A stretch of 63,840 bases of DNA, filler included, from Globobulimina sp. (lineage: Eukaryota), in NCBI GenBank assembly GCA_003354225.1. It is 41 parts of 41 records of this genome, joined end to end, with 100 filler letters (N's around TTAATTAATTAA, not from the genome) between each part and the next. Parts side by side here need not be neighbours in the genome. Positions count along the whole stretch, not along the records: positions 53,035 to 54,492 come from PIVH01016353.1; 40 more parts are not named here. The stretch is one strand, 5' to 3'. Shown piece by piece: positions 1 through 63,840 of this stretch (positions are counted from its first letter, which is position 1; each line of letters begins with the position of its first letter). The notes beneath the pieces are model-generated. The model made no database searches. It worked only from the letters and a program-made list of their open reading frames with translations, and was not told where the DNA came from. The translations under genes and the position numbers were made by a program.

Positions 1-2
1 AT

Positions 3-1461
3 ATGATCGGGCGAAATCGCTACAACGTAGCAATACGATATGGCTCATTATTATATGCCCAAATACATGAAAATATGAACTTTTATTTGCTGATCGAAGA
101 CTGTCAGTTCATAAAACAAAGTGGTAATTCAATACATTTTGAGAAATCCACTGCAGAGCTCCCAATGGTGGCTGATATGTATTCCAATATTAGTAATATC
201 TCAACATCTAATTTTTCAGCAAATTCATGGTTTTTAGAGTCAATGATTGTTATCGAAAGGTCCATTTTTAAAAATTGCAGAGATGGTCAAGATACTAAAG
301 GAAGCTCAAATTTTGCAGCCATACTCACACTCACTGGCTTAAACATGGTATATACATTCATTACGGATTCGGTTTTTGATGGCAATCAACGTAAATATGA
401 AGGAAGTGCTGTATTCAGCACAGATTATGCACCACTTTTGCTTGTAAATGGCAGTAATTTCACTAACAATAATGCAGTGCTTCACGGACTATTTAATATT
501 GTTCAAAATGATGCTGCAATGATTGAAATATCACATTCAATGTTTGAATCTAATGCAGCTTATTCCAGTATTGTGTCGAGCGCAGACGATGGCTATGTAT
601 CATTACATATTATGGCTTCGTCATTTATTCAAAATGTAAATAAAGAGACTGGATGTTTTAATTTATATGCAGCAGATATTAATATCATTGATTCCAGTTT
701 TGATTCAAATGAATGTCGTTATTTTTGTGCGGTTATATTGAATTTAAGAGATGGCGGACAGCTACGGGTTGACAATACTTTGTTTACTAAAAACAATGAA
801 ATAAGCCAAGCATTTCCAGTACAAGGACTACCAACGGGTTTGTTTAACATTAACACAGCGAATGTGACTGTGACTAATTCTGCATTTACACGAAATGGCT
901 TATGGAACGGTGCAATATATGTAACAAAAGGATCAATTGAATTGTCAAATAATACATATATCGACAATAAAGTTCCCAACATTGTTGCTGGAAACGCAAA
1001 CAGTGTAAAGATTAAAGAATGTAGGTTTATTAGCAATATTATTTCATCTAAAATGATACAAGCAAGAGATATAATGGTCGCGTACTCTCATTTTGCAAAA
1101 AATACTGGAGGATGTTAAGTGTTTTTGCAATATATTTTTTTTAAATGTTTTTGCTGCGTTTTATAATATTATAAACAGCGTTATTCAGCTACGATGCAGA
1201 TGGTTTTGTGCTGAACCTTATGCAATCCAAATTTACCAACAATGAAGTCATTGATACAGACTCCGACGGAAGTGTTGCAGCTGTGACTGGCTCGAATTCA
1301 CAGATTGATGCTAAAAATTGTGTTTTTCGAGGCAATGCTGCGACAAGTTTTGGTGGTGTTATATTCATTAATAACACTGCAGCTACTTGGCCGAGTTTAG
1401 TGTCTATAACGGATTGTAATATCAAAGAAAATAAAGCTGGTTTTGGAGCGTTTCTGTTTGG
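3..1461 (+). CDS. Right-handed beta-helix / polymorphic-membrane-protein-like repeat protein, partial; intron 1114-1178
   Basis: Repeated FxxN/GG motifs (FRGNAATSFGGVIFI); the GTTAAG...ACAG intron joins ORFs 3-1118 and 1208-1461 in frame (GG-S-LFSYD). Confidence 0.65.
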
Positions 1462-1561
1462 NNNNNNNNNNNNNNNNNNNNNNNNNNNNNNNNNNNNNNN
1501 NNNNNTTAATTAATTAANNNNNNNNNNNNNNNNNNNNNNNNNNNNNNNNNNNNNNNNNNNN
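1462..1561. other. Artificial contig-joining spacer (N44-TTAATTAATTAA-N44); first of 40 copies at ~1,560-bp spacing
   Basis: Identical linker with stops in all six frames recurs through to 62283-62382; contig lengths fall steadily from 1461 to 1458 bp. Confidence 0.99.
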
Positions 1562-2693
1562 ATGGCATTTGGTTCCGTATATCGCATTCTTAGAAACGAA
1601 CATAACTCAATAATCCATGTGATACAATTTATTAACACAGTGGCTTGCAATAAAAAGCCAAAATCAACAACAACCAAAATGCAACAAATAACTGATTGTA
1701 ACACGACACCACGAATCGGAGAACCTGTCCTATATTATTTGTTCATCACAGTTTACATATACCTTAAATGCGTCCGACAATGCTGTGGCTGGCGGGTAGT
1801 GGCGGGGTGGTGGTGGGGTGGGGTGGTGTGGTGGGAATGTGTTCGTAATAATTCATATTATTTAGCTGGATCGGAATTGTACTAAATTGTATTATTTTTT
1901 TGTAGCAGCTGACATTGCTTGCTACGAAAATGTAACTTTACTGTTTTTTTCTTAATTCTTCTTCTTCTTGTTGTTAATTTGTTGCAGCTCTAGATCTCAA
2001 ATGTTCATCAAGAGTTTGTCTAAAAAGTGCCCGCTATACATGAAGCATCGTTGTTGACCCGTCTGTCGGATCCAATACGTCCATTGGTCAACTCCTAAAA
2101 TAGGTTCAGCATTATTTACGGCCCAACGTTGCCTATGTTGTGGATATAGCGAATGGGGACTTTTTGTATGGAAATTTGATGCTCTATTTGTTGTATTTCA
2201 GGTGTATGTGCAAAACAATTTAATCAACTAAACTGATATTAATTTGTGTACTTTTAAAATATACAGAAAAAAGTATAGTTATAATTTGATGCACATCAAT
2301 TCAATTAATTATATTAAGAATGCGCGCGCATTATTATTATTGGAATATATTTTAATGTGAAAAAACAGGCAAAGAATTTTAAGTTAAGTTTTTTTTTATT
2401 AAGCTTGTTCAGTTCGGCAGTAGTTTTCTCCTCTTTATCATGACAGCCCGGCCCACAAAAAAACTAACATTACAAATAAATTAGGCACGTCGCGTTAACG
2501 AATTAAAATGAAATGAAAAATGAATAGATCCGATTGGTTAAAATGAATACGCAGTTTATTTGAAAGTGGACTTGTTTGTCCATTTCTGATTGGTTTATTA
2601 TCCATTCATTTTATTGAAGCGGAAATCACGAAAAATAAAAGTTTTGCGCGACGCGGAGGCAAACCCGGCCAAAAATATATAATCTGCGCCTTT

Positions 2694-3022
2694 GTGCGCT
2701 TAAAGTATCAGAATGGTGCCGTGATTCCCTTATCTTACAAAAAAGTGGAGATCAATGGCGAGATATTCCCGCTGTGGCCGCTGATATATTATTCGTACCG
2801 CATCGGCGACATTGACGCTTGCATAGATTTCGCGAAATTGGACGTCAGTTCGCAAATTATCTACGACGCCCTCTGCAATTTACGAGATAAACGCTATAAA
2901 AGGCGGCAGTTTTACCACGTAAACAATTACAACTTATCCAAAATCATCGCAAACGACGACAATTTGGCTTGCAACTTAGACGAAGATATTTGGAAGAACC
3001 AATTGGACGCCTTTTATAAGGA
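2694..3022 (+). CDS. NUP93: Nucleoporin Nup93/Nic96 fragment
   Basis: PLWPLIYYSYRIGD resembles the conserved Nic96 PxWxxIYYxxRxG motif. Confidence 0.6.
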
Positions 3023-3492
3023 NNNNNNNNNNNNNNNNNNNNNNNNNNNNNNNNNNNNNNNNNNNNTTAATTAATTAANNNNNNNNNNNNNNNNNNNNNN
3101 NNNNNNNNNNNNNNNNNNNNNNGCAATAGAGTGAGGACTATTTATTAATCCACGCTGCTGGCAAGCAATCCTCTTAGACATAAGTAGACTTTAAATGTAA
3201 CGGTCTCAAAAAAAACTTAGTTGGCCATAGTCTAATGGAAGAGGAAAGTTAGGAGCAATACATGGTCGACATAAAAGGGAAAAGGAAGAAAGAAAAGTGT
3301 CATAATCGGCACACACTTGACTAAGCTATATAAATATGTGCGTTTTATACATAATTCCTATTAGTATACAATAATTAATGCAAATCCAGCACAAATTTAT
3401 AACAAATGTACAATTGAATTTTAAGTATCCAACAACTGAAAAAAAATCTGACATACTGAAAAAAAATCATTTTAGTTTCTTACTAATTTATC

Positions 3493-4110
3493 ATGCTAGC
3501 TTATTTCGTTATACTTTATTCAGTGCTAATGTTATCTCACTCAGGTCTTAATACAGACAGACTACTAATTGAAGCAGCTACGTACACATTGCAATCCAAC
3601 AATTCATATCTTCGGAACGAAATAGTAAACACATTTAATAAATTAACAAAAACAAAGGATTTTGATATATTTATTGCACAAACGCAAAACCAATGCATTG
3701 GATTATTACAAACAACTGGATTAATTGAAATAATTTATCATTCATTGATTGAACTTGAAGTAGTACACGATATCGACGAGGAAGTAATGGTAACAATGAT
3801 TGATATTATTGGCAAGGAATTATGTAATACCGAGGCGAAATTATATGAGAACACTGTAAATGCATTTCATTCATTGAGTGAACACATTCAAAATGAGATT
3901 ATTGACATGATATTACAACAAGGAATTGACAGAAAAGCATGGGAAGCTCCAAAATATAGCCAATGTATTTATCTGATGCGAGATGCAATGAATGAACTGC
4001 ATCAAAAGTTGCATTCACAATACCATGAGTTGAAAAAGTTGAATAAATTGTTAACAAATATTGTTCAATCCACTTGCGAGTCTTATTTCATTGATAAGCG
4101 TGATCTATGA
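3493..4110 (+). CDS. Hypothetical protein
   Basis: 205-aa ORF, no motif recognised. Confidence 0.4.
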   Translation: MLAYFVILYSVLMLSHSGLNTDRLLIEAATYTLQSNNSYLRNEIVNTFNKLTKTKDFDIFIAQTQNQCIGLLQTTGLIEIIYHSLIELEVVHDIDEEVMVTMIDIIGKELCNTEAKLYENTVNAFHSLSEHIQNEIIDMILQQGIDRKAWEAPKYSQCIYLMRDAMNELHQKLHSQYHELKKLNKLLTNIVQSTCESYFIDKRDL

Positions 4111-4211
4111 TTTAAATTTAATAATTGATTGCTCGGTGTTTGGCAAAGATCAGCGAAAAGTTTTTCCATTCTAATTCTGGCCTTGGTTTGAAATTTCCAA
4201 ACTTTTCAATC

Positions 4212-4559
4212 ATGCAATATTTAAGAAAAAATCGGTTTAAAATTATTGCCAGCACTGCTTTTGTAACACTAGGTTACTATTACAAACGCAATAAAATCAC
4301 ATCCACATTTATAAAGGCAATTAAATATACTAAACAAAATAAAAAGAAATCTGCTTTTCTCACTTCTTCCATAGTCATTGGAATTGGTGCCATATATTAT
4401 TACTATTCACATTATGCATCAAATAATACATCCATAACACCCAGATATCCACAACAATCCATTGCGACGAACAAATCTCTATTTAAATACGATGAGGAAT
4501 TACAATCAAACCACACTATTTGTCCCTCTTTAAATGACTGCACCAAAGGCACTAGCTGA
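4212..4559 (+). CDS. Hypothetical membrane-anchored protein
   Basis: Two hydrophobic segments each followed by a YYY run. Confidence 0.35.
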   Translation: MQYLRKNRFKIIASTAFVTLGYYYKRNKITSTFIKAIKYTKQNKKKSAFLTSSIVIGIGAIYYYYSHYASNNTSITPRYPQQSIATNKSLFKYDEELQSNHTICPSLNDCTKGTS

Positions 4560-4683
4560 TGGAATACGAATGGACTGGCGGCANNNNNNNNNNNNNNNNN
4601 NNNNNNNNNNNNNNNNNNNNNNNNNNNTTAATTAATTAANNNNNNNNNNNNNNNNNNNNNNNNNNNNNNNNNNNNNNNNNNNN

Positions 4684-4847
4684 TTTTTAATAAAAGTTAA
4701 ATCAGATTCATCACTTCCTGAAATTATCTTCTTGCCATCCAGGCTGAACATGACCGCGTTGACTGTTCCCGCATGTCCACTGAGGGTCATTATCTCATCA
4801 CCGGTAGTTATGTCCAGTTGATTATCATCAGATCTTTTTATGGACAC
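4684..4847 (-). pseudogene. Isolated WD40 repeat fragment
   Basis: LSGHAGTVNAVMFSLDGKKIISGSD is a canonical WD40 unit; the flanks are degenerate. Confidence 0.6.
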
Positions 4848-4900
4848 AGTTTATTCCTAAAGTAATATCAAAGATATAACTTTCGCTGTGCCTATGCTTA

Positions 4901-5605
4901 ATGTCAAGTGAAGAAAGTTGTGTAACATCCATATCATTTTGTATACATAAATGGAATGTTCATGTCGGAAATACATCATTGTCGAAATTCTACAATTGTT
5001 GTTCATATCATTTGCACCGAAAGCAAAATCAATTGATGCTTGATGAAAACATACGGAACAATTTAATTGAACATTTACAACAAATATTCATGAATATAGG
5101 TATTAATTACAAGCGAAGACTCAAAACAACACATTATTTCTTATGGTTGGTTATGATTATAATTATATTGTTTTTATTTCCGTCCTCTATATTAACGATA
5201 TTAGGCACAGTGCATAAGAATATGCCTTTTTTTTTCATCGGGATATGTTCATTCATTGTATTGCTATTAACTGTTTTAATATATTTAGTGATTGCACATC
5301 AATACAAAAAATGTAATAAAGCATATCATAAATTATTATTTCAATATATCCAAACGCATATAATCTCTGAATGGAATGACCATTATCCACAATTTCATTT
5401 TGTTATACATTTCCCAATCAATGACGCGTGCTGCAATAGCATTGACACAAAGCATGGAATGATTGTAATAAGTTACAGAACAACGCAGTTATATAACCAC
5501 AGAAACAGAGAGATTTATGCTCACAAAAGCGCTGAATATTATCCTCAATATACTGATTTTGATAATTTACTAACTTCACAAATCCACAGAAAATATACTG
5601 TCTAA
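4901..5605 (+). CDS. Hypothetical protein with two transmembrane helices
   Basis: 234-aa ORF with two long hydrophobic stretches. Confidence 0.5.
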   Translation: MSSEESCVTSISFCIHKWNVHVGNTSLSKFYNCCSYHLHRKQNQLMLDENIRNNLIEHLQQIFMNIGINYKRRLKTTHYFLWLVMIIIILFLFPSSILTILGTVHKNMPFFFIGICSFIVLLLTVLIYLVIAHQYKKCNKAYHKLLFQYIQTHIISEWNDHYPQFHFVIHFPINDACCNSIDTKHGMIVISYRTTQLYNHRNREIYAHKSAEYYPQYTDFDNLLTSQIHRKYTV

Positions 5606-5923
5606 TTTATAGTGCTATAGTTATAACACACGCACTCTGTTATTGTTGGAAACTAAACACAACAAAATAGCTCCGCTAAGATTTCGTAGGTCGTAGGATA
5701 AACCCCGATACATTAAATGTATTGGTTTTCTGCGTCATGCAGATAATTTTTACCTGAAGCTGAAAACTTGATGCTCTTTATGCACCGAACAAGATCTTAC
5801 ATTTAAACGATAAGCTGTTTTTAACGGAAAATGCATTTGCCAACAACAAAAAAAATAGTGCATCTGTAAAAACTGTGAAAACAGATCAAAAATCCATCAT
5901 TTTATGTACAATCACATGACAAA

Positions 5924-6144
5924 TTAAATAAAAGGTGTATATCCACCTTCATTTCCAGGTTGCGAAGACGAAGACTGTTCGTATTTTAAATCACCAATAA
6001 ATTTCATTATTTTTTTCCTATGGCCCAACTTTTCAACACCAATCTCTTGCAACTCGTCGATAGACATTTGCTTAATCGATACAAAATCATCAAATCCATT
6101 TTCAATGAACAACGCATAATATTGAGGCAATTCAACTTTTTTTT
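5924..6144 (-). CDS. C-terminal SAM-domain protein, partial
   Basis: LPQYYALFIENGFD...LQEIGVEKLGHRKKIM matches the SAM signature. Confidence 0.85.
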
Positions 6145-6250
6145 NNNNNNNNNNNNNNNNNNNNNNNNNNNNNNNNNNNNNNNNNNNNTTAATTAATTAA
6201 NNNNNNNNNNNNNNNNNNNNNNNNNNNNNNNNNNNNNNNNNNNNGTTTCT

Positions 6251-6703
6251 TTGTTTACCTTTGCATTTGGTGCCGGTGGCAATAAAGTAAGAAACGGGAT
6301 AAAACTGGCAGATATTTTAATGTATCGCTTGTTAGATGCAATCCAACCGTTCTATGAACAGATAAATAATTATGATGACGGATGCAATGCATATGTGGAG
6401 AATTATTGCTATGCATTGTTATCGATGATTGAGTTAACATTAAAAATATCAGATTTGGATAAATCGTTTATAGAGATTTTAAAAACATATTTTTGGGCGA
6501 AAACGTTGCCGAAATCGTCAATGTTTTGGGACGATGACGGTCATTTGGTTCGGTGTTATATTTTATTCAATGTTCGTTTAAGAGAAAGTCTATTAAAGAT
6601 TGTTCTGGATAGTCATCAGAAAGTACCTTCCGGTCATATTTGTTGTGCTCAGTTTGAAGAAATTCAGGAAAATAGTACTTGTTCAAATGTTAAGTTGTTT
6701 TAA
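6251..6703 (+). CDS. Hypothetical protein fragment
   Basis: 150-aa ORF, no confident motif. Confidence 0.3.
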   Translation: MFTFAFGAGGNKVRNGIKLADILMYRLLDAIQPFYEQINNYDDGCNAYVENYCYALLSMIELTLKISDLDKSFIEILKTYFWAKTLPKSSMFWDDDGHLVRCYILFNVRLRESLLKIVLDSHQKVPSGHICCAQFEEIQENSTCSNVKLF

Positions 6704-7844
6704 TCTTCTTTATGAATCTACAAATATCGTTGTTCTGTGAATACACACAACAGAAACTATTCAAACAAGCAAAAACCACAAAACCAAAGGTCAATGAAGC
6801 GAACACAATGCATTATTCTCCAACGTGTAATGGCATGAAACGAGCAGTAACGTCTTATGTATGTGACAAAATGGAAACGGATTTAAAGAAACATGGTACA
6901 AATTATAATGATTTTTATCGTAGAAATATAGATGAAATGTGTGTATGCGCAAAAAATAGTTGTTTAACACGATGGGGAAACAATTCGCAACATTTAAGCA
7001 AATTGTTTGCCATCTGATGCTTCTCCAAAATGGAAACGAGATCGATATTAATTACCATTAAATTGTGTCCTCGTATTATATATCCATTGTAGTGCATCAT
7101 TGTTAAGAATTAAAACAAATCGCATGCTTACATTGTTAAATAACGTACCATATTTGTAGTCTCATATTGGTCTGGAACAGAATTATGTAAATTCCAGTTT
7201 TCCAATATTATATGCTGATGCTTGTGTAATTCAGCATATTTTGTGTCTCCTTTTTTTTGTTAATTTTATGTTATTTTTTATATTTGCTGTTACTTTTGAA
7301 ATGTGGCTGTGTAATAATACACGTTACTTTTGAAATGTGTTACTTTTGAAGAACACGTTCTTTACACGGATTTGTAGGTTTTTTAGCAAACAAAGTCCGG
7401 GCTTTTCCTAAATTTATAATCATGATGAAAAATAATAGTTTGCATACCCTCATTCTTTTGAGGTGGTTGAACCTATGCGTATGTTGTGCACAAATGTTGG
7501 TCGAACCTCTATGGGGCGGTTGAACCGAGTTAAAAAAGTGAACAGGTTCTTTGTGTAAACCTTCCTTATTTTTGTTCGTCTCCTACAATGGAAATAGTAT
7601 TTAACTGGCGATATTTTGGTAAAATAATTAATTGCGCACTATATGTATATATTTTTTAGTTTATTAACTTCTTCCTTTTAAGATGTGTAGTCTTCAAAAT
7701 TGAATNNNNNNNNNNNNNNNNNNNNNNNNNNNNNNNNNNNNNNNNNNNNTTAATTAATTAANNNNNNNNNNNNNNNNNNNNNNNNNNNNNNNNNNNNNNN
7801 NNNNNCGTCTGTAAATGTTGTTGTACACTTTATATAATTAAGGC

Positions 7845-9029
7845 ATGCCGAACCCATCCACATTTCCATTCAAATCTTTCTCATTTCAGGTTCCATCAAA
7901 ACAATCAATTATTAACAATGCAAACAATGCACTCGAATTAGAAACGTTATCTTTTTATGCAACAGAATTAGATATGGCACTACAATATGGTCCATCAAAA
8001 GGCATACCACAATTATATGAATGGATGAAGGTATTCCATAATAATGTCCATAAGATACCATACAATGATTGGGATTTATGTATCTCTACTGGTTCACAAG
8101 ATTTAATCACAAGAACATTTGATTCTATTTTGGAAGACGGAGACACGATTATCATAGAAGCACCAACTTATTCTGGAACGTTGGCCTATTTAAAAGCGCG
8201 TAATCTCAATATAATCTCTATTGACATGGATAAACATGGGATGATTGCTGACGAATTAGAGCATGTTCTGTGTAAAATGCAAACCAGTCCAAATAACATA
8301 AGCTTCCCTAAAATGTTGTACATAATACCAATCGGGCAAAATCCGTCCGGTTCATCCTATTCATTGGAAAGGAAACAAAAAATATATGAAATTACATGCA
8401 AATACAATATATTATTATTTGAAGATGATCCATATTATTTTCTAGATTTTGAACATATGGATTATATTAAAAGTAGTGCTGTTTCGTTCCAAGCAATGGA
8501 TACTGAATCACGTGTTATTCGCAGTGATAGTTTTAGTAAAATATTATCTTCCGGAATAAGGTTGGGATATTTAACTGGACATTCCTCAATAATTCGCAAT
8601 ATTGAATTAAATCTGCAGGCAACTTGTTTGCATTCATCGTCTTTGACACAAATGACAGTTTTTAAAGTGTTGCAATATTGGAACGAACAGGTATTTCGAA
8701 AGCATTTGAGTAATGTTTGCATGTTTTATTATCAGCGGAGAAATGTATTTGAAAGTATATTGAATAAATATTTACACAATAAATGTGAATGGGATATTCC
8801 AAATGGTGGCATGTTTTATTGGTTAAATGTTTTAGGAATCGATGATACGGAATTATTGATCAAAGAAAAGGCAAGAAATGCAAAAGTTTTATTGTTGCCT
8901 GGAAAAGTGTTTTATGCTGATGAGCGAGCGAAAAAATGTTCGTTTGTGCGAGCTGCGTTTTCTATGGCGAGTGAAAAGGATATGGATGAAGGTATTAAAC
9001 GGTTTGCAAATATTCTTGACAATACATAA
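7845..9029 (+). CDS. AADAT: Class I PLP aminotransferase, kynurenine/alpha-aminoadipate aminotransferase (AADAT/Aro8-like); N-terminus missing
   Basis: LQYGPSKG, GSQD, GQNPSG, EDDPY, DSFSKILSSGIRLG (PLP lysine). Confidence 0.9.
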   Translation: MPNPSTFPFKSFSFQVPSKQSIINNANNALELETLSFYATELDMALQYGPSKGIPQLYEWMKVFHNNVHKIPYNDWDLCISTGSQDLITRTFDSILEDGDTIIIEAPTYSGTLAYLKARNLNIISIDMDKHGMIADELEHVLCKMQTSPNNISFPKMLYIIPIGQNPSGSSYSLERKQKIYEITCKYNILLFEDDPYYFLDFEHMDYIKSSAVSFQAMDTESRVIRSDSFSKILSSGIRLGYLTGHSSIIRNIELNLQATCLHSSSLTQMTVFKVLQYWNEQVFRKHLSNVCMFYYQRRNVFESILNKYLHNKCEWDIPNGGMFYWLNVLGIDDTELLIKEKARNAKVLLLPGKVFYADERAKKCSFVRAAFSMASEKDMDEGIKRFANILDNT

Positions 9030-9366
9030 ATGAACTGACTTTTCAGTGCATACATAGTGATCTTTTGTTCGCAAACGGTTAAAAAATAATAACTAAAAGG
9101 AATGAGCTGTCTGGAGATGAACTAAAATACAAACAAAAAAAAAAGCGAGTCAAGCCAATATAAATTATTTTATAATTTTGATTTATTAAACGAGGCAGAA
9201 TTATCAACTACTTTTTTTCCTTTTTTATAAACATATTTTATGGGATGATTAGTCATTACATAAATANNNNNNNNNNNNNNNNNNNNNNNNNNNNNNNNNN
9301 NNNNNNNNNNTTAATTAATTAANNNNNNNNNNNNNNNNNNNNNNNNNNNNNNNNNNNNNNNNNNNN

Positions 9367-10520
9367 CAGTTTTGACACTGTCCACGCCGGTCCCACCCGT
9401 CTTGCTCCAGTACGAAGTGGTCGTGGTACTGGTGGTGGTGCCATGCTTTGTAGTCCTCGTAGTGGTGGTCGTTGTGCTCGACTCGTCCATATCATCCATG
9501 TCATCCTGTCTTTTCTTATCAAATTTCGCAAACAATTCCTCCAATTCATGTTCAGATATATCGTCCCTCCAATCAATATCTCCAAACTTTGGTCCTTTCA
9601 TATTCCCCATGTTGGGCATTCTGTATTTACTCCCCAAGTTTTTATCCATTTTCTTTTGACTCCTATGCGTATTTTTGCATTTTAATGACAACAATTAATG
9701 ATTCAAACTGGTAGCAACTGAACTGAGTGAATGTATTGATCATTTGTTCCAACTCTTGCATGACTTCAAATGGATTTTTGTCACCAAATTGTTCGCGAAA
9801 TAGTCGGTCCGCGTCTGCTCTCGAAAAGGCTCCGAAATCGGAGTTGAATGCCATGCCTCGGTAAGTTCCGCCTTTTGCACCGCCCATCCCGCGATTGCCA
9901 GCATTGCGGCCATGCGATGAGGACGCTGCCCGATGCAGCATATCATACTCATTTCGTTTGTTGCAATCGCTCAATGTCTGCATGGTATATTATATTATTT
10001 ATATATGTATTTGCAGCATTGCAATGGATGAAATTTCTAGAAATTGTCGGTGTTCGTTAACTTGATATGCAGCGGATATATTTTTAAATTTTTCTTCGGC
10101 ATTTTTTCGATCATTTTGGTTCCTATCGGGGTGGTGTTGTAATGCTAATTTTCTATATGCTTTTTTGATGTCGTCCGTTGAACATTGGGTATCAACACCG
10201 AGTACTTTATAAAAATCATCACTTTGCGAATCTGGCTGTGATGAGTATGAGACATCGGATGAATATAAAAGTAGATTATGCAAATGTGCTTTATATGGTG
10301 TGTTATTTATGAATGAATGGGAGTGGAAGTGAGAATGATTCACACGGATTGGATTTGCAATTTTGTATTGCTTTCTGTGTAGTATATTGTATGGTGAATG
10401 GTGCAGAGATCGGAGTGTCGACAGCAAACATTTCTGCTGCGTATATATGGATTTATAATGATTGCAATTGGATATGATAGAATGTATAGGAAAGCGATTG
10501 CAGTTCAGTTGAGAGGCCAT
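9367..10520 (-). CDS. DnaJ/Hsp40 protein with probable organellar presequence; introns 10061-9978 and ~9723-9663
   Basis: DFYKVLGV...[15 protein letters not shown]-domain; splicing restores AAYQ|TLSD; a G/F-rich region follows. Confidence 0.88.
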
Positions 10521-10593
10521 GGTTTAAAGAACTTTGTAAAGTCATCTCCAGAAAACTTTTGTTTTTGGTATATTTGTGCATTTTTTTTTGTAT

Positions 10594-10827
10594 ATGGCGC
10601 AACCAAAAAACTATAACAATCAAGATTGGAAATCAAGAAATCAAGCAAAATATCAACCAAAACAATGGAAAAAGAAAGATCCAAATAATGAAGATGTGAA
10701 AAGCAATAATAATAATAATAACAACAGATTCGAGTTTAGTTATGAAGAGGTAAAAGGTGATTTATTTACGAGTCCAGAATCGTCCTCGTTGTGTCATTGT
10801 ATATCACGTGATTTAGGAATGGGTAAA
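10594..10827 (+). CDS. OARD1: TARG1/OARD1-type macrodomain protein, partial
   Basis: EEVKGDLFTSPESSSLCHCISRDLGMGK matches TARG1 xKGDLF...SLAHCISxDxxMG. Confidence 0.75.
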
Positions 10828-11116
10828 NNNNNNNNNNNNNNNNNNNNNNNNNNNNNNNNNNNNNNNNNNNNTTAATTAATTAANNNNNNNNNNNNNNNNN
10901 NNNNNNNNNNNNNNNNNNNNNNNNNNNTATTTTGTATGTGTTGTGAACATCTGTATTTTGTAAGCTTTTGATTCATGCTTTTGTGTGAATTAATTAAAAA
11001 AGTTAACCTTTTTTTTTCTTCGGTCAAACTGAATTCGAATATTTTCATCACAAAACATAAACAACAGAACCACAAACCAAACTACCAAACCAACAACAAA
11101 GTCACACATATATAAT

Positions 11117-11958
11117 ATGTCATATATATGCAACAAATGCAAAGATAAATGCACATTCCGACATCTTTTGAAGGATTGTCCATTTAATAAATTATCACAA
11201 ATAAATGGAGCACATACAATGCAAAATCCGTTTATTATCCAGATTAATATTGGCACGTATTATCACATAGAATCATTAAATACAATTTATAAGGATGCTG
11301 TAAATTTTCAAGCAATAATGGGAAATTATATGAATATGCAATAAATATAGCAAATGATCCATACCAAACATTAACAAAAGAAGAGGCGGCACAATTATTA
11401 CAAAGAGCAGCAGCACAATATTCAAATGAAACAACCAAAGATGGATTAGTAGTTCAAGTATCGTGTCATGGCGGTACTTCGCCAGGTGGCTATCCATATG
11501 CTATCTGCTCTGATTTTGATTGGAATACAAATATTGATAAACTGATTTCTGTTGAATATATTTTGGATATATTTCGAGACCCGGACTTGGTGGGACATCG
11601 TATGGCAACACAGCCTAAGATCCTTTTATTTGATATGTGTAGATCAGCAAATAATGAATTTGATATTGAGTATGTGCAGAAAGATATAGACGATGCATAT
11701 AAAAAACATGAAATCATCGTTTATGGCTGCACCAGAGGGAGTTTTTCAGTTATTAGAGAAACTGGATCCATATTAACGCAATATTTAATTGACACATTAC
11801 ATAAATTTATGTGCATTCCAACACCGTTTCCGTCATTAATTGCTACCGTTTCTAGGCAAATAAATGGCGATGAATCTGCGACTCAAGTCATTGAACAATG
11901 TAATACAGAAAGCAACGCAATGGTTCTTATACCAGTTAAGTTAATATATAATGTGTGA
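11117..11958 (+). pseudogene. Caspase-like peptidase C14 with one frameshift near 11326
   Basis: After the shift it reads DGLVVQVSCHGG (catalytic His) and QPKILLFDMCRS (catalytic Cys); inserting one T in GGAAATTATAT joins both ORFs. Confidence 0.75.
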
Positions 11959-12607
11959 AAATAACTATATTGTTTTTGATACTATTTAGAAATGGGTGAA
12001 TTTAGGACTTTCTGAGGTCGATTTTAGATATAAATTATGTGTTGAATATAATAATGATTTTATCAAAATAGAAGCATTGGATGAAGGCATCACGAATCTG
12101 GAACATTATATCATTAAATATAAAGATAAAAAATATGATTTATGATGGAATGTGTTGTTAAATCAGTTTAAAACGATTGTTGTTTTTCATGTGAAAACTA
12201 AATTGCAAGAATTGCCGCAACATTGCCATCAATTTGTGACGGATAAAGATGTACTTATTCGTTTTTGGAAAGAAAATATTTTATCAGGCAATGATGATAA
12301 AATTGTATTATGCGATGCATTACGGAGGGAATTGTACTTTAGTTTAGTAACGTTTGTTAAAGCAAATCATACTTTTTTTGAACATTTTNNNNNNNNNNNN
12401 NNNNNNNNNNNNNNNNNNNNNNNNNNNNNNNNTTAATTAATTAANNNNNNNNNNNNNNNNNNNNNNNNNNNNNNNNNNNNNNNNNNNNCAACGATCCAAA
12501 TATAATAACGGCTTGTTTACTGTTTGCTGTTTGCCATTACACCCATCGATGTGGCCGATGTTCTCTTCACAGTGCCAATACTCGCCACAATGACACCGAA
12601 TGCCATA

Positions 12608-13620
12608 TCACTGTCCAGGCAAATCAAACACAAATATTTTATTTAAATTCCGTTTTGCTTCATTAACTATTCCGTATCCACCCCATACCAATATTTTATT
12701 GTCATGCATTGACACTGAATTAAATTCAATTTTGTTTGGTAATGGATCACCAAATGCTGGCAAAACCGAATAATTTGCTACATAAAATATATCCGATGTA
12801 TTTGAAAACAATCCATCTGAATTTGCGCCTGCTGCACCACCACCAACCACTAACAGAAAATTATCCTTTTCATAGTAAATACATCGAGTAAATGACCGTG
12901 ATTCACGTAATGTGGTCTGGAGTGGTGTCCATTTACTGGCTGATATATTGAACTGCGATATATTTTTGCTTGGACCTGTAACCGATTCACCGCCAATCAC
13001 GTATAATATTGCCTGATTTGCGTGTTTTGTACCGTTGATATTAGTATTTGTGTTATTTAATAAGTAACACATTGATGCATATAATTTAGTAGGCATTGGC
13101 GGATCGGTTGAATTTAGAAATGAATGACTAGTGATATTGAATTGTAATATTTGATTTGACACTGAATTGTCAACGGTTTGACCTCCAATGATGTAAATTA
13201 AGTGATTTTGTTCATTTATGGCAGTGCATGGCAATGATATTTGAGCTGTGTTGGTAGGGAATGGTATATTCGTTATGTTTTGTGTATCAATATTAAATAT
13301 CCATAATTGGCCAGCGGCGGTATTGTCATTTGTGCCCGGACCAAACATATATATTGTTCTGTTATTACAGATATAATTTGATGCGAAATATGCACCATTT
13401 CCTGGTAATGTGGTGGGGATTTCGTGAAATGAATTGTTGGTTTTGTTAAAGATGTATATAGCATTTGTGGTCGTAAATGCATTATTTATGTTATTTGCTC
13501 GGCCTCCAAGAAAATAAATAGTGTCATCTAAATCACAAACTAATTGTGATGATACAATGGATGGCATCTGTATTGCATCTTCGATGTCCCATGAGACAAA
13601 GAAAGGACTTGGTTGCCATT
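12608..13620 (-). CDS. Kelch-repeat beta-propeller protein
   Basis: Repeated IYFLGG / IYIIGG / LYVIGG / LLVVGG / ILVWGG blades; many N-glycosylation sequons. Confidence 0.85.
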
Positions 13621-13661
13621 TTCTGGCGTAAAACGTTTTTCAGAGATTTTAATTCATAAAA

Positions 13662-13949
13662 AAAAACTATGTCGCTGCCTTTGGTGATGTGATAAAGTCT
13701 CAATTTCAATGTGATTCCTGTGTTTTGGATGGAGAAATGAGGAGTTTTGATGAAGATTTGGGTGCGTTTATCCCTGTTGGCAGCAATCGGACTGTGGCAC
13801 AAAATAAAGACACAAATAACAGGCAACATGTATGTTATATGGCTTTTGATATTTTGATGATTAACGGCGAGATTACAATGGATTTGACCTTATTGCATCG
13901 CAGAGAATTATTAAAAAATGCCTTCAAACATAAAAAGTGCTATTTTGAA
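13662..13949 (+). CDS. LIG4: ATP-dependent DNA ligase (ligase IV-like) adenylation-domain fragment
   Basis: CVLDGEM (motif III), CYMAFDILMING (motif IIIa), LLHRRELL. Confidence 0.75.
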
Positions 13950-14504
13950 NNNNNNNNNNNNNNNNNNNNNNNNNNNNNNNNNNNNNNNNNNNNTTAATTA
14001 ATTAANNNNNNNNNNNNNNNNNNNNNNNNNNNNNNNNNNNNNNNNNNNNCCAAATGAAAACAATATTTGCAAACACGCTGTTTTGAATGATTTGTTTTTT
14101 AATCTTATTCGATTTCCTAAATATCGCCGTTTTGGTGGTTGATGACTCATTTGGTGAGCAAGAAATGCGTCTGCAGCACTTTGCCCCCTGCTTGAGGGTC
14201 TAGATTGTGATGCACTGTGCCCCCGTTTTATTCTATTTCGCAGTCCAGTTTGAGGATGTGACATAATGGTCGTTCTTGATACTGGAAAATCACTGAGCTA
14301 AGATGTTAAAAACTTCCATGCTTTCGATCACTTTTAAGTTGAGATACAATCACCTGATCAAACTAGATAAAAATATTAATAGTTAAGATAAATACCATAC
14401 AAAATTCTCCAAATTTCTTGCCGTAACATCACACAGAAAGCATAACATTATCGTATCGATTTATATATATAAATAATTATGACGCAACAAAAATAATCAA
14501 AAGT

Positions 14505-15510
14505 GTGAATACCAAATATAAAGACATACGAAAAACAGATGCTGCTGATTATGTTTTGAATGTATTTAACAACATTGAACCAAACAGCAAAGATTATCGT
14601 TCAATCAATGCATTATTACATTTATTGTATGATTGGAAATGTCCACAAAATATAATATCTATTTGGAATGATATTGAATCATATCACAACCATATAAATA
14701 ATGCAAATGATGCGAATAAATTATCCTATGCCGTATTAATAAAATGTTTGATTCAAACACAAAACATTGGCATTGATAAATGTATTCAGACATTACAATG
14801 GATTGAGAAATATAATTATAAACTATCAATACATGGATCCTTATTAAATAAATTAGTGGCAAAATGTGTTCCAAATCATTTGCAATCATTGCAATATATC
14901 CATTCATTAATTGATAACCATTTAATTGAAATCAATACGAACCATTCGATTATTACAACAGTGTTAATTAATGCATTTGGACTATGTGGTGATATTAAAA
15001 ACGCAGAAACAATATTTAATAACAAAGAGAAAGATGATGCAGCCATAGGTGCAATGATGAAAGTTTATGTGCAAAACAAGTGTTATTATCAAGCATTTAC
15101 TTTTTATGATAAACATAAAAATGTGCAAAACAATTATGTTTTACACAGATTTGCATTAAAAGCGTGCATTAAAACAAACGATTTTGTTAAAGGAAAAGAA
15201 ATACATTCAATCTTACAACAAAGTAATAATATTAACAGTATTGACGATATTTATATAAACAGCACATTAATTGATATGTATGGGCATTTTAAAGATGTTC
15301 AAACATCGGAAAAAATATTTGATTCAATCAAACATTATGAAAATATATTTTGTATAAATGCTATGATTAAAACATATGTAAATGCTTGTAATTGATATAA
15401 AGATAAAGCAATGATATTATTTAATGAATATAATCATAAAATGGATGATATTTCATATTCATTGATACTTCAAACATGCATAGATAATAATAATTATGCA
15501 ATGGGACAGC
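14505..15510 (+). pseudogene. Pentatricopeptide-repeat (PPR) protein with in-frame TGA at 15393-15395
   Basis: TVLINAFGLCGDIKNAETIF and STLIDMYGHFKDVQTSEKIF; the PPR-like frame continues past the TGA (YKDKAMILF...ISYSLILQTC). Confidence 0.8.
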
Positions 15511-15750
15511 NNNNNNNNNNNNNNNNNNNNNNNNNNNNNNNNNNNNNNNNNNNNTTAATTAATTAANNNNNNNNNNNNNNNNNNNNNNNNNNNNNNNNNN
15601 NNNNNNNNNNTTCAAAAGCATTTCCCAAACCAGAATCTAAAATATGTAGCGGATACATTACGAGATGCCACCAAACCAACACATATAAACCAGAGAATAA
15701 AGATCTTTATAGAGGAGCAATGGTATCATTGCAAGCATATTAAATCAGAT

Positions 15751-17013
15751 TTGACGGATTTGTTAATAGGATATAGAATAAAATGGACTTTTTATGTGAT
15801 ACGTCCGATGGTGACCGATCCAATCCATTTTATTGTAAGTCTTATTAACGAATCACTGTTGATGGACAGAAATCTAATCGTTACATCAAATACTTACAGG
15901 TTACGTATTACAGTGGATCAAGGACGAACTTTAAGAACGATTTCATTGGCAAATGTAGATACTATCCAACCACTTGATACATATTCGCGTATCACAAGCA
16001 CTTTGACACCACGCCATTATGCTACACCAAACACTCAAACTGAGCAGAAACAAATGCAATGTTACAAATCAGTGTCAGTTGATGAGGACTCTGGAACTGA
16101 AACAGAAACAGAAACAGATGGAGAAGACGCAAAATATAATCACAGCCATAACCAAAAACCTATGAAGCCTCTGAAACCACTGGAAATTGTTCGACAAGAA
16201 GCTCAATTTGGTACAGAAGAGGATAAAACAAATTGTATTATTCGATTTATTGGATTTTCATCGCATGCAATCATACTTTTGATGACATTATTTTATGGAT
16301 TGTTGGCTGTCGTATATGGGATAGGTCAATTATATAAATTAACATTGAGTGATTTTTGGTGCTCTGATATGTATTCATTAGACCAAATCCGTGAATATAA
16401 TGCGTTACATAACAACACATTTGGTGACGAATATTCATGTTATCAGATACATGGAAATGTGATAGATTATGAACGTTTGTTTAATGTTAATCCTTCTTTA
16501 TCCTATGAATCTTTCTTAGATTATGACCATAATAATTTGGTATATGCGGTGCTGTACTTTATCATTGCTGCGGTGTTTGCTGTTATTATTATGTATGATA
16601 TTGGCCATATTGTATGGTATATTTGTTTGGGACATAAACGAAAGAAAAAGCAAAAAGAAAAAGATAACATTAAAAACAAGTGCTTGGATAAATACGTTAA
16701 ATATATGTCAACTGATTCTATTGGTTGGGTGATAAGGAAATTTATTTTTGAATTGATCGAAATCGTGATCCAAGGCATAGCATTGCTGAGTTTGGGTGGT
16801 ATTGATATTGGTGACTGGAATGAGAATATATTAGCAGAAGAAAGTTGGGTTGTGGTTGGATTTGCGATTATTATTCTTTGTAATGGGGTTTTTAATTTTA
16901 TTCTATGGTTTTGTTATGCAACATTCCCGAAAGCAATCTATGGACTTCCTTTCGCGTACTCTGTGTTTGCAGTCGATGCTATCTTTGATACGTATGTATA
17001 TTGCATGAATTAA
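15751..17013 (+). CDS. Multi-pass membrane protein, partial
   Basis: 420-aa ORF with at least 5 hydrophobic helices; probable intron donor GTATGT near 16992. Confidence 0.55.
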   Translation: MTDLLIGYRIKWTFYVIRPMVTDPIHFIVSLINESLLMDRNLIVTSNTYRLRITVDQGRTLRTISLANVDTIQPLDTYSRITSTLTPRHYATPNTQTEQKQMQCYKSVSVDEDSGTETETETDGEDAKYNHSHNQKPMKPLKPLEIVRQEAQFGTEEDKTNCIIRFIGFSSHAIILLMTLFYGLLAVVYGIGQLYKLTLSDFWCSDMYSLDQIREYNALHNNTFGDEYSCYQIHGNVIDYERLFNVNPSLSYESFLDYDHNNLVYAVLYFIIAAVFAVIIMYDIGHIVWYICLGHKRKKKQKEKDNIKNKCLDKYVKYMSTDSIGWVIRKFIFELIEIVIQGIALLSLGGIDIGDWNENILAEESWVVVGFAIIILCNGVFNFILWFCYATFPKAIYGLPFAYSVFAVDAIFDTYVYCMN

Positions 17014-17170
17014 TTATTTTGTACATGTTGTTATAAATTTGTATACATAGTTTATATGCGGTATTCCCAANNNNNNNNNNNNNNNNNNNNNNNNNNNNNN
17101 NNNNNNNNNNNNNNTTAATTAATTAANNNNNNNNNNNNNNNNNNNNNNNNNNNNNNNNNNNNNNNNNNNN

Positions 17171-18620
17171 AACATTTCTGTGTTGAGAATAAAATATTCA
17201 ATAACTTCCAATGTGGCTTCCAAATAAATCGCTGCTGTGATGATGTGCTCACAACTTTCATAACTGACATACAAACTTCTTTTGATATGGTCAGTGACAC
17301 AGATGTTGTTTTTACGGACTTTTCAAAAGCATATGACAGTGTTTGGCATAATGGTCTGTTATATAAATTGATTAAAAATAATATAAAAGGGAACATATTA
17401 AATGTCTTAGCCTCTTTTATACAAACTAGATTCACAAAAGTCATTGCAAAAAATGCTGAGTCAAATTGGGTAGCACAACCAATTGGTGTACCCCAAGGAT
17501 CTGCTCTTTCCCCTATATTATATATAATTTTTACAAATGATTTTAAACTGCAATTCCCAAATTATGTCCATTTTGCATGTTTTGCTGACGACACTGCTTT
17601 CTGGACCAGCCCAGGCACAAAAGATCCGCTCCGATATAAATTCCTCCAAAAAGAATTAAATAATTTCAGCAATTGGTGTGATAAATGGCAACTTATGATT
17701 AATCCATCAAAATGTACATCCATTAACTTCTCCCATGGAAATCCAATTAAATTCTATCCTAAATATACATTGAAAAATGATCCAAATTCAAATAAACAAT
17801 CCAAAATAAGTAAATATATAATCCATAATCATTCAATCCAATATGAGCAAACTGCCAGATATCTTGGCCTGTGGTTCGATGAGAAGCTGAATTTCCATGC
17901 CCATTTTGCAAAAATACGGGCCAAAACAATGCACAGTTATTGGCGGCTTTATTTTACCATAAAATCAGGAATCAAATTAACTCCTTTATCCATTGCGGTT
18001 CTTTACAAATCTTTGGCGAGATCTAGAATTGAATATGGATTAATCCACTATTTCCCGTATGACACAAATAATTAATTCACTGATTCTGATAAAACCCCAA
18101 TTAATTCTCCAAATTGTAATCAATGCATATTAAATACAGAAGAGACAATACATCATTATTTTATTAAATGTCCCACATATGCAAACCAAAGAAATCGAAT
18201 GATTGACTCGCTCGAAAAAATATGGATTGGCTTCCGCAATGGAGCACGCATCCATTTAGATGACCTATTTTATCCATACTCTCTCAAACGTCCTCCAGCC
18301 ATTATCGACGAACTAAAAATAAAAACTCAAGTGGCAATCTGGAAAACCCTTCTTCAATTCGTAAAAGAAACAAAAAGATTTAACTACCTATATCAAGTGG
18401 ACCTATCAAATATATCTCCAATCCTATTGGATTAAGGAGACTCCAGTACTTATGTACTAGTTTCAAATATTTATATTTACCTTTGTTCTTTGGCCTCAAC
18501 TCCAAATAAAAGGGCCTATATCCTTGTTTTTGTGTTTACTATTTATATTAGTGTTCCTTGCTTGAATATATGGTTGAATCTTTAATTGATTTCTTAGGGT
18601 TTTGAAAAAAAACAAAAAAA
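17171..18620 (+). mobile_element. Non-LTR retrotransposon (LINE) 3' portion: reverse transcriptase, C-terminal CCHC knuckle and A-rich tail
   Basis: QCGFQ, DFSKAYDSVWH, GVPQGSALSP, FADD, RYLG; in-frame CNQC...ETIHHYFIKC after TAA 18073-18075; A-rich end at 18605-18620. Confidence 0.92.
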
Positions 18621-18730
18621 TATTGTATGTNNNNNNNNNNNNNNNNNNNNNNNNNNNNNNNNNNNNNNNNNNNNTTAATTAATTAANNNNNNNNNNNNNN
18701 NNNNNNNNNNNNNNNNNNNNNNNNNNNNNN

Positions 18731-18840
18731 TCCGAGGTTGTAGGCGACGCCGTGGGACATTTGCTTGACGGCGTCAGCGCGGAACCCGTCGAGCTCGTAG
18801 GTGCGCGCCCACCACATCGCGTCGTCGACCATCTCAGAGA
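18731..18840 (-). other. GC-rich fragment of a GH13 alpha-amylase-family gene, probably a bacterial chimeric end
   Basis: WWARTYELDGFRADAVKQM is GH13 conserved region II; abrupt rise in GC content. Confidence 0.75.
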
Positions 18841-20190
18841 GGTCTTCCACGGCATCCACCATCTCCGCGATACTTCTGCGAGCAATGTGTTGTGGTTTTG
18901 GAACAAAATCATCACCGTCGTCGGCTTCAATATCATAACTATAGTCATCTCCATTTAGATCTTCCTCTGCGCCCAACTCATTTTCCATGTTCAGCGGCAC
19001 TCCAAACATTGGGATATCCGTTGCCGTTCCCGGGGTTTCTACGGTTGTGCCACTGCGCCGCCTCGGCGTCACTTCATTGTTATCCTCATAACCAACCATA
19101 TTATCTGTATCAGTGGGCGCTATATTTGGTATTTTATGCATCGAAGTATGTGATTGATTGCTGTCGCCAATAAACGATGGAGTCACTATACCCATTGGAA
19201 TATCATTATCTTTTTACACACAAAAAATCACATAAAAAGCACATAAAAAATTAAAAACACTTTCTACTGCATTCTTGACATGAAACTGACAAAAAAAATA
19301 GTATATACCGGTGGGGATAGCATCCATTTTTTCTTCAACGACAATATTATCTTCGTTTGCTACATTGGCCACTTGTTCAAGTGGTTGATTTTGCAGATCC
19401 AACGTATGTTGTTCCACATTGATGTCTTGCTTCGAGTGCACAGAGCCATGCTGCGAGGCATTAGAATGTGTGTCATCCTCTGCTATGTCCTGTACTTTCT
19501 TTGGCTGTGCTTCCTTTTCTTCGTCAATGTCGTCATTAATGTCATTGTCTGCATCTGTCACATTTGCATTAAATTGGCGTAGATTTTCGATATTTAATTC
19601 ATCGTAATTTAAATTGGATAATCCTGTCATAGACTGTCCTCGTTTTGAGGTTGGCTCATTTTCTTTGTCATCGTCTTCCTCTTCGCTGTCGTCAGAGTCC
19701 TCGCCGTCTACTTTAAAAAAGGAAAACATATCAAAGCCGGTGGCTTCTGATTTGGTTTTGTTGTGTATGGTGGTATCAGTTGGTTGCGTCACATTTGTTG
19801 GATCGTGGATGGCTATAAATTGATTAGTGTCATTTTCTGTGTCTTTCTCATCGTTGTCGTGTTGCTCTTGTTGTATATCAGACAATGCAGCCAAATCTGG
19901 TGCGGATTGGAGCACTGAATCTGGTGAAAATTGGTGGGAAATATTATCCACTGCGGGTTGCACTGGCTCAATATCAATATTTTCTGGTGGCTGTTCAATG
20001 GCTTCTGGCTGTTCTGATTTTTGCTCTGCATCCACTATTGCAATTGGCTCAGTGCCATCGTCTATATTCGAATTTGGGTCTGTCGGAAGGTCTGTGGAGT
20101 CAATTATTTCTATGTCGACTTCTGGTGACTCTTCCTGCATATTTCGGTGCGATTTAACGAGGACAAGCGAATGATTCAAGTTAGTACACT
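18841..20190 (-). CDS. Acidic low-complexity eukaryotic protein with an intron around 19213-19307
   Basis: D/E-rich ORFs 19214-20179 and 18683-19195 separated by an AT-rich GT-AG segment. Confidence 0.5.
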
Positions 20191-20290
20191 NNNNNNNNNN
20201 NNNNNNNNNNNNNNNNNNNNNNNNNNNNNNNNNNTTAATTAATTAANNNNNNNNNNNNNNNNNNNNNNNNNNNNNNNNNNNNNNNNNNNN

Positions 20291-21002
20291 TTACATTTGG
20301 CTCATATTCTGGATGTCCCTGAAATGATAAGATTCTATCCCCGATTTCATATAACTCAAATTCAGTATATTCAGATGTGGCTAATGAGGTCGCACCACTT
20401 GGTATTGATACAACTGCATCACGATGATGCTCCAATACCTTTAATGTTTTTAAATCTCCGTTTTCACGTTGAAAATATGGAAACGTTTTATAAAACTTGC
20501 CATTAAATACAATATTTCTTGTACCAATTTCCCAGTTATCAGTAATATTTGTTTTCAACGGATTAATATATGCTTTTCCTCCTTGCAATGCATGTGCAAT
20601 AACTTGGTGACCAAAACAGAATCCAATGAGTTTTATATGTTTATATTGTGAGTCGTTCACAATTTTATGTATTAACTTTCTTAAATGTAGAACCCATTTT
20701 GTTTTATTACCAAAAGCATCAGCATCTGAGCCAGATATAGCAATTCCAGACAATGACAACAGTTCATTGTGTGTTGGGAATTCATTTTTTGTTATATTGT
20801 AACATATCCATTCCTCGTCACAATGATTTAAGGCTTTGTTTCTTGTAAAGAAGTGTTTGTGTTGTTGAAAGACTGTGCCTTCTTCATCTCGAATACGTTT
20901 TTCTAATGGACCAGCGACAAAAACACCATAACGATAGGATTTCTCATCTGAAGCGTGATTCAGTCTCAAATGGTTGATTATTTTAGATACTCTTTCTGAC
21001 AT
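20291..21002 (-). CDS. Class I glutamine amidotransferase (gamma-glutamyl peptidase / GMP synthase GATase-like), 3' partial
   Basis: ISGS, GFCFGHQ (nucleophile Cys), FQGHPE (His-Glu). Confidence 0.88.
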
Positions 21003-21122
21003 TTTCAAGTTTATAGAACTAAATACATTGGGAATGTTTAAATTGAAATTATTATTACATTTATTTCCTTGCCGGTATTTATTCATTTTTTAGTCTGTTT
21101 CAAAACTTTTCAGTTCCGCTGC

Positions 21123-21750
21123 ATGGCATGGCTTCATGAAGCTTTTAAATTGTTTCAAAAATTGCGAAAATCTCTCGACAATCCTAATTCAAAATTATGG
21201 AATGAATGTCTCATTGCAATACAAAAAATTCAAAGTGAATTACAAATGTATACAACTGCCGTTAACATACTACTGTTACCACCCAATGAGTTAAACAAGC
21301 AACTATTGCAACAAAAAGAATTATGACTAACCAAAAAAAAATCTGTTGAACAAATTTTAAAACATCTTATATTTCATACAAATCATTATGTAATACCAGC
21401 TTTAAATTTAAGAAACAGAAAGTTAACAGACTGGCTGGCAATGATTTTAACAGCACATAATAACTGTTACAAATGTTTTGGTGAATCTGATTTGATCACG
21501 TATCCAAAAATGGTTTCGGTTAGTGATATAATATTAACAATAGAATTTACTGACCGATGCAGTGCTGACGAATGGGAATATTTGTTTTGGTGCAGCTTTT
21601 ATGATTTGAACCAATCAGTTGATAGTCTTCGTACTGCACCATCTGTACAGATATTACATGGTTTTACATTGTTTTTTGGTGCAAAATTCATTCAAAAATC
21701 GAATCAAAATATGTTGTCAAACAAAAGTGATAAAGAATTACAAAAAATAA
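21123..21750 (+). pseudogene. Hypothetical protein interrupted by in-frame TGA at 21324-21326
   Basis: ORFs 21069-21326 and 21441+ are in the same frame with no other stop between them. Confidence 0.45.
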
Positions 21751-21956
21751 NNNNNNNNNNNNNNNNNNNNNNNNNNNNNNNNNNNNNNNNNNNNTTAATT
21801 AATTAANNNNNNNNNNNNNNNNNNNNNNNNNNNNNNNNNNNNNNNNNNNNGAAATAAAAAAATACACTCTAAAACACCCTCTAAAACACTCCGTGACACT
21901 CTTACGTATACAAAAACACCCACTCTCAAACAAAACATAATTATAAAATCATGGAA

Positions 21957-23090
21957 CTAATATAAACTCCGTTTTGTAATTATGAGAGGAAACTGGTCAC
22001 AATTACCACTCTTTAAATATAAAGCAGACCCGTTTATTTTATGAGTTATTCTCCATTGTCTTTCATTATCATTTGATGATTTGATGAGTGGATGAAGACG
22101 TTTTACATTAAATTGCTGACTATCCTGAATAATAAATTTATGTCTTATTGCATCTTCCGATGTATATCTCGTCAATGGATTTACATCCAATAAACATGAT
22201 AATAAATCAATAAAATAAAAAAATTCGTCACTCTCTTTGTTTGCCAATGTACACAATAACTTATAACATCTGATTGTTTTCAATTTAATATAATTAGATT
22301 CGTTATGATAAATATTCAGATTCCGTAAATTAAGCGAATTAAATTTATTATAAATGTATATCGGAAATGGAGATAATTTGTGATATATTTGTTTAATAAC
22401 ATCGTCTTTGTTATTGCTGCAAAATAATCGCTTATGTCCACCTCCAATATTATTTATGGCAAACAATTGGTATAAAATACATCCAATGCTCCACATATCA
22501 ATTAAAGAGGAGATATTATTATGATTTCCAAATAATACTTCAGGCGCTCTGTATGATAATGTTTGAATATTGAACGAATTTAACCTTTTATTAAACGACA
22601 AAACATTTCCGAAATCTATAATTTTTATCTTTGCATTGGAATCAATTAAAATATTTTCCGGTTTTAAATCGCAATGCATACATTCACCGACGCCATGGAT
22701 AAAAGACATGGCACTAAAGATTTGAATACAAATTAAGCGAATAGTCGCTAATGATATTTGTAATCGATTTGTTTCATGATATTTCATATATTTTTCCATA
22801 TTAAAACCAAATATTTCCATAACAAAACATGAACCGATGGTTTCTTTACATTTGATAATAAATGCTTTTCCCATTTCATTTGATTTAATATTATTTAAAC
22901 TAATGATTTTTTTCCCTTCTTTGAAAAAAGCTAATTTCATTCTTTCTCTTTTTTTATCACTCCACTTATTATTCTCTTGTACGGTTTTCATTGCATATTT
23001 CTTTTTAGTTTTAGTATCAAATACTCTCCAAATATCCCCAAATGTACCTTTTCCAATCAAATCAATTATGTTGTATTTACCTGTTTGTAT
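21957..23090 (-). CDS. CMGC-group Ser/Thr kinase (DYRK/HIPK/PRP4-like)
   Basis: IGKGTFG, AMK, HCDLKPEN, DFG, IQTLSYRAPE, DMWSIGC. Confidence 0.92.
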   Translation of the reverse strand: MQTGKYNIIDLIGKGTFGDIWRVFDTKTKKKYAMKTVQENNKWSDKKRERMKLAFFKEGKKIISLNNIKSNEMGKAFIIKCKETIGSCFVMEIFGFNMEKYMKYHETNRLQISLATIRLICIQIFSAMSFIHGVGECMHCDLKPENILIDSNAKIKIIDFGNVLSFNKRLNSFNIQTLSYRAPEVLFGNHNNISSLIDMWSIGCILYQLFAINNIGGGHKRLFCSNNKDDVIKQIYHKLSPFPIYIYNKFNSLNLRNLNIYHNESNYIKLKTIRCYKLLCTLANKESDEFFYFIDLLSCLLDVNPLTRYTSEDAIRHKFIIQDSQQFNVKRLHPLIKSSNDNERQWRITHKINGSALYLKSGNCDQFPLIITKRSLY

Positions 23091-23410
23091 GTGAATTAAT
23101 TATTGTATCATAACAAAGTGAAAAACTACATAATTCAGATGGCGAACATAACTAATAAGTGGATTGTGATTAGTTTTCGAGACTGAATGCATCAGACTCA
23201 ATTTCACAATTGCTGGTTCAATTGCTTGCATTGATTGTGGCATGTTTTGATCGATTTATGGACAGGATGTGAATATGGAAGAAAGTGAAGTGTTGATTGT
23301 GGTAAAGATGNNNNNNNNNNNNNNNNNNNNNNNNNNNNNNNNNNNNNNNNNNNNTTAATTAATTAANNNNNNNNNNNNNNNNNNNNNNNNNNNNNNNNNN
23401 NNNNNNNNNN

Positions 23411-24870
23411 CGCAGACGCTGAAATTGCGCGCAATGTGTCACGTGTTTGTTGTTCGGGGTTCTTAGCCGCAGCGAAGGACTGCAACAATAATACCAAAAA
23501 TAAGCCAGTTTTGCTTTCATTTGTCTTCTCAGAGACCCATTGTGTTAATATCTTGCCTTCGGCGTATAAATTGTTATGAAATGCTAACTGAATGGATTGT
23601 AAATCAATTTCTGAGCGGGATATGAAAAGAAAACCCATTTCAACTTCATATTTCTTCCAATTTTTTCGGCCTAAATCGTGGATTTGTTTTGCAAAATATT
23701 CGCTTTGATTGATTGAATATTCTAAAATCACTTTGATCGCGTAACCGGAGCCACTTTTAATTCCCAATACTTTGTCAAGTAAATACATCAAATTGTAATC
23801 ATGCGATCTTTGTTGGAATTGGATATTTAAGGCACGTAGATAAACTTTACTATTTTCGCAAAAAATATCTACCAATCTTTTTTTTGAATCGTCTTTGAGA
23901 TTTTTAAATTTTGATTTTTTAAAATTGGTCAAAAATTTGAGATCTTTCTTCAACTTTCGCATGTTTACGGAGCTGTTTTTATGGTAATTTTGGAATCTCC
24001 GATTGGACAATAATGTGTTCCATATTCTCCACAAAGTATTCTTTTTTAGTCTGTTGCACGTATCTTCCAGTTCTTGCATTAAATTGGAACCATACTTTTT
24101 TGAATAACTCTCAACAATCTCTCTCAAATCAGGTGGACTGTTCGTGCATAAAATATCACAGATTCCATTGATATTTTTATCATCAATGCATTCCCTTAAA
24201 ACGTAAGTTATACACTTAGATTAAGTCCAACTTAAACACTGGAATCTATTCACATGAATGCATTTGAACAAATTTCAGTATTTAATCTTATGAGTGCTAT
24301 TTGGAGTGCACTGGATCTTACACTCACAACAGTGACATGCTGCAATCATTTTTACTTAAAAAAAAAACTCCACTCAAAATAATGAATCATGGCAGCTTGT
24401 TTTTAATTCATTGGCACATACCTTATTTTCATGCAATTGCATCCAGTGATAGTCTGCAACAAATAACCACATATTTTCAAGGAAGATCCTTTTTTTATAA
24501 TCAGTGACAAATAGTCAATAATATTCGATTTATGTTTGGCTCTAAATATCTTATTAATTTTCTCCCTCTGTATTGAATTCCTATTACACAGCAACTTCGC
24601 CATTCTATCTTTCAACTTCTTCCTTTCCTCTTTGGTGGCTTCCCCGTCCTGAATGGGATGGATCCAATTCATTATAGATTGCACATCCAACTCCGGCTTA
24701 AACTGCGCATTCTGAACACCAGTGACAGAGCCAATGTATTCATCATAATTCAACGCATAATAAACATCATCCTTTTCATCCTCAATCTCCATCTCCATCT
24801 CCTTAATATCATCATACTGCGGCAAACCACACAAAAACAACAAAATCTTCTGATGAATGGGCTGTTTCTT
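23411..24870 (-). CDS. Annexin-repeat protein, spliced, partial
   Basis: LLCNRNSIQREKI..F, ILCTNSPPDLREIVESYSKKYGSNL and FISRSEIDLQSIQLAF are annexin-like repeats. Confidence 0.75.
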
Positions 24871-24970
24871 NNNNNNNNNNNNNNNNNNNNNNNNNNNNNN
24901 NNNNNNNNNNNNNNTTAATTAATTAANNNNNNNNNNNNNNNNNNNNNNNNNNNNNNNNNNNNNNNNNNNN

Positions 24971-25829
24971 TTATGTGAGAAAATGTTTGATGACAAAAGA
25001 AGGAAATTATTAAATCATTCGTATGGTAAATGGGGTGATATACAAATTGAGAGTGCATTCATTGACATTTTGTGTAAAATATTTGCAGCGGACAATAAAG
25101 AATGGATAAATGCATTTAAATTGCAACAAAGCGATAAATACTTATTATTATTAAATAATTTTCGAAAATCAAAGTTGGCGTTTTATTCTCATACACAATG
25201 GCATTGCGTTGATATTCCCTTTGAATTTATTCAATTTATGCAAAATAAATTGGCGCATAAAAATCTAGGTATCATTCCATTTTATTTTTTTGTATTTGCT
25301 CAAGAAAATGATATGAAATCACACGTTTTTATGTGTGTTGATTTTAGAGAAAGTTGTAAATGGTAAAAATTGTTTTATTTTAAATGGGAATGTATTGTCG
25401 ATACATAATAATATTTGGATAAATGAGTTGTTTGATATTGTTGTGAATAAAATAATTAATCATTTAAATCAATTATTATCAAAAAAGAAAATGAGATTTT
25501 GTCAATATTTGTATATTATGGGCGGATGTGCAGAAAATCAATATTTACAAAAAAGATTAAATGAGGAATATAATGATTTTACAAAATATAAATTGGATGT
25601 TATAATATCAAGAAACATGAGATTTTTAGTATTGAACGGCGCAGTTAAAATTGCAAAAAATAAAGGAATAACTTTTAAATTTACAAAGCAAAAATGTTAT
25701 CATTGTAATAAGGATTTGAAGCAAAAAAGATTAAGATGCAGCGCATGCAAACGGACATATTATTGTTCCACTCAATGTCAGAAAGCAAATTGGAAAACGC
25801 ATCAACAAAAAAATGGCGAAAATGGATAA
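24971..25829 (+). CDS. HSPA12-like Hsp70 C-terminal half fused to a MYND zinc finger; intron 25269-25347
   Basis: GKWGDIQIESAF, YLYIMGGCAENQYLQ, LVLNGAV, then CYHC...RCSACKRTYYCSTQCQKANWKTH. Confidence 0.8.
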
Positions 25830-26374
25830 CATAAAAACTTCAAAGTTAGTCTGAAACTCACACATTTACACCACATTTCTTCACTGACCAGCACTTCCTC
25901 CATATTACAGTCCATAAATCAGACAAGCAAAGGTACAATATATGGAAAACGGAATTAGTGTACGTGCTGCACATAAAACATACGAGCATCAATCAACACA
26001 ACAAACAATAATTTTTATTATTTACGTTACTTTCAGCAAATAATGGACGGATATCTTTATAATCAGCCATATTGACACCTAATTTAATTAAATCTTTATC
26101 TGATGCGTCAAGAAAGTGAAACAAATTGAATACGTAGTTTTATTGCAAACAATGACCATACAATCATAGAAACTAATATATGTTTTCGGATTTTTGAATG
26201 AGTTTATGGGAAAAAATTGAAATCAAACATCCATCCATCTATCAATCCTCTCTATAATCCGGGCCATCCATCCAACGAGACACAAACGATCGAGGACATT
26301 AAGCTTAAAGCAAAACTTTTTTGTGTTCCAGCATCAAAAACAATGGATGCTGCCCGCGTCTCATTATGCTATTG

Positions 26375-26430
26375 ATTATGGTACTTATGGCGGCGAAGCC
26401 GCCCCATCGATATGGTATTTATGGTATTTA
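26375..26430. repeat. GC hairpin flanked by TATGGTA repeats (possible Helentron/HINE-like end)
   Basis: GGCGGC-GAA-GCCGCC at 26389-26403, with TATGGTAC/TATGGTAT repeats on both sides. Confidence 0.4.
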
Positions 26431-26836
26431 NNNNNNNNNNNNNNNNNNNNNNNNNNNNNNNNNNNNNNNNNNNNTTAATTAATTAANNNNNNNNNNNNNN
26501 NNNNNNNNNNNNNNNNNNNNNNNNNNNNNNTTAGATAGGCCCTATAAGCGGTTTATGCATTTCATTATTGTCTACATTGTTGCTTTTAGTGTCATCTGTA
26601 TCCACTGAAAGTTCGGGCACTGACGCTGCTTCCTCGAGGTTTGAGTAGGAACCAACAGCCTTCACTTTTATCAGTTCACTGGTTTCTTTCATACTGAGGG
26701 CTCAGGGCTGAGACATGGAGAAGTTGCTTAAAATATTTAAGTGAAACTTTTCGTTTTTCAAAAACTTCTCAAACGTCGTTTCGAGAATAACTGGAATTTT
26801 GATAAAACAGTACGTTGCATTCAACACATTAAGTCA

Positions 26837-27200
26837 TTAATTTTTCGTTACAGTGATGTCTTTGTTATCAGGCAAATTGAATTTTTGTTGCCATTCTTTT
26901 CTTTTTTGGGGATTTTGAATTAATTTGATCAATTTTTCAACACTTTTTGTTTTGAGATATTGCTTGCATAATTTGTGTTGATCTCTTATCAATGCCTCCC
27001 ATGTTAATTGTTTCAATTCCAACTTTCTTCTCTGTCTTTCTCTGTATCTTCTTGCTGCTTCGTTATTCCTTTCACGTCTGTTTATTAATATTAATATCAA
27101 TCCAAATGAGTCATTTCTAGTGTTTCGTAACGTGTAACACAGCACACTACATAGTACATACTTTGCTTGCTTTTCTTCTTCTATGTCTCTGTAAAAATAC
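26837..27200 (-). CDS. bZIP transcription factor, spliced, partial
   Basis: RRERNNEAARRYRERQR basic region followed by a leucine heptad. Confidence 0.75.
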
Positions 27201-27419
27201 AATTCTATAATTTTTATCAAATTTAGAAACAATAATAACAATACACATCATACGTTTTGATCACCGATCGTTTACTCGTTCTGTCGCGTGGCATTATGAA
27301 TGCGGTTAAGTGAAAGATGTTTGTTGAAAGTTTTAACAAAAACGGTAAATTTAACAAGTCGGTCAAGTCCGCATTATCGACTCTTTGTTATTGCGCACGT
27401 GCAAGGATATAATGCAAAT

Positions 27420-27903
27420 CTATTGATCATTGGAGATGTGATGCAATTTATATGTCAGCACCTCCAAATTTGCCTGATTAAATAGTTGGATACATTTGAA
27501 TGGCTGAAGGTATTCTTCATAAAACAAGCGATTATCATTGATTACAGCTCGTGGATCCTTTTCTTTTTGAGTGTCATACGAATTACCAAATCCGGATTGT
27601 TTTTGCAATCCATTTTTAGCTTTGATTGCAGCAGCGCGAGTTGGCAACATTTGTGATGATAATTTGTTTGTCTCTTGGTTTGATGAAAGAATCCATGTTT
27701 CGATGTCAAATGAATCTCCACAAACACATGAATTTTGATAAATATTCTTATTCTTATTCTTATTATTATTATTATTCACATTGTTAATTCCGGTGAATGA
27801 GTGTTGTGAATCATTGTTATTTAATAAATGACTCAGTTTCTGTTTGTTTGATGATTTCTTTTTCGTTTTACGTGACTTTGCTTTTGGTTGTTTTGTGCTC
27901 ATA
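27420..27903 (-). CDS. Hypothetical Asn/Lys-rich protein
   Basis: ORF with low-complexity N-runs. Confidence 0.35.
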
Positions 27904-28090
27904 AGAGTCACCTTCAACAAGCTGACAGTTTTTGTACTAGAAACTAAAAAACTATAAATCAACATTTTGATTCTTTTCAAAACTACATTANNNNNNNNNN
28001 NNNNNNNNNNNNNNNNNNNNNNNNNNNNNNNNNNTTAATTAATTAANNNNNNNNNNNNNNNNNNNNNNNNNNNNNNNNNNNNNNNNNNNN

Positions 28091-29324
28091 CATTTCTTAC
28101 CGTAAACTCGACAGTATCCGCAATGGCCACATCCAGCTCTTTGCAGCGCAATGTGACATTTGCCACAATCTTATAACATTCCGACGGCATATACAGATTA
28201 CAAATATCTAATTGTACACTGCCTGCATTCTCCGCCAAGTACCCATTCGGTGACGCCTTCAAATACCAAATGCCGTATTTTGGCCCACAAAATACCTTCC
28301 CATTGGGCGCATTTTTGAATTTCAACAACTGATTCTCGCTGATTTTCCATTCATAATTTTGTATCTCCTCATTATAATTCCTGCTCTGCTTCAAATACAA
28401 TGGTTTGCTCTGTGTAATGTCCATCGATGTCAATTTTAATACTTCCACCTCGCAAATAAAGGTCAGACTTTGTGTGTTTTGCACTTCATACACTTCCAAT
28501 GAGTACGGACGCAGCAAATTGATGGATTTCTTGGACTCTGCTCCATGGACTGTCATGTCGAATACTCCATAACTTCTCGTCTTACACTCAATGCATACGA
28601 TCGAGGCACAGCATGTCACTGTTTTGGTGTTGCGGGGTAACTGCAATAAGTGCAGTAATAGGGACATACTGTGCGGATATTTGCTGTTTAAGTTGTTTCT
28701 AATCTGCAGTTGAAATTTTATATTATCAGCAAATTTATCCACAATAAATACGTCGCTCCATAGCATGTATCCAGCTCTCTTTATTAATAATGGTATCTGA
28801 GCAGGTTTTATTTGCCAAATGGTTTTTGTATCAATGGAGGTCGTGCCGGCAAATGGCGATATGTCCAATCTCAGTGTTTTAGTGTGTTTCTGTGTGCAGC
28901 CTTCGATCGGAGTATCGGTCTCATCCTCTTTTACATCGTCAATGTGATATATATTCCAATGAAAGGTGAGGGCGGAGAATGCTGTTAATTCTTGAGATGG
29001 TAATGTCGATGCAATATAATGATGCAATTGTTTCTGGTGAAATTGTAAAGTGAATGATTGTTTGAATGATATTTGTTGTAAAATAAGAGATAGTTCAATA
29101 GTCAATGCAGTGTTGGACGGTATTGCATGACTTGAACTGATATATAATTGAAATGTGATAATATCTTTATATTTTGAATCATGCCCCGAAGGGAAACATA
29201 GCAATGAAAAAGTTATATTTTTGCCATTGCCGGATAAAATAAAGTTATTTGAACATTTTAAATATTCGCCGTGTTTAAGGCTTCGGAACGATTCAAATTC
29301 GTGGTCCTTTAATTGCCATTTCAT
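28091..29324 (-). CDS. Tandem MATH/TRAF-like domain protein, partial
   Basis: Three repeats of WxI...F / WYLKASPNG / LxLxL beta-sandwich pattern. Confidence 0.6.
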
Positions 29325-30224
29325 TTAGTCTTTGGATAATGAAGATGAAAAGCAACAGGTTTGTTTTTGGAAAACTCAAAAAAACGGATGAAAGCTGGCA
29401 TTTTAAGTCCGATTGCAGACTCACGGATTGGTGGAACATCCATTGAGAGATTTGCAATGAGTGCAATTTTTTTAATATTTCAATTTACGCTGAAAACTCT
29501 GTTGTTAACTTTTTTTAATATTTCAATTTAAATACCACATACAGTGTAAANNNNNNNNNNNNNNNNNNNNNNNNNNNNNNNNNNNNNNNNNNNNTTAATT
29601 AATTAANNNNNNNNNNNNNNNNNNNNNNNNNNNNNNNNNNNNNNNNNNNNGTAAATAGGATTTATTTTGGACCATATTGGGTGATTGTATTGCTTGCATC
29701 TAACTGTATATTTATCATACAAAAATTGTTAACGCAAACCCAGAAAGCAAACCCAAATAACAGTTTTTGTTTTTACTTTCTCACTTCAACTAAAATAAAG
29801 TTCGTGCCCCCAAAGAACAGACAACTCCATGACACCAACAGTCACAAACAAATACACCACATATAATAACTACTCCTCGCTCTCTAGTCACTCGGTAGTC
29901 AATCTATAGTCACTCTGTTATATAACAACAGAAACAGAAACCCATATCCATCAATATCACCATATTCATATTCATTATTAATATCACATAATAAACATAT
30001 CCATCAATAACAACATATTAATATTATTTATATGTACAAACAAGGCAGACGTTTCTCATACAATATCGTATGACGAAATGACTTGTTTCCGAGTACCCGG
30101 TCAGGCCTCCATGATGTCAGTGGGAAAGGAGTATTCATCAAAATCCATATTATGTACACAAATATCACCAATTTATACGAAAACGATGGGTGAACACCTT
30201 CACATTTGAAGCCCTAAATTTGCC

Positions 30225-31110
30225 TTAAATGTCATAACGATGACACAAATCACACATAATAGGCAATTTTAATAACGATTTTATATCGAATCTTGACGCC
30301 AAATCCGGGATTTTATTTGCTTTTGATTTAATAAAATCGATATACAAATTTATTGATTCTTCCACAGCAAACATACATATCCAACGAACTCCATCTTGTA
30401 AGAATTCATCATCAGAGTTCTTGTTAATAACCACTGCCAAAACGTGTTTATTGTCCGTTTTTAATAATATTTTTGTGTGTGATCTTATTAAATGCCTAAA
30501 TGTGTGTAATCCCGTTATAATCGCTAATAATTCAAAATGCGCGATCGCATATTCTTTGACATATTCTGTACGTAGCGATCTGTATACATTTGTAAATTCC
30601 TTTGGTATTGGCATCGCAAACCAATTCCCTTTATACCAACAACCGATCGCCGGACACCAACCTAAGTCACGACTTCCATTGGTTGCCGCATCAAAATGAA
30701 TCTCATCCTCTGGGTATATTGGATCGCATATATCGAAGATCGACACTTTGTTAACGATCTTAATGTATTTCTTCCACCATAAAAAGTCCAACATCTCCCA
30801 TCCTTCAAATATCACAATCACATTCTTGCGACCATACAATTTTATATATTCATACAATTTATCTCTTAACCTCTTCAGAAATGCTTTTCCTGGCCATTTA
30901 AATCCAGAAAAATCCTCCAATTTCCCTATAATTGATTCAAATGTTTCTAAGTCAGCGACCTGATGCAATAACACCATATTTAATAGTTGCTCAATTTTAT
31001 AAATTTTTATTTCTCTCATTTTAATTGACATGTCCTCAGTATCTATGTCAAAACCAATAAGCTCCAAATAATCCATTGGACCCTCTCTCTTCGTTTCCTT
31101 TTCCACCAAA
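30225..31110 (-). mobile_element. Tyrosine-recombinase retrotransposon (DIRS/Ngaro-like) pol: RT thumb plus RNase H
   Basis: KREGP...LIGFDIDT, SIIGKL, DFLWW, HFDAA, IAHFELLAI, KTDN, NKIPDLASR match the DIRS-type RNase HI pattern. Confidence 0.85.
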
Positions 31111-31211
31111 NNNNNNNNNNNNNNNNNNNNNNNNNNNNNNNNNNNNNNNNNNNNTTAATTAATTAANNNNNNNNNNNNNNNNNNNNNNNNNNNNNNNNNN
31201 NNNNNNNNNNA

Positions 31212-32135
31212 TTATTTTTTATTCACCAATAAATTGACTGTTTTTGTATTGACATTTTGATTCTGTATATTACCGCCACTCCCTTTTCTAAGATGCTGAT
31301 ATTCATTAAATCGTTTACATTCAATACAACAGCAACTACAATATGCTAAATCTACACTGCAGCAATATTTGCCAATAAAAAACGGAAAAAAGGAGGTGTT
31401 GACACGAGAGACATAATCAACATAACTTTGCTTATATTTATACAGCAGTGATTTATCAATGATGTCAATCCGTAATGCTTCAACAAATATAAATAATGTG
31501 AAGCTAAGATATTCAAACCAATGGCCAGTACATAATAAATAACCAAATTCCCAACTTGCCCATATTAAATATATAGGATGGCGACAATATTTATACGGTC
31601 CCACCACAACTAGTTCTCTCTCATTCCAATACAATTTATTATTTAAGTCTGCTTTATTTTCGTCGCCACTTATTTGTAATGTGACGTTTTCATCGTCAAT
31701 ATGTGTGACAATGATATCTATTTTGTGAATACTCATATCATTCAAAAACAGTGGGGATTGAACACCGAAACCTAAATAATATTCGATTTCAAAGAATAAT
31801 ACGTTTCCAATTACCACCAAACCACAGCCAATCCATGGAATGATATATTCATATTCACCATCATCTGTATCCAATGTAACACCAAATATCATCCATTTAT
31901 TCCATGACAAGCTCATCTCACTCAATACAATGGCAACAATAAAAAACACAACCGCAAATATCTCCAAATATTCATGCATCGGCGGCAATTTCGACGTCTT
32001 ATCATGTTTGAAGTAGTGATACACGAATAACACAGTTTGAATGAGTCCAGAAACTGACAAAATTATGTTAATAATTCCTTGCTGTGAGGTAAAACTGTAG
32101 GAAAACTCAGACATGTCGAGCTGAGTTGAGTGCAA
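31212..32135 (-). CDS. ICMT/PEMT-family membrane methyltransferase
   Basis: LVVVGPYKYCRHPIY and YVDYVSRV motifs; several TM helices. Confidence 0.8.
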   Translation of the reverse strand: MHSTQLDMSEFSYSFTSQQGIINIILSVSGLIQTVLFVYHYFKHDKTSKLPPMHEYLEIFAVVFFIVAIVLSEMSLSWNKWMIFGVTLDTDDGEYEYIIPWIGCGLVVIGNVLFFEIEYYLGFGVQSPLFLNDMSIHKIDIIVTHIDDENVTLQISGDENKADLNNKLYWNERELVVVGPYKYCRHPIYLIWASWEFGYLLCTGHWFEYLSFTLFIFVEALRIDIIDKSLLYKYKQSYVDYVSRVNTSFFPFFIGKYCCSVDLAYCSCCCIECKRFNEYQHLRKGSGGNIQNQNVNTKTVNLLVNKK

Positions 32136-32199
32136 GTGTGGTTTTTTGCAGACGTAAGCAAAGATATTAATAATGTTTTATATTTACATTTGATTTGCG

Positions 32200-32669
32200 T
32201 TATGAGGTGCAAGTAATTTTGGGCGTCACCGAAGTGGCAGAGACCGAGGCTTCGTTGCATTGCCAGGATTGAGTGCCTCCGCTAATCTGCACATTCTTCA
32301 AAACGATGTTAGTGCACGGAAAGGAAGGCTGACACGCAATTTGTCCAACTTGTTTTGTGCCATTTTGATGCGACACAATGTCTTGAAATGTGATGTCGTC
32401 CACTCTGAACTTCGTGGTCTCGTTCTTGTTGCTGCTGTAATATTCAGTCAAGACAATAGTTTGCGAGACATCCGTCATTGTCAAATTCCTGAACATAACA
32501 TTCCATAATCTGCCACTTCCCGCATTGTTATCAATTTTGATCCGCGCGGCCGGCGTCGTGCCAACAAACACAATTTTTTGAACCGTAATATTTGTCAAAT
32601 ATCCTCCACTCAGCGAACCGATACTCGCTCCATGTGCCGAACCAAAATGGCAGTTTGTAATCAAAGTAT
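32200..32669 (-). CDS. GH28 polygalacturonase C-terminal half
   Basis: GSAHGASIGS, ARIK, and the C-terminal CxxxxPCxNI motif. Confidence 0.85.
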
Positions 32670-32801
32670 NNNNNNNNNNNNNNNNNNNNNNNNNNNNNNN
32701 NNNNNNNNNNNNNTTAATTAATTAANNNNNNNNNNNNNNNNNNNNNNNNNNNNNNNNNNNNNNNNNNNNTGCATAAAAACAATAATAATAATTATAAAAA
32801 G

Positions 32802-33140
32802 ATGAATACAAATAATAGGAAAGTAGCAGTGGATAATAATATAAATAAAAGATATGTGATGATGGTGAAAAATCAGCAAAGTAATTCGATTAAGAATATA
32901 TTATCCAAAATAACGGCGTTTGACGGTAAGAATGGGAAGCAATTTGTGGAGGCGTTTTGTAAAATGGCTAAATATGGAAAACCTAAATATGAGATAACAT
33001 ATGTAAAGCAAGTGTGGCTTTGTCGGATAGAGATAATACAAATGAAATTAAAACAGGAATATACAGCAAAACAAAAAAAAGCTGCAAGTAATCAATGTTA
33101 TCAGCAATTAGCTGCCAGGATTAACAAAATATGTACATGA
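32802..33140 (+). CDS. Double-stranded RNA-binding motif (dsRBD) protein
   Basis: KQFVEAFCK...PKYE...KQKKAASNQCYQQL fits the alpha-beta-beta-beta-alpha dsRBD with KKxA. Confidence 0.55.
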   Translation: MNTNNRKVAVDNNINKRYVMMVKNQQSNSIKNILSKITAFDGKNGKQFVEAFCKMAKYGKPKYEITYVKQVWLCRIEIIQMKLKQEYTAKQKKAASNQCYQQLAARINKICT

Positions 33141-33596
33141 TATGCATGACATTGTTGTTTAGTGTTTATTATTTTGAACTGTTTACTGTTAAGACAAATT
33201 ATTAAAAATCCGCATGCACTTTCATCAAATTAAAAAAAAAGACTAAGTAACATGTTACTGTTTGCGTGCATTGCAGCACTAATGTTATTTCCAACGATAA
33301 TGGTGCATTATTGTCAACATTTTAGGTTTCAATTATGCCAAATGACCACCTTATTCGACATGGTGAGATATCGAGCAACCAGCGCTACAAAACCAGAGCT
33401 GGCTAAACAAAATAGTACCGTTAGCCAATCAAATGTATGTACTGAAACTGTATGTTTGTATATGTTATTCAGAAACTGTATATATATATGTATGTAATAT
33501 GTAAAAATCTACAAACAACAACAACAGAATCTGAAATGTTGCGCATTACACTTCGCCGATGATTTTAATTTCTTTCCAGTCTCATTCCTATGTTAC

Positions 33597-34228
33597 ATGA
33601 TATTTACACTCATTATTTGTTTAATTATTATTTTTTTAGAGGTTATTCATAAATATCAAGAGCCAACACATCAACTTATACATTTACATGATTTACATCA
33701 CATCAATTCAAAAAAGACTGCTTCTTCAACAATTGACATATGCATTGATTTTGTGCTCGTTTACGGCATTATGATACTTGCTTTGTGTGAATCACTATTC
33801 AATTTTTATAGATATTATACAACTTTTGCAATGAACAAATTTAAAGAAATAGCAACGTCGTCAGTGTTATATAGATTTTCCGTATTCGTCATGCTATTCG
33901 TCCCATTATTTGTTATTGAAATACATTTTTATTATTGGCTGTTTCCCATTGTATTGGCTTTATATTGCTGTTTGAATTGGTATTGTTGCTGGAAATTCGC
34001 ATCGATTTTGGTCAAACGGTATAAATTGTTGATTGGTATGTGATTCAGCAAAAATTAATTCATTTCTATATAAAATAGTATGCCAAAAATATATATATAT
34101 AGCAATGGATGACGACCTTTATTCAACAGTAAATAAAGAGACATTGCACTCAGTATATTTAGTAAGGAGATCATCGTTGATTTGCTGTAGTTTGCAGTCC
34201 GTATCTTTTGCTTTATTTGTTGTTTCCA
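33597..34228 (+). CDS. Multi-pass (7TM/GPCR-like) membrane protein, spliced, partial
   Basis: Serial hydrophobic helices, FNFYRY; GTATGT...TAG intron at ~34036-34102. Confidence 0.5.
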
Positions 34229-34328
34229 NNNNNNNNNNNNNNNNNNNNNNNNNNNNNNNNNNNNNNNNNNNNTTAATTAATTAANNNNNNNNNNNNNNNN
34301 NNNNNNNNNNNNNNNNNNNNNNNNNNNN

Positions 34329-35229
34329 GCAAACAGTACGGCATGAATTTGAGACGAAATTGTTAGATTTGAATGGAAAATACCAAGTAATATTAGAGAA
34401 TCTAAAAAAAGATTTAAATTTGCAAACCAAATTACAAATTCATGAAATCGAAGAAAGGAAAAACTTGCATATAAATGACTTAATATTCAATCATGAAAAA
34501 TCATTCTCAAAAATGAAAGAATACTATAATTCAATAACTAGGGATAATTTGGATTTAATTCGAGCATTAAAAACGGAATTAAATGAATTGGAGAATAAAA
34601 TAAAAAGTCACGAAATTAAATATCAAAATATTTTAAGTGAAAACAAGAAATTAAACTTACCATTAAATAAAGCAAAGAATGAAGTATTAGTATACAATAA
34701 AAAATTAGTTAATTATAAGAAAGATAAACGTTCATTGAAATCAAATCAAAAACATTTACTATCATTGACAAATAAATTAAATGTATTAAAAAAACAGAAT
34801 CAAAATTTAAAAAATAAAAATCAAACTATCATAGAGAATAAAACAAATTTAATCAATAAATATTCAAACATTGATTCAAATGAGTCCGTTAATCAGGATT
34901 TAAATAATAAATTGCTTCGATTACAGAACCAATTTAAGTGCAAACAAAAAGAATTAAATAAAATATTAAACGAAACGAATTTAGATAAAGTGGTTGTAAA
35001 TCATCTGACAAACAAATTAGACAAAATTATTCATCATAAAAATAATGAGATCGAAGAAAAACGTTATGATATAAATAAAATTCAAAAAATGCATGATGAC
35101 TTACTTCGTGTCTACCAATCAAAAATAAAGGAATTAGCACCACATGTTGCTGATCATCAATTATTCCATATTCAATACATAAATAATGTAAAAGGTGCGA
35201 CAATTCCCGCTGGCTTTCTTACGCATTAA
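34329..35229 (+). CDS. GAS8: Dynein regulatory complex subunit 4 (GAS8/DRC4), 5' partial
   Basis: HEIEERKNLHINDLIFNHEKSFSKMKEYYNSITRDNLDLIRALK and KMHDDLLRVYQSKI. Confidence 0.9.
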
Positions 35230-35404
35230 CAATTGTATACAATAATATGTGTTTTTCCTTAATTTCACGTGAATTATATTAAATTGAAACTTTCATCCAT
35301 ATCTACCACGTTACGTATGCATGAAAATGCAGCATGTGTATAAGTAGAAACAAATGAGTTTGATGCTATATAAAGGCAAAAGAGTTTCGACCCCTTAACA
35401 AAAA

Positions 35405-35787
35405 ATGAACCATCCTGTCAGGAAAAGACGATTCCAATTATTAGTAAGTGGATACGTTAGAAAATATAGGACTCAATACATCCATACAGATATTATTAGT
35501 ATCATTCATGCGTTCCATTATTATATTTTATTGCTATTATATTCTATTGGTAGCAACGAAGATGGACAGCAAGGTAATGGAGGAAACGAAGATATTAAAA
35601 AAATAACAAAAATAAAAACATTTGATAAAAAAATAAAAAATATTGTTACTTGTGGTGGTTGGAGTGGTGTAGCAGCATATATTTTATTTGAAGATGAAAC
35701 ATATGAATGTTGTGGTTGTAATAAAAAGGGTGTATTAGGTGTTGGGCATAATAATAATATCAATATATGGCATCAAATAAAAGATAT
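35405..35787 (+). CDS. RCC1-repeat protein with N-terminal LVSGYVR motif, partial
   Basis: LYSIGSNEDGQQGNG and CCGCNKKGVLGVG are RCC1 repeats. Confidence 0.75.
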
Positions 35788-35887
35788 NNNNNNNNNNNNN
35801 NNNNNNNNNNNNNNNNNNNNNNNNNNNNNNNTTAATTAATTAANNNNNNNNNNNNNNNNNNNNNNNNNNNNNNNNNNNNNNNNNNNN

Positions 35888-37297
35888 TCTGCTTTCCAAT
35901 GATTTCAATCTCTCATATTGATTACTTGTTATTTTTTTTAACCGGAATGCTTCGCAAAATATTTTGCAAAGCCACGAAAAGTCGGTATATAATTTAATAG
36001 ATATTACATGTTTCAATGTTATTGGATCTCCACAATTAATTTTATAAATTGTTGAATTGGTGCCATTCGATGATATTTGTTTTATTTTATCAACTTTCAA
36101 CAATATTTCACATTCTTTTACTAAATCATTCCATTGACTTTGCGAAAATCTTCTGAAATTTAACAATTCTTCCTTCAAATCATTATATTGATGCACAATA
36201 CACATTTTATTGCATTTTTGTTGTTCCCAATACCAAAATTCAACGCCATAATCATAGACAATGTCAGACGATTTGGTTTGGAATAAATCCTTGCATTCAC
36301 TGTGTAATTCCATCCATTGCTTCTCTGTATAATTAAAATTGCAGTATCTATCTATTGCTGCGTTAACATTCCATTTGGAAGCATTCAAAAAGAACACAGC
36401 AACATCTTTGCTGCAATTTGTCCACACACAAAATGTTTGTATCAAATCTGAATCTGTATCTTCTTCTAAATGACACATATTTTTATTGGATGATACAATT
36501 GATTTACTAATTTTACTTGATACAATTGCCATTGTTGCTGCTGCTTTTTTCTTTGCCTTTATTGGCGTTGTCCATTTATTAATATTCGTATAAATCCGAG
36601 CAAATTCTTTTTTATTCCAATTTGAAACAGATTTAAAACACTTTGCGAAAGTTGAACTGTTCATAAATGCTTTGCTTCCTTTGGTTTTGGTGAATAAAGT
36701 TCCTGTGAATTGTTTTTGTATTGCTATTGTTTCAATTTCTTTACAATTAATCTTAGGATTTACTTTTGATGCGGCCACTTTTAACAGTTTGATAAAGTTA
36801 GCAGTGCTCAGATCTTTTTTCTCCATAATTCCACATAGCATCGAACTGTATATTTGATGCCGGCGTATTTGATTTATATCTTTAGCGAGTAATTCGTTTT
36901 TAAATATGATTGATAATAATTGATCATTTTCTTTATTCAATAATATATCACATAAATCATTGATTAATTCTTGTTTCCGATATCCATAATCACTAAAAAC
37001 TAATTGCAATTTATTTACTTCAATATGTACATCATTGCCATTCAAAATCAATGCAATTTTATTGCAATTTATATCTAAATCATCGATTGTTATATATTTA
37101 CGTTTATAGTTATTTATCGAAAATGATATGTTGCAATTATTTGGTTTTTGTTTATGTAACTTTTCATCATCGATTGTATCTTCATTCTCATCCTTTACTT
37201 CATCCACTTCATATAATTTCGATTCAAGATATTTAATATTAATTTCATCATTGTTTAATTCTAAAAACTCATATGAATGAATAAAATAAGTATGCAT
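35888..37297 (-). CDS. Large hypothetical protein with a UBA-like (DCN1/TAP-C type) domain and an LYTD-containing helical domain, partial
   Basis: LIQTFCVWTNCSKDVAVFFLNASKWNVNAAIDRY; HVISIKLYTDF. Confidence 0.6.
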
Positions 37298-37446
37298 TTT
37301 AGAAACGAGATTGAATGCGTACGCCTCATAAAAGTTACTATGTTGCNNNNNNNNNNNNNNNNNNNNNNNNNNNNNNNNNNNNNNNNNNNNTTAATTAATT
37401 AANNNNNNNNNNNNNNNNNNNNNNNNNNNNNNNNNNNNNNNNNNNN

Positions 37447-38760
37447 ATGAAACAATGGGCCATTACCGCCCAATTAGTCAATAAAATTATCACAAATCAA
37501 TGTAAAATAGTTTATGAGCCAGACTGTGCTTCCATTGCCATCCAAATGAGTGCAGCCGGCAAAGCTGGCAAGCATGAAATGAAAATCGGTGATAAATATA
37601 TATTGATAGATGCAGGTGGTGGGACCATTGACATTGTTGGTCATGAAATAATTGATGTTTATCCATCATTTGCGGTGAAAGAAACAGTACCGCCCTCAGG
37701 TGGAAAATGGGGCAGTTGTTATATTGACGATCAATATATTAAATTATTAGAAAATATATTTTCTGCAAATTGGGTGAATGAATTTAAACTATCATCACCA
37801 AATATTTTTGTAGAGATAATACATAATTTCCAGCAAGCAAAAGCTAAATTTTTTGACTCTGAGTCTGAAGAAAGTAAACAAGAAAGCAAACAGCATAATG
37901 TTCGATTGCCAGAAGATTTCATATGTTTTATTGATGAGAAAATTGACGCAATTGATGGTATGGAAGATGTGGAAGAATTTGTCAACAAATCTGTGTTAGG
38001 TTTATCAAAAAGTATATGTTTGGATGAGGAATATTTGCAAATCGATTGTATTGTTTGGAAATCAATGTTTGATCATTCAATAAATCCAACTATTATGCAC
38101 ATTAAAAATAAGTTATTATCAAATAATAAATTAAAATATAAATATTTGTGTTTAGTTGGTGGCCTATCTACATCGAAATATTTTCAATTTCGAATGAAAA
38201 ATGAATTTGGTCCATGTTCAAAGTATGGGCTACAATTAATTATTCCTCGTCGACCAATATTATGCGTGGTTGAAGGAGCTGCATATTTTGGCATAAAATG
38301 CGTTGGCGAATATATGAAAGCAAGACGGTTGAGATTGAGCTATGGGTTCGTGGTCAATAAACCCATTGATTTGGCGCGGGAAATGGGAATTTCTCAGGAA
38401 TATATTTGTGAAAATAAATATTTTGATTCAATAAATAATGAATATATGGTAGCGGGTTGTTTTAATGTGATGGCTCGAAAAAACCAACAAGTTTTATATG
38501 ATCATGTTTTTATTGAATCATCGTTTCGCAGCGATCCAAATAATATGGAGGTGCGATCCCAAGTGATGTGTTCCGATATTGAGGATCCAAAAACTGTACA
38601 AGATGGACAAGAATTAGCGGAATATACAGTTTTGTGTAAAAATAAAGATGATATGGAAATTATTGACGAATTTCATTTTTATGATACTATGTTGAAAGTA
38701 TATTCATATTCAAAGAATGCACCAAACATAAAGACTGAGGTAGAACTTTCGTATAATTGA
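37447..38760 (+). CDS. HSPA12-like atypical Hsp70, 5' partial
   Basis: YEPDCAS, LIDAGGGTIDI, GGKWGSCYID, LVGGLSTSKY, VVEGAA. Confidence 0.88.
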   Translation: MKQWAITAQLVNKIITNQCKIVYEPDCASIAIQMSAAGKAGKHEMKIGDKYILIDAGGGTIDIVGHEIIDVYPSFAVKETVPPSGGKWGSCYIDDQYIKLLENIFSANWVNEFKLSSPNIFVEIIHNFQQAKAKFFDSESEESKQESKQHNVRLPEDFICFIDEKIDAIDGMEDVEEFVNKSVLGLSKSICLDEEYLQIDCIVWKSMFDHSINPTIMHIKNKLLSNNKLKYKYLCLVGGLSTSKYFQFRMKNEFGPCSKYGLQLIIPRRPILCVVEGAAYFGIKCVGEYMKARRLRLSYGFVVNKPIDLAREMGISQEYICENKYFDSINNEYMVAGCFNVMARKNQQVLYDHVFIESSFRSDPNNMEVRSQVMCSDIEDPKTVQDGQELAEYTVLCKNKDDMEIIDEFHFYDTMLKVYSYSKNAPNIKTEVELSYN

Positions 38761-39005
38761 CCGCTCCAACTATGTCTATGTCTCATTTGAAAAGTTACAT
38801 TCTAAAACTCCGACATTACTTTTTCATGAATTTTCGTTTTTGGCATTACTGCGGTACTATACATGGCATTCATGGCAGAATCAAGTGACCAAAACACGAA
38901 AGATGNNNNNNNNNNNNNNNNNNNNNNNNNNNNNNNNNNNNNNNNNNNNTTAATTAATTAANNNNNNNNNNNNNNNNNNNNNNNNNNNNNNNNNNNNNNN
39001 NNNNN

Positions 39006-39436
39006 GAAAACCTAATTCTTTTTCTATTTTATGCAAATGAGGTCGGTTCTGGTCAACAATTATCGTGACATTTTCTGTGTCATCATATTTCATTTCATTT
39101 GGAGGCATATTTATTGATTCATATGATATCTTTAAATAATTTTTCACATTTTTTTCTGAACATTGCTTCCATGTTTTACTGACGGACATTGTACGATAAA
39201 ATCCAGCAAATGATAAGATATGTTGCGTAATATCTTTTGGAAATATATCATTCATTGATACAGATTTATAATATGCTGTTCTTAATGCGTTGTTGTACAA
39301 TGATTCAAATTGTTGATTAGCAAACGCTTTGATTGCCTCCAAAGGAATATGATTCAGGAAAGGTATCAAATCGATTACGCTGTTCGCAGAAGCGATGCAA
39401 GACTGTATGGGTTGCTTGAACGAAGTCGAAGCCATA
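39006..39436 (-). CDS. F-box-like protein, partial
   Basis: DIFPKDITQHILSF...MSVSKTW. Confidence 0.55.
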
Positions 39437-39691
39437 GTTGTTGGCTTGCTGCAAATTTTAAAAAACTTCTTGAACGATAATGCTGAATAATTTATCCTCG
39501 CCCTCGCACACACGGATCACATAATGTTGAAAAAACATAAATATAAATATGTATTTGCTCTTAAAATAACACAAAAAACCCACCAATAATTATTGTTGAA
39601 GCAAAAAAAGGAAAACCCAACCCACATAGACAAAAAATTAAAAACACACGAAAAAAACATAAAACGTATAAAAAAAACAAAAATTAAATAT

Positions 39692-40464
39692 TTATCTATC
39701 GCTTGATGAAGAAGAAGAACTTAAAGACGAAGACGATGCATATGATGAATGGCTCTGTTGTTTATTACTTTTACATGATACAATATCCAATATATCCCCG
39801 CCATAACATTCACCATTTCGAAATCTCAAACTGTCAATCTTGGAATAATGATTACAATTAAAATCCTCATAATAATTAATTTGAAACCACTCCAAACCCT
39901 CATCATCACATTCCATTTTCATATAAATTATTCCTTCGCTATTTACAATATCCGGTATACATTCATCCACAATCAACACATTATCATCGATAAACCCTTT
40001 CTTTCGCATACAATCTCCATCCGAGGTCAATGGATCTTTTTTATACCACCGCACCAATAATTTATTACCATCCGCATCACATCGATCTGCAACATTCATT
40101 TCCAAACTAACATTCATATTTCGATTACAATTAAAATTAGTTTGATTTCTGTCATGCTTATAAGTGGTAATAATTTGTTGAGTATCACACTGTGTGCCTT
40201 TATACCATACCTCATCCATTTGTGTCGTCCCATAATTACAAACATATTTATTACTAAAATAGCCGCCCGCCATTTTAAACATGGTACAGGTATTAATGGG
40301 ATGAATTAAATTCCTATCCGCGTCCATAATATATTCACATTTTGTATCATGAATATAATCCGTATTTGGCCCATTGCACCATATTATATGTTCCAATTCA
40401 TTCCCAATGCATTCAGCTTCCGAATATATCTCAATATTCATATCCTGCGTATTATGGCAAGTCG
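39692..40464 (-). CDS. Cysteine-rich repeat protein, probably secreted, partial
   Basis: Repeated C...YxC...WY...C units and a Ser-rich tail. Confidence 0.5.
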
Positions 40465-40572
40465 NNNNNNNNNNNNNNNNNNNNNNNNNNNNNNNNNNNN
40501 NNNNNNNNTTAATTAATTAANNNNNNNNNNNNNNNNNNNNNNNNNNNNNNNNNNNNNNNNNNNNTTGGCGGA

Positions 40573-41028
40573 ATGCTGTTAATACGCAAAAATATTATGA
40601 CTGCACGCACTTCGCCTAACAAATGGAAAACTGCTTTAGTTGGTGTTGTGGTGGCAGCTGGATTTGGTTTGCCATTGTATGGAGAAGAAAAATGGGAAAG
40701 CTTTTCGAAATTAAGAATGGGATTTGCTTTGAATGACAATGAATGTCAGATATTTGCTGATATGGAGTATGGCGGGGCTTATTATGGTTCATTTGATGTA
40801 GAGGATGGGAGTGGATATGCAATTTATTGTGATGGCATTCGAGATGAAAGCAGTGCAGAAATGTTTTATGATGGCCATGTTAGTGGATTGTATTGCAGTT
40901 TGTATGTGGTATCAGACTCTGATATTTTGTGCACTTTTTGGATGTTTGAAGGGGAATGTTGGAGAGCGGATTGTGAGCCATATTCTGTAGATATGCAAGC
41001 ATGTTTTGCATATATGGGATTTGAGTAA
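40573..41028 (+). CDS. Hypothetical protein C-terminus
   Basis: 151-aa acidic, aromatic, Cys-containing ORF. Confidence 0.35.
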   Translation: MLLIRKNIMTARTSPNKWKTALVGVVVAAGFGLPLYGEEKWESFSKLRMGFALNDNECQIFADMEYGGAYYGSFDVEDGSGYAIYCDGIRDESSAEMFYDGHVSGLYCSLYVVSDSDILCTFWMFEGECWRADCEPYSVDMQACFAYMGFE

Positions 41029-41380
41029 TTAATACTTTGTTAATTAATTGTGTTTTTATTAATATGTTTGAATGTGATTGTAAATATGTTTGAATCTATA
41101 TAGTTCTTGTCAAATTTGACAGTGTGTTCCTTCTTTTTCTTTATTTTTATGTTAATATTTTAATTTCAGACTTATAGACAATGACAAAACAATCGGAACT
41201 CATCATTTAAATCTGCGAAAACGTCGAGGCAACTTTGCTTGGAAATACTGTCGAACCTTGAGGCTACTGCACGTATTTGAATATAATGCAGTTCATGAGG
41301 TAATAATATCAATCACGTATTTGAAAAACATAATAATATCAATCAATCCATTGAACAACAAAAAGCAATTGCTACACAAA

Positions 41381-41800
41381 TCAAGTTTGAATATGCTGTA
41401 TATGATCCAATTTAATTTTCCAATGTTTACCAGTTTTATATTGAAATAAATGTATCTCATCACAGCCATACCATATAACTAATAAATTTGCAATGTCGTT
41501 TGGTACATTTATTAAATTATTACTCACATCATTTAAAATGATCATTCTTATATATCCATTCACCAACATTGCATTATTTTGTTTACCCATTAGCTGCGCA
41601 CAACAATTACCACTAAAAGGCATTTCGACGGCACTCCTTTTCCATTTCAATAAATTTAAATCAAATATATATATATTCTTCGATTGTATATTTGCATCAA
41701 ATAATACAACATATCTTTCATCATTTGTCAACACCATACCATTACAATCGAATATCACATCTTTTGGCATTAAAGTGTCCATTTTCCTCCAATCACCGAT
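41381..41800 (-). CDS. Kelch-like protein C-terminus carrying the LVNGYIR...VPNDI motif
   Basis: VLTNDERYVVLF...IYIFDL...W; EIHLF...HWKI ending shared with 42906-43370. Confidence 0.6.
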   Translation of the reverse strand: MGDWRKMDTLMPKDVIFDCNGMVLTNDERYVVLFDANIQSKNIYIFDLNLLKWKRSAVEMPFSGNCCAQLMGKQNNAMLVNGYIRMIILNDVSNNLINVPNDIANLLVIWYGCDEIHLFQYKTGKHWKIKLDHIQHIQT

Positions 41801-42318
41801 TTGTGCAAATATTTTACGCCAATAACTTTCCTAATATTATTGTGTAATTAGTATTCATTTTTATTTTATGTTTTTTTGTGTGTTTTCAATTCGTGTTTGT
41901 GCGATCTGTAGAATATTTTTGATTGATTGTGTTTCTCCTTTTTTTGTGTGCGTATTTTTCTCCATTCAATGTGTTTAATTACGTTTGTATTTGTTTTTAA
42001 ATTATGTTTGTTGTATTATAATTNNNNNNNNNNNNNNNNNNNNNNNNNNNNNNNNNNNNNNNNNNNNTTAATTAATTAANNNNNNNNNNNNNNNNNNNNN
42101 NNNNNNNNNNNNNNNNNNNNNNNAAGAACGCAAAGGAAAGGAAAAAAAAAGAAAAAGCAAAGCAAAGGAAAGAAAAAAAAGAGGAGATTAAATGAGGATA
42201 ATTCATGAAATGTACAGAATTAAAGCAAAGTCATAATAATCGATTTTGTATTACGTTAATACAATCTTGTATTTGTATTGTATTTTGTAGTGATTTCTTA
42301 AAGTTTTGGCTTGAGAGC

Positions 42319-43370
42319 ATGGCAGCAGAAAACTGGATAAAACGTGCTCAATGGCAGCAGGAAACTGGATTATCTCGTTTACCATTTGATTTATAATTAT
42401 GTGCCTTAGCAATATTGCGCATTAATGAAGCTGAATTTGTATTGGTACTGGCTGACAGTAAACATAACGCAATATATCTTTATAATACAACCTTCAATAA
42501 ATGGTCTCCATTTTATAACAATAAATTTGGCGAATTTTGGCCACAAACATGGAAAGGTGCAGCATTTGATTATTCGAATAAATTGTTGTATGTCTGTGAC
42601 AATTCAAAACTACTTCAAATTGATTGCAGTTCAAATTATTTGGGACAGTCACTGACAATATCAAAGATTAATTATGGAGGAGGGCTTATGGCGCCAAACA
42701 TGATATGTGTTGGTGATGCTATTCATGTATTAAATAACACTCAACATTTTATTTTTGATACGAAATGTAAACAATCGAACAAGATTCACCAATTACAATT
42801 CGATCAAAGCATAGGACGCAAGTTTATTGCCAATCCATTGTATTTGAAATGGAGAAAAGGTATAATTTTACTGGACACTGTAAATAAAAGTGTTTATGAA
42901 TATCAATGTGCATATGGTCACAATCTGATGCATGGTCACAATCTGATATTGAAGCTACAAAAACGTTTTCAATAAGACTTGCAACAGCTGTTTGTACCAA
43001 AAATGAGGAATATGTTATTGTTATGGGTGGATGTGGACTTTTACCAATATCCCCGAAAACAGATTCAATTTTTGTATATAGTGTGACACGTAAATGGTTC
43101 AGAGAAGCAATGATAAAATGTCCAGTTTCTAGTATTTATCGCGCAGTGATGATGAGAAATGATATTCGTGATAATTTAATGGTATTTGGTTTTGTCAATG
43201 AATGTTTTGCATCGGATCAATTCGTAAATATCCAAAAATTGCCGCATTATATTATTGAACTCATTTCTCGTTGGGTTTGCAATGAATGGATCCATATCGT
43301 TCGTCGCTCTTTAAATGGTTTCGATCATTGGAAGATACATATTGACAAAATCCTTCAATCTATAAAATAA
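42319..43370 (+). pseudogene. Kelch-like protein disrupted by stops, frameshifts and local duplications
   Basis: Three ORF pieces; YVIVMGG blade; LMVFGFVN...LPHYIIELI...WIHIV...HWKI ending. Confidence 0.6.
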
Positions 43371-44038
43371 ATTGGTGCAAACTTTCACCAACAAATTAAC
43401 AATTTATACAATACTAGTACTGTATCGATCGAATTATTGATTCTCTGGCAATGTTTTTTGTCCACATCGATAATTCATAAATAAAACCATTTTCTGCTGT
43501 CAAAATGATGAAAAAACTGTCAGAATATCTTTTTAAAAGTCAGAAGTTGAAATACTGCAGCCATGTATTTATATATTTAAATNNNNNNNNNNNNNNNNNN
43601 NNNNNNNNNNNNNNNNNNNNNNNNNNTTAATTAATTAANNNNNNNNNNNNNNNNNNNNNNNNNNNNNNNNNNNNNNNNNNNNGTAAAAAAACTTTATTAA
43701 TTAACTTGTGATTTGCGATGACCGTTGATTATGAATTGCAGCTGCAATTCTATCACACCCAAAGCCAAATAATGATTTTCAGGGGTTTCTGAGCGTTTTG
43801 AAGAAAAGAAAATCACAAAGCTGAAAACCAGAAGTTTAATAGAATGGGTAACTGTTTATCTGTAGAAAAAGAACAATTGGAAGATGAAGATATTATCGTT
43901 GATGAGCTTGCACAGCAGATCCAATTATCGAATCCTGACACAAATAAGGTTTGGCTACCAATTAAACGCATGATATTGATACGTATATATTGATTCATAT
44001 ATTCATATTAAATTACGCAGTCATCTTATACGAGTAAC

Positions 44039-44773
44039 ATGGTTCCATTTACATTCTCTCCAAACGAACATGAACCGCACTATTTGAAGAAACTGAAACA
44101 TTGCTTAAAACAATGTGCTTTGCTTTTAGACAATAACATTCCCGAAGTGATAATTAATGAAATTGTCATGTATTTTTATCCAAAGATTGTCGAAACAGGA
44201 ATGGTTTTTTTTGGTCGAGGCAAACAATATTTATATGGAGAAACAGAATATTCATTTTTAATGTTTATTACTGAACTCACAGACATTGTAATCGACGACA
44301 AAAATGCATCCCTCACTAAATGCAATGTTAAGGCTATTAATATTTGGCCAGAATGGTCTGCAGTATGTAACACGGAAGGAATCATTACTATCAATGATCG
44401 GAGCATACATTTTTCATTCGTACAAGTTTCATTGCATGAATTGACCAAATGGGACAATATTATAATACCATCATACTTTGAGATGGAAGTAATTGTCTCT
44501 GTGGATGATAAAAATATGAATCAGGTTCAAAGCATGGATGATTATTTGAACAGGATCCGAATGAATGGGAAATGGTCGCAAAACAACACAAACATTGTGG
44601 ATGGTGAAATATTTGCATATCGAATGGAGAAATTGTTTCAACTCAACGATATTCAAATATATTTACAAAATATTGAATGTTTCAAACAAGTTCCTCTTAT
44701 TGACGGCGAACTTGATCTTGAATCGGGATTAAAAATTGTTCGCGACCAATTAAAAAATGTATCCATCGCATAA
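44039..44773 (+). CDS. Hypothetical protein with N-terminal IPEVIINEIVMYF motif
   Basis: Complete 244-aa ORF. Confidence 0.5.
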   Translation: MVPFTFSPNEHEPHYLKKLKHCLKQCALLLDNNIPEVIINEIVMYFYPKIVETGMVFFGRGKQYLYGETEYSFLMFITELTDIVIDDKNASLTKCNVKAINIWPEWSAVCNTEGIITINDRSIHFSFVQVSLHELTKWDNIIIPSYFEMEVIVSVDDKNMNQVQSMDDYLNRIRMNGKWSQNNTNIVDGEIFAYRMEKLFQLNDIQIYLQNIECFKQVPLIDGELDLESGLKIVRDQLKNVSIA

Positions 44774-45256
44774 TAATCTTCACCACTAATTTTGAAGAAA
44801 TATATTTTAAATGCATTCAAAAACACAATTTTTAGCACGTTCAAACCAAAACAAATACGAATAAGAGCACTGATAATATTGGCAAGAATTTTCAGAGCCA
44901 TGCAATAAATCTAAAATAAGGTTGTACGTACAACTGAAACAATATACTGCACATACTTGCAAGTCTACAAATACTGTTTCCATTTGACCTTATATTGTTT
45001 CTATCTGACAGTGTAGCGTTAACGTTGTCATATGACAGTATATTGTTTCTATTTGTCCATATTGTGTTTGCAAATCAATGGTATTTACAGCACAATTGGT
45101 ACAAAGACAGACGCTCTACTTTAAGGTTTGCCGTACGTATTNNNNNNNNNNNNNNNNNNNNNNNNNNNNNNNNNNNNNNNNNNNNTTAATTAATTAANNN
45201 NNNNNNNNNNNNNNNNNNNNNNNNNNNNNNNNNNNNNNNNNATATATGAAGAGAGG

Positions 45257-45643
45257 ATGGAATTAATTGATTTTACAAGCTTAGAGAATCGCGTTTGTAG
45301 ACATTATCCAAATTTTAAAAAAGAATGCAATTTAATAATGAATGAATATAAGAAATATTTATTAATAAAATGTGTAGGAAAAGATTACAATTATTCCACA
45401 TATTCGCCATCATGGCATGTAGATCAAGTTTGGCATTTACATATTTTGGATACTGTTCAATATAGAAAAGATAATAAAATATTATTTAATTCAAAATTAT
45501 TTATTGAACATGATATCGATGGTGATTTAAATGAAAAAGCGAGACAAATAAGATATAAAAACACAATTAATGATTATAGAAAATTATTCAAATCTGATCC
45601 AATTAAAACCAAATTTTGGGGGAAACCATGGCCTACAAAATAA
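45257..45643 (+). CDS. GRDP/DUF1399-like domain protein
   Basis: EYKKYLLIK...PSWHVDQVWHLHILDT..Y...FIEH. Confidence 0.75.
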   Translation: MELIDFTSLENRVCRHYPNFKKECNLIMNEYKKYLLIKCVGKDYNYSTYSPSWHVDQVWHLHILDTVQYRKDNKILFNSKLFIEHDIDGDLNEKARQIRYKNTINDYRKLFKSDPIKTKFWGKPWPTK

Positions 45644-45806
45644 TTATTTGCTTGTTTACAATATCGTGTGTTTGCTTAATGTTTATCACATATCCTTGGA
45701 GGGTTAATGTGAATAAACGTTTTTGTTCCACCAAAAATCCTAAAACCGAAGTTTCCTATTTTTTCACATTTAATAAATTACTGCTTGAATTGCCCATTAA
45801 GCCATA

Positions 45807-46700
45807 TGAATATTAATTTCGATTCCTTATTAAAAAATAAGTGGGAAAGTCAACTAATCCACAAAAAATATAATCGAATTCAATATGCATCAAAGCATTA
45901 TGGAAATGCATCAAATACAATAATATATAAAAGAAAACATCCCGTTAAACAAAGAAAAGATATCAAAAAATTTAAATCACAAAGAAGAAGAAAAAAGGTT
46001 CACAAACAAATGTCATTTGATTTTGACGATTTTGTATTTAAAAATAAAAATGAAAACTTTAAAAGAATACAAATAAAACCAACAATGAATTATCAATATA
46101 AATATCAATCAAATACTGACATACAATCAATGTATAATACTTATTATAATTCATCATTTATTGACATTCGCAAATCACCAAAAAAAACTCAAAACAAACA
46201 ATGTAACACAAACATAAATGGAATTAAAATGAACATAAAACTATATGCTATATTAACCGGTTCCGAATCCTATATCAATTTATTAATGGATGATTTTAAT
46301 GATATGATGGCCGGTTTGGAACTAAAACGTTTGCTATATTGTCCATTTTGTACTTTTAGGCAATCGTGGAAAAATACCAAATGTGCCATGTGCGATAATA
46401 CCATTGCTACAAAACCAAGCCAATCAATTAATTTTCCAGCCAAACTGCAATTATTATCTTCAGCTAAAACCTCCTTAAATATATACAAAAATAATGGCGA
46501 AATTGATAATAAATTTGGAACCAAAATAGAGGAACACTCAATGAATAATATTCCTATATTTTCAGAATATTCATCCAAATTAAAGCGGGCTTCAAAGTAT
46601 TTTAGAGCGGTTAGAGATGACTTACTGCTTCAAATTGCAAATAAAGCATTAAAATCATATAAAACACATAATAATGAAATATTGAATGCATTTCAAGGAA
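45807..46700 (+). CDS. Hypothetical protein with RanBP2-type zinc finger, partial
   Basis: CPFCTFRQSWKNTKCAMC. Confidence 0.55.
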
Positions 46701-46929
46701 NNNNNNNNNNNNNNNNNNNNNNNNNNNNNNNNNNNNNNNNNNNNTTAATTAATTAANNNNNNNNNNNNNNNNNNNNNNNNNNNNNNNNNNNNNNNNNNNN
46801 AAAATGCAAAAACTAAATAAAATAGTGCCCTTTTAATTTATACGGTCTTGATAAGCTGTATAAATGAGGCTGCATGTTTGTTGTTGAGATTTAAAAGGGA
46901 ATATTCGAGATTTAGCGCATTCCCCGTTA

Positions 46930-47550
46930 TTAATTACCATTCAATTTATCTCTTATTGCTTCTAAAAAGTCATTCACCTCTGATATATCTGCATTTCGAA
47001 TTTTTTCAGTTAACCTTGCCAACGATGACTTTTTTGTAAGAAATCGCTTTGCTTTTTTTTGAACTTCTAAAAATCTAAATAACTCACAGTATTTAATAGT
47101 ATCGCTTCCTTTAGCAGTCAGAGCAGTGTAGACGCAATCATCCTTATTTAAAATATGACTTGAATAATTATCATAGTGTGCATGCACAATTAAAAAGGCT
47201 CTACCGTTTCTGGGATATCGGATATATTTTTTATTTAATACAGGTTTAATGCTTTTTTTGGTATTACATGCAGGACAGCTGAGTGCTAAATTCAAATTAT
47301 AAAAAGTGAATTTATCGTATTGCGATTTAGGTACTATATGTTCAATATCTACCTCCTTGATATCAAAACCAAGCTCATTTTTACAATAACAACACTTATT
47401 ATTTTGTTCATTCCTTAGATGCTCAATTAAATTATCTTTGATTGGTTGAAAAATCTTTTTATCCCAATCGAGATATGTAGAGAAATTAATTTCAATGGTT
47501 TTTATTTCTTCTGATGTAAAGCTGTAAGCTGTAGTTATTCTATCATTCAT
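46930..47550 (-). CDS. ptuB: HNH endonuclease, PtuB/Septu-like (bacterial)
   Basis: EQNNKCCYC...IEHIVPKS...NLALSCPACNTKK; GAGGA RBS at 47560-47556; ATG at 47550 overlaps the upstream stop by 8 nt. Confidence 0.8.
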   Translation of the reverse strand: MNDRITTAYSFTSEEIKTIEINFSTYLDWDKKIFQPIKDNLIEHLRNEQNNKCCYCKNELGFDIKEVDIEHIVPKSQYDKFTFYNLNLALSCPACNTKKSIKPVLNKKYIRYPRNGRAFLIVHAHYDNYSSHILNKDDCVYTALTAKGSDTIKYCELFRFLEVQKKAKRFLTKKSSLARLTEKIRNADISEVNDFLEAIRDKLNGN

Positions 47551-48259
47551 GATCATCCTCAATTATCAATTTTGCAACTTTCTTTAATGGATCATGATCT
47601 TTTAATAAGGGATAGTATGAACCTATCTTGTTCTTCAATTCAATTAATTCAGGCATCGAACGATTATTGTCTGATAATAATTCTAATGCATTAGCTATAA
47701 GTTGAGATAGAAAAAAATTTCTTGTGGTTGGCAATCCAAAAACATTTAATAAAACATCTTCAGCAGACCAACCAAAAGTTGAATTTTTTATCGATTCTGA
47801 AATGATAGTGCCTTTTTTTTCTTTTAATGTGATGACAGATGATCTTTTTGGAGGTAAATCTGTTACCAAAAAATGTGAGTGTGAAGCAATGATAATGTGA
47901 CATCCGCTAAAATTTAAAAATATTTGATTTAATAATTCTATATACTTCGATTGCCATAACGGGTGTAAACTAATTTCTGGTTCATCAATTAAAATCAAAC
48001 TATTATCTTGGATTAAGGGTGTTAGCGCAATTAGTGTTGACAATATGTGGGCTTCCCCTGAACTGGCGTCTCTAAAATTAAATTCAAAACCTCCTTTTTT
48101 ATAGACGTTTATCTCATAGCTACTTGCAATTCTAAGTTTAATTAAAATCTCTAACAAACTATATGAATTTACACTATCAATGTATGTCGAATTATCATAA
48201 TTAATTCGTGAAATGTTTTTTTTGGAGAAATTAATAAGTATTTCTTTTCTGCCATAAGA
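47543..48259 (-). CDS. ptuA: ABC-type ATPase, PtuA/Septu-like (bacterial), 5' truncated
   Basis: ASSGE signature, LILIDEPEISLHP (Walker B/D-loop), IIASHSHFLV (H-loop), TFGWSAEDVLLNVFG; frame open to the contig end. Confidence 0.8.
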   Translation of the reverse strand, partial: SYGRKEILINFSKKNISRINYDNSTYIDSVNSYSLLEILIKLRIASSYEINVYKKGGFEFNFRDASSGEAHILSTLIALTPLIQDNSLILIDEPEISLHPLWQSKYIELLNQIFLNFSGCHIIIASHSHFLVTDLPPKRSSVITLKEKKGTIISESIKNSTFGWSAEDVLLNVFGLPTTRNFFLSQLIANALELLSDNNRSMPELIELKNKIGSYYPLLKDHDPLKKVAKLIIEDDHE

Positions 48260-48969
48260 NNNNNNNNNNNNNNNNNNNNNNNNNNNNNNNNNNNNNNNNN
48301 NNNTTAATTAATTAANNNNNNNNNNNNNNNNNNNNNNNNNNNNNNNNNNNNNNNNNNNNAAAAATCGTCGACCCCCCTCTCGGCTGACCCTCCCCCAACC
48401 GGCAACCCGCGCCCATGTATGGTATACAAGTTTGCTGCTCCAGCTAATACAGCGTGGACAAGCAGTACTAAGGAACAGCTGGAAGGGGCTGTTTATTGAA
48501 GTTAAATTAGATGCTCATATTTTGATTGAGTGCACATTGTCATTTTTTTCTAATCGCCTTTCATTGAAACGGTCCACCTCTTTCGCTATTTGCATTGTTG
48601 ATATTTGAGCAGCATCATCAACAATACTTTTCCATCTTGCAATGGGCTTCAGTAAACCAGAAAGCTCTTCTGCTTCTTGACATAGTTGAGATGAGATTGA
48701 CTGCGAAATATTATCGCTAGTCCCAAAGTCACATTTTCCTTTTGCCTTCTGAGCAAACTGGGAAAGATAGTTTACCTATAGTAGTTATATAGGTGCCACT
48801 TGAGGCCGCATTTTCTACAGTAACCTTGTAAAAATTAAAATTAAATTTTTTTATTTTATTTTTTTATTTTTTTCGCAAAATTATTCTCACAAGGGCGAAG
48901 GCCCTCTCTCTCACATGGTCATAAAAAACTATATAAGTAAAGAAAATACCTGACAAACCTTCTTTCATA

Positions 48970-49818
48970 ATGTTGAACAAATCTAAAAAAGAGTTGCTCG
49001 TGTCCATCTATTATGGACAGAAAACGGGATACACTTCAGCTAATAAATTATTGTTGCAAGCTCGTAAAGAAAATCCTACCATATCGCGAGAAGATGTTAA
49101 ACGTTTTTTATCCAACCAACCTGCATACGCTAGGAATAAACAGATACCAAAACCCCGAAGTTCGATTTGGAATCAATGGATCCAAGCGTATAATCCAGGT
49201 CAACTCGTTGCCATTGATACATGGTTTCTCGGTACTGGTACAAAATCACAATTTCCACATGCGCTCGTTGCAGTGGATGCTTTTACCAAATTTGCAGCCA
49301 TTCAACCAATAAGAAATTTGACTGCTAAAAATGTCGCGAAAGGCATGGAAAAAATTATAAACAATTTTAAATTCAATATTCATTCAACATTTTCCGATCA
49401 TGGGGTTGAGTTCACTGGGAAGCTATTTCGCGATATGATGAAACAATACAATATCAGACAAATTTTTACATCTGGTAATAACCCATCAAAAACTGGATTG
49501 GCAGAATCATTGATTCGATCATTGCGAATTATACTTGGTCGAATAGTAACCGGTGGTGGATCAGGGTGGAATGTTGTCAAACAATCTCTTGATATTTACA
49601 ACAACTCACCACATCGTTCTATTGGGAATAGACGACCAGGCGATGTTACATTGGCAAATGCTGGGAAAATTTTGAAATTTATATCTGACAAGAAAGAAAA
49701 ATTTATGGACAAACAGAGTATGATAGCACCACCGAAATTTCAGAAAGATGATATAGTACGAATTTTGGAATTAAATAAGCAGGGCGCTTTTGACAAAATC
49801 AACATACCACGATGGAGC
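48970..49818 (+). mobile_element. Polinton/Maverick (adintovirus-like) retroviral-type integrase, 3' truncated
   Basis: IYY...GYTSANKL N-terminus; DDE core AID / VDAFTK / SDHGVEF / AESLIRSLR; YNNSPHRSIG; KFQKDDIVRI...FDK...PRWS. Confidence 0.85.
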
Positions 49819-50419
49819 NNNNNNNNNNNNNNNNNNNNNNNNNNNNNNNNNNNNNNNNNNNNTTAATTAATTAANNNNNNNNNNNNNNNNNNNNNNNNNN
49901 NNNNNNNNNNNNNNNNNNACAATATTCCGCGCATTAAATCTTTCTCTCGTTTTAATGCCTTTTTTTTTGCATTCTTTAATGACACTTTAGAATGTAACCT
50001 GGCGATTTCTTTGTCCACTTTGAGAGATTGCTGCGCAATGAAAGTAAAATGGCCATTTACAAAAGTAAGTAATACAGCTAACTCAGTTTGGAAGTTCTCC
50101 ACCTTGAGTTATAAAAGTATTATATATATATATAATTATACTATCAATAGATACATGATATACTTAACCACAGAATGTCTGTTTTCCATAATTGAGGGCG
50201 AGTGTGGGGGCGATTGCGTATGACTCGTCTTATTTTGTTGAGTTAACTGCTGAATTTGTTGAGTTAACTCTTCAATAACTGCGTCTTTTTCGGCAATAAT
50301 GTTTCGTAGATTTGTAACAACGATGGATGCGGAATATGTGTCTTTTTTAGCGCAATAGCTGTCATCACCTAAATATATATAATATTAACTATGGATATTA
50401 TATGGATCAGTAATATTAA

Positions 50420-50824
50420 CTATATACCTGTTGACAGTGATAAATCATCTGCATCTACATCACAATTTTCATGTGTATGTGCATCAGATGGAAAAGATTT
50501 TGATTGTCTCAAGACCAAACCAAATGTTTCACTTTTGTTGTGCTTTGCATCTGTTGTGCTTTGCCTCTGTGTTGTATTTGTATACTTTGATCTGTGTTGT
50601 GATTTGGAGGCTTTTCTTGAGACAACTCTTGGGCATTGACCGTATGTTGTGTTATAATCGTTCTTTGTTTTTGGTTTTTTGTATAACAAATCGAATAGGC
50701 GTATATTTTCTTGTTTAAATTTTATTGTTTTTCGGCGGTTTAAATCTCGACTGGTTTTACCATTTTTAGCTCTATGAGCAATATCGTCTTTATTCCGTTT
50801 CTTGCTCTTTTTTTGTTCAGTCAT
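50420..50824 (-). CDS. Hypothetical basic protein, probably spliced onward
   Basis: 134-aa K/R-rich ORF ending in an AT-rich intron-like stretch. Confidence 0.3.
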   Translation of the reverse strand: MTEQKKSKKRNKDDIAHRAKNGKTSRDLNRRKTIKFKQENIRLFDLLYKKPKTKNDYNTTYGQCPRVVSRKASKSQHRSKYTNTTQRQSTTDAKHNKSETFGLVLRQSKSFPSDAHTHENCDVDADDLSLSTGI

Positions 50825-52001
50825 AGCTCTTTGTGGTTATTTTGAGTTTGCTAATTTATTTTGTGTTGTTTCGAAAAAACTTTGTAGTTATCTTTGCGGT
50901 GCATTCCATCATCGACGGACAGACTTCCCTTGTAAGGAAGTCCCAAGGCAATAAAAAAAGGACTTTTTGTGAGGAACATAAGGAATTTGAGCAATTATGT
51001 AGGCAATTAACATTACGGAGTATAATCAATTATATCCTGTAATAATCCCGTTGCTGATCCAACACTACGTCAATCATGCGAACTACATCAAAATGGATAT
51101 GTATTGGAATGCACAAAATGTATTATTATTTGCGAAGATCATATTGCTTTGCTACCAATCGCCCAAAGAAAAGTTGAAAGGAGACAACTCCGCTTGCATA
51201 TAGATAGAAGAAATTATAGACAAGGAAGGGGTAGGCGTCATGTGGAGGTTCTGACGGTGAGCAAGACAGTGAGCATGAAAAAAAGGATGAGAAAGAAGAA
51301 GAAAAAGAGGATGTTGCTATTCCTGAGAATTGGAAATTTAAGATTGGAATTTAGGAATTAAGAATATTTTATATTANNNNNNNNNNNNNNNNNNNNNNNN
51401 NNNNNNNNNNNNNNNNNNNNTTAATTAATTAANNNNNNNNNNNNNNNNNNNNNNNNNNNNNNNNNNNNNNNNNNNNCTCGTTTCTTGCTTGAAAAAAGTC
51501 ACTCGAATATTGTGTTAGCCAGCGTTGGTAAGTGCTGTTAGAAGGTATTCAACATTGAATAAACAAAAAATGAGTATCAACTTTGAATACATTAAAGGGA
51601 TTTTGTTCGGCTAAAACAGTATTTAAGTGATTCGCGTTGCGTTAGAATTGTGAATTGAAAGTTTAGTGGCAAATTCAACGCAACTTATTGTGGTCATTGT
51701 TATCATTGTTGTCGCCATCTCCTCCGTTCATTGTTGTCATTGCTTTGCTATCTAAATATTTGATTGATTTCTGGAATGTGTTTATATGATTTGCTACTGT
51801 ATCACACTGAGTACGTTGTTGTACAAAAGAATGATCCGAGTGGTTAAAAATTAAAAAAGTGCAAAAAACTGTCGCCTCAGCAAAAAACTGTCGCCATCAC
51901 AGGGACTGGATGTTTCAGCAAACTGTGCAGGAAACGGACTTTCGTAGATTGAATGTATTGATTTCGTAGTGCTAAAATGTAATAAATAGTGTTGTTCAGT
52001 A

Positions 52002-52934
52002 CTAGTTGTTTAGGATGAAATCAATTATGTGCTGCACATTGAATCGACCGGGATTAAGCAATAACGTGCTGCCATTCACATTAACGTAATGATGGTAATC
52101 TGGATGCCAATGTTTGGGATTTTTAAACCACCCAATCCAACACCCAATGCTTGGGAAAATTACTTTATTCGCATTTGCAATGGCAGCTTGATCGCAAAAC
52201 GTCGATGTTGAACATAGCAATAACGGTGCATTTGCCAATCGGAAAAAGTCCATATTCAATGCTTTTGTGCCTTCACTGCCAAACGCTTTGTCGTGTTTTA
52301 TAAGTTGAACTGTGGCGTCCTTAAATAGCTCAGTAAGTGATGGTAACACTGCGTCGACAATTTGTACACATTTATAGTTGGTTTGCTGTGTTACGATCCA
52401 AACTGTTATATCAAGCTCATCGTTTTTCAAATATTTATCCCAGTCCGATTTATCCAAAGCTTGTCTGTAATACGACATTGATAAAAAACCATGTCTTTTG
52501 AGATTGGAAACCAATGCAATATCACCACATCGATAATGTATCACAATGTCTTTAGTCGAAGTAAACATTTCTTCTCTTATTTGCTGACTTGTTTTGTTAT
52601 AAATAAACAACATATATTTCTCAAATGCACTGTGTATCGATGGTATCAACACACGATTAAAATATAGCGGGTTCTCCCATAACAAGCGGAAATCGCTCAA
52701 ATATGTCAGCTGTTTCGTTTCAAACCCTTCAGAAATGGACAAATCCTCAAACTTAACATGTCTGATTATGCTGTAAACCCATTCAATTATTTCCAAATAC
52801 ATCTCCGTATTTAAAATATGTTTATAATCTGAAACAATGGAATCATTTCTTATCCTTTTATCCAAATAATTGCTCCAATATAGCCCATCATAAACATGTT
52901 GCTTATTTGTGAGTGATTTTCTGTGTTTAACAAT
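52002..52934 (-). CDS. Fucosyltransferase-like (GT11-related) protein, partial
   Basis: IVIHYRCGD, MSYY, DFFRLANAPLLLCSTSTF motifs. Confidence 0.65.
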   Translation of the reverse strand: MVKHRKSLTNKQHVYDGLYWSNYLDKRIRNDSIVSDYKHILNTEMYLEIIEWVYSIIRHVKFEDLSISEGFETKQLTYLSDFRLLWENPLYFNRVLIPSIHSAFEKYMLFIYNKTSQQIREEMFTSTKDIVIHYRCGDIALVSNLKRHGFLSMSYYRQALDKSDWDKYLKNDELDITVWIVTQQTNYKCVQIVDAVLPSLTELFKDATVQLIKHDKAFGSEGTKALNMDFFRLANAPLLLCSTSTFCDQAAIANANKVIFPSIGCWIGWFKNPKHWHPDYHHYVNVNGSTLLLNPGRFNVQHIIDFILNN

Positions 52935-53035
52935 NNNNNNNNNNNNNNNNNNNNNNNNNNNNNNNNNNNNNNNNNNNNTTAATTAATTAANNNNNNNNNN
53001 NNNNNNNNNNNNNNNNNNNNNNNNNNNNNNNNNNT

Positions 53036-54492
53036 TGGGCACAACACGAAGAATCACGCCTAACCGGCACATTATGCGACACCTTAACAAACCTCAACAT
53101 ATCCGGAGACAACGATAAATGCGGCATATTTTTGAAAAATATGGGTAGGGTCCAACAGAATCTCCAAGAAATCGACGAAATGTATTTAATTGATATGAAA
53201 GATCAATTTCTCGATCCGTTAAAACAATTTAATAACATTCAAATTAAGAAGTGCCAATCCACCAAACTAAAATTAAAAACAATTAAAGGCGAATTTGATT
53301 TGAAAAAGAAAAACGAAAATAAATTATTAAAAAGCCACTCTGAAAAAAGAACGAATTTGGAAAAAATTCATAACGCTCAATCCGCTGCAGACAAAAAATT
53401 GTCTGAATTGAAATTAGTCCGCAAAGAGTTCATTGCCTGCGTCCAAACCATGGAAATGGAGAAGTTAGAATTAGTAAATTGTATTCGTGAATATATGCTT
53501 TCCTTGGCAGCATATTCCAAAATGCATTCGGCGAACATTGCATTGCAGCACAAAATGATGAATCGTATGCCTCCAAACATGCCATCCAATGCAAGTACAA
53601 ATGCTAACGGCTTGGACTCTGACACTGAGGAATGTTATGTCAATGATTTCGATGAAATCCAAAACCAATCGACCTTGAATGACTGGAGCAAAACCTCCGT
53701 AGTGGTCAAAGAAGGTATATTTAAAAAACGAGGCGCTGTGAATAAAAGTTTCAAGCGTCGCTGGTTTAAGTTATTCACAAATAAAAAATTAACTTATTTT
53801 GAGTTAAATGACGAAGGCAATGCTCCCAATGGAATGTTACGAGGACATGCAAACCTGACCAAAATAATCAGTATTACTTCGAAAAAAAAGAAGTTGATTG
53901 AGATACAAACAAAAACAAGAAAGTATGCCGTATTTTATATTCATTCATTCATTTATTATATACATATATACATTGTTTGTAACTCGTAGATGGGTGTTTC
54001 AGTTCGAAAACAGCGAAGATAGGGATGGTTGGTACGTCGTATTCCACCAAACCTGCGTACAGCATCAGGTGAGGACCATGGCGCAAACTGCCAATGATTT
54101 CGGTGAGATGTTTGTTGGAAATGATATTATTGCGCCCTGCGCAGTTTATAACATTGCCGTGGCTGCGCCAGCTCCGGCGGCCAATGTCGATATGAATATG
54201 AATACTGATTTGCTGCAGTCCGCGTGTCATATGGACGCGAAAATGACCATTGCTCGGACGAGTTTGCATAACAAGCACAGCACGAAACGACTACAATTTA
54301 ATTATCCCAGCAAAGTTTGTAACTGCGGCATATTGAACAATGGCCATACCATTCAAATTAATATCGATTGTGAGGCCAACAAATGTTTGTTGTTTTATAA
54401 CAATTGGACCTATTTTCTAACCACTTTGTACGTGCATACTCCGGCGGAACATACTGTGGATGGCAAACGCTATGACATGGAATGTCATTTGG
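53036..54492 (+). CDS. BAR-PH-alpha-carbonic anhydrase multidomain protein, partial; intron 53923-53989
   Basis: BAR-like QFLDPLKQF...EFD; PH KEGIFKKRG...FKRRWFKL...LTYF...RDGW; alpha-CA NNGHTIQI...VHTPAEHTVDGKRYDMECHL. Confidence 0.8.
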
Positions 54493-54592
54493 NNNNNNNN
54501 NNNNNNNNNNNNNNNNNNNNNNNNNNNNNNNNNNNNTTAATTAATTAANNNNNNNNNNNNNNNNNNNNNNNNNNNNNNNNNNNNNNNNNNNN

Positions 54593-55660
54593 GGGTTCAG
54601 GTACTTTTGTCCTTTTGGCCGAACCTGAACCTGAACCTGAACCTACCTAAAATCCGAAGTACTTACCTGAAGTACTTTGCCTCGAACCCGGTTTTCAGGT
54701 TAATTTTTACATAAATCTCAGCTGTTTTTTATCAAGTTTTTAGTTTAAAATTATTATTATCTGGTTAAAAAACTGTTGAGGCAGCAAGCAGTCTTATGGT
54801 ACCTTCCCATGTGGGCGCCGATTTGATGTCATGCAATAGCTAAAACAGGGCATGTGTGCGTGAGCGCGGTGAGCGCAAAATAAATATTTCCGCTTATTCT
54901 CATAATCCGATCAAACCTAACTGACCTGGAAACAACATTAAGCTATTTCTCCAGTCCTATAGCAGAGCATTGTGGTGGTAGCAGTTAATGAAACATATTG
55001 TGGTCAGACAACTTTTATTTATGAGATCAGATTGCTGAGCAATAATTAAAAATATTGTTATGGCTAATTCGTCTAATTGTTACAGTCAATAATGGTTCGA
55101 TCGATTTTTCTCCGTACAAACATACAAGTCAGTCAGTCCCCGTGCACTACCGTTTTTTACTCAGACTTCGTGGGCGCAGTTTTTTTTGGTGTCCATGCAA
55201 TGACTAACTCATGCCCCTTGCATGAAATGAAGCGCATGTGTGTTTAAAAATTGGACAAAGAGATGAAGGAAATAAAAGAAAAGGAAGTGATGGCTTGCGC
55301 CATTTTAATATTAAATGCCCTGCCCATGGCAGCTTTCAGGTTTCAGCTCGATGCGACAATTAAATCCTCACATTAAATTTTGAACGAAAAAAATCGATTT
55401 TTCGTTTTCTGTAACCTTATAAACATTCTTGGAGTATGTATCTGCACATATTTACCATGATTTTGCGTAATTTCCTTTGAATAGTCACGTTTTTGTAGTT
55501 GTAATGATGAAATTAAAAAAATGTAAACATTGTCCATGGCGAACCTGAACCTGAACCTGAGTCCGGGTACTTTTTTAGAAAGTACTTGAACCTGAACCTG
55601 AACCTGAAAAATTTTTTTGGCTGAACCTGAACCTGAACCCATGTCAAAATTGCCGAACCT
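54593..55660. repeat. (GAACCT)n subterminal repeat blocks of MITE/hAT-like element ends
   Basis: GAACCT x4 at 54621-54644; three further blocks at 55541-55640; both clusters share GGTACTTTT and AAGTACTT. Confidence 0.6.
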
Positions 55661-56439
55661 TGCCAACAGTAGATGAAAGACCTCCAAAGGCCAAGAAAGC
55701 CAGAAAAGAAGCACTTCTCGATGATGATGACCCAAATCTAGACAGTGAAACTCCAAAAGATGATGACAATTATGCATATGCCAGGAGAGATGCATACTTG
55801 AAGGATGAAAATTTTGACACCCCTGAAGACAACATATATGAAAATTTGCAACAAAAATTGAAAGAAACTTGCAAAGATAGTTGATATTTCGATAAAATGA
55901 ACCTGTTAATGAACCTTTGGAACCCATAATACATGTCATACAGTATCATAATTAGATTATAGATTTAGTACATGTTGATATTCAGTATATAAAGCAGCCA
56001 AAACGACCAATTAATTCACAGCTTGTCGAATAATTACGAAATCGACCAATNNNNNNNNNNNNNNNNNNNNNNNNNNNNNNNNNNNNNNNNNNNNTTAATT
56101 AATTAANNNNNNNNNNNNNNNNNNNNNNNNNNNNNNNNNNNNNNNNNNNNATTGGTTCCTGCCTTTATGGCAGCAAGATATTCAGCAATCCTGAGTGTCG
56201 TGTTTGGATTTTTTCTTCTGTTGTGTATCTGAATTCTCTGCGTAATTTCGTTTCTAACATGAGGATGATAATCCTTAGAACAAAAAATCAATGAGGCTTC
56301 ATACTCTATGCTTCCCTTTTTTTTCTCTAACGTTTTTGTAAAATGTAATCTAAATATTAACGTATACAGCAATTGTTTTTCGATTGTAGCCATTATAGAT
56401 GCAAGGGATTGTGTGTGTTCCTAGTTATTTTTCGAACGG

Positions 56440-57215
56440 TCACCAGGTATCAACTCGATCCCTAAACGGCTCAAAATCACGAAAACAAGCAGTCCAAGCT
56501 TCATTGACAGCGTTCCATGCCAGTTTACCAGATCCATCCTTAGAATAACAATTGATATAATTATTAACATTCAATGCAGATTGTTTTCTGATACATCGCA
56601 ATCCGACGCCACTCATTGCTTTACTTGACTTTAGTCCTAATAAGAATGGATTGCTTCGAATGTTGCTACTTTTATCTTCTTCACTCATTTCTTGTTCAAC
56701 TTGTAACTGTCCGAATATCCCAAATGGTCCACATTCTCCACTTAACCGCGAGGCTCTTATCTCTGTACATGCTATTTCTTTACAATTATTATAATCCATT
56801 TCTATGCGACAATAATCAAATGTTAATAGTAATTCATGCAATAAATATGTTTTAAATGTATCCAAATCAGTCATTGTTCTTTCATTGTTGCTTGCTAATA
56901 TTATCTGTGTAGTTTGCACAAATATTATTATTAATAATTAACACGTTGATATTTCTTGAAAATTCATATAAATGTCACTCAACGTAAGGGGTTTGGGAGG
57001 ACTTAAATGGATGCGTTTTGTGATGAAATCCCTGCTCTTCATCCTCTGTACACATTTTACATTGAAAAAATGACTCTGTGACTGGTTGTGTTTTTGTTAT
57101 GGATTTTTATGATCGGAATTTGAAAGCAAAACAAGTTTAACTGTTACATCCATGAACACGAAGACTGTTCATTACATGCTGTACTTTTCTATCTTCTCTG
57201 ATGTAAAAACATATG
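56440..57215 (-). CDS. ATP23: Mitochondrial inner-membrane protease ATP23 (peptidase M76); introns 57141-57082 and 56983-56905
   Basis: Spliced HGCN|ITESFFQCKMC; HELLLTFDYCR, CKEIACTEIRASRLSGEC, CFRDFEPF. Confidence 0.8.
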
Positions 57216-57608
57216 TGTTTTAGAAAAGAGTCTTTATCTATTGAAAAAGATTCGACAACATCTCCATAGGTATTAAATTCAGGGTCAATTTTCATACCAA
57301 GCTTTTTTAGAATAGTCATGGATGCATTGTTTTCCACAACAGCAGCACCATAGAGTATGTCAAAATTAAGATGCTTAAAACCAAAGGTGATGCATTCCAT
57401 GGCTGCTTCCATGGCGAGACCTTTTCCCCAGGCCGTTTGTATTAATCCATACCGAATATCCACATACCTGGAATCACGTACATATTCAAGGCCACAATAT
57501 CCGATTCTTTCAGAGCTGAATTTATCGATTAGAATATAGGTACCAAATTGATGAGTCTCCCAATGTTTAATCCTGTTTGTCGCCCAGAGCCGGCTTACGG
57601 TTTTTGGG
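57216..57608 (-). CDS. RimJ/RimL-family GNAT acetyltransferase fragment (bacterial-like)
   Basis: WETHQFG, IGYCGL, IRYGL...WGKGLAMEAA, ENNASMTILKKLGM. Confidence 0.8.
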
Positions 57609-57709
57609 NNNNNNNNNNNNNNNNNNNNNNNNNNNNNNNNNNNNNNNNNNNNTTAATTAATTAANNNNNNNNNNNNNNNNNNNNNNNNNNNNNNNNNNNN
57701 NNNNNNNNG

Positions 57710-57892
57710 CCACAATGTCTGGGAGCAGAGGAATGTCCGTTGGGTCTTCAACATCCACCAAATGGCGAAGAATTCTCTATTGGATGCTCATTATGCAGAG
57801 GAACGGAATTCTTTATTCGACCACAAATTGATAATCCACCCCAAGCTAATCATAATAATGAAAATGAAGAAAAAATAAATGATGACAAATAA
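57710..57892 (+). CDS. C-terminus of a MYCBP2/PHR-like E3 ubiquitin ligase (absent from the ORF track)
   Basis: My translation: PQCLGAEECPLGLQHPPNGEEFSIGCSLCR, resembling the MYCBP2 terminal CPL...HPPxGEEF..GC..CR. Confidence 0.7.
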   Translation, partial: PQCLGAEECPLGLQHPPNGEEFSIGCSLCRGTEFFIRPQIDNPPQANHNNENEEKINDDK

Positions 57893-58241
57893 TTGCTTGC
57901 AGTGAGTCTTAAATATCTTTCTATTTAAAATGACAGTGTCAATGTTTTATAAATTTATTTAAATTTATCAGTTGTTCCCACGAAGCATAGTAATGCTCTC
58001 AAAATATATAATTGAAACTAAGACTGACGTATAGTATTTACTTTAATTTCTATTCTCGCTTGTTTGAGATATATTGTTTTCTCTACATGATCTCCTTTCA
58101 CTGTAGACACAACTATTGAGCTAATTTTCATTGTGGTGATCGGACTTCAACTTTTGGAGTTGATCGCCTACCACAATAAATTAGCAAAGTCGACCCATTG
58201 ATAGAATATACAAGTTACCAATCTATTCTGCGTAGTGATGT

Positions 58242-59075
58242 ATGGAGGCATTTTGTAACTGGACAAAAACTAAGTTAGCTAGTATGGCAATATCTTTTAA
58301 GTGCATCATAACTCTGTTATTTTTGCTTTTGATTTCTTTAACCAATGGACAAGGCGCTGGAGGTGGAGGTGATAATGATGATGGTGGCGATTGGGATGAC
58401 AGAGACAGAGACAGACGATATTACAGTTCTTCAACAGACACTGACAATTATAGTTTTAATTGGTTGTGGGTGATACCAGCAATATTCATTGGACTTATAT
58501 TTCCTGCCAAGAATGATGATAGAAATCAAAGACAAAGTGGAACTGTGCTTAGTGTGCTAGTTTCAGGTTTTATTCGTGAAAACGGAATAAATATTCCAGA
58601 TGAAATTGTTGATATGATTTGTGATTTTTATGTTTGCGAAAAGAAATTAAAGAATGATGGCTATGCTGCCCCAGCGGTACAAGAATGGTTAAAGACAGAC
58701 ACATTCATCCAAATATCGAATATTTTTGTTGATGGTGAATATAAAGGATATTATGAGCAATATGGAAGAAAGCATCAAATGACAAGTTTTCGTTTACGAT
58801 TTGAAAAGAATTTTAATTTCGTTTATGGACATGGAAATGATGAAGTTGGCAGTTATAATATTTTTGGTGAGTATAGTGCGTCAAACGGCAGAATGGCAAT
58901 TTGCAAAACATATATTGTTGGAACTGGTGATCGTAATGAGAATTTAGGTCATTCTGTTGAGGTTAGATTACAATGGAATGGATATGAAGATGTCAATAGG
59001 TTTGAAGGGAAGTGGTACATCAAAACAAAGAAATATAAAGGAACTGGCGATTGGTGCATATGGAGATGTTATTAA
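58242..59075 (+). CDS. Signal-peptide/TM protein with LVSGFIR...IPDEI motif and a C-terminal beta-barrel-like domain
   Basis: Hydrophobic leader, TM helix, GYYEQYG...GxGxDEVG.Y.I.G pattern. Confidence 0.6.
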   Translation: MEAFCNWTKTKLASMAISFKCIITLLFLLLISLTNGQGAGGGGDNDDGGDWDDRDRDRRYYSSSTDTDNYSFNWLWVIPAIFIGLIFPAKNDDRNQRQSGTVLSVLVSGFIRENGINIPDEIVDMICDFYVCEKKLKNDGYAAPAVQEWLKTDTFIQISNIFVDGEYKGYYEQYGRKHQMTSFRLRFEKNFNFVYGHGNDEVGSYNIFGEYSASNGRMAICKTYIVGTGDRNENLGHSVEVRLQWNGYEDVNRFEGKWYIKTKKYKGTGDWCIWRCY

Positions 59076-59266
59076 TTTTTCCTTGTACATACATGTGATT
59101 TATGATTTGGCTCTTTTCGTAAAAACGTTACCTTTTTGAATTGTACTCCGTTTGTTTGCTTTGATTNNNNNNNNNNNNNNNNNNNNNNNNNNNNNNNNNN
59201 NNNNNNNNNNTTAATTAATTAANNNNNNNNNNNNNNNNNNNNNNNNNNNNNNNNNNNNNNNNNNNN

Positions 59267-60381
59267 AATGGAACCATACCCAATAAAACTATCGATACAC
59301 TCAAATACAAAGCAGCTACAATGAACAACACACAATATATTGCTCTGGGAACGTCCCGTTTTGGATTGACAGTTTCTTCCGCCACAGAAGCAATTCCTTC
59401 CAATCCAACATATGCCCAAAATGCAAGACCGCTCGCTGCAAATACACCATCTATACCGTACGGCAAAAATGCATCTTTGTTCACATCCTCATCACACACA
59501 TTACCAAACTCTGGATAACCACAAGGATTTGTAAATAACTTCATATCAAATAAAAACATTCCAGACACCACAAAAAAGAATATCAAGCTCACATTCCACG
59601 TCGCAAACACGCTCATAAAATTAGCAGACGCTCTTATACCGTATGCTGAAACCAGTCCCAATATGAAAATAACAAACGGAGCCAACAGGTTTATTTCATG
59701 AATGACAGAAGAATTTGTACCGAATGTGTGGCCAAATAAATATGACGTCCATCGGTTATCATCTGTCAATGTATCAGCATCCTCATCCAATGCAATTAAG
59801 AATGATTTGAAATATCCCGTCCAACCAACTGCATTCCCACCGAGCGCAACGAAGCCACGCAAAAACGTTAAGAAACCACTGATAAATCCTATCATTTCTC
59901 CAGAAGAATAATAAGTGTACATATAGCTGCCGCCAATCACAGGGATCCGGCTCGCAAACTCAGCGTAACAAATCGCTGAGGCACCAGCTGAAATGGCACC
60001 GATTATAAATGATATAAACAAGCCAGAGCCAGCGAAATCTTTTCCTGCGGTGCCGGCTAAAACATATATCCCTGAACCAATGACCTGGCAGATCCCAAAT
60101 ACGATCAAATCCGTTAATTTTAAAACGCCTGGTTTAAGTTTCGCTTTTTGAGAGCTCGAGGACAGATTTGCATTGTCCGCATCATGATGTCTTTGTGTGG
60201 CTGGTGTTGATGTTTCATAATTGGAATGTAATGAATTAGATAATGCGTTTGATGCAGAATCCGTTGGATCTGCTGCTTGTTCTGCTTCTTCGTGCGATTC
60301 GTAGCGAGCGGATGCTGCGACCATATCAGATTCACTCAACCTGCGAAATATTCGATGCTTTAAACTGTTTTTAAATGACAT
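59267..60381 (-). CDS. APC-superfamily cationic amino acid transporter (SLC7/CAT-like), 3' partial
   Basis: VIGSGIYVLAG, CYAEFASRIP..GGSYMY, FWAYVGLE...EE..NPKRDVP. Confidence 0.92.
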
Positions 60382-60824
60382 GGAGCTCAGAGAGAGTTTT
60401 TCGAATTAAGAATGTTGCCCAACTGCTGTGGTTGTAGCTAGTAGCTGTGTGTCAATGGCAACAGAAGAAAAAAAAGAATATGTTGTGTTCAAAGATATGT
60501 GTTCAGATAAAGACAAATGCCATAGAAATGAAAACAGAGAAAATGTCGACAGGAAGCAGAGAAAAATCAAAAACAAAATCAAAATCAGGGACTGGCTCAA
60601 ATACAAAATCAGGGACAGGGATACAGACAAAATCAGCACATACCAAATCTGCGACAGGTACAATACAGACAATAACCACAATTACAAAAACTAAATCAAA
60701 AAATAATACTAACACTGTTCCAAANNNNNNNNNNNNNNNNNNNNNNNNNNNNNNNNNNNNNNNNNNNNTTAATTAATTAANNNNNNNNNNNNNNNNNNNN
60801 NNNNNNNNNNNNNNNNNNNNNNNN

Positions 60825-61589
60825 GAAGCTTTTCAATATCATAATACAGATTTTCACGGAGATGATTTACAAATATGTTTAAATATTCACCAGTTAAAGA
60901 ATAAAAAATATTTAACTCAAGAGAATAAAGTTCATACTAGAAATTATAGAGTAGTTGCAGCATCTAATATGGTTGTCTCAACAATTGTTCCAAAATGTTG
61001 GATACACTTACGATCTGTATCAAGAAGATTATTCCCAGGAGAATGTGATTGTGATAATCCTGATTTACTTGGTCAGCGGGCAAAGGGTTGGTTTGTATCA
61101 AAACATAGATTTATTCCAAAATATTTCAAGGTTATTTTTAATTGTAAAGGAATAAAGGGAATGTGGGTCAGATTAGTAATCGGTTATGATTTATTTATTA
61201 TTTTAAACGAATATTTCGCAATATTTTACATGATATTTTTATTAGAAAGATATGGAGTATGGTTATTAGAAGGATTTATAATAGCAACGGCATGTAATAT
61301 ATTTATCTTATTAATTTTCAATCAATTTATATTAAAAAGAAATAAGATAAATTTACCGGTTGAGGCGATAACGACTCAACCCATAATTTATAAGATATTC
61401 ATGATTACTATTTATCGTTATTTAGGATTATTATATAATTTATTTGTTTATACACCAACTCATAGAACAGGGAAATTAATTAGATATAGATTAGAAGAAG
61501 AAGAGTTTAGACAAATAATAAGTGATATGTATATAAAACGAGAAGTAATTGAAGAAGAAGTTGAAGATGTAGAAATCGTTGTAATTTAA
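60825..61589 (+). CDS. Processive GT2 polysaccharide synthase-like protein (chitin/hyaluronan synthase-type), C-terminal part
   Basis: Frame is open from the contig start: FHGDDLQ...STIVP...LLGQRAKGW (variants of xED and QxxRW), followed by TM helices. Confidence 0.6.
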   Translation, partial: EAFQYHNTDFHGDDLQICLNIHQLKNKKYLTQENKVHTRNYRVVAASNMVVSTIVPKCWIHLRSVSRRLFPGECDCDNPDLLGQRAKGWFVSKHRFIPKYFKVIFNCKGIKGMWVRLVIGYDLFIILNEYFAIFYMIFLLERYGVWLLEGFIIATACNIFILLIFNQFILKRNKINLPVEAITTQPIIYKIFMITIYRYLGLLYNLFVYTPTHRTGKLIRYRLEEEEFRQIISDMYIKREVIEEEVEDVEIVVI

Positions 61590-61590
61590 T

Positions 61591-62280
61591 TTATTTTTCA
61601 TATGATAATAAATATGAAACTTTATCTTGACCTGTAATTCTTTTAATGTTATTAATAATTTTATTAATTTGTTTCATATCGGTGATTTTTATATCATTAA
61701 TATGTAATTTTGTAATTTCGTCTGGTTCAATTGGAGGTTCTGGTTTACAACAATCACAATTTTCACCACAATTTTCACATTCGCAAGGTTCACAAGTACA
61801 GTTTTCACATTCACAGTTTGGTTCTTCTGGTTCTGGTGTAGGTTCTGGGTCAATCGGTGGTTGTTCAATAGAAACACTATCATATTGTATAAAATTACTA
61901 CCATTATATCCAATGTTATTAGCAGCTATATGCCAAAAAATAATTTCTCTTCTACTATTTGGAGTATTTGTATCAAACCATTCTTTTATTTTATCTATTT
62001 TATATTTTAAACTAATAGTATCATCAATGCAAAATAATTTACCATCGTTAATCCATCTTAAAGCACCAACATCATTATTACGGAATCCAATTTTTCTTGC
62101 TTCATCAATATTAAAGTTATAATTATATAATATTTGACAAGTAGTTAATCCATTCTCATAATGATAATTCCCTTTTGTTGGATCATTAGCAAAACCATAT
62201 GATGGTAATCCAATAATAATTTTATTCATTTTTTCTTCTCCAATTTGTTCCAATAATATATTTAAAAATCCATCAAATGT
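61591..62280 (-). CDS. GH18 chitinase-like C-terminal barrel with Pro/Glu linker and Cys-rich tail, 5' truncated
   Basis: KIIIGLPSYG, IDDTISLKYK, IIFWHI; EPTPEPEEP followed by CECENCTCEPCECENCGENCDCC. Confidence 0.65.
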   Translation of the reverse strand, partial: TFDGFLNILLEQIGEEKMNKIIIGLPSYGFANDPTKGNYHYENGLTTCQILYNYNFNIDEARKIGFRNNDVGALRWINDGKLFCIDDTISLKYKIDKIKEWFDTNTPNSRREIIFWHIAANNIGYNGSNFIQYDSVSIEQPPIDPEPTPEPEEPNCECENCTCEPCECENCGENCDCCKPEPPIEPDEITKLHINDIKITDMKQINKIINNIKRITGQDKVSYLLSYEK

Positions 62281-62520
62281 AANNNNNNNNNNNNNNNNNN
62301 NNNNNNNNNNNNNNNNNNNNNNNNNNTTAATTAATTAANNNNNNNNNNNNNNNNNNNNNNNNNNNNNNNNNNNNNNNNNNNNAGTAAATTCTTGATTCTG
62401 TTCTAGTAAAAACTTTTTTTATTATCCGAAAAGTCTAAATTACAAAAAATGAATAAACAAATAAACAAACAAGTAAAGAAACAACAAAACAAACTGAAAA
62501 ACCTAAAATTTTAATTTCAG

Positions 62521-63468
62521 TTATTCAGAAACAAATTCAGCCAAAGAACTATCACTAATGTCTTGTAAATCAATTATTGAGTATTTACCATCTGATTTTC
62601 TTTTGCGTCGATTATAAGTTGTTGTTGTTGTTGAATGTTTAGATGATTCACTGTCAGTTTCAATTTTATCACTTTCATCTAAACTATTGTCATTGCTATC
62701 CTTTTCTATTTTAGTTTTGGGGCAATCACTATTCTGTTTTTTCTCATATTCAAATTCATAATCAATGTTTTCTTCATCAGTATCTTCACGAATATAATCA
62801 TTATCATTTCCAGCAGTTTGTAAACTAGTATATTGTTTATTTTGTTTTAAAAAATCAATCATTGCTGGTGGAATTTCGGATTTAGTATTAATAATATCAG
62901 TTAATGATTGTGTAGATATAAATGGTTGGCATTGATAATCATATATAATATGAAGATTTTTATTATATAATACTGTATTTTGTTCACGATTAGAATACAT
63001 ATCTGTACATAATTTGTCATGCGGTACATATATCCGAGCATGATATGGACACAATAATTTATGATTCCATTTATGAATAGTATCAGGTATAATTTCATTA
63101 TCAACAAATTCATCATCAATTACTAATCGATTCATATTCATAACAATACTTTTATTACTATGATAACCTGGAAATAAACAAAGATTTGCAATATCAAATT
63201 CGCCGTATTCACTATTATCAGCTGTTCCTAATTTCACTTTTCTTTCAATTGGATTAATAGACAATATTTTCAATGCACCAAAACGTGGTTGCCATTTATA
63301 TTTATCCCAAACCATTACTGCATCATTTATTGTATAATCTGTTTTTGAAATTTGTGATTGTTTATTAGATAGTAATTGTTCATCTGATTGATGTGCTTGA
63401 TACAATTGATGTGATTCATGTGGTTGTTCTTGTTGGTCTTGCTGTTGTTGTTCTTGTTGTTGTTCCAA
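62521..63468 (-). CDS. Hypothetical Gln/acidic low-complexity protein, partial
   Basis: 315-aa ORF, AT-rich, no confident domain. Confidence 0.4.
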   Translation of the reverse strand: MEQQQEQQQQDQQEQPHESHQLYQAHQSDEQLLSNKQSQISKTDYTINDAVMVWDKYKWQPRFGALKILSINPIERKVKLGTADNSEYGEFDIANLCLFPGYHSNKSIVMNMNRLVIDDEFVDNEIIPDTIHKWNHKLLCPYHARIYVPHDKLCTDMYSNREQNTVLYNKNLHIIYDYQCQPFISTQSLTDIINTKSEIPPAMIDFLKQNKQYTSLQTAGNDNDYIREDTDEENIDYEFEYEKKQNSDCPKTKIEKDSNDNSLDESDKIETDSESSKHSTTTTTYNRRKRKSDGKYSIIDLQDISDSSLAEFVSE

Positions 63469-63840
63469 TTCTGATTCTAGTTTTGAATTTTGTCTTGGTT
63501 GTGATTGTTGTTCTGGTTTTTGTAAATGAGACGATATTGTTTGTCTTTGTGATGAACAGCAATGTTCACATTTATCTTGTAATACATATGGTATTGTAAT
63601 TGTATGATTTGAATAATTCCGTGAAAATAAAGTTTGTGTTCCATATTTTTTTTCAATATATTTTAAATTTAATTTATTTTTTCGACGACATTTGAATTTA
63701 GGTTCACGATTTGGTATAATATCGGAAAAAAGATTATGTTTTCGTTTTCGATTTTGTATTTCTATCTGTTTTGGGTTTTTTTTAGGTTTCTTCTTACAAA
63801 TATTAATACTACTACTATTATCATTATAATCACTATCACT

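Follow-up and report, generated by a model that had tools for sequence, protein, structure and literature searches.

Among the systems closest to the protein described here, the APPL proteins carry a PTB domain behind their BAR-PH module and the ACAP proteins an ArfGAP-ankyrin part, and endophilin has an SH3 domain and neither a PH nor a carbonic anhydrase (CA) domain. As a rule, alpha-CAs are enzymes that stand alone, either in solution or anchored on the outside of the cell. The bacterial-type alpha-CAs of Sulfurihydrogenibium (4x5s, 4g7a), Neisseria gonorrhoeae (1kop) and Photobacterium (5hpj), which gave the best solved sequence matches to the CA half of our protein, are free-standing enzymes as well, periplasmic or secreted. 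In metazoan CA VIII, X and XI and in the CA-like domains of receptor tyrosine phosphatases, the alpha-CA fold is kept with at least one zinc histidine lost, and these domains act as protein-binding modules; zinc-histidine loss is the defining mark of the acatalytic CA-related proteins. Foraminiferal shell chemistry is the basis of palaeoclimate proxies, and passages in two reports implicate both CA activity and vesicle traffic in foraminiferal calcification (PMC10284544, PMC11648905). Acidic regions are described by Ujiie et al. 2023 (PMC10284544) in their work on the alpha-CA clades of Rotaliida, in line with an acidic low-complexity insert that we found in relatives of our CA domain; passages of that report describe secreted and intracellular forms and mention no BAR/PH fusion or altered zinc site.

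Here, we analysed a window (the whole stretch of DNA, 63,840 nucleotides) composed of 41 contigs of 1458-1461 bp each with N...TTAATTAATTAA...N spacers between them, in which one contig encodes a BAR-like domain, a PH domain and an alpha-CA-like domain in a single spliced frame. This BAR-PH-CA fusion is a real and expressed gene of a foraminifer-type protist. A literature search over full texts, with supplementary tables, possibly listing such contigs, outside its scope, returned no description of the architecture. The sequence-only reading had known of no described protein of this kind, and the search returned none either; the architecture itself, however, is already present in the public EukProt predicted proteomes, in unannotated full-length proteins of Bolivina argentea (P0013, 591 aa) and Nonionella stella (P0154, 595 aa).

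The best structural matches of the model of exon 1 were the BAR-PH structures of APPL1/APPL2 and ACAP1 (2elb, 2q13, 5c5b, 4h8s, 5h3d; E 2e-5 to 2e-3, probability 1.00). As in our protein, the PH domain in these structures stands directly behind BAR, but the sequence identity is 12-16%, and the global TM-scores are low (0.3-0.4), so that the relative placement of BAR and PH is not established by these matches. Neither PTB nor ArfGAP plus ankyrin was found: a CA-like domain lies behind the PH domain of our protein, and P0013 has none of the APPL/ACAP-specific domains either. The protein shares the BAR-PH module but is no member of the APPL or ACAP families proper. The endophilin-A1 N-BAR domain (2c08, 1x03, 1zww) was matched by Foldseek with an rmsd of about 5 A over about 173 columns, at 17-19% identity. 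With the bacterial-type alpha-CAs our CA half has the NNGHTIQ and PSEHT-type motifs in common, whereas those enzymes have an intact QFHFH, no acidic insert and no BAR-PH. Unlike the metazoan CA-related proteins, our protein has lost only one ligand, is fused to a membrane module and falls within a protist CA clade; when the P0013 model was compared by fold, CA VIII (2w2j) came 42nd among the matches.

Gene structure and transcript support

The contig and its exon-intron structure are as follows.

53035..54492, plus strand: whole genomic contig with the gene fragment, 1458 bp, from the piece boundaries
53036..53922, plus strand: exon 1, 295 codons and 2 bases (P0001), colinear with the run contigs
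53923..53989, plus strand: intron of 67 nt, GT..AG, phase 2, about 24% G+C, missing from contigs of 4/4 runs
53990-54492, plus strand: exon 2, joined to exon 1 through a split AAA codon

Contigs from public sequencing runs were used as transcript evidence; the runs are not recorded as RNA. In all four runs compared, which come from four studies, contigs match the genomic sequence up to 53922 and resume at 53990 with consecutive record coordinates. Since they lack exactly 53923-53989, the 67-nt GT-AG intron predicted by the sequence-only reading is confirmed. The predicted single frame running from BAR through PH into the alpha-CA-like domain also held, as the spliced frame comprises 463 codons with no stop; the unspliced frame of exon 1 meets a stop at 53987-53989. 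The gene extends past both ends of the genomic contig: run contigs of X6 reach 218 nt beyond its upstream end, and those of X1 up to 520 nt beyond its downstream end. With tblastn, six relatives compared against the whole window matched in the contig at 53035-54492 only.

A single contig spans the passage from PH to CA in three of the four runs, although one contig over two regions is, alone, no proof of a single transcript. Record 15 of X6 (1839 nt) covers 53035-54492 in one piece, and record 7 of X1 and record 17 of X8 cross the PH-to-CA linker and continue 520 and 388 nt past the genomic contig, respectively. It had been stated beforehand that a lack of reads or transcripts over the PH-to-CA junction would mark the fusion as a chimera; run contigs do span the junction, P0013 is a second protein with the same architecture, and the fusion was not refuted. 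The listing of differences between runs and window has 40 entries, of which 30 are synonymous; eight of the ten non-synonymous ones listed sit in the BAR-PH loop at 53561..53695. All three differences listed for exon 2 are synonymous. The two indels between runs and window are of 6 nt each, a length which preserves the frame; these 6-nt insertions lie in the linker, in X8 and X6, behind 54164 and 54168. Also present among the run contigs is a variant of about 95% identity with in-frame indels.

Several other gene models were weighed and set aside. An additional in-frame intron of 150 nt at 54069-54218 (GTGAGG..TGCAG) can be dismissed, as contigs of X1, X6 and X8 read straight through it. A separate CA gene starting from the ATG at 54078-54080 was discarded because this methionine belongs to a motif kept in CA-less paralogues. 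Fusion of a bacterial contaminant to a eukaryotic gene was likewise rejected, given the place of the CA half among named foraminiferal CAs and the presence of the junction in spliced transcripts. Finally, the X2 joint between 53206 and 53762, which depends on a piece of 29 nt with 3 mismatches, was taken as unrelated.

The BAR-PH module and its relatives

The N-terminal part of the encoded protein is divided as follows.

53039..53560, plus strand: BAR domain, N-terminal part missing (Pfam BAR, residues 23-163; AlphaFold2; Foldseek; family profile)
53561..53695, plus strand: loop of low complexity linking BAR to PH, with predicted disorder (pLDDT <50, residues 175-220)
53696..53922, plus strand: opening part of the PH domain, consisting of beta strands and bearing the basic motif KKRGAVNKSFKRRWF (Pfam PH_8, PH, PH_3; model strands 223-292)
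53990..54062, plus strand: end of the PH domain, with its final strand and the C-terminal helix (WVFQFENSEDRDGWYVVFHQTCVQ), in colinear alignment with the complete PH of P0003, P0013 and P0132
54075..54113, plus strand: conserved post-PH motif TMAQTANDFGEMF, common to BAR-PH paralogues with and without CA
54114..54215, plus strand: Ala/Pro-rich linker with G+C above the rest and a length that varies in frame (composition peak; run indels)

The N-terminal part of the BAR domain is absent because the contig ends there, and for this domain cut by the contig end the Pfam BAR profile scored 27.5 bits (E 3e-6), slightly below its cut-off of 28.5; in the relatives examined, Pfam BAR scores are also under the curated cut-offs. 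The AlphaFold2 model of exon 1 contains helices at residues 2-18, 28-104 and 108-175, and the predicted long antiparallel helices correspond to a BAR fold, as do three long helices in the P0013 model. With Foldseek, the best match of the exon-1 model was the APPL1 BAR-PH structure 2elb (E 2e-5), and the endophilin BAR domain 1x03, arfaptin and SNX BAR domains were matched as well. When the family profile was compared with solved structures, the endophilin-A1 BAR domain 2c08 was found (E 1.2e-5, profile positions 79-194), the sole BAR family matched by the profile. In a model of the BAR homodimer (residues 1-215 of P0013, two copies), one control scored near the query.

The PH domain, split by the intron, scores 25.6 bits with PH_8 and 23.6 bits with PH, and the family profile matches the TAPP1 PH domain 1eaz with an E of 1.6e-8. 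Complete PH domains of the relatives reach 40-56 bits, PF00169 in P0003 covering 1-104 of the 105 profile positions. The spliced sequence is colinear with these complete domains, and the PH domain directly follows BAR. The presence of the post-PH motif in CA-less paralogues counts against the ATG at 54078-54080 as a separate CA start.

The closest relatives are proteins of Bolivina argentea, Nonionella stella and Ammonia sp., in agreement with the foraminiferal setting assumed at the outset. P0013 and P0154 have a BAR-like region, a PH domain (44-47 bits) and a CA domain (68.7 bits); being 99% identical, in one cluster and from two genera, they may have one source, and were counted as one. They resemble our protein in having BAR-like helices, PH, the linker motif (SMKQTAADFG) and an alpha-CA-like domain in that order, and differ from it in that the identity is about 42% in BAR-PH and about 33% over the PH end, linker and CA, in that two BAR-PH insertions common to our protein and P0003 are missing, and in that they have Asn at position 94 (Tyr in ours) and no QSxx motif (QSAC in ours). 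The nearest BAR-PH relative, P0003 (72% identity), has an Mtr4-like helicase downstream and no CA, and a CA domain is present in only one of eight BAR-PH relatives. Scans of metagenome contigs with P0002 and the BAR-PH alignment A1 confirmed no relatives, the homologue search with P0002 against longer proteins gave no match, and searching the ESM Atlas with P0013 gave no usable one.

The CA-like domain and its zinc site

The features of the CA-like domain are numbered after human CA II, in which His94, His96 and His119 are the zinc ligands.

54216..54492, plus strand: alpha-CA-like domain, N-terminal half, cut by the contig end (PF00194; PDB 4x5s, E 3.5e-9; HMMER alignment)
54423-54425, plus strand: Thr in place of Gln92, the second-shell helper of His94 (alignment)
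54429..54431, plus strand: Tyr (TAC) at the position of zinc ligand His94 (HMMER alignment; X1 and X2 contigs)
54435..54437, plus strand: His (CAT) at the position of zinc ligand His96, kept (alignment)
54486..54488, plus strand: His (CAT) at the position of zinc ligand His119, kept, in MECHL (alignment)

PF00194 recognises the domain with 34.9 bits, above the cut-off of 27; the match extends over profile positions 23-111 of 254. HMMER found 328 relatives of the CA part. The motifs QSAC, NNGHT, AEH and MECH, on which the sequence-only reading had based its assignment to the alpha-CAs, all fall at the expected alignment columns. Its proposal that the first zinc-ligand histidine is replaced by tyrosine proved correct, too: in HMMER alignments to solved bacterial alpha-CAs, TLYVH stands opposite QFHFH, and the TAC codon is the same in the X1 and X2 contigs which cover 54429-54431. 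The zinc triad is reduced to His96 and His119, with Tyr for His94. His64 (in NNGHT), Glu106 (AEH) and Glu117 (MECH) are kept alongside the two histidines, and Gln92 is replaced; Thr199, Thr200 and the rest of the C-terminal half lie outside the window since the contig ends inside the CA domain.

Motif instances were listed for 130 of 150 relatives, and as 161 of the 188 instances keep all three histidines, the loss of His94 in our protein is an exception. Replacement of His94 by Tyr was also found in other relatives, namely P0148 (HFYFH), P0060 and P0062. In P0013 the zinc motif reads AFNFH, with Gln92 and His94 lost and His96, Glu106, Glu117, His119 and Thr199/Thr200 (LTTPP) kept. In its model, a PH domain and then a compactly folded CA domain follow three long helices (pLDDT 78.9, CA core >90), and Foldseek matched this model to bacterial-type alpha-CAs with an E of about 1e-12 and an rmsd of 2.2-2.8 A. 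Our domain resembles the CA-related proteins in pairing the alpha-CA fold with a replaced zinc histidine, and P0013 lacks the histidine at this position as well. Other N-terminal modules are combined with intact histidine triads in a parallel set of foraminiferal CAs.

In the phylogenetic tree, our CA domain is placed in a clade of 47 rows (SH-aLRT 94) together with named foraminiferal CAs of Nonionella, Bolivina and Ammonia, and it shares 53% identity with P0018 over 62 columns. As the nearest rows are foraminiferal CAs, in a tree built from HMMER hits, none of them a named metazoan CA-related protein, the CA-related state would be expected to be independent of metazoan CA VIII, X and XI. A tree forcing our protein and P0013 together was not rejected (p-AU 0.686) and lay 13.85 log-likelihood units above the free search, but this grouping, based on only about 98 columns, could be due to long-branch attraction. 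The end branches measure 0.87 for our protein and 0.65 for P0013, against 0.05-0.3 for canonical foraminiferal paralogues.

Possible function of the fusion protein

The reading that we favour, with a probability of about 0.6, is that of a real, expressed and spliced gene for a cytosolic, membrane-targeted protein whose CA domain is of the CA-related (CARP-like) kind and at best weakly active. By analogy with the APPL, ACAP and endophilin modules, we infer that BAR-PH provides the membrane targeting: the endophilin/APPL-like BAR domain and the PH domain with its basic lipid-binding signature would bring the protein to the cytosolic side of curved membranes that bear phosphoinositides. The CA-like domain behind the conserved linker motif is a member of the foraminiferal alpha-CA group and evolves faster than its canonical paralogues. 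With His94 changed to Tyr and Gln92 to Thr, CO2 hydration is most likely no longer efficient; loss of catalysis, judged from the residues of the site, seems probable, with the retention of His64, His96, Glu106, Glu117 and His119 in our protein, and of Thr199/Thr200 in P0013, as evidence against it. The domain then probably serves as a binding or sensing module brought to membranes, and would at best be a weak enzyme.

An artefact at the PH-to-CA junction, either an assembly chimera or two adjacent genes read as one with a CA start at ATG 54078, seems to us extremely improbable. The contig is short, G+C climbs across 54035-54284, ACCATGG at 54075-54081 resembles a good start context and the closest BAR-PH relative, P0003, has another C-terminal domain behind the same linker, all of which would suit such an artefact. 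Against this, the genomic contig and independent run contigs of four studies, including the variant of about 95% identity, agree over the junction, 463 codons pass without a stop, the methionine in question lies within TMxQTAxxFG, conserved in BAR-PH paralogues without CA, and P0013 shows an identical domain order. Very unlikely, in our view, is also the explanation that the CA-like part is a functionless, decaying remnant which is being lost from a BAR-PH gene. The long branch, the degenerated N-terminal CA motif, the lost zinc ligand and the other C-terminal domains on most BAR-PH paralogues are consistent with decay; however, the frame is open and expressed, core and catalytic motifs such as NNGHT, AEHTVDGKRY and ECHL are mostly kept, the identity to P0018 is still 53% over 62 columns, the exon 2 differences listed are synonymous without exception, and the domain is retained, with a confidently modelled fold, in a second lineage of 42% identity.

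More serious, although still doubtful, is the explanation that the protein is a working CA with an unconventional metal site (two His with Tyr/Asn, or water), which BAR-PH delivers to the cytosolic face of curved endomembranes for local supply or removal of bicarbonate and protons. The visible catalytic residues are all kept except Gln92 and His94 (with Thr199/Thr200 in P0013), the CA core of P0013 is modelled at pLDDT >90, the change of His94 to Tyr recurs in P0148, P0060 and P0062, and the parallel foraminiferal CAs carry other N-terminal modules with intact triads; moreover, human CA II variants with a carboxamide at this position (His94 to Asn) keep some zinc binding and activity. On the other hand, first-shell and second-shell residues are lost together in both lineages, QSPI has decayed to QSAC in our protein and is missing from P0013, canonical paralogues have CA branches several times shorter, and loss of a zinc histidine is what defines acatalytic CA-related proteins. 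The sequence-only reading had left room for an active enzyme; with His94 and Gln92 both gone and a long CA branch, a pseudoenzyme of the CA-related kind or an enzyme of low activity is the likelier reading.

A broader proposal, which we regard as unlikely, is that foraminifera put CA chemistry on the cytosolic face of endomembranes by fusing an alpha-CA to a membrane module, so that a His2-Tyr/His2-Asn site would catalyse or sense CO2, bicarbonate or pH, and BAR-PH would concentrate the CA on curved endocytic or seawater-vacuole membranes. If this were true, the protein would be part of the ion-handling machinery for vacuole alkalinisation and calcification, and its domain a naturally re-engineered alpha-CA metal site. 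If the domain is simply inactive, it would represent a further independent origin of CA-related pseudoenzymes, of modest interest. The gene offers a concrete, testable link from membrane remodelling to the CA family or a CA-derived regulator. For the combination of a cytosolic CA-like domain with a BAR-PH module, which senses curvature and lipids, we found no description in the literature. Two lineages, one with Tyr and one with Asn at position 94, have lost His94 and Gln92 together but kept the remainder of the site, a natural experiment in the dismantling or repurposing of a zinc site.

A minor observation concerns the neighbouring contig, where an open frame of 310 aa, for which the Pfam search gave no match, occupies 52005-52934 on the minus strand.

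Splicing of the frame and selection on it

The gene fragment lies on a single contig (53035-54492) and consists of two exons separated by one intron:

53036-53922, exon 1, 295 residues (P0001)
53923-53989, intron, 67 nt, GT..AG, approximately 24% G+C by letter count
53990-54492, exon 2, 167 residues (P0002)

A split AAA codon joins the two exons, giving the one frame that the sequence-only reading had proposed after removal of this intron, with 463 codons and no stop; unspliced, the exon 1 frame meets a stop at 53987-53989. We aligned to the contig four public sequencing runs from four studies, whose identity to it is about 99% (X1 and X2) or about 95% (X6 and X8). In all four runs the contig is matched to 53922 and then from 53990, with consecutive record coordinates (219-1106 followed by 1107-1615 in X6 record 15, and 1024-1133 followed by 521-1023 in X1 record 7), thus those records contain the spliced form and the proposed intron is removed. 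As exactly the GT..AG segment is missing from all four runs, which carry no RNA label, these records are most simply read as mRNA; the run contigs reveal the spliced form and are no measure of expression level. A further potential intron, the in-frame 150-nt segment 54069-54218 (GTGAGG..TGCAG), is retained in all these run contigs.

The whole linker between the PH and carbonic anhydrase (CA) domains, where a chimera had been considered, is crossed by a single contig in three of the four runs (X1, X6 and X8), and in X2 it is covered by two contigs with a 30-nt overlap. X6 record 15 covers the entire window contig and 218 nt upstream of it, and X1 record 7 extends 520 nt downstream; the lengths of these overhangs fit the missing N-terminus (76 residues in the related protein P0003) and the missing half of the CA domain (183 residues in another relative, P0013). 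Among the differences listed between the runs and the window, 30 of 40 are synonymous, and eight of the ten non-synonymous ones fall in the disordered loop between BAR and PH; 26 more differences, most likely those of exon 2, are additional to these 40. Two indels, behind 54164 and behind 54168, are of 6 nt each. Since the listed differences are mostly synonymous and the indels are of 6 nt, we conclude that the frame is under purifying selection.

The BAR-PH module and its relatives

The order BAR, PH, alpha-CA in one spliced frame had been claimed from the sequence, and it is borne out by Pfam, by a profile of four BAR-PH family members (A1) and by structural modelling. Exon 1 matches Pfam BAR (E 3e-6), where the score of 27.5 bits lies just under the curated cut-off of 28.5 and the contig end truncates the domain, as well as PH_8, PH and PH_3, each match being interrupted by the intron. 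Among solved structures, the A1 profile matches the TAPP1 C-terminal PH domain (1eaz, E 1.6e-8) and the endophilin-A1 BAR domain (2c08, E 1.2e-5). In the AlphaFold2 model of exon 1 (mean pLDDT 69.6), residues 2-18, 28-104 and 108-175 form helices, which are followed by a disordered loop (175-220) and the strands of the PH domain; Foldseek ranks APPL1 BAR-PH (2elb, E 2e-5; 2q13, E 4e-5), APPL2, ACAP1 BAR-PH and endophilin BAR as the best matches to this model. The spliced PH domain aligns colinearly with the complete PH domains of relatives (in P0003, PF00169 spans profile positions 1-104 of 105), and its basic signature KxnKRR aligns with KNWKRRYF of TAPP1.

BAR-PH modules dimerise and bind curved, phosphoinositide-bearing membranes, and by analogy the module of the window gene would do so from the cytosol; no signal peptide is evident in the basic N-termini of full-length relatives. 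It would work like the modules of APPL and ACAP, however, the C-terminal domains of these families are absent from the window gene, which is therefore not a member of either.

An HMMER search with P0002 yielded 328 relatives (E up to 1e-3), and a Pfam scan of ten of the 150 listed revealed a CA domain in nine. A BAR-PH profile matches four of the 157 proteins collected (P0003, P0132, P0013 and P0154), only two of which also contain CA: P0013, a Bolivina argentea EukProt protein, and P0154 from Nonionella stella. These two are 99% identical, unusually close for two genera, which may reflect material common to both transcriptomes; being so alike, they were counted as one piece of evidence. In P0013 (591 aa) Pfam recognizes a BAR-like N-terminus (Pil1, 23.3 bits, under cut-off), PH (44-47 bits) and CA (68.7 bits). 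Its model (mean pLDDT 78.9) runs from a short N-terminal helix through three long helices, the PH domain and a linker to a CA core, which is modelled at pLDDT >90 and interrupted by an acidic disordered insert (454-489); the CA part resembles bacterial-type alpha-CAs at E ~1e-12 and rmsd 2.2-2.8 A.

Eight BAR-PH relatives were obtained by profile search, with CA solely in P0013. Four of the eight (P0132, P0173, P0174 and P0175) have a small common C-terminal domain without a Pfam match, with the pattern ..GQY[IV][ND]..VI[LF]L.., found twice in P0132. The closest relative of the window gene, P0003 (Bolivina argentea, 626 aa), is 72% identical to it and has the linker motif too, but there the motif and a poly-Asn stretch lead into an Mtr4-like DEAD helicase, which begins well inside the usual helicase protein. 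We suspect that this tail is a transcript-assembly chimera formed at the low-complexity stretch; it could also be a real domain swap.

The CA-like domain and its zinc site

Exon 2 matches Pfam Carb_anhydrase at 34.9 bits (cut-off 27) over profile positions 23-111 of 254, and its best solved relatives are compact bacterial-type alpha-CAs (top 4x5s, E 3.5e-9). The domain is visible as far as His119, in the numbering of human CA II. HMMER alignments set TLYVH-TPAEHTVDGKRYDMECHL of the window opposite QFHFH-APSEHTVNGKYYPLEMHL, in agreement with the earlier claim that Tyr replaces the first zinc-ligand His: Gln92 is changed to Thr and His94 to Tyr. The Tyr codon (54429-54431) is the same in X1 and X2, the sole nearby differences being a pair of synonymous ones at 54440 and 54443 in X1. 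His96, Glu106, Glu117, His119 and His64 (in NNGHT) are kept, and the N-terminal motif QSPI reads QSAC. Since the CA half falls within the Pfam family and does not have the three histidines, it was filed as alpha-CA-like and not as a carbonic anhydrase.

A zinc-motif pattern search of the best 150 of the 328 relatives gave 188 instances in 130 proteins, and all three His are kept in 161; of the other 27, a few were probably matched by the pattern in error. His94 is also Tyr, among these best 150, in P0148 (HFYFH), P0060 (QFYFK) and P0062 (GIYFR). In P0013 the motif is AFNFH, with Gln92 and His94 lost and Asn where the window has Tyr, while His96, Glu106, Glu117, His119 and LTTPP (Thr199/200) are kept. 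BAR and PH, the conserved linker motif and a CA-like domain that has lost His94 and Gln92 thus lie in one open frame, spliced and expressed, and a second lineage shows both this architecture and the altered site.

The tree of 120 CA N-terminal halves (91 columns) is poorly resolved. It places the window CA in a 47-row clade (SH-aLRT 94, below the star threshold) together with P0013 and with CAs of named foraminifera: P0007 and P0016 (Nonionella), P0019 (Bolivina) and P0025 (Ammonia). In a subset of 52 rows, a constraint uniting the window with P0013 was not rejected (p-AU 0.686), and the constrained tree exceeded the free search by 13.85 in log-likelihood. The result is consistent with the BAR-PH-CA fusion having arisen once, which long-branch attraction may also mimic. 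The end branches measure 0.87 for the window and 0.65 for P0013, against 0.05-0.3 for canonical foraminiferal paralogues, and such lengths suggest that constraint on the CA-like domain has been relaxed or has changed.

The domain probably has little or no enzymatic activity, because first- and second-shell residues are lost together, QSPI has decayed and the branch is fast-evolving; it would then be a module for binding or sensing, comparable to metazoan CA-related proteins. We give a pseudoenzyme or weak-enzyme scaffold a probability of about 0.6 from these sequence features. A working enzyme with an unconventional site, for which the kept rest of the catalytic set speaks, seems rather unlikely, and artefact or decay takes the small share that is left.

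Other foraminiferal CAs and neighbouring contigs

P0025 (Ammonia sp.), P0019 (Bolivina), P0066, P0064 and P0010 are foraminifer-type alpha-CAs starting with MGxCES or MGNCQS, which resembles a myristoylation/palmitoylation signal. In the first four, a coiled coil and a conserved PH-like region come after this start; in P0010 (381 aa) a shorter N-terminal region leads straight into CA. Among these five, Pfam gives PH matches ahead of CA only in P0064 and P0066, as it also does in P0023, which does not start with the MG motif; these matches are weak and sub-threshold (E 0.001-0.005). All five MG-start proteins have an acidic insert and an intact His triad (QFHFH in four, HFHFH in P0066). Foraminifer-type alpha-CAs may more widely include cytosolic forms tethered to membranes. 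Long proteins with four to eight tandem alpha-CA stretches (P0004, 2170 aa; P0005, 1690 aa; P0009, P0034, P0043 and P0105) are also among the top HMMER matches, several repeats having degenerate zinc motifs, e.g., QLQFH...EMQIV in P0043.

In the excerpted text of Ujiie et al. 2023 (PMC10284544), the alpha-CA clades of Rotaliida include secreted as well as intracellular forms and have acidic low-complexity regions, the naked foraminifer examined is reported to have had only beta-CAs, and a BAR or PH fusion is not mentioned. CAs are listed in the test proteome of PMC11648905, in the excerpted text of which the words pleckstrin and PH domain are absent. The BAR-PH-CA architecture is present, unannotated, in public proteomes, and a literature search of full texts brought up no description of it.

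The window, 63,840 bases long, joins end to end 41 unrelated contigs of 1458-1461 bp, ordered by size and separated by N runs around TTAATTAATTAA, and the finding occupies one of them, so that adjacent sequence is uninformative on the gene. By tblastn of six relatives against the whole window, no match was obtained outside contig 53035-54492. A 310-codon open frame on the minus strand (52005-52934) extends over most of the previous contig and gave no match in Pfam (E up to 0.01). The next contig (54593-56050), with open frames lacking a clear coding signal, carries GAACCT hexamer runs in two places, near 54622-54648 and near 55540-55650, and may be a repeat or the end of a mobile element.
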